The notes under the pieces are model-generated. The model did no database searches and had not been told where the DNA came from. It saw nothing but the letters and a program-made list of their open reading frames with translations. This document shows, one piece after another, positions 1 to 64,000 of a DNA stretch of 64,000 nucleotides. How positions within the stretch are numbered: position 1 is the first letter of the stretch; each line of letters begins with the position of its first letter. Source of the DNA: Octopus vulgaris (lineage: Eukaryota); contig OX597817.1 in the NCBI GenBank assembly GCA_951406725.2, positions 114,948,001-115,012,000 on the forward strand, written 5' to 3'. Position numbers and translations under genes: made by a program.

Positions 1-189
1 TAACCCTAACTGTCATTAATTGTTTAATAGCTTATAGTTGCAGGCAAAAATTGCAGGAATTTCTCAAGTTTGAGCTTTTTAACTGTGAGTACTTAACGTT
101 TTGTTTTCGTCAACAGCAACATCACTTTCGCCACCACCACCGTCGTCATCATCATCATCATCATCATCATCATCAGTACCATCTTTAGG

Positions 190-452
190 AAAGGGCAATG
201 AACTGGAAGGATCGTTTGAGCAAGCAAATAAAATTAAAAAAAAATTTGTGTCATTCAGCTACTTCCACGGAACGTTTTGAGTTCATATACAGCTGAAATC
301 AGTTTTACCTTTCAACTTTCCGGAGTCGATGAAATACAGTACCCGTCATGTACTGGGGTTGACTTAGCTGAATAAACAACCCACCCACCCCCCTTACCCA
401 CCCACCGCCCACCCTCGAAATGTCAGGCCTTGTGCCTATGTTAGAAGCAATT
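190..452 (+). mobile_element. SINE family C copy (degenerate)
   Basis: Matches by eye the repeat at 2269-2450, 34801-35005, 54715-54927 and 63780-63995 (gagttca...cctttca..ctttc.gg.gtcgat.aaata.agtacc...ctggggt.ga...ggccttgtgcc). Confidence 0.6.
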
Positions 453-2268
453 ATCAACAGTAGCATCGTTGGATTTTGTTTGTTAAGGCGGTATTTGTTA
501 TTTTGCTCTTGTCATTTGTGCAATTAGCCGATGGTAATGAGGTGTTGCAGTACAGGGAAATTATCTTGTAATTCAATTTCCAGTTTAACTTCATTTGTTT
601 TTATATTTATTTTTTTCTTCTTCGAAAATAAATGAAAAAATTGAAAAAGACTAAAGACAAAATTATATAAATCGTTACGCATTCTCTCTGAAGGATTTCG
701 AATACGCAATTGGTAATTTGTGACAAGCCTGGAGGGATTAACAGAGTATACACAATGGCCAAAATATTTCATTTTGAGAGCTATCACTTATGCATTTATA
801 AGTTACAGCTGTATGAACCGGTTTGATGTGAGATTGCTGATTATGTAACCAAACTTTGAAACCAATATAGGACACATTGAATAAGGTTATCTTTAATTTT
901 CAAAAAAGACGAGATGATCACGGTTGGAATGCGTTTGATTATTAATCGTGTTTATCAGGATTGTCCTGAGGACAAACAACAACAATAACAGTGTTGACCA
1001 ACGTTTTGGATTCCTTGTGGGTATAAATCTAACCCGTTACTCTGTTTAAATGCAACCTGGTCCTTGAGAGAATTTCTAAGCGTCCACTCTGTTGTGAGTA
1101 TTTGTACCATATAACTCCATATATTCATACACTGCCTTTGTACTGAATGTTGTACAGAACGCAAAAAAACGGACAAAGCACGTTTAAGAATCTTTGCCTC
1201 GTGTGCTTACGATTTTGCCTGCTGCTCGCTGCTATCGTAATATCCAATATCAAATTTGTTTTACTAATAACACTGGAAGAGGTTTGGTTCTTGCTTGCAT
1301 AAAAAAATGAAAAGAAAAGATAATAGTAACTATTAACGACGATTATGCAACGATATGCATATATGCAGTCGAAAATCATCCTGTTATCACTCTACTTAAG
1401 AAAGTCGAAACCTGTGTCATCTCTAGAGACGAGCACTACACTGAAATGTATGTGTGTTGGTTCAGCCACTTACTTTAAAGATACGAAAGTGTAAGACAGA
1501 AGAAGGAAGACGGAAAATAAGAGGCATTCGTTCATTGACACTTTCATTCAACGGGGAGTTGACGCATGGTCACACAACTTGCTGGAAAAAGGAGTGAAAG
1601 CTTTCACGACTAATGCTCCGCCGTCTTTAATTAGGAATTGACGCACTGGAAAATTTGCACTTATTTTTACACACTCACACTCACACACATACACACACAC
1701 GCACACACACACACACACATACACATACACATACACACACGCACGCGCACGTACACACACACACACACACGCACACACACATATGCATACATGTATGTAT
1801 TTAATGTCTACCCTTATTATATTGACTTGCAGAGAACTGTCAGGGACTGGTGCTTCTGCTTGTATATTTAATTTTTGTTTTGTTATCTCTAAAGGTGTCT
1901 TCACATTCCAGCAGTAGCTTCATAAAAGTGAGTTTGCAGGAAATTAACATGGAAAGTTCGTTCACACAAATGGCAAATGTCTTCAACTGTGCTATGGTGA
2001 TATAAGTCGAATAAATGGCCATATTTCTTAGTGAACATCTAAGAATCAGTCTACAATTCTTAATTCTCAACTTTCGATCTAACAGCTATATTTCTCATTA
2101 GAGAAGTTTGTTTGATTAAACAGACAATTTTCTAATTAAACAAGCATTTTTACTAATTGCGCAGAATTTTGTTTCTGACAGAACAGTGCATCACATGTTC
2201 ACAAACAGGTTTTTTACGTTATTAGGTAACAGGTTTCTTGATAGTTCAGTAATATTTTCACACTGTTG

Positions 2269-2450
2269 TAAGGCGGCAAGCTGGCAGAATAGTTACCACG
2301 CCGGGCAAATTCAAATTCCGCCGAAGTTGACTTTGCCTTTCATCCTTTCGGGAACGATAAAATAAGTACCAGTTGAACATTGGGGTCGATGTAATCGTTT
2401 TACCCTCTCCCACAAAATCGTTGGCCCTGTGCCAAAATTTGAAATCGATA
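2269..2450 (+). mobile_element. SINE family C copy with internal deletion
   Basis: aaggcggcaagctggcagaatagtta...aaattccgccgaagttgactttgcctttcatcctttcggg...gtgccaaaatttgaaatc; homologous to other copies in the window. Confidence 0.75.
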
Positions 2451-2469
2451 TTTTCAGATTGTTCTACAG

Positions 2470-2631
2470 CAGTGGTTTCCAACAGTGGTTCCCAGCCCTT
2501 TTATTGAAATGAGTATTCCCACGGACCCCTTTTCATATGATTATCCTTATGTGTATATATATATATATATATGTCTGAAATTTTGAATGTAGTTCACGGA
2601 CCCCCAGTACTACCTTTGTGGACCATCACTG
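2470..2631. mobile_element. hAT (Charlie-like) MITE
   Basis: Ends cagtgg.../...tcactg; flanked by 8-bp near-duplication ttctacag (2462-2469) / ttctacat (2632-2639); internal cacggacccc repeats. Confidence 0.6.
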
Positions 2632-4759
2632 TTCTACATTTTTGGTAACAATAACAACTACGAGTTGTTCAATCTGTCTTCCAGTAATCTGTCACAGTAA
2701 CACTGGTATTTGAATCAAACAGCTGTTAACTTAATCATGTTTCCTTCAACCCAACAATCTGGTTCGTGGTTTTCCGAAGTCCGAAGACCAGCTTTCTGAC
2801 TAGTTATAATGTCCGAAAAGACATTTTCGTCTCGTTCCCAACTTCCTTTATTAGAGCCTGTTGTCTTGAAATAACCACGTCATTTACAATTCACCAGTTA
2901 CCAGTCATTCGGGATAGTGAACACCTTAATATCGATACTGCAGTACCACCTTTTCTTGCACGAGGCAGCCCAAGGACAAAAACAACAAATTTGGCATCAT
3001 CATATTCTCATAGAAAACAAGAAAACACCAAAATCAGAATTAAGCCGTTTCTGTTTTTATTTTTAGTTTTAGTTTTTCAAATGTAATCAATCATTTAAAA
3101 TGTTTAGCAGTTTTAGACCTAATTTTTTTCCTCTACCATCCAAGAAGTATTTCCTTTCTTTCAAGTGAATTATCAGATATTCAAATTTTTTATCTTAACC
3201 CCCACCCTCAATGACATGAATATTAGTATAATACTTATTACTCAATTAATTATTCCGCTAAGTAACAACAGGCTCTTTGCAGCATGCAGGTTTAATCTTT
3301 AAATCATCAATTTAGTATTCATTTCCAAAAATTAATGCCACGAAAGTAAACCATATGTGCAATATATCTATGTTTGCAAAGTTTTAATATCATCGTTAAT
3401 TTCACCTTTTGGCAAACTCATTTGTGTGAACGAACTTTCCATGTTAATTTCCTGCAAACTCACTTTTATGAAAACATGTTTATTGCGGTGATAATGAATA
3501 TATACTTTTATGTATTCACTTGTGCAATATTAATATCCTTTTAATATCTCTTAATCTTCTGCCAGTATCTTGATTATGGTTGCACTGAATTTAACGTTTA
3601 TTATTCTTAAACACACAGGCACAGCTAATCTGAACGATAGACAGAACTATTATCGAGGCAGCAAGCTATAATTGACGGTTTTAATTGTTCTAACAATCAA
3701 CTTATTCTTACTTTATTTGTATTAGTTCTTCCTTTTCCTTCCTTATCTCTGTATTTCTTCTTCATTGTTTTTATTTTTGTCTTTATCGTTTCTTGTTTAT
3801 TCTTTCTATTATTCTATTATTACTTATTTTCCCCTTGATTCTTCAACATATGCAAGATCCGTCTTGAATTTTATAATTCATATTAATTTCCATAATGTGA
3901 TTGTTGACATAATTCTTGCGTATTTTGCGATTACAATTTGTAGTCATAAAATTGTAATTGTTGCGGAAGGATTATTGAAACAGCAGTAGGGGAAATGAAT
4001 ATTTGAAATATCATCGATATTGTTTCCTGATATTGTTTTTACACACACACACACACACACGTACACACACATAATGCATGCCCACCCACCCACCCACATA
4101 TATATGAATGTATGGGCATATATTTTGTTATTGTATATCGGTGAACCTTCATATTTCGAACGAAAGCTCTTCAATTATTTGTTTCGCATTAAGTTCCGGA
4201 CATTGTCTAATCACTCTTGACTTTGCAAATGCAGGGAATCAATGATTGCCAAACGAATGCCACAGTCATTAACCAACATTGATATAAATTTTAAAAAATC
4301 TTGTAGAGAAATATTTCCAGCTAGATCGGTGCGCTATTTCTTGCAGAAGATTGTCTGGCACGAAAACAACTTGAGAAAGTCACCAAGGAAATTGGTACGG
4401 CAGGTAAAAAAAAAAAAAGCTCAAGATGGCTAAAGTTGATAAGAAACCGCAAGTGGAACTCTTCTGCAGGAGAAGACTAATTCAGTCCTCGCTTCCCCAT
4501 TCGAGCGAAACGTACAGGCTAAGGAAGGAAATGCTTGTGACTCCGTGATACTGGCTGACGATACAGAAGGGCTTCCAGCATTGCAATGGATTTAGAAGAG
4601 CTTGTATAATCTCCAAGAAGCCCCTGTAGTTTTTGCTTGAGGCAAAACATCTCCAATGTTTATTTCACCTGAAAGGAACACGATATAAATGAAGAATTAA
4701 TAAAACAGATTTATCCACTCTTTTATTTCAGAATTCGTCCAGTTTCTCCCTTTGTGTGT

Positions 4760-4780
4760 CACTTTCTTCCTTACTTTTGC

Positions 4781-4832
<52 letters not shown>

Positions 4833-4981
4833 GTCTCTGTTTGTCTGTCTGTCTCTCTTTTTTACACATAGGTACGTGTAAAAGTTGTATATGTGAAACA
4901 AATAGAGTATTAGCATAAAAGAAAGAAAAGGGAGAGAAACAAGAACAGGAACTGAGAAAAAGACAGGGAGAGAGGGAGATA

Positions 4982-5022
<41 letters not shown>

Positions 5023-5359
5023 AGATATAGAAAGAAAATGTGAGACAGAAACAGAGGCAGAATACAATGTGCATTCATAAATGTGTACGAGTGTAGAGTT
5101 AACAGGAATGTTTTCTTCCTTCTGTATATAGCACATACATACATACATACATACATACATACATACATACATACATTTCGTATGTACGTACATACGTATG
5201 TACGTACATACGTATGTACGTACATACATACGTACGTACGTACATACATGCATAAAAACATGCAAACATTCACACATATCTATATGTATGTGTGACTACA
5301 TATCTATTTATATATCGATCTAACTGTATCACCATTCTCGTTTCTCTTACACACACACA

Positions 5360-5410
<51 letters not shown>
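4760..5410. repeat. compound microsatellite cluster (CTTT)n, (GA)n, (CATA)n, (TA)n
   Basis: Directly visible. Confidence 0.95.
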
Positions 5411-5415
<5 letters not shown>

Positions 5416-5962
5416 ATATATATATGTTTGTATATAATATCCATGTATGATGTGTTTAAAAAAACTGATTGGATCCTACAAAACTGTATTTGCTTCCCTA
5501 CTAATGGAGGTCATCAAGCTTGGGGACCCCCTATTAGGTTATAAACAAATATATATTTGTAGCATTGAATTACTTCTGTAAAAAAATACTTTATCAATCA
5601 CTCGGCTGCTAGTCTGCTTAGAATCCTTTTGATAATTCAAGGTTTACGCTATTTGGAAATGTAAATAACACACACGCACGCACACACACACCACACGTAC
5701 ACACGCACATACGTATACACATACCTGTATATGCGTATGTGTATGCATGAATATACACATAATATATATATATAAGTGCATACTTACATGCACATATCTA
5801 TATATCGAAATACATACATCTATATATATATATACACACACACACATGCACGCTCACACAGACAGACACACACATGCATATATGTACATCTATATATACA
5901 TACATATATATATGGGTGTGCTTGTCAGTGCATGCTCATGTTAACCTGTGTCTGTACGTAAC

Positions 5963-6007
<45 letters not shown>

Positions 6008-6485
6008 CAGGGGAGAGAGAGAGAGAAAGAGAGGAGAAAGAGGAGTGATAAGAAAAAGTGTACGACTATATACAACGTGGTAAAAATAATGTAAGTCTAC
6101 TGTGAGAGTGAAATTGCATGAAAAATTTAAAATTGGTGTGTCTGAGTATACTGGAGGCCTCTAGGTATTTATGAACGAAACAAAATATTCTAAAGATTTT
6201 TATATTTTGTATGTAGAGAATATAAATATGAAAGCGATATAAAGTAGATTTATAAAGAAGCCCCAATATTAGTATTAGTAGTAGTAGTTGTGGTCGTTAT
6301 TGTTGTTGCTATTGTTGCTGTTGTGTCTATTGTGTGGCAAAATGGTGCGTTCCAACAGAATTTCGAAAGGACAAATGATATTAAAATGCTTTCTAACATA
6401 AAAACTAGATGCTGTGATAAAGTATATATGCATTCATATGCATGCACATATCCTTGCATATATATAGGTTTTTACATATACATGC

Positions 6486-6488
<3 letters not shown>

Positions 6489-6548
<60 letters not shown>
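6489..6548. repeat. (AAT)n microsatellite
   Basis: Directly visible. Confidence 0.97.
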
Positions 6549-6549
<1 letters not shown>

Positions 6550-6605
6550 GTATATATATATGCATGTTTACATATGTATATGTGTATACTTACATCTATA
6601 CGTAT

Positions 6606-6654
<49 letters not shown>

Positions 6655-6659
6655 CACAT

Positions 6660-7260
6660 ATGTGGGCACAGGACGTCACGAAATGTGTACAACAAAAATA
6701 CGAAGTACGAGTACATGGAATATGAACTAGTTTTTCGAACAACGAAAGGACACAATGGAAAACAAGACAAACAACATAAAGAATGACCCTTCATCAGTTG
6801 CGGGCTGTTTTTCTACTCTCGTATTTCGAGCATTTAACAACAATTTACGCTTTAGATAAAACAGTTGCTTCAGCAAAGCAAATTAAATAAAATTTGGGAT
6901 TTTGCGGAGGGTCAAAATTAGTAACACAAACTGGATAGTGAAAACAAACAGGAAGGGCTGCTAAGCCTAAATGAGGCTGAGATGGCGAATGCGAAAATCA
7001 AGCTTGGACAGGAGACAGACAACAACACGTCTTCCTTGTTCCAGATACAACCGAAAGAAAGAACCACAATTTAGGAGTAGAAAGAAAGATGTCCGATGGT
7101 CACGTGGTATCCACGTGAGCAAGGGAGGAAGAGTGAGGGAGAGTGAGAGTGACAGAGTAATAGGAGAGAATAGTGGGAGAAGAAGAGGTAAAAGAATACG
7201 AGAAAGAAAGAAAGGAAAACGAAAGAATGAAAAGATCGTATAGAGTGCGCATAAGAATTA

Positions 7261-7262
<2 letters not shown>
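6660..7262 (-). mobile_element. probable Penelope-like pseudo-LTR fragment between TA-rich tracts
   Basis: Complex sequence bounded by (TA)n; CUGAUGA box on minus strand at 6791-6797 but no complete hammerhead fold found. Confidence 0.35.
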
Positions 7263-7304
<42 letters not shown>

Positions 7305-7325
7305 TAACAAAGTGGTGCAGATATC

Positions 7326-7413
7326 AATCCATTACGGCCGTTTCCAACGTCTCCTTTAATTGACTAATGAGAACATTACATCATTGTAAAGAAACGCTTT
7401 CGTCAGATGAATT
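7326..7413 (-). ncRNA. minimal type I hammerhead ribozyme motif
   Basis: Minus strand: helix I aauucau/auggauu, CUGACGA, long helix II (agcguuucuuu...aaaggagacguu), GAAA, palindromic helix III CGGCCG, GUA cleavage triplet. Confidence 0.85.
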
Positions 7414-7838
7414 CATGATCTTCAAACATAAAGGATAGTTCGACTTATTGAACGTATTTAATAAATTCATGGAGTAAGAATATTAACAGTGATCCTGCTA
7501 CAATTTTGTTGGCAGAATGAACTTATCAGAATAGAATATATTTGGTCAGAACAAAAAAGAATTTAGGGGGTTATTAGAGTTTTTAGTAGGAGGAGGAAAT
7601 AATTGACACAAGTGACCAAGTTATCTGAACTTCCAACAATAGAGGAAGGATCGGCTCCAATCGTCTAGATTTCTAAGGAAGATGCTTATGCCCACTGGTC
7701 AGTGGTGAGAGAAGCAACTAATGTCAGATCAGCCGACTAAGTTATTAAGTGATGGTACTATATGTCGGTTTAATTTTCGCAAATGGGTAAGTAGTAGGGT
7801 AGTAATAAGGGAGTGAGTGATAGGGAGGGAATGAGAAT

Positions 7839-7960
7839 GTTATATCGCAATACTACACAGTGGCTGTGTGAGCTACGAAATCCCCATCGCCACTGTTATA
7901 TCGCAATACTACACAGTGGCTGTGTGTGCATCTCATCCTCGTCGCTACTGTTATATCGCA
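7839..7960. repeat. short tandem duplication (gttatatcgcaatactacacagtggctgtgtg x2 plus partial third)
   Basis: Directly visible, ~56-bp period. Confidence 0.8.
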
Positions 7961-9874
7961 CGTTCGGATGCCTCTACTACTCAACTCAACTCTGCTCTTG
8001 ACGTCTAGGCTTCTCTCTCTATATCTACGTATTGGGCTAGCCTACTTCATTCTCTGGGAGCGTCCATACAACAAAGAAGAAAGAAGCTGAATTTATATTC
8101 ATTACTGTATTAAAGGTTTTGAAAAATAATGGAATAAAATTTCAAAATAAAATAGAAAAAAAGGACTGAGGACTATTGTAATTTAGCATAGTTATAATGT
8201 TATAGCATTAAGATAAATTTAGAAATTAGATATATAGGTTAGAAATAAATTATATTTAGAATTATTAGAAGAAAGCGAAGAAACAAATTATTTAAAAAAA
8301 TATATAAAGAAGAGTATTAGATATAGAAATTTAGAATTTAGGCCCACAAGCTAATAAGGAATATAATGCATTTAAAATATAAGGATATAAAGATAAAATA
8401 TACGATGAAGTATGTAAAATATAAACAGTAAAAAGTATATAGTCTTTAAAGAAATATAAAAAGGATATATAAAAAATATGCAAAAGAATATATAAAAATA
8501 TACAGAAAATAAAATATATAACAATATAAAAAGTATAGAAATAAAATATAAAAGAATGCAAAAATATAAGAAAAATATAGAAAATATTTAAAATTCTAAA
8601 AAATATTAAAAAATATAAAGAAATATATAAAAATTATAATGGTATATATATATAAAGAAAAAGAATTATAACAAATACGTTATTTTAAATAAAGAGATAT
8701 ACCAAAATTTAATACAAATAAATCTAAAAGTGAAAAACGGTTTAACAAATGTTTGTAAGATATATTTTAAAGATGTATAAAGCTAAAATCATAATGGACC
8801 TTAGAGGATATATTTTATACTTAGGGGAAGTGTGAAATCCAAAGAAAAAACCCCTGCGAGTAGTAAAGATAAAAACATATCTTATATCAACCATATATGA
8901 AAGGAGTTGATTTAGGAAATGTCTAGATACATATTGTAATAATAGGGTGTAAATTTTCTGGGTTACATTTTAAATTATAAATAATTATTTCCTAGGAGTA
9001 AAGTTATAGAATAATCATTTCAACCTAAAGGTTATATATGGTCAAATTGCGGGAGAGTGACATAAGTATGATTTACTAAAGGAATACTAAATCTAGTTGG
9101 TTACATAAGTATTATTAATGATAACCAGCAATGTGAATGCGAATATGTTAAAAAGAATATTTTAAAATATGGTATTTAAAGAGTGTCAAAATTTATGATG
9201 GGTTATAATGATAAACTATAAAGGAGAGATAAAATTAGGAAAGAAAACAAAAATCAAATTAAGAATTAATAATAAATTAATGAAGTAGTGCTAATTCTAG
9301 TGGGAGGGAGGTTATATTAATTGCTGTATAGAGTTTCAAGGTTTAATCCATGGAGTTATAAACTCAGTATACTATGTAAAGGTAATATAAAAACTATATG
9401 GGGAATAACTATTAAGACATAGGAGTTATAGTGTGTAAGGTATAAACGAATTGGGTGGAGAACAAGTTATCCAGACATCATGGTTAGTTATATAAAGAAA
9501 GAAGATAGCTATACATAAAGGATCAACGGTGTTAAGGGTCAATAGAACACATTACTAAACAGGTTATAATATTACAGAGAGTAAGCTATGAATGATAGCG
9601 CACGGTGAGTAACTTGGGTCATCAAAGAGACAGTAGGAAGTATTATTATTTACTGCTTCTAAAGTATTTAAAGGTACGGGTAATACAATGAAAACATGAT
9701 ACCCTAAGACCTAATAACCCCTAAATTCTTCTGTGTTCTAACTAAATATACACTATTCTGATAACTTCATTCTGCCAACTGGATCGTAGCAGGGTCAATG
9801 TAAATATCTTTACTCCGTAATTTTTGTTAACTATGTTGAATAAGTCGAACTGTCCTTTATGTTTGAAGATCATG

Positions 9875-9963
9875 AATTCATCTGACGCAAACTGTTTCTT
9901 TACAATGATGTAATGTTCTCATTAATCAATTAAAGGAGTCGTTGGAAACGGCCGTAATGGATT
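9875..9963 (+). ncRNA. hammerhead ribozyme motif, core mutated (CUGACGC)
   Basis: Inverted partner of 7326-7413: aattcat CTGACGC ... GAAA CGGCCG TA atggatt. Confidence 0.7.
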
Positions 9964-10492
9964 GACACCTGCGCCTCATTGTTACTCATATTTTATTCAC
10001 CTATCATCGAATCTACGCTTCATAAATATTATAGATAGTATTTTTGATATAAACTACACATCTGAATAGCTAAGATCAGATTTCTTCGCGTAACTAGGTC
10101 TTATTATCTGCATACACTACAAGAATATCATGTGACCGGCACTTATGCATTAAGTTTGATATCTACTTAATAGTGTTGAGTTTGCGTGATACTCAGGCCT
10201 AACAAGTGCTTCAATTTCAGTACTTAATTCAACTGAATCTTAATGATATATATATATATATATATAATTAATCAATATAGGGTGGCAAAAAAAATTTTGT
10301 AGAATTCTTTTGCCACCAGCGGCCTAGTGGGAAAAAATTAAATAGTCATAAACCATTTTTAAGTTCAACATCACAATCAAGGAACGGCCATAATAGGCCA
10401 TTCACCCACTAGAAATAACAGCCAAAAGCTTTAACCGCAAAATAACGTCAATTCCGTAAACCAGGAGAAAATTAAAAAACATTTACCCTGTA

Positions 10493-10599
10493 ATTTCTTA
10501 GACGATGCACCGTTTCATCTACTGTTTAATGGAAAACTAACCTGATTAAATTAAATCAAGCCAATCTACCATAGGCTCTTAGATTCATCAGTAAGAAAT
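10493..10599 (-). ncRNA. type I hammerhead ribozyme (unit A copy 1)
   Basis: Helix I auuucuua/uaagaaau, CUGAUGA, helix II aucua/uagau with long insert, GAAA, helix III CGGUGCAUCG, GUC. Confidence 0.9.
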
Positions 10600-10982
10600 A
10601 GCCAAGCCGGAACAGATATTTTTCACGAGGCATTCTCGTTGCTACCTCGTCAATATCTGACCTAAAATTTTCAAATCGTCGCACTCGCGCCAAATTTATC
10701 GGCAGCAAATAAATATAAGCCGCCGATTCCATTACGGAATTAACCAGAAAATTCATAATTAATCAATATAGGGTGGCAAAAAAATTTTGTAGAATTCTTT
10801 TGCCACCAGCGGCCTAGTGGGAAAAAATTAAATAGTCATAAACCATTTTTAAGTTCAACATCACAATCAAGGAACGGCCATAATAGGCCATTCACCCACT
10901 AGAAATAACAGCCAAAAGCTTTAACCGCAAAATAACGTCAATTCCGTAAACCAGGAGAAAATTAAAAAACATTTACCCTGTA

Positions 10983-11089
10983 ATTTCTTAGACGATGCAT
11001 CGTTTCATCTACTGTTTAATGGAAAACTAACCTGATTAAATTAAATCAAGCCAATCTACCATAGGCCCTTAGATTCATCAGTAAGAAAT
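10983..11089 (-). ncRNA. type I hammerhead ribozyme (unit A copy 2)
   Basis: As copy 1; helix III is the perfect palindrome CGAUGCAUCG. Confidence 0.9.
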
Positions 11090-11424
11090 AGCCAAGCCGG
11101 AACAGATATTTTTCACGAGGCATTCTCGTTGCTACCTCGTTATGGCCGTTCCTTGATTGTGATGTTGAACTTAAAAATGGTTTATGACTATTTAATTTTT
11201 TCCCACTAGGCCGCTGGTGGCAAAAGAATTCTACAAAATTTTTTTTGCCACCCTATATTGATTAATTATGAATTTTCTGGTTAATTCCGTAATGGAATCG
11301 GCGGCTTATATTTATTTGCTGCCGATAAATTTGGCGCGAGTGCGACGATTTGAAAATTTTAGGTCAGATATTGACGAGGTAGCAACGAGAATGCCTCGTG
11401 AAAAATATCTGTTCCGGCTTGGCT

Positions 11425-11531
11425 ATTTCTTACTGATGAATCTAAGGGCCTATGGTAGATTGGCTTGATTTAATTTAATCAGGTTAGTTTTCCATTAAAC
11501 AGTAGATGAAACGGTGCATCGTCTAAGAAAT
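11425..11531 (+). ncRNA. type I hammerhead ribozyme (unit A inverted copy)
   Basis: atttctta CTGATGA atcta ... tagat GAAA cggtgcatcg TC taagaaat; predicted cleavage after C11523. Confidence 0.9.
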
Positions 11532-11649
11532 TACAGGGTAAATGTTTTTTAATTTTCTCCTGGTTTACGGAATTGACGTTATTTTGCGGTTAAAGCTTTT
11601 GGCTGTTATTTCTAGTGGGTGAATGGCCTATTATGGCCGTTCCTTGATT

Positions 11650-11729
<80 letters not shown>

Positions 11730-11959
11730 CTTGTATATATAATAATTATGTATATATGCATATATATACTCACATACACAATATATATACATATAGGTTC
11801 GGCGATAGAAACTGGAAAATAGAAATCAATATTTGTTATTATTAATCAACAGAAGTCATGGAGTGTCTTAATGGCCGAGAGTTTCGTGAATTGGCGCTTC
11901 TCAAACTTGTTTCAAATTATGGGGATTATAATTATATCTATATATATATATGTTGATGA

Positions 11960-13770
11960 AAATAATAATATAGTGTCATGCAGACTGAGGGCTAAAATAT
12001 CCGCATTTGCAGTCAATCTATGCAAAGTACAATCAAGAACTGATCCCACCCGGCCAAAAAAGGAAATGTATTGTCTGCCAGCATAAACTGTTGCTGTAGC
12101 ATGTAGTGGAGAGATTTTTAAGCAGTCAGTTATGACATTCAAGAACTGGAGCAGAAATAGAAAAAAACGAAACATATACAAGAATCAAACAGTTGGTGAT
12201 AGCTGACTCAACAAGAATAATTTTTGTTGATGCTTGTAATAGAATAGTGTTGTAAGAAATTAGTAATAACGGTTCATCCCTCCTACGTGACGAGTGGAAT
12301 GTGGAGTCACTATAAACAAGGTGACGTTGGCCGGTATCGAGAGAGTGCGTGTAGATTGTATTGATAGTCATGTCTGTGCTGATATTGTAACTATACTGTG
12401 ATACTAAGCGGACGTTATAACGATCCAACCTTTTGAGGATAATAACACTGTACGACTGGGAGTCGTACAGTGCCAGATAGGAACATTCTATCAACGACTT
12501 CGGAATATAACAATATCTGTCAGAGCGTCAACGGCCGTACAGATACAACAAACAGGCAAAAGACAGATTCAACAAACAGGCAAAAGACAGATTCAACAAA
12601 CAGGCAAAAGACAGATTCAACAAACAGGCAAAATATTTTTGTCTAACTAATTTTGTGCAATTGCAGTGATCTCATCTGAAATTGCTAAGGTTTTTCTCGT
12701 AGGTGGTAGGAGTGTTCACTCTGATGAACTTTGCCTTGCACACAGTCCTTAATGCGACAATGCCACCTTAAGCAATATTGACTAATGATGTGAAAGTATG
12801 AAATGAGCACACAGTACCTCACAGACATGCATTTGAGGCTTTCAATCGTACCTTTCAAGATCTCTGAGGATTTATGAATTTGTCGTCCTGGAGAGTAAAA
12901 ATGACTTTGTACAGGATATTAATGTCATAAACATTCAACAAATACCTAGCTCAGTCCGGATGATACAACTCAATTCACATGGAAGTCGATGTTAACGATG
13001 CTGTTAATCACCCAACAAAGTTCCTTAATTCTCTTCAGTCCACTGCTGTCAGACCTAATCTTCTGCAAGTGAAAGTAGATGCACGCATTGCTATGATATT
13101 TCGATGTCCCAAATCTCTGTAGTGATACAAGATTTTCTATTAAAATCTTTATGTCTCAGGTGATCGAATTTGCTAATATGAATGGTTGCATCAAGGAAGA
13201 TATCCCACGCATTCACATTACCTAATGTGCTATGACATTACAATTCAGGCGCGTTCAGTTTTCATTGATACTGTTTTTTTTTACCTGTTGTTATCAATGT
13301 CTCAAGGACAGCCACTAAAGGTTGTCGGAGTTGGACTCACAACATCATATTTCCTTCTTAATCAGCTCCATGTTGTATGCTCCCGTATTAGGCCAAAGAA
13401 ATATTTTTTCACCACAACACCAAACCGTAAAACGAAATGTTTAGCACAAAAGTTATCGTTCAATGAACCACATTTATATAAGAAGTAAAAATTGCTTCTA
13501 CTTTATGCATTATATATATCAGTTTATAATTGCAAGAAAAATATGAAGTTAGTATTTTCTTAGGCCACAGAATTAAATATCAATAAACACAGTTTCAAAG
13601 ATTTCACAGAAACTTGGCAATATTCAACTGGAGATATGCATCTGCATTACAACAAATGTATAAACAAATATAACTATCAACTAAAGAACTATATAAAACT
13701 TGCTATAAATTATAGTCATTTAATAAACAAATACTTCTTTTTGATATCCGAGCAACGCCGGGGAATTCTG

Positions 13771-13775
<5 letters not shown>
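11960..13775 (+). mobile_element. Helitron remnant (PIF1-like RepHel helicase pseudogene plus 3' end)
   Basis: Broken peptides AIAVISSEIAKVFLVGGRSVHS, HRHAFEAFNRTFQD, AVNHPTKFLNSL, QFRRVQF, SQGQPLKVVGVGL..LHVVCSRI match Helitron helicase motifs in order; ends cgagcaacgccggggaattctgttagt (CTAG-like terminus); 5' boundary uncertain. Confidence 0.8.
12540..12633. repeat. 24-bp tandem repeat (caacaaacaggcaaaagacagatt), about 3.7 copies
   Basis: Directly visible; no spacers. Confidence 0.9.
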
Positions 13776-13813
<38 letters not shown>

Positions 13814-15086
13814 ACATTTAAATACTTAAATACGTATGTATATGTGAATGTATGTAAAATATGTGAATGTATGTAAAATATATACATGCATTTGAATATA
13901 TACATATATATATATATATATGCACACACACATATGTGTGCGTATATATACATATTCATAAATATTTATTTGCGCATATATGTGTATGTATCTTTATGTA
14001 TATGACTTCAACTCTTTTTCTCCCGATCTGTAGTTGCTTTTCCAATGAATTTACTCCATATGCCCTTCAGACGTATTTTTCTCTTTTGATGTATATCATA
14101 TATTATATTTTTCCTGCTATTGTGTCTTTTATTAAATCTGAACAGTTTTTATTTTATAAATCTGAAATAATGTTGCTGAATTTTTTTCCCTTTTGTTTAT
14201 ATATTTTTACAAATCTTTTATTTATCTCTCTTTGTTTAAAATTCTGTTGTTACTGTGCTTGTTTTTTTTTTACTATAAAAATATTTGAAATATTTTTTTC
14301 TCGCATTTTAAATATTTGTTTGTTTTGTCGAAGCATGCGATTTATTCTCCAAGTAAGTATTCCTTTATTCTTCTTCTTCAAACTAAACTGCGAACATTTC
14401 AAAATAATCTTTTATGCCTAAAGAACAATTCACACACACACACACACACACACAAAGGAAAAACAAAAACAAAAATATCTGATTCTCATTAGCATATGCT
14501 TCATTTTTATTCCATTATTTCCTTCAGTTATCTCTTCTCTAAATTCCACTGCTGCTTTTGACATAAGTTGAAATTTTCATAGCACATCACATTTCTCTCA
14601 TAAACATTAGCTAACTACTGGAAAGGTCTGTTCATCCAATATTCTCGAGTGCAACCGCCATCATTATGACAAGAAGCCACACGCAGATTTTCTTCATATA
14701 GACAACTGTTATAGTAGATTAATATACTTCTAGTATACTAGATTAATTTGCTTCTATTATAATACCATTCAGTATCTAGGATGCATTATAGAAATATTAA
14801 TTGACTCCGGTATTGAATTACAACTTTATTTTATTAAGTCCGGAAAGGAGACAAGTGAAGTTCACCTTGGCTGGATTTGAACTCATAAGGTTAAAAGGTG
14901 GCAGTTAAATACAGAATATAGTGCGTTATTTTTTCCAAAAACACTGTAACCTATTCAGCCAATCCGACACCTTTTCTCGTGGTAGAGTAAAGATACTGAC
15001 TGGCCTCGTCAGAAATATTACATTATAACGAGAACAAATGACTTGCATAATGTAAATAGCTAACTATTGCTACAGCAACAACAGCA

Positions 15087-15222
15087 GTGGAGGCGCAGTG
15101 GTTAGGGCACTGTGAGTGTTTATTGAGCAAAAACACCTAAGCTCCACGAAGCTCCGGCAGGGAGGGGTGGTGAACCCAGCTTTACTCTTTCACCACAACT
15201 TTCTCTCACTCTTTCTTCCTAC
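15087..15222 (+). mobile_element. SINE family B copy, internally deleted
   Basis: gtggaggcgca..gtggttagggca..tgtgagtgtttattgagc..aacacctaagctccacg matches 41195 and 31990-32261. Confidence 0.7.
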
Positions 15223-15416
15223 TTCTGCCACAAAGCAGAAGAACCATGGTATAACCCACAATGGTGTGGTAAACTTTCAGACCCTAGTCTAGATTGCGAG
15301 TGGTGGATGGATCTTCAAGTTGCCGCACGCATTCTTAGTAGCTTAGAGTAGGCTCGAATTAGAGATTATTCTTTGTGGCTAATGGCGTGAGTCTTGATTG
15401 GAAGAAGAAAACAAGA

Positions 15417-15488
<72 letters not shown>

Positions 15489-15498
15489 ACTACTACTA
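15417..15498. repeat. (ACT)n-(GCT)n-(ACT)n compound trinucleotide repeat
   Basis: Directly visible. Confidence 0.95.
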
Positions 15499-16629
15499 CC
15501 ACTCATTTAGGTTGTCGTCACCACCACTCACATCTTCCTCGTCGTCATTATCATCACTACGAACGTAGTTGCTCTAGTTGCACATTCATTCATACATATT
15601 TACATACATACATACGTACATACACACACACACATATATGTATACAAATTACACACACACTTCTGAAAATATGGATCTGGACCTGAAATGTCCTTCTCTA
15701 AGAAGGAATTTTTATGGAATACCATGTATACAAATTCCACCTCTCTTTATGCCACCAGTATAGGATAAAGAAAGGCTAATATAACTTGGAAGCTGTTTCA
15801 TTGCAAGCGTTGAGATAAATACTCATAGATCTAGAAGGTAACGCACAACTCGCTCTAACGACTGTTTGTACACCACCTTCCGCTGTCACAGATACACAAA
15901 AACCGACAACAGATTATTGTTAAAATGATACATTTATGTCACATGTAGCTATAAAGATGGTTAATTCGAGTCGAAATTGTCTGAAATTTTTGTGAGTTCT
16001 AGCAAGGTTGAGCAGTATTATATCATTTGCATTAGTTTAAGACTGGCATCAACAGTGGTAAAGTAACAGAATCAGTAAAGCATAAGATAAAACGCCTTGT
16101 ACTGTTTTATATTATTCTGTCTCATTGCATTTTAAGATCAAAGCCCACTAAGGTCGATTTTTGTCTTTCATCTTTCAGGATCGATAAAATAAGTTTCAGT
16201 TTTGTACTGGTGTGTATATTATCGACTTTTCATTCTCTCAAAGCCCGTGCCTTTGTGTGAAATCATTATACCATAGGCATGTTATTATAGGTATAACATG
16301 GATATAATATTTACATTAATCTCCTGTTTATTTCTTTCTCTTGGTCTCCACAATAACCGCTGTTGGTGTTACTTCTTTATTATCACGAATTTTGGTTTTC
16401 TTTTGCTCATTTTCGGTCAGTAAGTTTTTACTTGTGGTACCTATCACGTTTAAACTGCGTTATCAGCGGTATAATGAAAGGAAACCCTCCTGGCCTACCT
16501 CAGAAGAAAAATACTAAACCAATGTACAACACACACTGTCGTTTATAGATTACAAATATGGTCTCTAACAACAGAAATAGAGAGAAAACTGGCAGCGTGT
16601 CAACACAAAAACGAAATTATCAATATCAA

Positions 16630-16975
16630 TGCCCAGCTTGACATGAACATATAAGGAGCGAAAGAGAAATAAATCGGTAAGAGAACAGGTGAAAGTAGAC
16701 GGTATTATTACAACTGTAAAAAAGATAAAACAGATGTGGAGAGAAGGACACAGTAGCGAAAAGCCAGGCCACCGTTGGCCAAAAGCCATCACGAAATGAT
16801 AATTAAGAACGGGAAAGAGAAAACACTGAAGACTACGATAGAAATGGTGTAATGAAATGAAAGATTTGTGCACCATCATCAATAGGCAACATCAAGTGGA
16901 GTGGGAGAGCAAAAAGGTGGGTAATAAAAGTTAAGGGCTTCATGAAGTAGTGGATAGATAACGGCTAAGAACAAC
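16630..16975 (+). mobile_element. RTE-clade LINE 3' remnant (pseudogenised)
   Basis: Translation YKERKRNKSVREQVKVDGIITTVKKIKQMWREGHSSEKPGHRWPKAITK**LRTGKRKH*RLR*KWCNEMK resembles the RTE C-terminal pattern (RN..IR...v.di...ik..kw.wAGH..R....RW...i..W.p...kR..GRp..rW.d). Confidence 0.7.
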
Positions 16976-17259
16976 CGTGGTTATCGAAAATACCAAGAAA
17001 ACTGTGTAAAGCAAAGTTACCTTGATGCCAGTGCTTCGTACTGGTTTCATGATAATCAAGTAAGAGAGACATCTTCTAGTTAGGACTGTAGTCTATCATA
17101 TGTCACGTTCCCAGATGACCTGGTAGCTAATCCGGACAGTCAGGGGTGCTAGAGGAACGTTGAATAAAATGCTACACCCAGGAAGAGAGCAAAAATTACC
17201 TCAGATTCCAATTTAGGACACGTGTGCAAGTAATTACATTTTTTAGCCATCTAACTATT

Positions 17260-17700
17260 TCTCCTTTATGAACGGTTTTCTTTTCTTGATTTCAGTTATT
17301 GGGCTGTAGCCATGTTGCAGCATGCTTTTAAGGGATTTTACTCATGATATTAAGCGCAGTATTCATTTCAATAAACTACTTATGTTGTCGATCTTAGTTT
17401 TTCAAATCTCTACGTTACGCTTTGATATAAAGTAACATTACACTGTTCTACACCTGTAATCGTAAACACAAACTCAGAAACACACACACACGCAAACACA
17501 CGCACAGAAACATTCACAAACACACACACATACACACACGCACGCACGACAGGATCCTGCGCAGTTCGTTTACCATATTTTCAAATGTTGGTCACTCAGA
17601 GGATACATTAGAAGGCGTTTACCCAAGATGACATGCAAAAGATTGAACTCAAGGTCACATGACTGCAAATCAAACTTCGTAATCACACGGCTGTGATGCC
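17260..17700 (-). mobile_element. SINE family A copy, highly degenerate
   Basis: Reverse complement of the tail (ttgatttcagt..ggctgtagccatg) and head (aatcacacggct) recognisable, with internal (CA)n. Confidence 0.45.
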
Positions 17701-18028
17701 TACGCCTTGTAACAAATTATTACTGACACAGTTTCATGAAATGAATGTTTGGACGAGAATAACGATATTGTATATTTGTGCATGTAGTTTTTATCTCTTC
17801 CGTTTATACCTAAAACATATCTTGCGCATCCTTTAACAAGCTATCTCATATTCTGGGACTTTACATGGTTCAGTCAGTTCACTTGACCCACTCCGCAATT
17901 TCCTTCTGCACAACAAGGAATTGGACAAGTCAACGTGGGGTTATCTACGAAGTCGTTTAACTGGCAAGAAATTACGGCAAAATTTCTCTGAAAATGCACT
18001 GGACTGTCTTAAAAAAATGAAATGTACA

Positions 18029-18168
18029 GAGTGGCTGTGTGGTAAGTAGCTTGCTTACGAACCACATGGTTCCGGGTTCAGTCCTACTGCGTGGCACCTT
18101 GGGCAGGTCTCTTCTACTATAGTCTCGGGCCGACCAAAGCCTTGTGAGTGGATTTGGTAGACGGAAAC

Positions 18169-18220
<52 letters not shown>

Positions 18221-18448
18221 ATATATATTTGTGTGTCTGTGTTTGTCCCCACACCAACATCGCTTGACAACCGATGCCGGTGTGTTTACGTCTCCGTAAC
18301 TTAGCGTTTCGGCAAGAGAACCGATAGAATAAGTACTAGGCTTACAAAGAATAAGTCCTGGGGTCGATTTGCTCGACTAAAGGCGGTGCTCCAGCATGGC
18401 CGCAGTCAAATGACTGAAACAAGTAAACGAGTAAAAGAGTAAAAGAGT
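18029..18448 (+). mobile_element. SINE family A (tRNA-like head, CORE-like ccttgggcaag segment, internal microsatellite, gtaaaaga tail)
   Basis: gagtggctgtgtggtaag...ggttccgggttcagtcc (A/B-box like)...ggtgctccagcatggccgcagtcaaatgactgaaacaagtaaa; several close copies in the window. Confidence 0.85.
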
Positions 18449-19049
18449 GTATGTTGAACTATGGAGTTCCTATTATACAAAATAAATAGATAATGACATT
18501 TGAACATTTAACTACTCATCAGGTTTTATTTAGCGCTAAATAACGATAAAGACAGCAATCCGTAGAGAGATGTGATCTCCACAACTGATCTGCTCCTGAC
18601 ATGTTAAAATGAACAGTGAAATAAAGTATGTCTTAAACATTCCTTCCGGTTAGATATTCCTTAGTTTATGTATGTGTTATGTCAGGTCACTCTTAGTACC
18701 ACTGGTAACATTTATTCCACTACAGTCTATCGTATGGTCACAGCGTCGGCGATTGAACCGGCAAACCTACCAAGTCTATCTTCGTAATGTGTGGGTAGGT
18801 AATTTCGTTGGCCATCCTGCAGTATGAAAAATAAAACCTGTCAAAGGACGAATAAACTCAGAAGAGTCAACAGACATCAAAAGAGGTAGGTATGAGGAAA
18901 CCCTAGTCTTTGTTTAGGCATCTCTTCAGGCGAAAGAAATTCCGAAATAACACCTTCCTAAATGTAATCCCGGTGACGTTGCTTTTGCTTGTTTCTGAAC
19001 TACTTGACTTTGTAGGCGAGTGTCTCAGCGGGGTTTTGTAGGTGAGAGT

Positions 19050-19321
19050 ATCTTTTTTTTTTTGGGGGGGGGGGGTGCTTTTAAAGCCTAGCCAGGCTCA
19101 TGGGCCCGGTTTCCCGGTTTCTATGGCGTATGTGTTCCCCAGTTGGACGGTACGCCAGTCCATCGCAACGTTGCTCATTTTTGCCAGCTGGGTGAACTGG
19201 AGCAACGTGAAATGAAGTGTTTTGCTCAAGAACACAACGCATCGCCCGGTCCAGGAATCGAAACCACAATCTTACGATCATAGTGCTGACAACCCTAACA
19301 ACTAAGCCACGCGCCTCACAC
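19050..19321 (-). mobile_element. SINE family B copy with 8-bp TSD
   Basis: tRNA-like head (rc of actaagccacgcgcctcac), gttcttgagcaaaacact domain; TSD gtgagagt at 19042-19049 and 19322-19329. Confidence 0.85.
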
Positions 19322-20299
19322 GTGAGAGTCTTAGGAAGCTGTTATTGACTTTAATTTTCGGTACGAGCATTGTCGGCAGCTATTGTCTTTAACATCTTCA
19401 GCATCTGAGTTTGTCAATAATGGTCATACATGGCTTCTAGTTGACAGCTGCAATGTACGTATGCATGCATGCATGCATGTATGTATGTATGTATGTATGT
19501 ATGTATGTATGTATGTACACACACACACACACACACACACACATTCAGCAGTGTAGTTGATAGAAGATGGCACGTAACTGCGGAGGAGAAGGAAAGTGAC
19601 CCAATGAACTTTTTATGAGAACATTACTTTGACCTTCATTGTACTTACTTATGCCAAACCTATCTAGCAATGATTCTCATTTATTTTTATGATATTCATA
19701 TTCATATATATATATATATGTATGTATCTATGTATAAACAATTTTAACAGTGCAAATATATAAATATACATATAAAGCATAGAACAGCAACAAACCTCTC
19801 ACCAGGCCCTAAAACTCCTTGATATAAATTAGATTTTCAAGTTGAGCTGCATCAGCCTGACGAATATAAATATGCGATAGAAAGAATATAAAGTTATTTC
19901 TTCTTTTCTTCAGTGAAGTGAATTTTTTTCCTTTTAGTTCTTTGTTTTAGGAAACGTGATTCCTTTTATTTCTGTCTTCTCACTTTCCAAATGAATAAAT
20001 TATAGATGTTTTGGATTGTATTTCTCTTTTATGGAAAACACTAACACACAAAATAATGCATACATAAATTAATGTATAACTAGGCAAGTTCCAACATAAA
20101 TAAACATGCGCGCACACGAACGCAAGAATACGCATGCATGCACACATGCATAGACACACAAACACACACACACATACACATATATATAGATATACATACA
20201 TATTCGCATGTATATAAGTATGTATGTATACCCCACTTACACTATATCGCCAAGAGCATTATAGGTGCGAAGCCAATGGCAACTCCCTGACGGGCTATA

Positions 20300-21100
<801 letters not shown>

Positions 21101-21478
21101 ATTGTTCGTGTCAGTGTTAGTGGTCTCTTTGTTGATGCTGTTATCGCAAATAGTATTTCTAATATCGTCACTGCTATAGTTTTTATCACTGTCGTTGATA
21201 TTTTATTACTGTCCAAAGTTATATTATTGCCTTTTGTATCATTACAGTTATTGTATTTATTCGTATATATTTCCCTCGTTCCTCCATATATAAGCAATGC
21301 TAAAGACCTATTTTTCGCAGGATGCTGAGACACACTGGTCATGCTAGCAACACGTATCTAGAGCACCTGGGACGGTGGAATTGTTTAAATATCAATCTTA
21401 AAGAGTAGATTGTCAGGAGTTCGTAGTTAGCGCCTCGTACGGTATACACCGGGATTTTTCCGAATCCAAACTCACGTT

Positions 21479-21587
<109 letters not shown>

Positions 21588-21704
21588 AACACAGATGTAG
21601 ATAAACGCAGTTAGTTGAACCACATTAATTAATGGCCTTGTGATATAGAAGAAAATCTAATATCAGTGCTGAATAGGTTATCTTTTAGATAAAATTCGCG
21701 TTAG

Positions 21705-21878
21705 TACATACATACATACATACATACATGATGGCCGTCCACTCGTGACCGAGGAAGACCATTGCCGACCTTCAGGAACATTGTGCGCTCTAGGACTAAC
21801 TTATATTTTGCATTTGCGGCTCCGTTGGTGGCTAATGAGCCCTGTTCTTGACAAGCATACACGACTGCAAACATTGCA
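21705..21878 (-). mobile_element. 5'-truncated RTE/BovB-type LINE 3' end with (TATG)n tail
   Basis: Minus strand 21878-21801 translates CNVCSRVCLSRTGLISHQRSRKCKI*, matching the C-terminal C2H2-like motif (C..C.R...SR.GL.SH.R) of RTE/BovB ORFs; followed by short 3' UTR and TATG repeats. Confidence 0.8.
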
Positions 21879-21922
21879 TACATACATACATATATACATA
21901 CATACATACATACATACATACA

Positions 21923-21958
<36 letters not shown>

Positions 21959-21962
21959 TATA

Positions 21963-22440
21963 TCAAACTAAAGATCAGTGTAAAAGAAAATATACTAAAC
22001 TATTGAGAAATATGCAGTTACTCTACTCAGATTACAAGGTCAGGTTTATACCTTTAATTATTGGGACACTGGGATGTGTAACACAGTGCCTGAGTGCCAA
22101 TCTTGAGAAATTAGGCTTCTCAAAATCAGAAAGGAGAAAGCTGATTCGAAGACTACAGATCCAAGTCATCACTGGCACTGTAAAACATAAAACTTTCTCG
22201 AAGTTTGTCATTTAATATGTATGCGCATGTCTAGACATGCAGCTATATGCATGAGAATGTATACATAAATAAACCATACATATTAGCACATGCACAAACT
22301 CTAAGTACTGCAAATATATACACATGCATGCAAAAATACTCTGCTGATATTGAAATTCCAGTGAAGGAATCTTGAATCTAGATTTGAAACGGACTCTTTC
22401 TCTATTGACAAGAAACTTTGAAATAAACTGAATAATGACA
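21963..22440 (+). mobile_element. 5'-truncated R4/Dong-type (restriction-like endonuclease) non-LTR element 3' end
   Basis: Peptide KRKYTKLLRNMQLLYSDYKVRFIPLIIGTLGCVTQCLSANLEKLG...IRRLQIQVITGT resembles the RLE C-terminal K..KY..L...P.iiG.LG motif; 3' UTR ends aataaactgaataatgaca next to a CATA tract. Confidence 0.75.
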
Positions 22441-22443
22441 CTC

Positions 22444-22793
22444 GTTGTGAAGGCGCATGGTTAAGTGGTTAGAGCGTCGAGCTGACGATCGTGAGGTTGT
22501 GAGTTCGAATCCCGGACCGGGTTGCGGGTTGTGTCCTTGAGCAAGACACTTTATTTCACGTTGCTCCAGTCCACTGAGCTGTAGAAATGGGTTGCGACGT
22601 CACAGGTGCCAAGCTGTATCGGCCTTTGCTTTTCCTTTGAATAACATCGGTGGCGTGGAGAGGGGAGGCTGGTTTGCATGGGTTACTGCTGGTCTTCCAT
22701 AAACAACTTTGCCCGGACTTGTGCCTGGGTGGGTAACTGTCTAGATGCAATCCCATGGTTAGTCATATCCGAAGGGGGTCTCTCTCTCTCAGC
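22444..22793 (+). mobile_element. SINE family B copy with 10-bp TSD
   Basis: tRNA-like head ggcgcatggttaagtggttagagcg...gagttcgaatccc; TSD aatgacactc at 22434-22443 and 22794-22803. Confidence 0.9.
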
Positions 22794-23286
22794 AATGACA
22801 CTCATGCATACATACATACATAGTACGTACTTGCTTACATATGATTGCTGCATATTCCTTAGGCGAGCATGACCACCACTGACAGAGTGATTTATAACTG
22901 ATAGTTCATATGAATGTGAGATTGACAGTGATTCATGAAGCCTTCGAGAGACTTAGCGTGTTTGCCGCTAAAACTCCTCCACTGAACTTCAAAAGTTAAG
23001 AACACAAGATGTTAAGCATTGAGTAAGATATTCCCTTGCAAGTATTTTAAGTCGAGTGCGGCTTGCACAACACCACAACGATTCTCACTAGCTATACAAA
23101 GGAACCTAGAGACAAGCAAAGTGTAAGATATCCGGCTTGGTATAGCAGTGTGTTTTATATACGAGTTAACCCTGAAGTAGAGAGATTCAATGGCAAAAAC
23201 GCAGTGTCTCCACATTCCCAGTGGGCTTACTGCACCCTCAGACACCAACCCGAGTATTTCTACGTTCCAGCGCATATCTGCCTTGA

Positions 23287-23342
<56 letters not shown>

Positions 23343-24062
23343 CGGTCAGTTGTCCAGAAGTCAGAAAAAAAGGACACCTCAAAAGAAATGTAGAACAGTT
23401 TTAGTCTATGCAGTCGAGCAGTATATCCTTGGTTATGACATGTATTCAGAAAGTCACCTTTGGTTTCACATCTATCATTATTTTTAACATTATAGGTGAC
23501 TCATCAGACCTGCAGGCCGGAAGCACGAAGCCTTTTTACTAAAGAAAGTAAATATATAGTCTTGGTCAGTTTGATGGTGAATAAATACACCCCCCCCCCA
23601 AAAAAAAAATGCAAAGAAAAACCAACAACCCATTCTGAAAGAGACAGTCTTATCCCTCCTTGATTGATTCCAGCTCTATAAGAAATGGGTCAGCTTGTGT
23701 GTGTATGTGTGTGTGCATGTGTGTGGTGTGTGTGTGTGTGTGTGTGGAGTCTCCTGCCGAAGACGACGTATGCGTGTGTTGCTTTTGCTGAACGATCTGC
23801 GTAGGTGACTTGTCTATAGTTATAAAATAAATGTATGTGCTGTACATTAGCTCATTTCCTCCATCGGATTGACGTTTCCTGAACAGGTGCACGGTGTACC
23901 GCACGTCAGGTGGCGAAGGAATTTCAGATGAGCATGAGATGAAGTATTTTGCTTATGAACACAATGCATCTTCCAGTCCTAGAGTTGAAGCCACGATCTT
24001 GCGATCGCGAGTGGCGCTAGTCCATGCATCCTCTTATTTAACACACAAACACACGCACACGA

Positions 24063-24138
<76 letters not shown>

Positions 24139-24899
24139 GCACACACACACTCACACTCTTATATACAAATAGATTTCACTAGTTTCAGCTCGTGGGCTGC
24201 GGCCATGCTGGGGCACCGCCGTAAACTTTGGTACTTTTTCACTAAACCTCCTCTGATAAGTGGGATTTGGTGAATGAGGAGTTTGATATTGCTACACTCA
24301 ACTGCGTTTCTTGCCTCGATGTGGGTTTATATATAAATATATCAGTGATGTCACAAGAAATTAGAAACTTCGAGAGGACGTGAAGTAATTATTTTGGGGA
24401 ACGGTCATTCTCGAAGCAGATCAAGCTATAAATATTAGATTAGAAATATTGGGTTGAAAAAAAAAGAACTTTGGTCCAGTGGTGGAACGTATGCTTTGTT
24501 TACAGTAAATACACATTTGTATTTATGGTTTTATCTTCGAGTTACACCGTTCTCTAAAAGTTTCTTAATTCTTATGATGTCATACAATTATTGCTGGTGA
24601 AAATAAAGTTTCTATATTGAAGTGAGAACTTCGAAGGATTTCTTTTGTGCTGTGGTAGCACATATGTACTATTTACAGAATATGTAAGTTTGTGTCCCAA
24701 AGGCGACCTTCGATCTCTTCCCACCAAATGGGAGTTTTTAACCCGATATTTACTTATTATTTATAGCTTTAACTGCTTCGAGTTTCACTATTTCAAAAAA
24801 TAATTATAGCATGGCCACAGTCATTGGACTGAAACATATAAAAGAATAAAAGAATATTGAATTGTCAGATGCATTCGATCGTTTATTCTAATCCTTATT

Positions 24900-25520
24900 T
24901 TTTTTATTAGTAATTTTAACAAACCAGTCTATAATATATTCTTCATTGTTCAGGGGCTTCTTGATAATGTTCCGCCAACCTGTCAAAGTCTTGACACGAA
25001 GAATTCATCAAGCCAGGCTTACAAGTCCACTTCGTTGTTGCGCAAACTCATCGCAGATCAACCGAAAAAGTAATAACCATAAGTTGCTATATCAGAAAAC
25101 TACAGAGGGTACAGGAGTACTTCCCAACCGAGAACTTGGATGGTATTTTTGGTAGAATTAGCGGCATTGGATCATTGTCGTGTGGGTAAAGCACACCGTG
25201 TAGCCAGTCGGGTCCTTCAGATATTAGCCTTTCCAAGGAGTGAAGGCAACGGGCATCGTTTATGTTCATGTGAGTATTCTATCAGATGCGCCAAATCCCT
25301 TGTAGATTGGCGTGGATTGGTAGAAATGTGAAGAGTCTGTGAGGCCGAATATCTCCACTTTGAAGCACAAAAAAAAAAAAACATTGCAATGCAGTTGTTC
25401 CAGTAATAACACCTTCGTACGCAGCACAAATGCCTCAAGCGGAATTGGTAATTTTGGAACGTTGACTGAAAGAGAAAAAAAAAAAAAAAGCAGGTGTCGC
25501 AAACACTAATTTTTCTACTT
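24900..25520 (-). pseudogene. old mariner transposase remnant
   Basis: Minus-strand peptides YPHDNDP (HDNARPH-like), YPL*FSDIATYGYYFF (HPPYSPDLAPSDYHLF-like) and AWLDEFFVS in the expected order. Confidence 0.55.
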
Positions 25521-25695
25521 GACACTCAGTTCACATATGTCTGAAAGGAGGTAAAAATTTATTCAAATTTCAAAAGCAAGAAATAAATGTTGTCGAGAAA
25601 AATAGAGGTGCAAAATCAATAAAACACTAGGATGAAAATATTTTTCGTGTTAAGCCAAGAAAGAAACGAAAGAATATATCCGACAATCTAATCTA

Positions 25696-25770
<75 letters not shown>

Positions 25771-25796
25771 CATCCATCCAGCCATCCATCCGTCTT

Positions 25797-25827
<31 letters not shown>

Positions 25828-26529
25828 GCATACATACCTACATACATACACACACACACACACACATACACTCACATCATCCATTCAAGATATAGCGTTT
25901 TAAAACAGAAAAATATCTATAATGAAAATTTATTACATAATGTTCATTTCATGAAATTACTGTACAATGTTAATATTTCATGCGGCATCCCTTAGCTTGG
26001 ATAATTGCTTCAATGCACCTGTGAAGAGATGCGTACAAATCCTTGAACATCTTCACAAATATGAGATGTCATTCTCTGTAGCTGAGATCCCACAACTCTT
26101 CGAGATTCCGTGGAATCTTCTGACGAACTCGTCTCTTTAGTTGTGTCCACATTTGCTCGATGGTATTTAAGCTAGGACTCCGAGCTGGCAATCTTTCAAT
26201 GTGGTAACGTCTTCATCTGTCAGACTCTGTTGTGTTGCATGCGATCTATAGCATGGAACTCCATCATGCTGAAAACTCTCATCTTCATCCAAGTCTGGTA
26301 TGAAATTGTCCTTCAGCAACTGGATGTATTTGGAAATTTTAATCAATTTTCTTGAACCATCACTTTTTATGTATCCCCAAAGCATCAGACTCTTACCCTC
26401 AAATTTCACTGTTTTCGTTGCAATTTCGAAGAGTTGTGGGAGCTCAGCCACAGAAAATGGCATCTCAAACTTGTGAAGATGGTGAAAGATTTGTACGCAT
26501 CTCTTCCCAGGAGCATTGAAGCAATTATC

Positions 26530-27148
26530 GTCGTTCCTAATAAGTGAGAATTTGTCAGTAGGTCTCCTGGAATGCGAAACCACACACATTATACAACGAA
26601 AACAGTGAAGTCTGATGTTTTGGGGATACATAAAAAGTGATGGTTCAAGGAAGTTAATCAAAATTGGATTAAAATTGACTCAACAGTGACAAATACATCC
26701 AGTTACTGAAGGGCAATTTGATACCAGACTTGGATGAAGGTGAGATTTTTTAGCACGACGGAGTTCCATTCCACAGATCGCGTACAATACAACACAGACT
26801 GGCTGATGAAGGTGTTACCGTATTCAAAGATTGACCAGCCCAGAGCTCTGATTTAGATATCATCGAGTAAATGTGCACAGAACTAAAGAGAAGAATTTGT
26901 CAGAAGAATCCACGCAATCTTGAAGAGTTGTGGGAGTTCAGCTACAGGGAATGGCATCTTATACCTGTGAAGTTAGTGAAATATTTGTACGCATCTCTTC
27001 CCAGGCACACTCAAACAATTATTCAAGCTAAGGGAAACTTCTTGAAATGAACATTATGTAATAAATTTGCATTATAGATATTCTCCTGTTTTAAAACACT
27101 GTATCTTGAATGGTTAATGTGAGGTGGCCAAAAACCTTTGCACGGCCA
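26530..27148 (+). pseudogene. Tc1 (DD34E) transposase 3' fragment with TIR
   Basis: F*HDGVPFHRSRT...KD*PAQSSDLDIIE*MCTELKRR...LEELW...EWHLIP...LYASLPR...IIQAKG; TIR-like gtggccaaaaacctttgcacggcca at 27124-27148. Confidence 0.8.
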
Positions 27149-27204
27149 TTTTCGGTAGTCGTCTGGCAGCTTCCTCTCTCATTCAGAACTTCTCCTACAA
27201 AATA

Positions 27205-28298
27205 TCAGGTCATCCTATAAGTTCTGTCCGATTTTACCATTTTTAAAATTGAATGAAATTTAGTAGTATTTTAGAATGTCTAATGGAATTAAAAATTATT
27301 TTTATGCATTTGTGTACATTTAAACTAATTAAATATTGTTTTACAGAATAACAGTATTAAAACTTCTAACTTGGAACTATCCAAAGAGCATTTAAGGCAC
27401 ATAATGCTTTATGAGTACAAAAAAGCCGAAGCGACTTGAAACACACACTCAGTTTATGGGAAAGAATGCTTGAATGAAAGAACTCGCAGAAGATGGTTTG
27501 CAATATTCAGAAGTGGAGATTTCAGCCTTGAAGATAAAGATAGAACAGGACGTCCAGTTGAGTTTGATGATAAGCTCCTTGAGGCATTACTTGAAGAAAA
27601 TCCTGCGTTATCAGTTGAAGAATTGTCAATAAAGCTTACTTCAAACCATACAACTGTTCATCGTCATCTTCAACAACTTGGAAGATTGGTGCCGCATGAA
27701 TTGTCCGAAAGCAACCGCAAATCCAGAGTTGACATCTGCTCTTCTCTCCATTCTCGTGAACTCATTTCACCCTTTTTGGATAGACTTGTGACTGGTAACG
27801 AAAAAATGGATCTTCTCTCTATCTGGTGGATTGCAAAGGTGTAATTCACCTTGAATTGTTACCAGCTAATGCAACAATCAGTGCTCAAGTCTACAGTCAG
27901 CAATTAGAGCGTTTGAACCAAGCTCTGAAGAAAAAAAATCTACTTTAGTGAATCGAAAACGAGTGATGTTTCATCAGGACAATGCGCGACCCCACACTAC
28001 AAAGATCACATCACTGTAGATCGAAGAGCTTGGTTGGGAAAAAATTCCTCATCCACCTTATTTTCCCGACCTTACTCCTTCAGACCACCATTTGTTTCGT
28101 AGTTTACAGAATAATTTGGGGTACATAACTTTCGCAAGCCAAGTGGAGCCAGAGTTCTTCGCTTGTAAATAGATGGAAGGAAGTCATCGATAATCAGGGA
28201 AAGTATATTGAATTGATGATTAAATTTCAATTAATTTTAACATTTGATCACTTGCTTTCTTTATTCAAAATTCGAACAGAACTTATGGGATGACCTGA
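27205..28298 (+). mobile_element. mariner (DD34D) element, defective, with TIRs and TA TSD
   Basis: TIRs tcaggtcatcctataagttctgt / acagaacttatgggatgacctga flanked by TA; motifs RRWF..FRSGDFSLED..R.GRP, LVPHELS, RLVTGNEK, FHQDNARPH, HPPYFPDLTPSDHHLFRSLQN; frameshifts and deletions present. Confidence 0.92.
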
Positions 28299-28972
28299 TA
28301 TAATGATTATGTATGGAAATGACTCCAACAAAGCCAATGCTTGTATCTGTAAAAAACGCAATGCAAAACATCCACTTATAAGTTGGCAATTAATAGAAAT
28401 TTAAGATAGTTTAAAGTGGCCGAAGACTTTTGCACGCTACTGTATATAAATTCGAGGAATGAAAATTTCAGTAAATGCACCTGGTCGGAATTTAAAATTA
28501 GACCACCAGATATTTAGTAAGCCATTAACATCTGGTTTACGTCTGCTAGATATCGAATTATTGTAACGTTGGTTATGTTCCTCGTGTTTCCCTTCTTGTC
28601 ATCTTTTAACGTTTAAACAAGTATCTCTTGTTTAAGCGTTAGCTGCTCAAAAGACAACTGACAAACGACGGTCTCGTTTTCAGCTTGATAAATGGCGGAA
28701 TAAATTATAATCAGGGCAGCTGTATTTAAAAGATTTGTGGTTTTTTATTTTAAAATCACACACACACACGCACGCGCACACACACACGCACGCGCACACA
28801 CACACGCACGCACACACACATATAGATATACATATATACAAACACACACTCACAGAGATATACATATATACATATATGTACATACATACACGCATACATA
28901 CATATACATACACACACGCATATATATATACATTATATATATATATTCAAATATATACACATATACATATAT

Positions 28973-29270
28973 AGGATGTTTGGGTTATGATTGTAAGGTG
29001 GTGAGTTCGATTCCCAGTGACGCATTGTGTCCTTGAGCAAGACACTTTATTTCACGTTGCTCCAGTCCTGTCAGCTGGCAAAAATGAATTACACCTGTAT
29101 TTCATAGGGCCAGTCCTGTCACAGCCTGTATCACACTGAATCACCGTGGGAACTACGTGAAGGGTAAGCATGTCTGTGGAGAGCTCAGCCACTTGCATGC
29201 TGATTTGACGAGCAGGCTGTTCCGTTGAACGGATCAACTGGAAACTCCATCCTCGTAACCGACGAGATTC
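28973..29270 (+). mobile_element. SINE family B copy (5'-truncated, tail type 3)
   Basis: gagttcgattccc...gtgtccttgagcaagacactttatttcacgttgctccagtcc...cgtaaccgacg; tail shared with 41340-41521. Confidence 0.8.
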
Positions 29271-29327
29271 TAGTCAGTTAAATGGATATGTATGCATATG
29301 TATGTGAGTACGAATGTATACATACAT

Positions 29328-29491
29328 AGGCGTAAGAGTGGCTGTGTAGTAAGTAGTTTGCTTACCAACCACATGGTTCCGAATTCAGTCCCACTGCGTG
29401 GCACCTTGGGCTAGTGTCTTCTACTATAGCCTCGGGCCGACCAAAGCCTTGTGAGTGGATTTGGTAGACGGAAACTGAAAGAAGCCTGTCG

Positions 29492-29576
<85 letters not shown>

Positions 29577-29784
29577 ATGTGTTTGTGTGTCTGTGTATGT
29601 CCCTCCAACATCGCTTGACAACCGATGCTGGTGTGTTTACGTCCCCGTAACATAGCGGTTCGGCAAAAGGGACCTATAGAATAAGTACTAAGCTTACAAA
29701 GAATAAGTCCTGGGGTCGATTTGTTCGACTAAAGGCGGTGCAGCATGGCCGCAGTCAAATAACTGAAACAAGTAAGAATAAAGA

Positions 29785-29786
<2 letters not shown>
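29328..29786 (+). mobile_element. SINE family A copy
   Basis: Close match to 18029-18448 and 35027-35440. Confidence 0.88.
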
Positions 29787-29828
<42 letters not shown>

Positions 29829-29983
29829 TCCTTACTCTTTTACTTGTTTCAGTCATTTGAATATATATATATTGGCCTGCTCGCTTAGCCAGCGGGGTGG
29901 CGTCATTCGAAGGCTAAAACAATGCGAACGCATTGTGGCCAGCGATGTGTAACAACATCTGATGGTGTGGTCGGTCACGTGAT

Positions 29984-30014
<31 letters not shown>

Positions 30015-30569
30015 CGTGCAAACACATAGATACTTCCAAATTGTATGCATACATGCACATGCATCTATATGCACGCACTCATGTGTCAGTGAGTGTATCA
30101 CAATGTATACAAAGGTTGATCAACTGTCAAACTAGAGAAGATTCAATGCAGTCAATGCATCTTGAAAACTGCTTATTTTTTTTTATTTCAACTGACAGGC
30201 ATACATCCGTATGTGAGTGTAAGTGTATATGCGTGCATGCATGGAGAGTGAAGGAGAGATAGATAGATATATAGTGAGAAAGATAGATACATAGAGAGAG
30301 AGAAAGAGAGAGTTCTGACTTGGTGATTGTAGTAGTTTACAAGTAAGAAATTATTCATTGAAAGCAACAGTATATAATTTGATTTATTCATCATCTTAAT
30401 ACATTGCCACGATATTTCAACAAGGCCTGTATCAACAGAGTTTCATCAGAGAAGCATAGAGAATGCACAAAATATTAAAAAATGGCATGGCCCTGTTGTA
30501 AGGGTATGAATAAATCGAACACACACACACGCACACGCACACATGTACGTATATATGTATGTACATCTA

Positions 30570-30770
30570 TGTGTGTCTTTGCGTTTGTGTTTACCACCAC
30601 TACGGTACTGGTTTGTTTACGTACCCGTGAAGAAGCAGTTAGACAAAAGAGACCGATAGGGTAAGTACCAGGTTTTAGAAAATAAGTATTGGATTCGATT
30701 CGTTTGATTGAAACCATTCAATATGGCGCCCTAGCATGACAGCGATCTAGTGACTGAAACAAGTAAAAAA
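30570..30770 (+). mobile_element. SINE family A 3' half
   Basis: gaccgatagg.taagtacc...ggcgccctagcatg...tgactgaaacaagtaaa. Confidence 0.6.
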
Positions 30771-30840
30771 TAATGTGTATGTGTGTGTTTGTGTATGTGT
30801 GTATTTGTGTGTGTATGTATATATGTATGCATGTATGTAA

Positions 30841-31008
30841 AGAGTACACGAAAAAGCAAAAATAAAAGACGAAGACAGGTAGTGTAGAAAACAAACAGAT
30901 GTATTAGTATAACGCTCAGGAATTGAAAAAGTATTTTACGTTTCGAGCCTACGCTCTTCTACAGAAAGGGACACAGAAAAAAAACAAAGAGAGAACCAAG
31001 GAGAGAGT
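30841..31008 (-). mobile_element. PLE pseudo-LTR fragment with variant minimal hammerhead (30934-30967)
   Basis: Minus: uuu CUGUAGA agagc guag gcuc GAAA CG UA aaa; related fragment at 52575-52663. Confidence 0.6.
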
Positions 31009-31602
31009 ATGTACGTATGTACGAATGTATGTTGATAAGGCAATGTATGTTTATAAGGTATTATTTGTATCGTTCTGATGTCATGCACAATGTTCTTGCA
31101 ACCTCTAGATTAATTTAATCTTTCTGGTTATTTGTATGGTGGGGATGACTGTTAAAACTAACTCTTCATTGTTTAATGTAAAGTATAGTAAGAATTTTGA
31201 AATCTGGTTAAAACTAAGAATTGTTGAGTGTTTCTTTTTTCTTATCTAATAAACAGGTCTCGATATTCGTATACCTCCTTAGTACAACTCATAGAAAATA
31301 TATTATTTGTGAATTTATGTCAAAGTTGTACATAAAACATAGATGTACATGAAAATAAAATTATATCCAACAGTGATCAGTGGTGGTACATTGTAAGTTA
31401 GAACTGTTCAGTGACATTTAAACGTTATTCACGTGGGGTGTACATTCAAATTTGAAATTTGAATGAATTATATATATGTATATATATTTGTATATACTTA
31501 TATATATATGTTTGTATATGCTCAAGGGCGGTGCCCCAGCATGGCCTCAGCCGGATGGCTGAAACAAGTAAAAAAGTAAAAGAGTATACATACATACATA
31601 CA

Positions 31603-31633
<31 letters not shown>

Positions 31634-31899
31634 CTGTATACACGCACACATATATATATATAACACATACATATATACATACTCATACACACATAATCCT
31701 GTATATTTCTGTATGTGCGAAGTGTTGCCTGAAATATTTCTTTACTGCCTCTGTCATTAAATAAACCGGAGTGTATAGTTTAAATGTGTCGTTATTTTGT
31801 TGTCTCTGCCGCCTTTAATTTTTGTCCCTTGTCAGTTCCATCCTATTTTAGATATTTCTTTTTTTAAAACATCTAATTTATTGCACAGAAGAAAACACA

Positions 31900-31981
<82 letters not shown>

Positions 31982-31989
31982 TATTTATG

Positions 31990-32261
31990 CGCCCTTTTCA
32001 AGCCTAGCTAGGCTCATGGGCCCGGTTTCCCGGTTTCCCGGTTTCTGTGGGGTATGTGCTCCCCCAGCTGGACGGGACGCCAGTCATCGCACTGTTATCC
32101 AAGAAACAAGAAGAAAGTGTGAGAGAAAGTTGGGGCGAAAGAGTACGACAGGGTCGCCACCCCCCACCCCCTGCCGGAGCCTTGTGGAGCTTTAGGTGTT
32201 TTCGCTCAATAAACATACATGCGATTCCGCTGCTCTAACCACTGGGCCATTGCGCCTCCAC
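31990..32261 (-). mobile_element. SINE family B copy (internally deleted)
   Basis: Head rc of actgggccattgcgcctccac; tail shared with 19080 (ggctcatgggcccggtttccc). Confidence 0.8.
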
Positions 32262-34602
32262 ACACACACACATATATATATATGCACACACACACACACA
32301 CACACACACCTAGTATGTCCATTTGAATATATTTATATTTGTATTTATGCATGTTGTATGGAAGTATGTATGAAGGCAACGTCTTTTTAGAAACGTTAGA
32401 GGCTTGAAAACTATGTTGTGCAGTATTTATTCCGTCGAGGTCAATTTTTGCCTTTCATCTTTTGGTGTTCGATAATAAATTTCTAATCCAAGGCGGGATC
32501 GCGTGGCGGGGGCTGTTAGAAGGTCAGACGAGATATTTTACTGTATGTATTCTGGCTATATTTGTTTGTATCTATTTTTGCGTTCTGATAGCAATGCCTG
32601 CGACGGCACTGTTGCCAATCTCTATCGGCCAAGTCGGCTGATAGCGATTGGCAACAATAACTCTCGGATAAACATCAGTATCCGATGTTTATCCGATAGA
32701 TAAATATCGGTATCAAGGAGAAAGATTCGCTTGCATAGACGATTGCCAGTTTACCTTCTAAAAGTATTAACCATACCCTCATATACATGTACAAATGCAT
32801 GGTCAACCTTAAACGACATATGCCATAATATATGTGTGTGTGTCTGTGTGTGTGTGTACTCATGTGCATATCTGTACTTATTTCAGTCATTAGACCAAGG
32901 TCAGGCTGGAGCATCACCTTGAGGAATATTAGTCGAACTAATCAACCTCAGTACTTATTTATCCCTTTAGCGGCTATTCAAGTGTTGATCCTAGTCTATT
33001 TACTATTTAATTGAACGCAAGTTAGATAATTTATAAAGAAATTAGGGACTTTGTCAATCTTAGGGTCTTTCTCGCCGCTTTTAGCTATTAAGTGTTCATC
33101 TGTTCTTTGTCAGCTGTTGTTGGTATGCACATTTTACCCTTTTCTCTCTTCAGGTCCATTCTTTTCCTTTCTGATTCTGATTCATTCTCCTGTTTGGTTG
33201 TGCTGAATGTTTCTGTTCCAAAGCCAGTCCTAGTATGACTGATTTTCCAATGATATTAGTGTATCTTTTAATGTCCCGTTAAAGCATTTTTTTACGCTTA
33301 ATTCAAACGCCGTGTTCCCCTGGAATAGTTCCCATCTTTGAAACATTTGAACCTTCATATTTTTTTCTGATATAGTTTAATTTGACCTTTGCTTTGCTTC
33401 CAGTGTCTCATATTTTTTTTATTAATATTATATTTTAAAAAAGTATTTGGTTACTTTTGTTCTTTCTGTTTTGTTAAGTACAGGTAAATCTTTTTAGATT
33501 ATACTCTTTTCTTTTTGCTTAGTTTGGGTGAAAAGTATTTGACATTTACGATTAAGCCTTTCCCTGAATATGACGACTACTTGAACAGATGAGATCATTT
33601 AATCTGTGGATATTTTGGTATTTTGTAACAGTAGACAGAATATTGTGCAGAACCCTGCTACATTTATTTCTTTCGTTAAGTTCTTTGAACGTCTGTAACT
33701 TGGAAAGAGATTTATGTTAATCCATTTTCATCGATTTTCTTTCTACTTTTCTCTCTCCTTTATTGCTTCTGGTAGGTCTAGCTCAATATTAATGCTTGTT
33801 GATCTGCTGTAATGTGTGTTATTATGTATGTTATTAAATGAGGAATCAAGTGTATATATTTGCTGTGTTCGTGAATTAGCTTGAATGTGTCTATTGCAAC
33901 TTTTATGAGCTTCATTATCATTTTGATTTTTGTCGTTTTTTTTTTCTCTGTCCTAGTTTTGCTCTGATGCTTCGCTTCTTGTCTGTCTTAGCAACTATCT
34001 GAAGTCAGTTTTAATGTCCATGAATTTTTCTATGTAAATTTTTGGAAACTTAATACTGTTTATTTCGAATCTCCGTATGTTCGTTAGTGCATTAGGATTT
34101 ATACTTTCTTTCTCCTCAAGTTATAGGTCTGTTTTATAGTTCTCGTGTGTGTTAGATGCAGCATTAATGTATAATAGCAATACCTCTCCCTAGTGTATTG
34201 TTCATTGCTCCAACGTTCCTTTCTTTCAATTTAGTTTATATGTTGGACGTTAGCATTATGGCACGTAACTTCGTTTGTTAACTTTCGAGAAGGATATTGA
34301 GTCTGAATTAAGCATGACATTATTTTTGTATCGTATTTAACACATGCTAAGAAATTCCCCAGACATCTTGGCTCTGCCATCTGTATTTTAGTTCCAGTTT
34401 GATTTATTAATGGACATAGTTTTTTTTTCCTTGCATAATAATAATAAAATATAAGACATAAAATAAGTATCCATCTTTACAGTAACATTTTCTTCACTTT
34501 TTAGGCTAATTTTGGTCTTGTTATTGGATCAGTTTCGGTTTTTACGGGAGCTAGGTTCATTGTTATTGTCGTTATCATCATCACCGTTGTCGTCGTTGTT
34601 GT

Positions 34603-34649
34603 AACAACAACAACAACAACAACAACATCAATAATAATAATAATCATTA

Positions 34650-34710
<61 letters not shown>

Positions 34711-34715
34711 CATCA

Positions 34716-34782
<67 letters not shown>

Positions 34783-34798
34783 CATTATTATCATCATC
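34603..34798. repeat. (AAC)n/(AAT)n/(ATT)n trinucleotide array
   Basis: Directly visible. Confidence 0.95.
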
Positions 34799-34800
34799 AA

Positions 34801-35005
34801 AGTGGCTAGCTGGAAGAATCATTGGCACGCCGAACAAAATGCTTAACAGCATTTCGTCCGTCATTACGTTCTGAGTTCAAATTCTGCCTTTCACTTTTTC
34901 TGGATCGATAAAGGAAGTACTTGTCGAGCACTGGAGTCAATGTAATTGACTAGTCCGCTTTCCCTGAATATCAGGCTGCGCGCCTATAGTAGATAGGGTT
35001 ATTAT
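34801..35005 (+). mobile_element. SINE family C copy
   Basis: gctggaagaatcattggcacgccg..aaatgctta..ttacgttctgagttcaaatt. Confidence 0.75.
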
Positions 35006-35026
35006 TATTATCGATATTTTCCTTAT

Positions 35027-35440
35027 CGCCGGAGTGGCTGTATGGTAAGTAGCTTGTTTACCAACCACATGGTTCCGGGTTCAGTCCCACTGCATGGCAC
35101 CTTGGGCAAGTGTCTTCTACTATAGCCTCAGGCCGACCAAAGCCTTGTAAGTGGATTTGGTAGACGGAAACTGAAAGAAGCCCGTCCCATATATGTATAT
35201 ATATATGCGTGTGTGTGTTTGTGTGTCTGTGTTTGTCCCCCTAGCATAGCTTGGCAACCGATGCTGGTGTGTTTATGTCACCGTAACTTAGCGGTTCGGC
35301 AAAAGAGACCGATAGAATAAGTACTGGGCTTACAAAAGAATAAGTCCCGGGGTCGACTTGCTCGATTAAAGGTGGTGCTCCAGCATGGCCGCAGTCAAAT
35401 GACTGAAACAAGTAAAAGAGAAAAGAGAAAAGAGAGAGAA
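35027..35440 (+). mobile_element. SINE family A copy
   Basis: Close match to 18029-18448. Confidence 0.88.
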
Positions 35441-35893
35441 TAATAATAAGAACTGTTATTATTTTATTAATACGACGATGGCAACAAGAACCACCAATAC
35501 TACCACCAGCACCACCACTACCCCCTACCACTAATACTAGTTCTACTACACCGTGGTTTATTTTCATTGCGCTCTTCGTTTACTCAAGCTCTCTGGTATA
35601 TGAACGTCGAAGATAGTAATTCATATAAACTGATATATTTGTGGGTCACCGGTTGAATTGAGTTACGATTCCTTGTTTATCGAGCTAGTGAAACAAGCAG
35701 AATCAATACTTACCAAAGGTGTACTTTTGCGAGAAGCTCATCTCTGCATTTGTGAGCAAATAACGTACCGATTTCACAATAATTTCACAAGCCAGCAAGA
35801 AAACCTTTATATAATGTCGCTTTACTAGTTAGAAATGACAGCTATATTATCTCTCTCGCATCTTACCTTATCGTCTTAAGCGAAAAGGAAGAA

Positions 35894-36145
35894 GTGGAGG
35901 CGCGTGGCTTAGTGGTTAGGGTGTTGAACTCATGATCGTAAGGTTGTGGTTTCTATTCCTGGACCGGGCGATACGTTGTGTTCTTGAGCAAAACTCTTTA
36001 TTTCACGTTGCTTCAGTCCACTCAGTTGGCAAAAATGAGTAACGCTGTGATGGATTGGCGTCCTGTCCAGCTGGGGAATTTCTACGCTACTGAAATCGGG
36101 AAACCGGCCCTTATGAGCCTGGCATGGCACGAGAAGAAACATTAA
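35894..36145 (+). mobile_element. SINE family B copy (tail type 1)
   Basis: gtggaggcgcgtggcttagtggttaggg...gttcttgagcaaaac...gggaaaccggcccttatgagcctggc. Confidence 0.85.
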
Positions 36146-36958
36146 GCAAAAAAGAAGACATTAGGTAATGCCGATTCAAGGGTTTTATAACTGAAAATAA
36201 GTTTATCATGGCTCCAACGCTTTTGCTCGGTTAGAGAAGACCTAGGGCTTAACAATGATAAGAACAACATTACAAGGAACAAAAGCAGCAGCAGAAACGG
36301 CAACAACAGTAACAGTAGCAACAACGATGATTCCACTTCTTATAGCAGTGAACTGTATTACATTGTGGTTACGATAACCAGCCTGGTGAACGAAGATATT
36401 TGAGATTTGATATATCATGGTCATTGATATATATATTATGTAATTGTTAACAGCATATGAATTGCCCACATATTACGTTCATCTGGCAATTTGGCAACGT
36501 TTTAAATTTGGGCAACTGAAAATTCAATAGCGGACTGACATCATATTAAAGTCATTCGAGGTTTTGATTTTTCAGAATAAGAATACTCAATATTAGTTAT
36601 TAAAAGATTTTAACAGCGAGTGTAAACTCACAGGTTAAATAGTTGAAAATATTTTTCTGGGGATTTGTCAAGCTTAAATTAATCTTAAAATGACATTGCT
36701 GGCACGGGTTTATTGATTTTGACGGTGGGAGTGATTATTTTTGATAAATATTAGTTTGAAACATTTTCAGTTAAGAATCTTATATTTCTTATTCAAATGA
36801 CTAATATTTATTCATTGCACACGATGTTTACTTGCCAAGTAATCATATACAAAATACTATATATTTTGGTGGAGTTGGAGTAATTTGTCTTGGAACTGTG
36901 TTGTAAGCAGGCTGAATAAATCAATTCAGCACATCAGTGCTGTAGTACCGTATAAGAG

Positions 36959-37055
<97 letters not shown>

Positions 37056-37323
37056 CGCTCTCCTTCTTTCCCCTGTAAAGGCGTATGTATAAATAAATTT
37101 ACACACGCACATACACATACACACACACACGTGCGTGTAAAAATATGTGTAAACACATATGAGTATGTGTATGTATATATATGTACGCTTATTATAAATG
37201 TATGCATCTATACATATATATATATATATATATATATTTATGTATAGTATTTATGTATATATATATATGTTTATGTGTAACAGTTTGTCTGTCTGTCTAT
37301 CTATCGGTCTATCTATCTATCGG

Positions 37324-37410
<87 letters not shown>

Positions 37411-37473
37411 GTACATACATTCATACATACATACATGATATATCGTATATCCAAACTATAATTATTTTAATGC

Positions 37474-37562
<89 letters not shown>

Positions 37563-37631
37563 ATATATATATGATATTATATACTATATATATATAATAT
37601 ATATATTTTGTGTATATATATATATAATATA

Positions 37632-37917
37632 GGGCCGACCAATGCCTTGTGAGTGGATTTGTCGTATATATGTATATATATGTATATGTATGTATGTGTA
37701 TGTGTTTGTGTGTCTGCGTTTGTCCTCCAAACATCGCTTGACAACCGATGCTGGTGTGTTTACGTCCCCGTAACTTAGAGGTTCGGCAAAAGGTACCGAT
37801 AGAATAAGTACTAGGCTTACAAAGAATAAGTCCTGGGGTCGATTTGCTCGACTAAAGGCGGTGCTCCAGCATGGCGACAGTCACATGACTGAAACAAGTA
37901 AAAAGTAAAAAAAGTAA

Positions 37918-37920
<3 letters not shown>
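37632..37920 (+). mobile_element. SINE family A copy, 5'-truncated
   Basis: gggccgaccaa.gccttgtgagtggattt...tgactgaaacaagtaaa. Confidence 0.85.
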
Positions 37921-37957
<37 letters not shown>

Positions 37958-38137
37958 ATTATGGCTTAGTAAAATAAATTACTTTGCCACATACTGAACT
38001 TAGTAGAAATAGCAGCCAAAAAAATTTTCTTAGCATTTCTACTACTTAAAGAAAATTTCTCTCAGATAATGTTTACTCTAGACAGCTCACGAAGGTTTGG
38101 GGGTAAATACAGAAAAATATCACAAGTACATAGATCG

Positions 38138-38200
38138 TTTGAGTACGTCAACGTTTCAAGATTAGCCAAATAAAATCAGCATTTCTTTCGTCAGCTCAAA
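38138..38200 (-). ncRNA. type I hammerhead ribozyme (unit B copy 1)
   Basis: uuugag CUGACGA aaga...ucuu GAAA CGUUGACG UA cucaaa. Confidence 0.9.
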
Positions 38201-38699
38201 ATTTCTTAATTTGGATTTGGAAACACTAAAAAGAAGGAACTTTACCTATCAGCGACTTGTCGCTTCAGATGAACTACTCCAACTAACAGTGTCAACAAAT
38301 TCAAAATGCGCAGGCGTAAAATTCTGCACTCCCCATTCCACCCACGTGGTCTATCTAGCAAACATTATATTTTAACCGCGAGAACCGAGGCAGTATGACC
38401 GAGAGATATGAATTATAATATCAACAATTGAGGGTAAAATTAATTAATTAATCAATTTCACCAAGTCTTCAGTATGTAAAAGGACCATTTAAGGCGAATT
38501 CAAAATATTACATTATATAATTAGGGCTTAGTAAAATAAATTACTTTGCCACATACTGAACTTAGTAGAAATAGCAGCCAAAAAAATTTTCTTAGCATTT
38601 CTACTACTTAAAGAAAATTTCTCTCAGATAATGTTTACTCTAGACAGCTCACGAAGGTTTGGGGGTAAATACAGAAAAATATCACAAGTACATAGATCG

Positions 38700-38762
38700 T
38701 TTGAGTACGTCAACGTTTCAAGATTAGCCAAATAAAATCAGCATTTCTTTCGTCAGCTCAAA
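38700..38762 (-). ncRNA. type I hammerhead ribozyme (unit B copy 2)
   Basis: Same motif 562 bp downstream. Confidence 0.9.
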
Positions 38763-39153
38763 ATTTCTTAATTTGGATTTGGAAACACTAAAAAGAAGGA
38801 ACTTTACCTATCAGCGACTTGTCGCTTCAGGTGAACCACTCCAACTAACAGTGTCAACAAATTCAAAATGCGCAGGCGTAAAATTCTGCACTCCCCATTC
38901 CACCCACGTGTTAATCTTACCCTCAATTGTTGATATTATAATTCATATCTCTCGGTCATACTGCCTCGGTTCTCGCGGTTAAAATATAATGTTTGCTAGA
39001 TAGACCACGTGGGTGGAATGGGGAATGCAGAATTTTACGCCTGCGCATTTTGAATTTGTTGACACTGTTAGTTGGAGTGGTTCATCTGAAGCGACAAGTC
39101 GCTGATAGGTAAAGTTCCTTCTTTTTAGTGTTTCCAAATCCAAATTAAGAAAT

Positions 39154-39216
39154 TTTGAGCTGACGAAAGAAATGCTGATTTTATTTGGCTAATCTTGAAA
39201 CGTTGACGTACTCAAA
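39154..39216 (+). ncRNA. type I hammerhead ribozyme (unit B inverted copy)
   Basis: tttgag CTGACGA aagaaatgctgattttatttggctaatctt GAAA cgttgacg TA ctcaaa; predicted cleavage after A39210. Confidence 0.9.
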
Positions 39217-39492
39217 CGATCTATGTACTTGTGATATTTTTCTGTATTTACCCCCAAACCTTCGTGAGCTGTCTAGAGTAAACATTATCTGAGAGAAATT
39301 TTCTTTAAGTAGTAGAAATGCTAAGAAAATTTTTTTGGCTGCTATTTCTACTAAGTTCAGTATGTGGCAAAGTAATTTATTTTACTAAGCCCTAATTATA
39401 TAATGTAATATTTTGAATTCGCCTTAAATGGTCCTTTTACATACTGAACACTTGGTGAAATTGATTAATTAATTAATTTTACCCTCAATTGT

Positions 39493-39551
<59 letters not shown>

Positions 39552-40629
39552 GATGCACACACATACACACCTGTTCACCTGTTTATTTCTCATATCTGTC
39601 TTTCTACAATGATATTGCCAGTGTAGAAATTGCAATCGAAAAGTCATAATTTGTACAAAACTCACGAATTATTATGAGTAATGAAATGAATCATCATTTC
39701 TTGCATATATTACTAGGAATGAAAGCCGTATGCGTAATGACTGACCGAACGTATATTGTGAACAGTTAGAACAAGAATAAAGATTGGTTCTTTGTGTGAC
39801 GCACTTCTTAAGACGCCTATAAAATAGCTGTTAGCTACTCTCTGTTACTGAGCTAACAGCAAAATAATGTGCTTACTCAATGATATTGCATGCGTTACCT
39901 ACTGAACTATTGAGAAATAGAGAAATAGATTGACAGAGAGGGGGAGAAAGAAGACAGTGAGAGAGGAGAGAGAAAAGAGGAGAACGAGAGACAAATAAAT
40001 AGATAGACAGGTAGAAAGAGAAGGATTTGAAGACTTCAAGATTCTAATTACACTAATTTTTGTCTTTGGGTAGCAACTGTTATTTCTTATTTGCTAACAC
40101 CTAGAAAGTATGAGAAGTGAATAATGTTTTCTTCAAACTTTGCTTTGCATACAGTTATTCAAACCACAAATAATCCTTCTCAACACAAGGCTACGATTCT
40201 CCCCCACTAATTCTGCTCATGATCAGAGAGGCACATATTCTCAGCCACTAAGGGCCATGCTCAAGTGGTTATGGTCAAGCCACTGACAAGCAAATCTGTG
40301 GTACTGAGCAGAATATTTGCTATAATGATATTTCTGCTTCAGTAACTCAGCGTCGAATCTGTCTGAAATGTAATGGAAAATAGATCAGTTTCAAAACATT
40401 GATGTCCAGGTCACAAAAGCAAAGTTTGAAGGGAATAGTAGTAATTTCCTTTGATTTCTAAATAGAAGACAAGAAGAAATAACACTTACTGACCGAAGTC
40501 ATAAAAAAAACAACAAAAAAAAAAAAAGAGAAACAATTACCGTGTTATTGCAAGGTAAGAATGGGAAATATTTGTAATAGTCTACATTAGACAATCTTTG
40601 AAGAAGTGGCATTGATATTCACACATGCA

Positions 40630-40825
40630 GACACCAAATGCACACACGCACACACATGTGCACGACAGGTTTCCACCCGCTTTCTGTCGATCAAATTTAC
40701 TCACGAGAAATTGGTCGGCTCGGGACTACAGTAGAAGACACTTGCCCAATGTGCCGCGAAATGTGACTGAAGTCGAAATTATGTGGTTGCGAAGCGAACT
40801 TCTAAACTATACAGTAATTCCTGCA
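40630..40825 (-). mobile_element. SINE family A 5' half, degenerate
   Basis: tagaagacacttgccca..gtgccgcg...atgtggttgcgaagc matches the reverse complement of the family A head. Confidence 0.6.
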
Positions 40826-40940
40826 ACCAGAAATAAGTGAGAGAAAAAATTATTAGTGACGGAGCGATATTATTTCAAGTATTTGAGAAAACTAAGGAGA
40901 GAATACCAAAGATCTCAAACTAGACTTGCTGCATCTATCA

Positions 40941-41024
<84 letters not shown>

Positions 41025-41071
41025 GCCTGCTTGTCTGTCCGCCTGTCTGTCTATATCTGTCTTCATACACG

Positions 41072-41192
<121 letters not shown>

Positions 41193-41194
41193 TT

Positions 41195-41519
41195 GTGGAG
41201 GCGCAATGGCCCAGTGGTTAGGGCAGCGGACTCGCGGTCGTAGGATCGTGGTTTCGATTCCCAGACCGGGCGTTGTGAGTGTTTATTGAGCGAAAACAAC
41301 TAAAGCTCCACGAGGCTCTTACTTCCTGTTTCTGTTCTACCTGTATTTCAAAGGGCCGGCCTTGTCACTCTCTGTGTCACGCTGAATATTCCCGAGAACT
41401 ACGTTAAGAGTACACGTGTCTGTGGAGTGCTCAGCCACTTACACGTTAATTTCACGAGCAGGCTGTTCCGTTGATTCGGATCAACCGGAACCCTCGTCGT
41501 CGTAACCGACGGAGTGCTT

Positions 41520-41521
<2 letters not shown>
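41195..41521 (+). mobile_element. SINE family B copy (young, tRNA-Arg-like head, tail type 3) within (TA)n
   Basis: ggcgcaatggcccagtggttagggcagcggactcgcggtcgtaggatcgtggtttcgattccc with A and B boxes, continuing into SINE body. Confidence 0.88.
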
Positions 41522-41601
<80 letters not shown>

Positions 41602-41860
41602 TTAAGGCAGGATGTGTGTGTGTGTGTGTGTGTGTACGTGATTGTAGTTTATGCACATCCACAAATTAGCATGCATGTCACTCAAATTCTAGGAGGACAT
41701 TCGTCACGATCCTAGCTGTATTTTCGTCTAATTATTTTCCCAAGAGGCACCCGCGAATAGCGGTAAATACGGCGGAGAAATCCACTGTAGTGACGCCATT
41801 ATTGTTTAAAAAACGTGAGTCAAGTCCCCTTCTAGCGATGGTGTAAAGTGAGGGAGGGAG

Positions 41861-41901
<41 letters not shown>

Positions 41902-42049
41902 AGATTTTTTAAATTTCTTTTTAGTGAGTGATTGACAGACAAAAACAGACAGACAAGTGTTGTTATGTATGCATGTGTAAATGGCTTCAGTCACACACAC
42001 ATGAGCATGTATGCGTACAAATCACATGCATGCAATGTGAGTGCTGACC

Positions 42050-42093
<44 letters not shown>

Positions 42094-42536
42094 TATATAA
42101 ACGATATTCTCCGTTTCTCCACAACTAATTTCCAAATTAGCTGAATCCGTTGCTCTACTCAGCGATATATAGCTGGTCGTGCGTGAACATAGGGGATAGG
42201 TGAGGTTACCAGAGCAAAAGGCCTACGTGTTGACTGTAGACACGCTCCTTCGCAAACGATTAGCTATTATTTTGTAAACAATGTTTCGAAACTGTTCATG
42301 TTATCGAATGGAGAGATCTGACTCTCACATCTCTGCGGGTGAAGGTAGGTTTCTCTATTCCTGTTACAAAACTTACGTCCGGGTGTCAAATTTGCTTTAA
42401 TTGATGGTATTACTCGGGTAGGAGGTGGTGGTAGGACAGGGGCAGGGGCAAAGGCGTGCAAAAACATGTATGCAATAGGTGTATGTACGTATATGTTTCT
42501 GTGTGTGTGTGTGTTGCCCATATATATATATATATA

Positions 42537-43280
42537 CTTAGTTGTGATCTGGACATAACCGCCTCTCGCACAGAGAATCGGGGACCCTTTTGGGCGTTCT
42601 ATTTTCCTTGTTGGAAGGGTTCCCAACCCATGGGCAAAATGGGGTTACATGATGGGGGTGGTGTTTTCAAAAGGGTTGGCATATGCAACTTGATCACCTC
42701 TGCCGATCAAACTCCCAACCCATGCGCTCCCGTCGCGACACTGATTCTGCAGAACTGGGTTGGGTATGAAAGCCAATTCTAAAGTATAAATATAGATGTT
42801 TTTGAATCAGCAATGTTCGGTTAAGTCCTATTTGGGGTGAAAAATCAATAAAGTGATTCCATATGGGGTTTTCCATTTAATCAGGATAAAAAAAAAAAAT
42901 CGATAAACCGATTCCTTATAGGACTTCCCACTAAAATTGGCTACACCCCATTTTCAACAATAACGTCTACCAATTTTGATGTATTTTGTTCAAACTTGAT
43001 ACCGTCATTACTTAGGACTCATGGGATCTTTGAATGCTTTAAGTTCTCCAAAAACGAAAAGAAAAAAAAAACAATCGATGAGTGGAAAAAAATCGATAAA
43101 CCGATTTCTTATGGGATTTCCCAATCAAATTTTCTGCAAAATTTCAGCAAAAGTTTACCAATTTCAACGGATTTCACTCAAATTTGACGTCGACGTTACT
43201 TAGTTTGCTTCGAAATAAAGAGCTTGATTAGCTTAATAATCCTAACTTAATCACGAGCAAAACCGGGCTATACTGCTAGT
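42537..43280 (+). mobile_element. probable non-autonomous Helitron-type element
   Basis: Ends cacgagcaaaaccgggctatactgctagt, the same terminus type as the Helitron at 13750-13775; internal duplication aaaaaatcgataaaccgatt.cttat.gga.ttccca. Confidence 0.6.
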
Positions 43281-43304
43281 CTTTTATATTATATATTTTA
43301 TATA

Positions 43305-43373
<69 letters not shown>

Positions 43374-43374
43374 T

Positions 43375-43594
43375 ACCGGAGTAAGCACATAATTTTGAAA
43401 CAAGGTAGAAAAAAGAATACTCAAATACCAGAGGTAGAGCAATATGCTTTATTGAAAAGGAGCAGAAATATCACGAAGACTGTTACTCAGAGTTTCACGT
43501 TCCCGTTCGTCTAACAAAACTGTCCGACGTACGGGAACTTGAAACTCTGAGTAACAGTTTTGTGGTATTTCTGGTGCTTTTCAATAAAGTATAT
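43375..43594. mobile_element. PLE pLTR foldback with two degenerate hammerheads
   Basis: Arms ~43442-43513 / 43521-43594; plus motif aaaactgt CCGACGT acgggaactt GAAA ctctgag TA acagtttt. Confidence 0.75.
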
Positions 43595-43704
43595 ATATAT
43601 ATATATATATACATATACATTCCCACACCTCCACACATATATATACATACACACACATTTATACATAGACATACATATGTATGAGAGTATTTATATATAT
43701 ATGC

Positions 43705-43752
<48 letters not shown>

Positions 43753-43834
43753 ATGGGCATTTATATATATGTGCGAGAGTACTTATATATTAATATACAT
43801 ATAAATATATGTATATACCTGCATATATATATGC

Positions 43835-43869
<35 letters not shown>

Positions 43870-44230
43870 TGTATTAGTATGTGCTTGTTTGTTAAAACTA
43901 TGCAACAAGCAAATTAGATAAAAGAACTCTGTACTAGTTTGTAGTAGAGTAAATTAAATTTATGGATATCTTTGTTCACAAACGTACCATTTGATTCGCT
44001 CTGTTGGAGTTTATCAAAATGTTTTGGAAAGCTTCATCGGAGCGAAACAAATTGTACGTGTGTCATCAACGGTATCAATAAATACATACATGTATACATA
44101 TAAGTACACATACACATAAATACACATACACATAAATGCATACGTGGATACACATAAGTAGAAGTTAATATGCACACGCATATATGCATATAAATATACA
44201 TATATGTACACACACACAAGCAGACACACA

Positions 44231-44268
<38 letters not shown>

Positions 44269-44616
44269 AAGTCACTGCCCGCGTTGCGGCCACCTCAGGT
44301 TATAGGATCTCGCGCTTACAGAAATTGTAAATTGTGAGTACTAATTTCGCGATACAGTCTGTAATTTCGCTTTCATAGTAAACCGGAGAAAATGAAAAAA
44401 ATACACTCTCTGCTTAGCCAAAAGGTTACTTCTTAGCATTTTACCTCAGATCAAAGTAGTTAATTTGAAAATCTATAATCACGACACACACACACACACA
44501 TGTGCATGTGTATATAAAAGTTTGTCACTACAAACATTTACTGAGTGTGACATGGAATATTTCACAGTGATTATTTATGTGTAGTTTGTGCATATTGTGT
44601 TCCAATGTCTGTCTGA

Positions 44617-44730
<114 letters not shown>

Positions 44731-46293
44731 GACATTCACTACCACCACTATCTATCATCAACAGACGCACAAGCAGCATCAACACCCAAACCAATACAAT
44801 CAAAGCCATTACTTACGCACCAACTCCCTAATGACCAAAAACAGGAACAACAATAGTATGAATATGATAAACAGCTCCATATGAAATGAAATAAAACAGC
44901 GGCATGAGATAAAGTAATACTCAAGCATATTTTGAATGTTGATTGGAATGTTATTGAAAAGTCAATGAATTTTGGCTTAAGGTTAACAGCAACCAGAATA
45001 CCTACACCGAACACGAACAGGAATAAACCAATACCATCATTACCAACACACCATCTTTTCCATAATCAATTGGTAATAAAAATAATAGTCCCAACATGAT
45101 AGCTATATCTGTAGTTACATATGTTGAATGTCAATACAACAGTGCTTATGCGTGTGCGTGTGTAAGTAGGATGTAGAGTTTTATGGCTCAAGTTAGAGAC
45201 GCAAGTAGCGAAGCGCTCATTAATCTGGCAACTCTTCAAGCATCTATAATCGTGCAGGACTTCCTCCCACATCACTCCTTCACCTTTTCATTTTCACATT
45301 TCTATTGTTATATCCACAGGAATAAGAAAAATATTTTGCTTTCGCAAAACAACTCTTTCCTGATGCAGCTTTTCACTTAATATTTGGTGTTGATAACCAT
45401 TGCTACGGCATTTAAACCTATAATCCAAGATGGTTGGAAAGAAGCCGTTAACGGAAACTCAAGGACGTAGTGCAGAAAAGAACAGTAAACGGATTATACT
45501 GGATATTATACTTGCTGCCTTAAGAAGAATTCATGCAGGAGAAAAAATCAGCCACATTGCTAAAGATTAAAGCCGACAACCACTATAATAGGAACAATAC
45601 ATGACAATAACAAAAAATTGAGAGAAGCGCTCAAGAAGTTATCCTGTTAAAACTGCTTGGACCTTATGTTTTCATAGATATAATGTGTTGCTTAAAATGG
45701 GTGTACGGATTGAAAATCAGGCTCGAGGTATTGCGCTGATTAGCACAACGGAAATCAAGAAAAGTCGCAACTTTGTATGACGGTTTGCAGTAAAACGAAG
45801 GTGAAGCTTCTAATGAAAAACCTTTCCTGACTAGTAAATGCTTGTTCGAAAGGCTGAAGAAGCATGTGGATATGCATTACGCGTTATTGACTCGTGTCAG
45901 ATATTGATACAAGTTTACAAAAATCGTCTGACGCTTCTTGCGATGATATGAATTAAAGACCGCTCCTCGTGTACCACTTCCAAGGTTACAAAAAATTTAA
46001 GTTGCCTGACTTGGCCTTTAAATAAGAAGGCGTGGATGACTAGGAACCTGTTTCGAAGAGAGGTTTACGAATTTCTCTTCGAATACTTTTATGTATAAAT
46101 ATTTTACTGTGGATGTTTAGAAAATTTCTTTTTCATGCATAAGAATAGTTATGGCGCCTTGAGGCCCTGCTTTTCGTTATATTTTGAAAATAACTGCAGG
46201 AACGCAGTTTCACTTTATAATACCAGAATGAACAAGAAAATTAATTTCGCGTTTTTCAGGAGAGCAAATTACTCCCGTAAGACATAGTATTGT

Positions 46294-46411
<118 letters not shown>

Positions 46412-46468
46412 TATACGACATAGAGGAAATGAAAGGATGAACACAGAAATCAATTTATTTATATAATA

Positions 46469-46575
46469 GTCAATTTCATGTTGTCTACGCACGTTTCAAT
46501 TTTTACCGTGAGTCATATTTTACAATTAAAATTGTTGTATGAATTTAGGTGAAAATCTCTTCAGGACAAAATTGA
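46469..46575 (-). ncRNA. type I hammerhead ribozyme motif
   Basis: ucaauuuu-guc CUGAAGA gauuuucacc...aaaaauu GAAA CGUGCG UA gac...gaaauugac. Confidence 0.8.
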
Positions 46576-46660
46576 ATATAGTCATTTACATCCTAATGGA
46601 TGGAGAGTTCATTACAGCCTGAATAGCAGCCTGTGTATGTGTGTATGCGCACGCGCGCGC

Positions 46661-46697
<37 letters not shown>

Positions 46698-47093
46698 CAG
46701 GTGTGCCTTTAGATTCTGTTCTAAAAATAGCTAGAGGTTAAACTTCAACCATGGTGGAATATGGTTAGTTGCAGTTCTGAAGAATTAGGTCATACTCTTA
46801 TTCACGCTTAATGGTATTTAGATCGGTTTTTTAGAGGCCATTCTTCTCTCTATTCACTTCTCAAGAGAATAAAGAATAAGAAATAAACATTTATATACGC
46901 ATAAGTATTCAAATCTATTTACTTATTGCCTATGAATATAAGAAGCTCCCTTTCCCTAATTCATCTGATATAATTGTTAATTCATTTATTTACATATATC
47001 AGCTGATAGTAAAGATTTCAACGTGTATCTTCTCACTATCCTTTAAGTTGGACAGAAGAAACTATCCATCCTTTGCGATGTAAATGAATATAT

Positions 47094-47205
47094 GTCAATT
47101 TTGCCCTGAAGAGATTTTTACCTTTTAAATTCATAATGCAAATTTAATTGTAAAATATGAATGAAGGTGAGAAATTGAAACGAGCGTAGGCTACATGAAA
47201 TTGAC
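47094..47205 (+). ncRNA. type I hammerhead ribozyme motif
   Basis: gtcaatttt-gcc CTGAAGA gatttttacc...ggtgagaaatt GAAA cgagcg TA ggc...gaaattgac. Confidence 0.8.
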
Positions 47206-47475
47206 TATTACATAAATAAATTGATTTTTGTGTTCACCCTCTCCATTTTCTTTATATTATACTATCAAAATTCTGTTCTATATAGGATACATGAAAACAT
47301 CTATAATGACAACTGGAACTTCATATGTGTAAAGCACAGATGTCAAAGAACCATCAATAGGTAGTAATGCTAACCCAAATTAACAAATCCCAGGAAAATT
47401 AATCGATATGGAGCTAAACCGGTGTACGCTTGGATGAAATATATCCCTGAGAAAGAGCAACTTCTTTCTATTCGA

Positions 47476-47515
<40 letters not shown>

Positions 47516-47550
47516 CAAAGTTGAGTTGTGGGGTATAGCACGAGTGGAAT

Positions 47551-47704
47551 TATATACGAAAGAAGGTTTGAAAATGCAATTTAAAAGATGTTTATTTACT
47601 TTACCGGTTTCACTCTTTGGAAAAAGATTCTCAATCTTTTTCCAAAGAGTGAAACCGGTAAAGTAAATAAACATCTTTTAAATTGCATTTTCAAACCTTC
47701 TTTC

Positions 47705-47711
<7 letters not shown>
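47551..47711. repeat. perfect 79-bp-arm palindrome (3-nt loop), pLTR-derived
   Basis: Arms 47551-47629 / 47633-47711; each carries the GAAA-CCGG-UA half hammerhead; flanked by (TA)n. Confidence 0.92.
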
Positions 47712-47777
<66 letters not shown>

Positions 47778-47872
47778 CGTATGTATGTATGTATGTATGT
47801 ATGTATGTTATGTATGTATGACTGTATGTGCTTGTTACACATTTATGCGCGCCCATACACACATACACACAG

Positions 47873-47960
<88 letters not shown>

Positions 47961-48829
47961 TTAAATAAATGTCAAGAGAAGTGGAATTACATATTCAACT
48001 TTAGCTTACAGATGCTTCTGCTGTAAGATACAGTGCACTCAGAGCCGAGTGTTTGTGCAGCTTAATGCAGAAACAGCTGTAAGCTAATGCAATGGGTCAC
48101 TTAATTCCTGTTCAATTGTCATTTATTATTTGCGCTCTGTATTCATCTAATGTCATATTCTAAAGCATATGAATATTGACTTCTAATACGAGCGTATTAG
48201 CGAGGCTATGCCAAAGTAAAATTTTTATACACACATACACACACACACATACACACACACACACACATACACACACATATGTATGTGCGTGTGTGTGTGT
48301 ATGTGTATGTATATGTGTGCGAATGTGCATGTATGTGTGTATGAGTGTATATATATATATATATATGTATGCATATACTATTTTATATATCACGCTGAAC
48401 GCAGATATACTGGTGAAAGCTTGGAAATTAAGATATTTGTTTCAAAGTAGTATGTCTTTTATGCACAGAAATATATCAGTAACAAACGAAAATCGTCCAG
48501 CTGCAGAGATGGCATTGCTGAATATATATTTCTGCTCCTTTGAGCTTCATCAGCAGCAAGTATATAATAGCAACGGCATGCAAAGACAACTGTAGTCTCT
48601 ACTAATAAAAAAAGAACCCAGTGATATATCTGTTGAAAATTGCATTCTGTATTCTTTAATTGCTGCTTTTTTTTACCAGTAGATATTAAGAATGTCTTCT
48701 ATTTTGTAGCGTATTCAAACTGTTGCAGTGGATCTTGAAAACCTACTGAACTTTATATCTGTTTTAGAAGTGTTGAGTCTTTTCCACTGTAAGTGTTGTT
48801 GTATTTAATATAAAAAACACTAATATTAA

Positions 48830-49024
<195 letters not shown>

Positions 49025-49515
49025 GCGCGTGTGTGTGAGTTTGTGTGTGTGTTTATGTGAGTGTATATTTGTGTGCATGTTTTGGTGTGTAGGTGGGCAT
49101 ATGTGTGTTTTCAGCTGCGTACATACACATATATACAAAAGCTCATAATGTATACCATAATGTTGTCATACCTGTATATGTACATCAGTAATTAAACGTA
49201 GAATGTATAATATATGTGTATGATTTTTTTCTTTTGGAAATGAAGGCTCATACACGCATACTAATTTATATACATTTATATACATACGTACATACATTAA
49301 GATATAAATACACAAGCGCACACATATTATAAACATTATACACATCCGTACATACATACATACATACATACATACATACATACATACATACATACATACA
49401 TACATACATACATACATACATACATACATACAAAGAAATAGAGGTTATGGGAGATATGTATATCGAGACACGAGGAAGAGTGAAAGAAGAAATAGAGAAA
49501 GCGTGTGTAGGTGTG

Positions 49516-49592
<77 letters not shown>

Positions 49593-50172
49593 CCGATAGA
49601 CAGAAAGATTTGCAATTACACATAAAAGAATATAACGTATTTGATATACAGTCTGCGTACAGTCTCTGTTGATAGTTGGCAATATTTGGCAATATTTCTT
49701 GGCTGTTAAATTTTTTGTGTCGGTGTGAAAATATGCACATCTTTATATATAATTTGGGCATAAATATGCATAAAGCAGCTTGTACATATATGTGCAGGGA
49801 TAAGAAAACATATATGTATATTGACAGATATGTACATCCTGTATTTGATTCTCGTTTTTTGTAAGCCAAAAGCTAGGTTGCAAAAACGTATATTTACTAG
49901 CAAATATATAAATGCATACATGTATTTTACACACATGCGTATTTATGTGTGTGTGTGTGTGTGTATGTGTGTGTGTGTGTGTGTTTGTGTACACACATCT
50001 AAATCACAAATTCTGAAATGGATAAAGTTGTTACAGAGTAAATTATTTCCTAATAGCATTATGGAACGCTTCCAATTAGGAACCGATGCTATACTGTTAT
50101 ATTCTCAATATATATATCCACATACACACACATACATAAATACATACATACATACATACATACATACATACA

Positions 50173-50206
<34 letters not shown>

Positions 50207-50523
50207 CATACATACATACATACACACATATGTACATGTGTGTGTGTGTATATAAGTATGTATATATTTATATACACATACGTATATGTGTGTGTGTATA
50301 CATATGTATGTATGTACACGCACACACATATATACATATATATATGTACATATTTACAAATATATATGCACGCGTCTTTAAATTTTATGTTTACACATAC
50401 ATAGCAAAATATAATATATATATGTGTATGTGTATACATACATACACACACATAGTTATAACATTCATATATGCTTACATCCGCATAAATCATACGTATA
50501 TATAGGTATGTATACATACACGG

Positions 50524-50567
<44 letters not shown>

Positions 50568-50965
50568 GCATACATATATTTCTATTCACACACATGCACA
50601 CAACGAATTGCTTACTGTATGTGTGTGCGCACACTCGTATGCATATTTTAATACACAAATTATAATTACCCGTACGTCATTTTCAATAAAGGTAAAGTAA
50701 GGAAATGAAATTTTATAGCGTATGTCACAGATTGTTCATACACGCTTTAAAGTTATTTAACTACCGATGAAATAAACTGTGATATACTAAATTATATAAA
50801 AAATACTATTTTCAACATCACTCATTTAACGACACGATATTTTCCATCAAATTTGTATGTACATGTCTATATTAATGCTGATGTCTAAGCTGAATTTAAA
50901 TCAGCTAAAATATAGTTATTAACGCCTTTCCTGTAAAACTCTACAGAGGCTCAAATTCACCTTAC

Positions 50966-51280
50966 GGGCATGGGATTGCAGCTAGAATGTTTCCCTCTGA
51001 AGCACAAGTTCGTGCTAGGTTGTTTGTGGAAGACCAGCAGTTGCCCATGCATACCAGTCTCCTTCCTCCACGCCACTCGTGTTGGCCCAGGGAAAGGCAA
51101 AGTCCGATACAGCTCGGCATCAGTGACATCACAACTCGGTTCTACAGCTGTGTGAACTGGAGCAACGTGATATAAAGTGATTTGCTGAAGAGCACAACAC
51201 ATTGCCCGGTCCAGAAATCGAACTCACAACCTCACGACTCTAAACCCGAGGCTTTAACCACTAATCCATGCGCCTTCACA
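50966..51280 (-). mobile_element. SINE family B copy (tail type 2) with 8-bp TSD
   Basis: Homologous to 22444-22793; TSD caccttac at 50958-50965 and 51281-51288. Confidence 0.85.
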
Positions 51281-51763
51281 CACCTTACTCCTTACTACAA
51301 GTACACCCTCGTTATACCTATGAAGGAAACTGTTTAAACACATACAAAGCAGAACTTAGTGTTAATGGCTAAACTAGTTTGTAAACCAATGCCTGATTAA
51401 TTAATTAATGAGTGTTTCGAGCAATATTGCATGTAAACTATTTTCTCTATATAAGAATTGTCTAACTTCGTAAAATCTTTAATTCAGCATTATTTATTTT
51501 CATCGGGTTATACCGTATTGACGATTCTGAAGAAGGATGAAATAGTGCTGTACGTAACTACCAAAAACTGTAATGTGTAAGAAAATAAATATCAAATACG
51601 TTTGCTCCGTACACCTTTACGCTTCGATTTAAATTTCAAACTTCCAAATCCGCCTCAAATTTGCTTAATCGAGAAGGGACTGCATACCCTAGAAAACTTA
51701 TTACCAGGGACACACAACGTGTATAGCATGTATAGAAAGCCTAATATAAATTTCAAGTAGTTA

Positions 51764-52164
51764 AGTGGTTGTGTGGTAAGAAGTTTGGTTCCGAACCACT
51801 TGGTTCCGGGCTCAGTTCCACTGCGTGCAACCTTGGTTAGTGTCTTCTACTATAACCTCAGGCCGATGTAAAACCGTGTGTGATGGATTTAGTAGACAGA
51901 AACTGAAAGAAGCACGTCGTATCTCTCTCTTTCTCTCTCTCTACGTGTGTATTTGTGTCTTTGTGTCTGTGTTTGTCTCTCAACACCGCTTGACAGTTTG
52001 GGTGTGTTTACGTCCCTGTAAAGCATTCCAACAAAAGACACCGATAGAATAATTATCAGGCTTAAAAAATTAGTACTGGGGCCGATTCGTTTGACTAAAT
52101 TTCTTCAAGGCGGTGCCCCAGCATGACTTCAGTCAAATGACAGAAACCAGTAATAGATAAATGA
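51764..52164 (+). mobile_element. SINE family A copy (older)
   Basis: agtggttgtgtggtaag...ggcggtgccccagcatg..cagtcaaatgac.gaaac. Confidence 0.8.
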
Positions 52165-52484
52165 CAAACTAGTTTTTAATGTCTATGCTGTGAAATTCTA
52201 AACAGATTTAAATCCCTCTGGGTAGCTCTCTTTTATTTTTATTAAACAAAAGCATTTACTAAATAAAGAAGTCAATATATGAAACAAAGATATATATTTT
52301 TAGAGGCAGTAATATTTTCGGAGTTTCACCAAATCTGGTTTTTCAAGCTGTTTGAGAAACCAAACGTAGTGAAGCTTCAGTCACCTCTTTCATTGTTGTT
52401 TATGACATAAATTTGTAGTATATACTAGTTTATAGCTAGTATAAACATGTGTGGGAAGGCATACACATACGGGCGCACATACGA

Positions 52485-52532
<48 letters not shown>

Positions 52533-53562
52533 GCATACACACACACATATACATACATGGTTCAAATGTACAAAAGAGGTGAGTGAACAACAAACAAAGC
52601 GTATTAGTTTGACGCTCAAGAGAAGTGGATAAGTTCTTTGACGTTTCGAGCCCACTCTCTTCATATATGCATATACAGCTTCTACATTAACCGAGCAACC
52701 TCTAAACACTTTTGTAAATGAAGTATTGAGTAAATCTCTCTTGTCAAAACGATTTATACAAAATTTGTCGCAAATGACCACTAAGCTCCCCTCAGTCATA
52801 CTTATTATCACAGTTACATTCTTGATATATTTCTATTCTCACCATTTGTAGCACTTACACACTTTATGGTTTTGCATGCATAAAGTAATTAAATAATTAA
52901 TTATTTTTTGTCATCATTTTTGTTGCAAGAGATGTCACATTTGCAATGTTAATTTGTTTTACATATCTCACAAAACATATAACACCTATTTTTTTTTTAC
53001 TCTTTAAAGCCATGATACATTGATCGATAATATTGCCCAAAATGTCACGAGTAAAGTGAAAGACAATCTTCAGTGTTTTATAAAAAATCACCATTGTGAC
53101 AGTGATTTAGCTAACAGTGTAGTTTTAATAACATAGTGTGTTTGTCTGATCTGATAAAAAATCAAGTCTGTCAGCACAGATTCATATTTGTTCAATGATC
53201 GTGTATGAAATACTTTGCGTGGTAAGTTGTGATGTGAGGGAGTTTAACCTGTCATGTACAGTGTTAAGGAGCTGATAACTCTCTTTACCTGTTTAAGAAT
53301 ATCAATCAATAGCAATCTAAGAGTTAAAGTTGATAACATACTTATGAGACTATAACATAACAATATACCTAACAAAGTAAATACGTCATAAAATATTTGT
53401 CAGCAATTTGCGCTTCTAAATAGAATATCTTGTAGTGTTTCTTTCGGCTCTCTCTGCTTTGACTTCAAATCTTGTCAAAGTCAACTTTGCTTTTCATCCC
53501 TTCAGGATTCAATTACTAAAAGATTAGCTCAACTCTGGGGTAGATTCTTCTATCTTTCTAGA

Positions 53563-53602
<40 letters not shown>

Positions 53603-54714
53603 TCTCTCTCTCTTTCCTATTTTCTCTGGACGAAATCAGTTGTGGCCAGACCTGGAAACGAATGCGTTCTGTTATGTTTAAAAATGCTCAAGACTCGACT
53701 CAACCGGGAGTTCAAGATCCAAGGAAAGCAAGAGCTATACTACTCAAACTATATCAGGACAATGAAATACTCTTCGGCACTATAAATTAATATTTGTCAG
53801 TATATATCGTAATCTTCCCTCCTGAATAAATGAATAGCACATCCACATGAAACATATTTACAACTGAATGGACTAGGTTATTAAGGACCAAATACTTTCG
53901 ACAAGGATCCTAGCACAGCCTCAGTGATAAGATATTAGCTTCTGTTGCTTCAATTTTCAAGGACAAGTTTTAAACACCACAACCAGTTACATACATTAAC
54001 TGAGGCCTCGAAGGAGACTATGTAGTCACTTGGCTTCCACATCTCCCTCAAGTTACTCTCAGCCGTCTTAAAAATAGAAAATATCATTAGATGTTGTAGT
54101 CCTGGAACACCCTAAAAGAACGGAATGATTATGAGGGGAATTCCACTCAATCATAATTCACCTGAGGCTAACACCCCACAGCAATATATTTCTCTCGCTG
54201 ATCCTATTATTAAATCTACCATATTCTTCTAAATTTCAGCATTAAAAAAATTCTCTGTAATTAGTAAAATCTAAAAAACAATTGTTTATAGAGAAAAATG
54301 ATAAATTACATGTTTGAAGCTGTTTAGATTTCAATCTGATACTATACCAAAATAAAAATAGTCTTGGAATGTCTGAATCGATTTTGTAATGAAAGCATTA
54401 TAAAATTAAATATTAAATTTAGTTACTTCAAATTTATTAATATGGCTTAATGAATTTAATGTTTCAGCTGTTACATCTCGGCTGTTTTAAATCACTTCTA
54501 AAATTTTTCTCATTGTCTGCTAAAATTCACGAGTATTATACTGAATAAATATGTCTCAATAAAGTTTTGAATTTTCTTTTTAAGTTATCTAGAGATCATG
54601 AGCTCAAACCTTGATTCAGCCATTATATTCTTTGATTCTAAGACATATGGAGTTACTACCGATTCCATGCAACTTTTGTTGACTCGCTGCCAAATGAGTA
54701 CCTCAATATACTAT

Positions 54715-54927
54715 TGGTTTCAAATTTTGGCAAAAGGCCAGAAAATTCGTGGGGAGGGAGTAAGCCGATTACATCGACCTCAGTGCTCAACTGGTACTTA
54801 ATTTATCGACCCTTAAAGGATGAAAGACAACGTCGACCTCAGCAAAATTTCAACTCAGAATGTGAAGATGGACGAAATGCCTCTAAGAATTTTGTCCGGT
54901 TAAAGATTCTGCCGTACTTGCCGCCTT
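54715..54927 (-). mobile_element. SINE family C copy
   Basis: Reverse complement of the 2269/34801 family. Confidence 0.78.
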
Positions 54928-57900
54928 TGCTTCAATATGCTACTGCCGGCTTATCTAGGATGTCCGTACCGGTTCATTACAATTTGGAATGAGACTGGTG
55001 TTTTCGTGGTTGGGCCTAGATGGTACTTGAATTCAAAATGCAAAGACCCGAAACAAATGCTTCACGTCATTTTATTCGTCACTGTAAAAGTTACTCCACA
55101 CGTCTTCCTTGGACAGCTTCCTTTTTTTATCGACTTCAAAAGGATGACAGGAAAAGTCGATCATGTCAGGATTTGAACTTGGGACACAGAACAAAATCCA
55201 AGAGGTATTCTAATCGACTACTACACACATAATTATTTGATGTTCTATCAATTCAAGTTACATTCTGTTCACTACTTGGTCTAACTGAAGAGAAGCATTA
55301 ATCCTAATTCAAAACTTTTCCGTTAGTATTAATATAAATACTTCCTCCAACATGATTTAGAAATTATTGAATGGATAAGATATCTAGGCTACTTGCTCCT
55401 GAACCATGAGTACACGTTTTCTACAAGTCTTTTTTATACCTTTTTTTTTTGTATTTAGTTTGCAATATCTTTTATGTGTATTCGTGTTTTGAAACAAATC
55501 TTGTGTCTTGAGTAAGTCATTACGCCAATAATAATAACATATGCACCGATTCAATATCACTTCTTTATTGTTAGTCAATTAGTTAAGTATCTAAGCAACT
55601 AACTAACTGATCGTTTCTTTAATGTGTTGGTTAAACAATCTATCAGTTGTTTGTCAAAATCTTTTCGTTGCTATTCGCGATCTCATCAATGACATGCCCT
55701 CTCTCTTCAGGCCAGACCTTGATATTGAACTAGTGCATGAGTTTATTGTTATTGGCGTAATGACCATCTCAAGATACAAGATCCTCTTTATGTTTCCTAA
55801 CAAAACATTTAAGTTAAATCAACTGCGAGCAGTTGATAGTTTCAACGGTTTCACTGCAACTTAACAGTGTTTATGATAAGCTTTCCATCAATAAGTTATG
55901 TTCATTTACATACAAGCAGAATTCAAGGACTGTAGTAACAGTAAAATCTAGATTTAGAAGGGAAATTTCAACTGTAGCGCATATAACCCTCCTCTCTTCT
56001 GCAGTCATGGATCTGACTTTAAGACACGAAACCAGTTCTTCCGTTACGATAATTTCATCTATTCTAAATTTCAGACTGTCTCTTGAAACCAGTGACAGTA
56101 CATCTATAAGTTTATTTGCCGTGAGGAAGATGGGAAATCTGGCTTTTCTCCGAGTACTCTTTACCTTTAGGGAAGGCTATGTAAAGGTTCAGTTATGACT
56201 CATTATTGAAGAGAGATTAGCATTATGTCTAGAGGGCATTTATCTTTTTATATAATGCTCTGTGAAAATCAATTTAAGTTATAATCATATGTATCGCAGT
56301 TATATTTAAGGTATTATTATTAGTGCCATGTTATATACAAATATCTAAAATAGCATGATTGATAACATCTATGCTATCATAGAAAATGAATTGAAAAGGG
56401 ATCTGAAGGCCTTCCTCATCAAAATATATTGATGGTATACTATTCACCTTCAAACCAATTGAATATATAATTTCCATGTATTTATCTCGTAATCAGAATA
56501 TCAAATGGCTAGATTGATAAATTTTTTTAATGTTTTATAACGTGTAAGAGATGGATATATATTTCAGGATTGACCTACCGCTCAGATACGATGGCTGTAA
56601 AGGTTCTATTTCTTGATTAGATAGATAGCCTGAAACAAGCAGAAAAATAATCCTACTTAAGAGTACAAAATATTGGCTCCTGAGTAAATGAATTTACTCT
56701 TTTGTTGTTCGATTTGCTATAAATAACTGAGAAATTTCCTCAAGCGCACCAGACTATATTGGAAAAAGAAAGGCACATTGATCAATATCTCAGATAAACA
56801 AAAAGTACAGAAAAATACACGTGGAACGTGGATAAAATGTTTTTTAACCATACATTTGCTCAATTAGGGTCGATCTGACTAAACAACAACAACATTTATA
56901 ATTTCGGAAGTAAAATTCTTCACATCTATCAATCTTTTACGAACCAAGGGCTCAGAACATTTACCAGTCAGGCTCAGACATTTTATAATAGAATAGATAA
57001 TAGTAAAAGAGCGTTTTACGAAAGATTACATTTGCAGAATCTCATATATAAGAGTCTCATAAGAAACAGCTGTTGATTAGGAAAGAAAGTTATCTGTGAA
57101 AAGCAATATTTTAAATTAAAGTCTTTCAGAACATACTCTAAGGAAGAATGCAAATATTTCGGATTACAACAACGAAGACTTAATGGCTTTGTGAAACTTA
57201 ATTCCAAACCAACAAACATTCGTCTACCAAACTTTTACTTGAAAATATTTCTTTGTTTCTTTTTCCTTTTATATGCTCTTTTGCATATGAAAAGACAGTG
57301 AACAGAATTTACTGGAAGTTTCTATCATTGTTGCCGGCAGCTACTCGAATCTGAGAAACAAACACATGTACAAAAAATACCACTAGAAATGAATGATTTA
57401 TGAATTTGCAAATCCTAAATTGTCAACGTTTGTTTCTTCCATGATCAGCTATTTGTCAAAGGAAATTTGGAGTCAATGCAGCAGAAAATTAAAGGTGTTG
57501 CTTGCTATAGTTAATATCAAAATGGTGGTCGAATGGCAGAAGCAGCAGAGTGTCAGATGGACAAAATGTATTACAACATTTAATCTAGTGCTATGTTCAA
57601 ATCTTTTATAATCGACTTTGTCCATTTTTCCTGGAGCTATTAAAATAACTAGACACATGTCGGAAATTATGACTTTCGGAGATTTCAGTATCTAGGATTA
57701 TGGCATTGAGAAATGTTTTGGCTTCATGTGCTTTAGTTAAAAAACACTTCTTAGATCAATATTATCTTTTATCTCTACAGAACTGTTGAAATTTAAAACT
57801 TCGGAATGAATTACTTCTGGTGGTGATCGTTTGCAGAGATCAGATCTACAGTATCTTTACTTTCAACTTTTTGACCTCATAAGAAAAAAAGGTAGTGAGA

Positions 57901-58286
57901 AGTGTATGTTATGAAGAAGATAATGAGAAGTGTGTTATGCTGAAGAAGACAAATAAGTACCATGTCTAAAGGGAACTGCTGAACAAAATATCACATGGCA
58001 TTGGTTTCTGACCTCCCCTTTTCTCCCTTCCAGCTTCGGAGCTCATACAAACACTTGACCGTCACCCTTCCTATGACTACGCCATTAAAATATACAGTGT
58101 ATGGGACCGGATATACTATATATACAACTGCTATAGATAGTAGTATATAGCAGTATATCCAGTAAATACGTATGTAGTAATGTATGTATCAATGTATGAA
58201 TGTATGTTTGTGTGCGCGCGCGCGTGTCCTAGATACGACTTTAAACTAGTGGGGCTCTGGTTCGGAAGTATGTATGTATGTATTTA

Positions 58287-58334
<48 letters not shown>

Positions 58335-58943
58335 TGTGTGTGTTATAAATATTACTTTAAACTAGTGAGGCTCTCATTCGGAAGTTCCAAGGTTTTGAAG
58401 AGTATGGAATCACATCTAAGCCACATTTGTTCCCAGCTCTACTCTAACTCGGAATAGTGGCATCTGTCAGGATTCGAGCTTTAGGTTAACAGCAAATGGA
58501 ATGACAATCCATCTGAGCCCGTGGATGCAGAAGAACTGTCGGTTGGTGTAAGGGCACATAGTAAAACCTCTAAAAAAGGATGGGTTCCTAACTGTTTTTA
58601 CAGCATCCTTCTAGGAGGGGAATACTGGCCATCTCACTTCGGCCAGTCACTATGTACTAACCACGGAGAATCAGAGAGGGGTACTCGTGTTGTACAAGCG
58701 TTTATCACTATAAAGTAATGACAAATAAATGTCTCTTCTGGTAGCCTCACTTGGCATTGCATCTACTGAAAGTCTCACGGCGATGAAAGGGTGACAATAT
58801 GTGCAGACCTAACCAGCTGGAAGCACAAACAACTAACTTGCAACTTTCACCCCCTCCCCATACTTCAAACCATGCAGTTCTGGAGCGGGTCTGAAAAGTC
58901 GTCTGTGAAGATTGAATAATCTCCACCTACATATCTCTTTCGA

Positions 58944-59093
<150 letters not shown>

Positions 59094-59158
59094 CATACAT
59101 AACATACATTCATATGTGTATACATATACATACACACAAAAATTCATACATACGTACA

Positions 59159-59189
<31 letters not shown>

Positions 59190-59225
59190 GTATATATATA
59201 TATATATACATATACACATACATAC

Positions 59226-59509
59226 ATGGTGGCTGCCCTCTCGTTATCGACTCTGGCTTTTGCACGAAGCTTAATCAATGTTATGGCTTTTGCACGAAGC
59301 TTAATCAATGTTATTATCATGCAATGCCAGTGCAAGAAGATCTTTTTAAAGTGAGGAAAGGCTGTGCACTGACTCAATCTCACTCACTAAGCAATAGCAG
59401 CCATAATCCGAAAAGAACAAGTCAACATCATCGGTAACCACCGAGCCGCAGGTTTCATGTCGGAATTATCCCAGTTACCTGAGTTATCTTCTCCTAGAAG
59501 GATGTTTCG

Positions 59510-59510
<1 letters not shown>
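59226..59510 (-). mobile_element. insertion in (CATA)n with an RTE-like 3' end and internal 30-bp duplication
   Basis: catacatggtggctgccctctcgttatcga resembles catacatgatggccgtccactcgtgaccga at 21723; tandem duplication 59254-59314. Confidence 0.45.
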
Positions 59511-59540
<30 letters not shown>

Positions 59541-59550
59541 CATACATACA

Positions 59551-59634
<84 letters not shown>

Positions 59635-60033
59635 GTATTGGTTTAATATTAAACCAATTCTGAATTAAAGAACTTTTGCAAGCAAGGTATTTTCCTTTGC
59701 AGCAGTTTATAAAATAATTGTAGGAACATTTTGCATGATTGAAAAATTATAAAAGCAAAGAGGCAAAAACGTATGCAAAAATATAATTAAAATCTTAATA
59801 TTTATTCATTTTGGGTATGAATATATGTATATTCTATTATTTTCAAAAGTTTAAATTAAATACAAAACTTGATTTCAATGAATATGAATATCTAATATTC
59901 ATATATGGGTATTATAGATATATAGATGTGCTACAGCTTTTTGACTGAGGGTTATTTGTGGATATGTCATATGTTAATAGGAGGATATATATGTCTGTGG
60001 GTGGGTGTCGTGTATAGATGTATGTGTATATAA

Positions 60034-60086
<53 letters not shown>

Positions 60087-60397
60087 TATATATGTTTGTG
60101 TGTGTATGTGTGTAATTCATTTTTATCGGGATGGGGTGGCGACTCGAAGTAGATAAAGCTATAAATTTTAAGCAGATAAAATTGCAGAAACTAGGTTTGA
60201 GTAACAAACCAGTACGAAGCCGAATAATGTCTTGTACCATTTTCAGATAATAAGAAATTGACTCTGCATAATAAATTGAAAGTTTTCTTTTGCTCTCGTT
60301 TGTAAAGCCTAACGTTCTTATTTAACTATCCCTTTATCTTTCTCTCGATTTATCTATAAACATATCTGTTATATGTAAATGTGTTTGTATATATATA

Positions 60398-60787
60398 CTT
60401 TTATTCGTGTACTTGGTTCAGTCATATGAATGTGGTCATGATGGAGCACCACAGTAAAGGGTTTTAGCCGAAGAAATCTAACTCAGAGCTTATTCTTTGT
60501 AAGCCTAGTACTTATTCTATCGGTCTCTTTAGCCGGACCACTAGCTTACGGCGACGTAAACACACCAACATCGGTTGTCAAGTGATGGTGGGACGACAAA
60601 CACAAATACAAAGACACACACACATATACATACGACGGGATTCTTTCAGTTTCCGTATACCAAATGCATTCACAAGGCCCTGGTAGGTCCGAGGCCTAGT
60701 AGAAGACACTTGCACAAGGTGCCACGCAATGGGACTGAACCCGGAACCATCTGGTTGGGAAGCAAGTTTATTACCACACAACCACGC

Positions 60788-60789
<2 letters not shown>
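60398..60789 (-). mobile_element. SINE family A copy
   Basis: Reverse complement of the 18029-18448 family. Confidence 0.83.
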
Positions 60790-60855
<66 letters not shown>

Positions 60856-60980
60856 TTAGAGATAAAACCACTGTTAGGCAAATCAAACAGTGAAAAACAT
60901 AAGCCAATACATAAAATTAATTTAAAAAATAAAAAATTATTTAAATAATTTAAACTTATAAATATTATATATATTTACAA

Positions 60981-61012
<32 letters not shown>

Positions 61013-61119
61013 ATTTTTATATTTATATATTATTTTATTTATTAATTAATTAATTTATTTATTTATTTAATTTTTTTTAAATATCAAAAGTATTAAAATT
61101 TTAATAAAAGATAAAGATA

Positions 61120-61176
<57 letters not shown>

Positions 61177-61296
61177 CACAATATCTCTGCTCGGTGCGTT
61201 CGGTGAAAACGAAAATACGATGAGCGCGCAATACACGTAGCAGGCGGAATCTGACGAGGCTTACAAAGGCGAAATTTTTGCACGCGTGCAAGAAGG

Positions 61297-61979
61297 AACA
61301 TATAATTGCCAACCACGTGTGGCGTCCTGTACGGGACAGGAAGTCATCTCTTCCAGCTGGCTAACGACACATTCTGTGTCCGATTAGTATTTGCGAGAGG
61401 AGGTCATCGCTCCCATCCCTAGCATTACATGGCACACATGGTCTCCAGTTTCTGGGTGGTTACCCGTCCTCAGCGTGTGTCAATCACCAGCTAGGGATGA
61501 TACCTACTCCACCTGCAAAATACTATATGCTTTTTCCTGCAACAAATCGTCGTTGATCTCGAAAAAGGAGAAATAAACTATATCAAATCTCTGAGCGAGA
61601 TGTAAATAGTACCAACTCAGAATCGTAACATATAATTGCCAGCCAAGTATGGCGTCCTATACGGGACGGTGCTATTTTGCGAGTGGGACGAGTTTTCATC
61701 ACTAGCTGGTGATTAACACACGCTGAGAAGGGGTAACCATCCTGAAACTCGAGTCCGAGTATATCACGTAAGGCTAGGGATGGAAGCGATCACCACCCCT
61801 CGCAAATACTAATCGGGCACAGAATGTGTGTCGTTAGTCAGCTGGAAGAGCTGTCTTCCTGGGGCTATAAATGTCAGTAGCACTGTCCAGTATAGGACGC
61901 CACGCTTGTTTGGTAATTATATGTTATGGCAATTATATGTATTGCTACTGTTTACATCTCGCTCAGAGATTTAATATAG
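61297..61979. mobile_element. older hammerhead-bearing multimer, ~330-bp unit plus partial unit plus inverted unit
   Basis: aacatataattgcc at 61297 and 61627; inversion from ~61673; degenerate hammerheads at 61434-61480 (-) and 61716-61762 (+). Confidence 0.75.
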
Positions 61980-61981
61980 CG

Positions 61982-62019
<38 letters not shown>

Positions 62020-62231
62020 GTATATATATGTATATATATTTAAAAAAGGGGATGTGGAACACGAGTTGTGATATATAAAAAAGGAAATGAAGAAAATGCT
62101 GACAAAATAATTTAAGTAATTTAAGTAATTTAATTAGGTGAAAGTTCTTTTTACCGGTTGCGCATTTGTTATGCTTATCAAAAAATATTTTTTTAAGAGA
62201 GATAGAGTTCCTTTCTGATAGATTTTTTCCT

Positions 62232-62305
<74 letters not shown>

Positions 62306-62415
62306 CAGCAAAACAATTTAGATTCAAAAGAATATGGTACTTAACTTAGATGCACCAGAATTTTTTTATGGTATTAACCATAAATGATGTGGGGTGATTA
62401 TAACGAAAAAATAAC

Positions 62416-62637
62416 CAACAAGAATGGATCGGTAGTTTAGTACAATTGTTTCTGGTACTCAAATTCTCAACAAGAATAGAAAAAGTAAATATAGAGTTTT
62501 CCCCTAAGGATATCCCCTTACATAGTAAGGATGAATACATCTGGCTACTGATCCATAGAATGCTGTAATATTTGCAGCTTTAATAAAATGTTTATAGTAT
62601 GAAACAATTGTACTAAACTACCGATCCATTCTTGTTG
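62416..62637. repeat. 37-bp perfect inverted repeat carrying a GAAA-CAAUUG-UA half hammerhead
   Basis: 62416-62452 / 62601-62637; region lies between (TA)n tracts. Confidence 0.8.
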
Positions 62638-62649
62638 CTTCTTTTTTGG

Positions 62650-62731
<82 letters not shown>

Positions 62732-62983
62732 CTATATGTATATATAAATATATATATTGAAGTGATTTTATTATTATTACTATTATCATTTCTTGAATGT
62801 AGCCACGAAACATGTGTCGTTATTCTACCAAATATATATGTTTTGTTTACTTTTTTGCAAATTAATTAATCGTTGTTATATGTTTTATTTTATATTTAAT
62901 CTTCCTATAATATGTAAATTTTCTAAATGGTATAATATAATTTTTCATTATTGAATTGATAAAATGTGGGTTTTTTTCTAATT

Positions 62984-63044
<61 letters not shown>

Positions 63045-63093
63045 CTTAGATATGCATATATAAATATATATATATATACACGCACACACACAC

Positions 63094-63142
<49 letters not shown>

Positions 63143-63293
63143 AATATTTATATGTACGCATTACCTTTTGTAAAAATCCTACAACGTTGCAGTATATGAC
63201 AGACAGGTATTGTAGCTTTTATTGAAATACTCTAGATGGCACTAGATGTCAATGTCAAACTTATTACTTTTGATATATTTTCCTGATTAAATG

Positions 63294-63361
<68 letters not shown>

Positions 63362-63779
63362 ACGCACGCATGCGCTGTGTATGTGTTTGTATACTTTTAA
63401 GTGCTGCAAACAATAGCAAAGCCTGAGAGGAATATTAGATTTCGATTGGTGGATGAAGAATTTTGAAATTGTTTCTCGTTTCCGAACTTCTGACGGAGAA
63501 AATAATAAACAAAAATCTTAATATGTTTGGAGGATATTTAAAAGCAACAGTCAAATGAAGTATCAAATACTGTTTAAATAAACCTTATTCGCAACAACGG
63601 AAATATATACACGTAAAGAACGGGGAAATTAACATAGTAAAGTCACGTGTAAGTATGTGTAAATACCACAATGAAGGGATTATGGGATGTTTTGGCAGGC
63701 TGTTTTGACTCCGCTTATTTGGCGTTGCTAACTGGAAGCTGAAATTTTGGTATCAGAATTTTTAACGTTTCTTCTCGTA

Positions 63780-63995
63780 TTGATTTCAAATTTTAGCACA
63801 AGGCCAGCAATTTTGGGGGCGGGAGTCAGTCCATTACACAGACTCCAGTACTCAACTAGTGCGTATTTTATCGACCCTGAAATGATGAACGGCAAATTCG
63901 ACCTCAACGGCATTTGAACTCAGAACGTAAAGACGAACGAAATGCCGCAAAGTATTTCGCCCAACGTGTTAACGATTCTGTTAGCTCACCACCTT
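63780..63995 (-). mobile_element. SINE family C copy
   Basis: Reverse complement of the 2269/34801 family (gaactcagaacgtaa...aacgattctg..agctcaccacctt). Confidence 0.8.
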
Positions 63996-64000
63996 ATATG

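Follow-up and report, generated by a model that had tools for sequence, protein, structure and literature searches.

Layout of the locus

Positions 10264–11654 of the window, by which we mean the whole 64,000-nt stretch of Octopus vulgaris DNA analysed here, consist of two head-to-head arms of a 491-nt unit, 877 and 515 nt long, between (AT)n tracts. Numbering the unit 1–491 along 11164–11654 of the plus strand, we found that the left arm, whose sense strand is the minus strand, reads unit 211–491, then a full unit and then unit 1–106, and that the right arm, on the plus strand, reads unit 468–491 and then a full unit. Both 3′ ends face outward into (AT)n. The unit copies at the locus differ by two substitutions and one homopolymer base, and the GC content of the unit is 36%. 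The features are as follows.

10246–10265, no strand: left (AT)n target tract, read from the sequence
10264–11140, minus: left arm, 877 nt, its outer end being the fixed end B (unit position 106)
10264–10369, minus: 106-nt tail from end A to end B, present only at the outer end of the B arm
10493–10599, minus: type I hammerhead motif 1, cleavage predicted after 10501
10983–11089, minus: type I hammerhead motif 2, with a rare perfectly palindromic helix III, cleavage predicted after 10991
11140, no strand: head-to-head junction of the two 5′-truncated arms, with one base in common
11140–11654, plus: right arm, 515 nt, its outer end being the fixed end A (unit position 491)
11164–11654, plus: complete 491-nt unit with strong predicted structure (z −6.5)
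11425–11531, plus: type I hammerhead motif 3, cleavage predicted after 11523
11425–11432 and 11524–11531, plus: helix I of motif 3
11433–11439, plus: core of motif 3
11440–11444 and 11503–11507, plus: helix II of motif 3
11445–11502, plus: helix II extension, 58 nt, folding as a long G-U-rich arm
11508–11511, plus: GAAA of motif 3
11511–11522, plus: self-complementary helix III of motif 3
11597–11614, plus: 18-nt motif, 40 nt ahead of end A, also present in an otherwise unrelated 562-nt hammerhead repeat family
11653–11723, no strand: right (AT)n target tract, read from the sequence

The mapping of the arms onto the unit bore out the 491-nt unit, the (TA)n setting and the full and partial units of the original prediction, which had also recognised the inverted unit but had missed the 58-nt insert in helix II, the two fixed ends and the architecture of the insertion. 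The three hammerheads described there as intact are all complete, with the helix I, CUGAUGA, helix II, GAAA, helix III and GUC named for them, and start at 11425 (+), 11089 (−) and 10599 (−). The cleavage sites predicted in the left arm (10991 and 10501) are 490 nt apart, matching the spacing of about 490 nt that had been proposed. Helix III had been given correctly as CG(A/G)UGCAUCG, although the rarity of the A form (3 of 148 aligned pieces) had gone unnoticed. The unit lacks a reverse transcriptase (RT), its longest frame having 68 codons (66 aa from ATG), which agrees with the earlier view of a non-coding unit. The 66-aa frame, at 11268–11468 (+), overlaps the hammerhead; judged by eye, its length is kept in a second subfamily of the repeat despite many amino-acid changes.

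Elsewhere in the window, a decayed Penelope-like insertion with inverted ends lies at about 7310–9975, with a long-arm hammerhead-like motif near 9876–9960; its core base at 9888 is unlike most public contigs, and related loci hold Hydra-type fragments. A further hammerhead-like motif, standing alone and with about 55 nt inserted in helix II, lies at about 46480–46570 (minus strand, core at 46564).

Folding and conservation of the hammerhead motif

By sequence and fold, the motif has the CUGANGA, GAAA and UH core of a type I hammerhead, joined by helices I–III. When the 126-nt motif was folded, helices I and II had pair probabilities of 0.71–1.0, and helix III had at most 0.01 as a monomer, compared with a duplex of −17.5 kcal/mol with a second copy. 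Helix III stays self-complementary in both subfamilies, as a dimer needs, and the dimer-type helix III of the original prediction is consistent with these values. In the fold of the whole unit, helix I fell to 0.29–0.60 and the lowest-energy fold was without the ribozyme. The unit as such folded with z = −6.5, and 0 of 100 shuffles were as good. A short helix II using the nearer UAGAU was tried and rejected (probability 0.00, 10 kcal/mol worse). Infernal with Hammerhead_1 had been suggested as a check, and here the outcome was negative: the Rfam search of the locus gave no hammerhead match at the gathering score, nor at E values up to 10. This miss is probably due to the long arm on helix II.

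Among 14 variants chosen out of 47 distinct ones, 99.6% of 532 cells are paired. The subfamilies differ by two double changes, one in the last pair of helix II and one in the centre of helix III, and their cores differ only at the free positions N7 and H17. Because each double change is a single inherited event and the pair-level conservation count was not above shuffles (313 of 500), the conservation of pairing is supportive but is not proof. The core was intact in 281 of 282 cases, a count that we set aside as biased, since the loci themselves were picked by core.

Size, age and dispersal of the family

The assembly comprises 2.8 Gb in 227 contigs. A DNA search gave 212 matches from the 40 of 1039 candidates that were scored, the full-length ones being 96–100% identical. 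A 29-nt core pattern of the window's group had 706 exact matches in the genome and that of the second subfamily, which is about 92% identical, had 817, each count being a lower bound and each control (reversed pattern for the window's group) giving 0; the subfamilies are 7–9% apart. These counts provide the genome-wide copy number that had been named as a check. End A followed directly by (AT)n occurs as 452 exact junctions genome-wide, the end of the second subfamily lying outside this count. At least 450 scattered, near-identical insertions of the 491-nt repeat are thus present in the genome. In the window's subfamily, only 82 single-unit variants were found in 55.6 kb, so the copies are young, as had been claimed.

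A further subfamily copy (94.5%) lies at L308:350–1560, enclosed by a small fold-back element that has inverted ends of its own. We also considered ADAR editing of the copies and rejected it: sense A>G changes occur at 12 sites versus 16 for T>C and 24 for G>A, and the A>G places in public contigs are mostly genomic subfamily alleles, so they form no editing record. When we looked for a promoter of snRNA type, the unit had no significant match to the 130 nt upstream of 6 of the 48 U2 matches (scores of 20–22 versus shuffled means of 21–24, with one 8-nt word in common).

Insertions with one end A and one end B

We compared 105 loci, namely the window, 39 from the DNA search, and 33 and 32 clusters from the first 100 core places of each subfamily; about five clusters were omitted, and all loci were chosen for a full unit or core. 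The outer ends fall at two points of the unit, end A at 484–491 and end B at 94–112, mostly 103–106. Head-to-head arms with one A and one B were found at 69 of the 105 loci, A with A at one and B with B at none; the others comprised 8 two-armed loci with one unclear end, 25 single-armed loci and 2 of other form. One A and one B in 69 of 70 cases corresponds to P ~1e-19. The flank is AT-rich at 100 loci, on both sides at 85. Arms contain up to 5.5 kb of pure units and arrays up to 11 units. Inner ends are spread over the whole unit, and the two arms end no more than 8 nt apart in unit coordinates at 8 of 54 simple loci, versus 3.5% expected (P 5e-4).

The 5′-truncated inverted copy, the one-ended tail of about 106 nt and the AT-rich or (TA)n target are features of Penelope-type insertions. 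These results indicate that the inverted arm is the standard two-armed layout of such an insertion and not a quirk, and that the pairing of A with B, about 106 nt apart, is the signature of a Penelope-like "tail".

Copies occur on some 20 contigs, where their flanks differ and their inner break points vary, which argues against both a local satellite and an assembly artefact. Large inverted repeats beside microsatellites are easily mishandled by assemblers, but the contigs of an independent public run hold the 491-nt tandem joint and the opposite-strand joint, as family-level evidence with no record spanning the locus. The outer ends are two different fixed points and not direct terminal repeats; because they differ, they are not terminal inverted repeats either, as a DNA-transposon fold-back would have. 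We therefore regard a satellite, a fold-back or an artefact as extremely improbable and treat the locus as a Penelope-type insertion.

Several other repeats with hammerheads were observed. One family copy, at L231:3790–4560, lies outside a microsatellite, with an apparent 14-bp target duplication and with ends shifted from A and B. A second hammerhead repeat family, likewise two-armed in (AT)n, lies at window 37951–39497. Its unit measures about 562 nt, its tail about 92 nt, and three motifs are present. In sequence this family is not related to the 491-nt family apart from the 18-nt motif, which lies about 40–55 nt ahead of the first end; an extended pattern of this motif had 3488 matches in the genome. 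At L210:1400–7400, and similarly in L211–L216, fold-backs ending in tiny head-to-head pieces of the 562-nt family enclose mirror-image microsatellite filler and repeat at 5.4 kb. They may represent re-mobilised read-through that spreads microsatellite DNA. Pairs of motifs spaced by 5.4 kb had been considered as coding elements and proved to be these microsatellite-filled fold-backs. Other hammerhead repeats lie in the flanks at L219:1200–4050, L216:8700–9500 and L227:6200–6330, two having periods of approximately 535 and 353 nt and the third being a single motif.

Probable independence from coding Penelope-like elements

Autonomous Penelope-like elements (PLEs) carry a frame with RT and GIY-YIG, and at the 105 loci no such frame was present in the unit or attached to it. 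With a Neptune-type query, tblastn found a PLE frame attached to family copies at 0 of the 105 loci; in seven loci its PLE matches, judged by where they lie, are neighbours separate from the copies (L231 and L236 were inspected). The RT neighbouring L231 was considered as a partner and rejected, being 1.2 kb away across unrelated DNA. The copies are therefore not all simply the 3′ ends of coding PLEs, the outcome that had been named as fatal to the original prediction.

The copies might still be bare pseudo-LTR (pLTR) ends of an unsampled coding PLE that became tandem after insertion, and not an independent RNA element. PLE insertions are mostly 5′-truncated with the same inverted structure, as described in the available text of PMC8557442, and the PLE families of this genome were sampled only in part. 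Besides the 0 of 105 loci with an attached frame, this is opposed by the 73 of 173 arms that cross at least two cleavage sites of pure units and by the fact that, in the 100 + 100 core places listed, no two same-strand cores are separated by 2–8 kb. We consider it improbable, and the repeat is treated below as an RT-less element in its own right.

Candidate mobilising enzymes

The route to a candidate led from the fossil PLE adjoining the locus, whose relatives are mostly 71–86% identical, to Hydra-type RT fragments and from these to young intact families. In the Hydra-type search, 150 of 6493 candidates were scored, and other Hydra families exist. The young intact families have frames of 842–1090 aa, with DKT and CxCX5C in 4 of 4 and the RW-basic motif in 3 of 4, these diagnostics being taken from the available text of PMC8557442. 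Pfam does not recognise the Hydra-type proteins, so a GIY-YIG search could not find them. In the 981-aa family the hammerhead core is canonical, helix II is extended by an insert of about 60 nt and helix III is self-complementary. The two ends of this family are at distances of about 116 nt and about 234 nt from that core, giving a tail of about 118 nt, and all ten two-armed copies with both ends fetched have one short and one long end. In its long-arm motif, its tail of more than 100 nt and its one short and one long end, the architecture of the 491-nt family matches the Hydra clade.

Neptune-type families are abundant and young and target (AT)n, with intact frames of 753–781 aa containing RT, a CX2-5CxxC linker and GIY-YIG. 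They have tails of 32–40 nt and minimal hammerheads with helix II inserts of 13–17 nt and mostly U3-A8 cores. Very young Neptune-type families with two frames were observed at L103, L127 and L297 (G000).

The unit could be aligned with none of the coding families sampled, in 80 + 20 loci and a further 56 from or beside Hydra-type elements. The only strong matches in the 80 + 20 loci are separate retrozyme copies, L072 and L308. The best match in the 56 Hydra-associated loci had E 0.012 over 22 nt, and the local score of the unit against the Hydra pLTR was 35, versus 32 ± 3.7 for shuffled sequence. The available text of PMC8557442 gives the hammerhead of Hydra-1_Obim a short helix II; a long arm therefore does not characterise the Hydra clade as a whole. 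Two Neptune-type copies, L105 and L107, also have short and long ends, and for this reason the A and B rule alone cannot name the clade.

If a PLE is the mobiliser, it belongs with moderate probability to the Hydra clade. That it is instead a Neptune-type (or Naiad) PLE seems unlikely to us. Such elements are very young (in one family, 76 of 76 scored copies are identical at the protein level) and abundant (many intact 781-aa frames, and 1867 matches to the RT motif), and they leave two-ended head-to-head copies in (AT)n; but their 32–40-nt tails and minimal hammerheads contrast with the tail of 106 nt and the canonical motif with a long arm seen here, and the unit shares no sequence with the Neptune-type families sampled. 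On the Hydra-clade reading, we tentatively propose, for octopus-type genomes, a currently active pairing of Hydra-clade enzymes with several unrelated hammerhead RNA parasites, in which an enzyme dimer might prime on both (TA)n strands, from two starts about 100 nt apart, on circular or multimeric RNA. If true, these would be the first animal retrozymes with a named mobiliser, and their insertions would record a coupled two-site priming that has not been seen in vitro.

Proposed mechanism and RNA template

In the explanation that we consider highly probable, the locus is a young insertion of an RT-less repeat with one type I hammerhead per 491-nt unit, that is, an animal retrozyme, which the enzyme of a coding PLE, most likely of the Hydra clade, probably inserted into (AT)n. 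Tandem units would be transcribed, and neighbouring hammerheads would pair through helix III and then cut; the resulting 490-nt monomer could be closed by a host ligase, by analogy with mussel and axolotl (as described in the available text of PMC7229834). A dimer of a Penelope-type protein would nick both (AT)n strands, and reverse transcription would be primed at two internal start sites on the RNA, so that one strand would receive end A and the other end B. The cDNAs could continue past the uncut ribozyme site, on a circle or an uncleaved multimer, for up to 11 units before being joined head to head. A PLE protein has been reported in vitro to cut and extend both strands, with two internal start sites delimiting the tail (available text of PMC11167929).

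At least one predicted cut is read through by 155 of the 173 arms and two or more by 73, numbers that are inflated by the selection of loci; the template was therefore circular or uncleaved. We then surveyed variants at 74 of the 105 loci, 31 being dropped as more than 2% from the references. Forty variants are present in all units of both arms, as a single circle predicts, though some may be sub-subfamily alleles, whereas 15, in seven loci, are present in only some units. In L057 (G000:C18), L234 and L264 the latter are periodic, with a period of two or four units along single arms. The some-unit variants therefore need oligomeric templates or later duplication, and the variant patterns argue against one monomer circle behind every insertion.

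The inner ends fall at the cleavage site (unit 360–362) in 2 of 160 cases. Unit 361–377 holds 12 of 160, versus a mean of 5.7 per 17 nt, but this range was picked afterwards and the hairpin region 39–94 peaks equally. Of the public contig runs that carry the unit, none is recorded as RNA and 14 are guessed to be RNA, and contigs cannot show ends or circles. The depth ratio of the unit to a neighbouring repeat in one run guessed to be RNA was comparable in magnitude to that in two runs of unknown kind that are probably DNA, contig depth being a poor measure; a run labelled as another organism, with only three contigs, was set aside.

The same element could instead have been copied from an uncleaved linear multimer read through from arrays, with a weak or irrelevant hammerhead and no circle. 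The some-unit variants agree with this, as do the private sites at which the arms of L056 differ from each other and the selection-inflated proportion of arms crossing the cleavage site; moreover, in the available text of PMC11167929, unprocessed RNA is the dominant PLE substrate in vitro and hammerhead cleavage is not needed for insertion. Of nine Xenopus retrozyme dimers, eight did not cleave and one did (available text of bioRxiv 10.64898/2026.07.22.740005). On the other side are the 40 variants common to all units of both arms, with the same reservation about alleles, the 5.5 kb of pure units that arms can reach, and the preservation of core and pairing across subfamilies 7–9% apart; periodic variants are also what oligomeric circles, or subsequent local duplication, would produce. 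We consider an uncleaved linear template with a dispensable hammerhead less likely than not.

Comparison with known systems

Complete type I hammerheads stand in consecutive units (two, 490 nt apart, in the left arm), the unit has no coding capacity, no framing LTRs and a GC content below 45–50%, and the copies are dispersed. By these testable features the locus is a metazoan non-LTR retrozyme, as the term retrozyme-like had anticipated, and not an autonomous PLE; cleavage and circles would be expected by analogy. In the available text of PMC7229834 and of the preprint bioRxiv 10.64898/2026.07.22.740005, metazoan non-LTR retrozymes are likewise built of tandem, non-coding units that each contain one type I hammerhead, and they also have low GC, a short self-complementary helix III fit for cleavage as a dimer, and dispersed monomers to multimers, with PLEs proposed as mobilisers. 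The 491-nt unit is longer than the 170–400-nt RNAs of Cervera and de la Pena 2020 (PMC7229834) and lies within the 51–972-bp range of the preprint by Li, Clavereau and Pollet, and its 58-nt helix II arm sets it apart from the retrozymes described in the available text of both. RNA and circles were shown for the retrozymes of PMC7229834; for the family here they are predicted. We found no description of insertions into (AT)n whose head-to-head arms end at two fixed points in the available text of PMC7229834 or of the preprint; "inverted" and "microsatellite" have 0 occurrences in the main text of the former. The retrozyme class and the hypothesis of PLE mobilisation are already published. We found no published account of cephalopod retrozymes, the long-arm motif, the 106-nt tail, the A and B rule or the match to Hydra, in a search of mostly open-access literature and of the available text of both retrozyme papers.

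The Hydra-clade PLEs described by Craig et al. 2021 (available text of PMC8557442) are alike in (TA)n targeting, a canonical hammerhead, an inverted 5′-truncated copy and a one-ended tail, and the Hydra-type elements of this genome also in the long helix II arm and a tail of more than 100 nt. They differ in having an RT/endonuclease frame, which is absent here, and no DNA of the families sampled could be aligned with the unit. The tail of 106 nt compares with 30–40 bp described for PLEs in PMC8557442.

The Poseidon element PAc of Anolis (Frangieh et al. 2024, available text of PMC11167929) is alike in its two internal start sites delimiting the tail, the cutting and extension of both strands, AT-rich targets and start sites away from the ribozyme cut. 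In vitro, the start sites of PAc are alike on both strands, whereas here the two arms use different sites in 69 of 70 insertions. A coupling is therefore implied that has not been seen in vitro.

With the minimal PLE pseudo-LTR hammerheads of Cervera and de la Pena 2014 (available text of PMC4209133), the motif shares the type I topology and the dimer-type helix III, and the pairs of opposite-strand motifs 100–700 bp apart reported there resemble the layout here. It differs from them in its full C3-G8 core, 8-bp helix I and long helix II; the minimal and U3-A8 forms of PMC4209133 match the Neptune-type elements of this genome.

Mobilisation of animal retrozymes by PLEs is so far a proposal drawn from co-occurrence and pLTR similarity; the family bears on it and on the way in which inverted, one-tailed PLE insertions arise. 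It offers hundreds of nearly unmutated insertions and a countable rule of one A and one B, in a genome where two clades also supply intact candidate enzymes, and the insertions of each clade predict a different tail. Ordinary as a member of its class, the family is useful as a test system for the identity of the mobiliser and for coupled priming.

Follow-up and report, generated by a model that had tools for sequence, protein, structure and literature searches.

Head-to-head insertions of two non-coding hammerhead-bearing units, each with one arm slightly longer than a single unit: possible products of reverse transcription around a circular RNA

Two insertions, elements A and B, in the 64-kb stretch of DNA analysed here (the window) are best explained as retrozymes mobilized in trans, in which cDNA synthesis was primed at two fixed internal sites and ran around a circular RNA into a second lap. 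We put the probability of this reading as a whole at about 60%. Each insertion consists of two arms, both made of a tandemly repeated unit and joined head-to-head within an (AT)n tract. The first-pass annotation had flagged an inverted segment in each element; these segments are the short arms only, i.e. one half of each insertion, and are the reverse complement of the tandem to their left with 99.5–99.7% identity. No further copy of unit A or unit B was found elsewhere in the 64-kb window, giving one copy per family. Positions within the unit are numbered with +1 as the first base 3′ of the ribozyme cut. The features of element A are as follows.

10246–10263: left (AT)n target flank of A, which doubles as the right boundary of the older element D
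10264–11140, minus strand: long arm, 877 nt or 1.79 periods (1.786 laps), outer end +237 (site 2), inner end +342
10264–10317, minus strand: site 2, with a hairpin at +184 to +220, CCT-N2-ATT, the end at +237 and 3 nt of AT microhomology
10493–10599, minus strand: type I hammerhead motif in the outer lap of the long arm, cut after 10501
10983–11089, minus strand: type I hammerhead motif in the inner lap of the long arm, cut after 10991
11140–11654, plus strand: short (inverted) arm, 515 nt or 1.049 periods, inner end +108, outer end +131 (site 1)
11140–11163, plus strand: putative overshoot copy at the junction of the inversion, of 23 nt and one further shared base, beginning in the loop of hairpin 1
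11425–11531, plus strand: type I hammerhead motif of the short arm, cut after 11523
11621–11654, plus strand: site 1, with a hairpin at 11621–11641, CCT-N2-ATT at 11642, the end at 11654 and 2 nt of AT microhomology
11655–11721: right (AT)n flank of A

Element B has the same overall layout.

37919–37949: left (AT)n flank of B
37950–38910, minus strand: long arm, 961 nt or 1.71 periods, outer end +194 (site 1), inner end +358
After 38706 and after 38144, minus strand: hammerhead cuts of the long arm
38911–39498, plus strand: short arm, 588 nt or 1.046 periods, inner end +263, outer end +288 (site 2)
38911–38936, plus strand: putative overshoot copy, 26 nt with 1 mismatch (38916)
39154–39216, plus strand: type I hammerhead motif of the short arm, cut after 39210
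39454–39498, plus strand: site 2, with a hairpin at 39454–39483, CCT-N2-ATT and an end with 4 nt of AT microhomology
39499–39551: right (AT)n flank of B

The terminal redundancy first described for A was reproduced in full: 11141–11163 is identical to 11632–11654 at 23/23 positions with a period of 491 nt, or 24 nt if base 11140, a 1-nt microhomology that both arms can claim, is counted. The first-lap copy of this sequence sits in the site 1 region (11621–11654). For B, the period of 562 nt plus 26 nt held, but the repeat is not exact, matching at 25/26 positions with a C/T difference at 38916 and a longest exact match of 20 nt. The repeats of A and B themselves are far beyond chance. A comparison of the 23-nt A pattern with bacterial and archaeal genomes gave 0 matches, as expected. 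Both inverted segments do read through the tandem junction and then run into (AT)n. The joins to the tract are real, but the junction sequence given for B needed a small correction: the B end reads ...TTGTTGATAT, with 4 nt common to the tract, and the A end has 2 nt in common. The first-pass annotation also described the copying as just over one lap. This is accurate for the short arms (1.049 and 1.046) but not for the opposite arms, at 1.79 and 1.71 laps, and these long arms are better evidence for a circular or tandem template than is the 24-nt overlap. The short arm of A falls inside the span of its long arm. The arms of B each reach beyond the other, with an overhang of 94–95 nt either way. 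Both flanks of A and of B are (AT)n, within which a TSD is indiscernible, and the insertion site of A is the right (AT)n flank of element D. At the B junction (38910/38911) there is a symmetry that A does not have: each arm's inner end is 69–70 nt downstream of the site where the opposite arm started.

Hammerhead motifs were called with a custom type I descriptor in a window-wide scan, which returned seven matches (3 in A, 3 in B and 1 in element E) against two in 10 shuffled windows. All three site-spanning laps in A and all three in B carry the motif, with an intact core and stems I, II and III. The cores consist of CUGAUGA or CUGACGA, GAAA, and GUC or GUA; the motif of the A short arm has an 8-bp stem I, CUGAUGA, a 68-nt branched stem II region, GAAA and a palindromic stem III. 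The self-complementary stem III is predicted to be able to form a dimer and resembles that of dimer-acting PLE ribozymes (PMC4209133; here and below, comparisons with published systems refer to excerpts of the cited papers). All six motifs are on the outward-reading strand, with the RNA 3′ ends facing the microsatellite and the arms head-to-head. A search of the window against Rfam gave no match at the gathering score and no hammerhead family, and E-value scans of A and B gave only hairpin- or miRNA-type noise. Each long arm holds two consecutive complete ribozymes, 490 nt (A) or 562 nt (B) apart; judged from their sequence, the two in A would release a 490-nt monomer. The motif need not be active, since in vitro cleavage failed for 8 of 9 Xenopus retrozymes in the excerpted data of 10.64898/2026.07.22.740005.

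The units are non-coding. The longest ORF per unit is 66 aa in A and 34 aa in B, GC content is 36.5% and 33.8%, and circular MFE compared with 40 shuffles each gave z-scores of −6.4 and −5.8, respectively. A repeat map of the window revealed no LTR-like layout, and no RT or GIY-YIG Pfam match was obtained for the 18 window ORFs or for six stop-to-X frames inside elements D and E. The RT plus GIY-YIG ORF that marks an autonomous EN+ PLE is absent from A and B. The two ribozymes by which 10.64898/2026.07.22.740005 recognizes retrozymes, as excerpted, are present in both. The laps of A show three differences (two substitutions and one homopolymer indel), each private to one copy, and those of B show six substitutions, also private; B position +377 is common to both left laps and is explained by one change in the right arm. 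Since the laps differ only by such private changes, the insertions are taken to be young and copied from one template sequence. Whole-arm MAFFT alignment of A with B was uninformative. Given a type I hammerhead in every full period, with the RNA sense pointing outwards, A and B are almost certainly non-LTR retrozymes, and we assign them with high confidence to young, non-coding families that are non-autonomous PLE derivatives.

The outer ends of the arms are far from arbitrary. Each of the four is 13–17 nt 3′ of a hairpin, and the pattern CCT-N1-2-ATT, which was defined after seeing these ends, occurs exactly twice per unit and lies just before the outer end in 4/4 cases. When four ends were drawn at random, they had any such pattern in common 4 times in 20000, or 8 times in 20000 if only AT-ending positions were drawn. 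With one copy per family, the argument for fixed ends is made across families. In the outermost copy of the B left arm, the motif is altered by one base (37962). Pairwise comparisons of the 65-nt sites were weak (55, 137, 14 and 432 of 500 shuffles reached the score). When 185 nt covering the two sites was compared instead, A and B did align, with a score that 3 of 500 shuffles reached. The site regions of A and B have a common fold layout of closing stem, hairpin, site 1, hairpin and site 2. The AT microhomology proposed at the priming ends was confirmed at 2, 3, 2 and 4 nt shared with (AT)n. A match of at least 2 nt is offered by only 90 of 491 positions in A and 106 of 562 in B, so that the joint chance of four such ends is ∼0.001.

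It is therefore probable that both broken DNA ends were primed at fixed internal sites; each B arm in particular needed its own priming, as neither falls within the span of the other. The dispersed permutation points envisaged at the outset were not seen, the outer ends of A and B being motif-defined instead. Fixed ends would not refute a circular template, because PLE internal initiation predicts fixed starts on a circle too. The outer ends of the two arms are offset by 106 nt in A and 94 nt in B, and we take this offset to be what corresponds to the PLE tail. The link to PLEs in the first-pass annotation is supported, but its likening of the redundancy to a pLTR tail is not: the 24–26-nt redundancy lies at the opposite, inner end, where synthesis stopped. 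Twin priming of the L1 type, in which arms primed on a single linear RNA abut, was considered and rejected, as the inner ends miss the other start by 69–70 nt in B and, in A, by over 100 nt.

Copying of a circular or tandem RNA by reverse transcription, as originally suggested, agrees with the presence of a hammerhead in each period, with the long arms of 1.79 and 1.71 laps and with the state of the cut sites: all 6 crossings are seamless and none of the 4 arms ends at a cut. The seamless passages make a circle or an uncleaved multimer the most likely template, and we lean towards the circle with fair confidence. In the mechanism that we favour, tandem transcripts would self-cleave and then be ligated into circles. 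A PLE RT/GIY-YIG protein encoded elsewhere and acting in trans would cut both strands of an (AT)n tract, whereupon each free 3′ end would anneal through 2–4 nt of AT microhomology and cDNA would start at one of the two fixed internal sites, 13–17 nt 3′ of a hairpin. Each RT would round the circle and continue into its own hybrid, one halting ∼25 nt into the second lap and the other after 1.7–1.8 laps. The two cDNA ends would then be joined with 0–1 nt of homology, and the redundancy of 23–26 nt would represent second-lap overshoot.

With uniformly distributed stops, the one-sided probability that both elements have an arm ending at most 26 nt past one lap is 0.009; for a distance of up to 30 nt before or after the one-lap point it is 0.046. 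The thresholds were chosen post hoc and n=2. The left arm of element C, which ends ∼49 nt past one period with 121 unrelated nt before (AT)n, is a doubtful third case. With element C included, three of five arms lie within 50 nt (p ∼0.01, this threshold also being post hoc). Because the short arm begins at site 1 in A and at site 2 in B, the overshoot goes with the site at which that arm itself started. The point where each short arm stops is in, or next to, the hairpin loop that lies upstream of this start. The long arms passed the one-lap point by 0.7–0.8 lap, so there can be no obligatory block at that point. Inner ends at hairpin loops were considered as evidence and dropped: 4/4 inner ends, those of the long arms among them, are near a loop, against prior expectations of 62% (A) and 33% (B) of positions. 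A stop at one lap plus 25 nt is thus suggestive only, and the chance that stopping at ∼25 nt is mechanistic rather than fortuitous seems to us a little below even. The PLE RT is not known to have RNase H and has to displace its own cDNA. It is conceivable, if doubtful, that there was rolling-circle reverse transcription of a ribozyme circRNA in which a single double-strand cut had its two ends primed at two structure-defined sites and the recurring arrest ∼25 nt into the second lap reflects the RT meeting its own chromosome-tethered hybrid.

An uncleaved linear multimer could have served as template for the same elements with the same twin fixed-site priming, the overlap then being due to chance 5′ truncation or to a pause at the hairpin of the next unit. 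The anole PLE protein PAc inserts from unprocessed RNA without ribozyme cleavage (PMC11167929, as excerpted), the seamless cut sites fit a multimer equally well, both short arms halt in or beside a hairpin loop, and the p-value of the overshoot is modest and post hoc. The lap variants cannot tell a circle from a homogeneous multimer, and the coincidence with loops favours neither, such loops being common (62% of positions in A and 33% in B are near one). What a multimer does not explain is the stop at the arm's own start-site hairpin after passing that of the other site, a 1 in 4 outcome if the hairpins are equal; that the laps differ by private changes only also counts against it. We consider this account unlikely, though a serious one. 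Alternatively, tandems might come about when the RT, on reaching the 5′ end of a linear monomer released by the ribozyme, jumps to a 3′ end, either of that molecule or of a second one. Template jumps have been invoked for Penelope (PMC3846280), programmed jumping is reported to yield tandem cDNA in DRT2 (PMC12039810), and the small elements G and H have both arms ending near one inner point, like an RNA 5′ end. In A and B, however, none of the 6 crossings has gained or lost a base and none of the 4 arms ends at the cut, which leaves jumping a slim prospect.

Priming might also have occurred only once, the second arm arising by fold-back or self-priming on the antisense strand and its outer end being set by endonuclease resolution. 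In the excerpted sources, fold-back has been proposed for head-to-head Penelope inversions with junction palindromes (PMC3846280), and EN-mediated resolution has been named as the origin of the tail (PMC8557442); in A the long arm does span the short one, and the junctions of G and H are near-palindromic. Those of A and B are not palindromic, however, neither B arm is contained in the other (the 94–95-nt overhang), which excludes simple fold-back copying for B, and PAc extends both cut strands on sense RNA (PMC11167929, as excerpted). Antisense self-priming is a better match for G and H, with their palindromic junctions, than for A or B, where we think it improbable. Finally, arms that are >99% identical and lie in microsatellites might result from an assembly fold-back artefact or from a later DNA-level inversion inside a direct tandem array, and such structures do trouble assemblies (PMC8557442, as excerpted). 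Yet both flanks join (AT)n at motif-marked 3′ sites, the laps contain private substitutions, and five older elements of the same layout (C, D, E, F and H) have arms that are only ∼83–94% identical, making this explanation very improbable indeed.

Animal retrozymes are described as forming circRNAs, with tandem cDNA proposed to arise from primed circRNA via a PLE RT (PMC7229834), and as derived from pLTRs (10.64898/2026.07.22.740005). Like the metazoan non-LTR retrozymes of these two papers, A and B comprise non-coding, AT-rich, self-paired tandem units with one type I hammerhead each, and for those elements too a circRNA template and PLE mobilization have been proposed. The units of 491 and 562 nt are longer than the 150–450 bp of PMC7229834 and within the 51–972 bp of 10.64898/2026.07.22.740005. 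Unlike retrozymes as described there, A and B each combine partial tandems in head-to-head orientation and have two defined priming sites. The word ‘inverted’ turns up 0 times in the main text of PMC7229834; in the main text of 10.64898/2026.07.22.740005 it occurs only in a reference, and ‘tail’ never. The excerpted text of PMC7761336 discusses neither inverted arms nor tails. No description of lap-plus-overshoot arms was found in the literature searched; the supplements of PMC7229834 (model figure S9) and 10.64898/2026.07.22.740005 may show such insertions.

EN+ PLEs, in turn, are reported to show partial tandems, an adjacent inverted copy, a one-sided tail of 30–40 bp and a bias for (TA)n (PMC8557442). 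A and B resemble EN+ PLEs (Penelope/Poseidon, Neptune and Naiad) in having a partial tandem with an adjacent inverted 5′-truncated copy, a tail-like extension at one end only and (TA)n targets, and resemble the canonical PLE clades in the hammerhead upstream of the 3′ end; they differ from EN+ PLEs in having no RT/EN ORF and in that both arms exceed one unit (PMC8557442, PMC3846280). The tail counterpart is 94–106 nt in A and B, compared with 30–40 in PLEs (PMC8557442) and 42 nt in the neighbouring element G. As Naiads are without canonical hammerheads in the account of PMC8557442, the partner is more likely to belong to a canonical clade such as Neptune. The protein PAc cuts and extends both DNA strands in vitro, starts at two adjacent internal sites, the sequence between which forms the tail, and has unprocessed linear RNA as its main substrate (PMC11167929). 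A and B are similar to this Poseidon in that both strands appear to have been cut and extended and in the two internal starts downstream of a hammerhead and beside a stem-loop. In contrast, the PAc start is AC-rich and not homologous to the target, whereas 4/4 ends in A and B share 2–4 nt with (AT)n; the word ‘circular’ gave 0 matches in PMC11167929. Chlamys MRC1 (PMC8557442) is comparable as regards non-autonomous PLE derivatives with pLTRs, head-to-tail insertions with multiple copies, as well as microsatellite targets, but those elements are green-algal, use (CA)n or (C)n targets and are mostly without hammerheads.

The retrozyme units, the PLE insertion footprint and the element class are thus already known. 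What is new are the two motif-marked start sites ∼100 nt apart, the multi-lap cDNA in both arms and the possible one-lap arrest. PLE-driven retrozyme mobilization via circRNA is a proposal based on shared ribozymes, co-occurrence and pLTR homology (PMC7229834; 10.64898/2026.07.22.740005), and how the tandem and inverted structures of PLEs form is an open task according to PMC8557442, as excerpted. In A and B the insertion footprint of PLEs is seen on units that are purely retrozyme, in arms of more than one unit; the two elements supply short candidate templates and candidate start signals (hairpin plus CCT-N1-2-ATT). Were the rolling-circle reading with its recurring arrest true, partial tandems, inverted copies and tails would be explained by one process, and arm length modulo unit length would allow circular and linear templates of retrozymes, and perhaps of PLEs, to be told apart from sequence alone. 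A and B also yield the numerical prediction of an arm-length peak at one lap plus ∼25 nt. If this peak is absent, they are just two ordinary retrozyme copies whose PLE features are already known.

The window also contains six other inverted elements with (AT)n flanks (C–H), each with one arm that extends further outwards than its partner.

61176–61981: element C, older and two-armed, arms ∼81–83% identical, period ∼330–354, a decayed hammerhead in both arms
7302–10245: element D, inverted 280-nt arms (87%), a hammerhead motif and a 2.1-kb A-rich interior
46416–47478: element E, with a type I hammerhead and 190-nt arms in inverted orientation (85%), its ends being +70 and +290 from the cut
47515–47705, 43376–43589 and 62302–62650: elements G, H and F, respectively, short, (AT)n-flanked and inverted, with one-sided tails

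Beyond the aligned part, G extends by ∼42 nt, H by 74, F by 97, E by 194 and D by 249, and the offset in C is smaller. The hammerhead motifs of C, D and E are partly decayed. The distal end lies at +237 from the cut in A, +288 in B, +226 in C, +289 in D and +290 in E, and this range of +226 to +290 hints at a shared ruler. The interior of D, which gave no Pfam match, may be a decayed PLE body. In element C, the 121 unrelated nt hold a hammerhead-like CUGACGA..GAAA on the opposite strand (61251). The near-palindromic junctions of G and H look as if both cDNAs had stopped at one RNA 5′ end or folded back, and in G, H and F the shorter arm ends where the longer goes on with ATAT/TATA. Repeat regions I–N, 6 of the 12 further regions checked, were set aside, lacking (AT)n on one or both sides or being Tc1-like.

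Other repeats were also noted in the window, which looks like part of an animal genome rich in microsatellites, of a cephalopod-like kind. A mariner (Mos1-type HTH) transposase fragment at 27440–27844 (Pfam PF17906, E 2.9e-05) was the sole match to pass the Pfam cut-off among the 18 ORFs. A frame that resembles a Tc1 DDE fragment and gave no Pfam match lies within a long inverted repeat (77%) at 25871–27123, inside which there is also a direct repeat of 109 nt. The end of a frame at 21673–22215, also with no Pfam match, resembles the C-terminal REL endonuclease of a non-LTR element. Dispersed SINE-like families occupy 18028–18421, 29335–29770, 35032–35413, 37724–37895, 51764–52161, 60400–60785 and 41198–41511; the family at 41198 has a tRNA-like head, and ARAGORN found no tRNA gene. 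An exact 54-nt inverted pair, 1.5 kb apart and without (AT)n flanks, is located at 1919–1972 and 3419–3472, and a tandem repeat of 24 nt at 12539–12633 has 4 copies with 98% matches.
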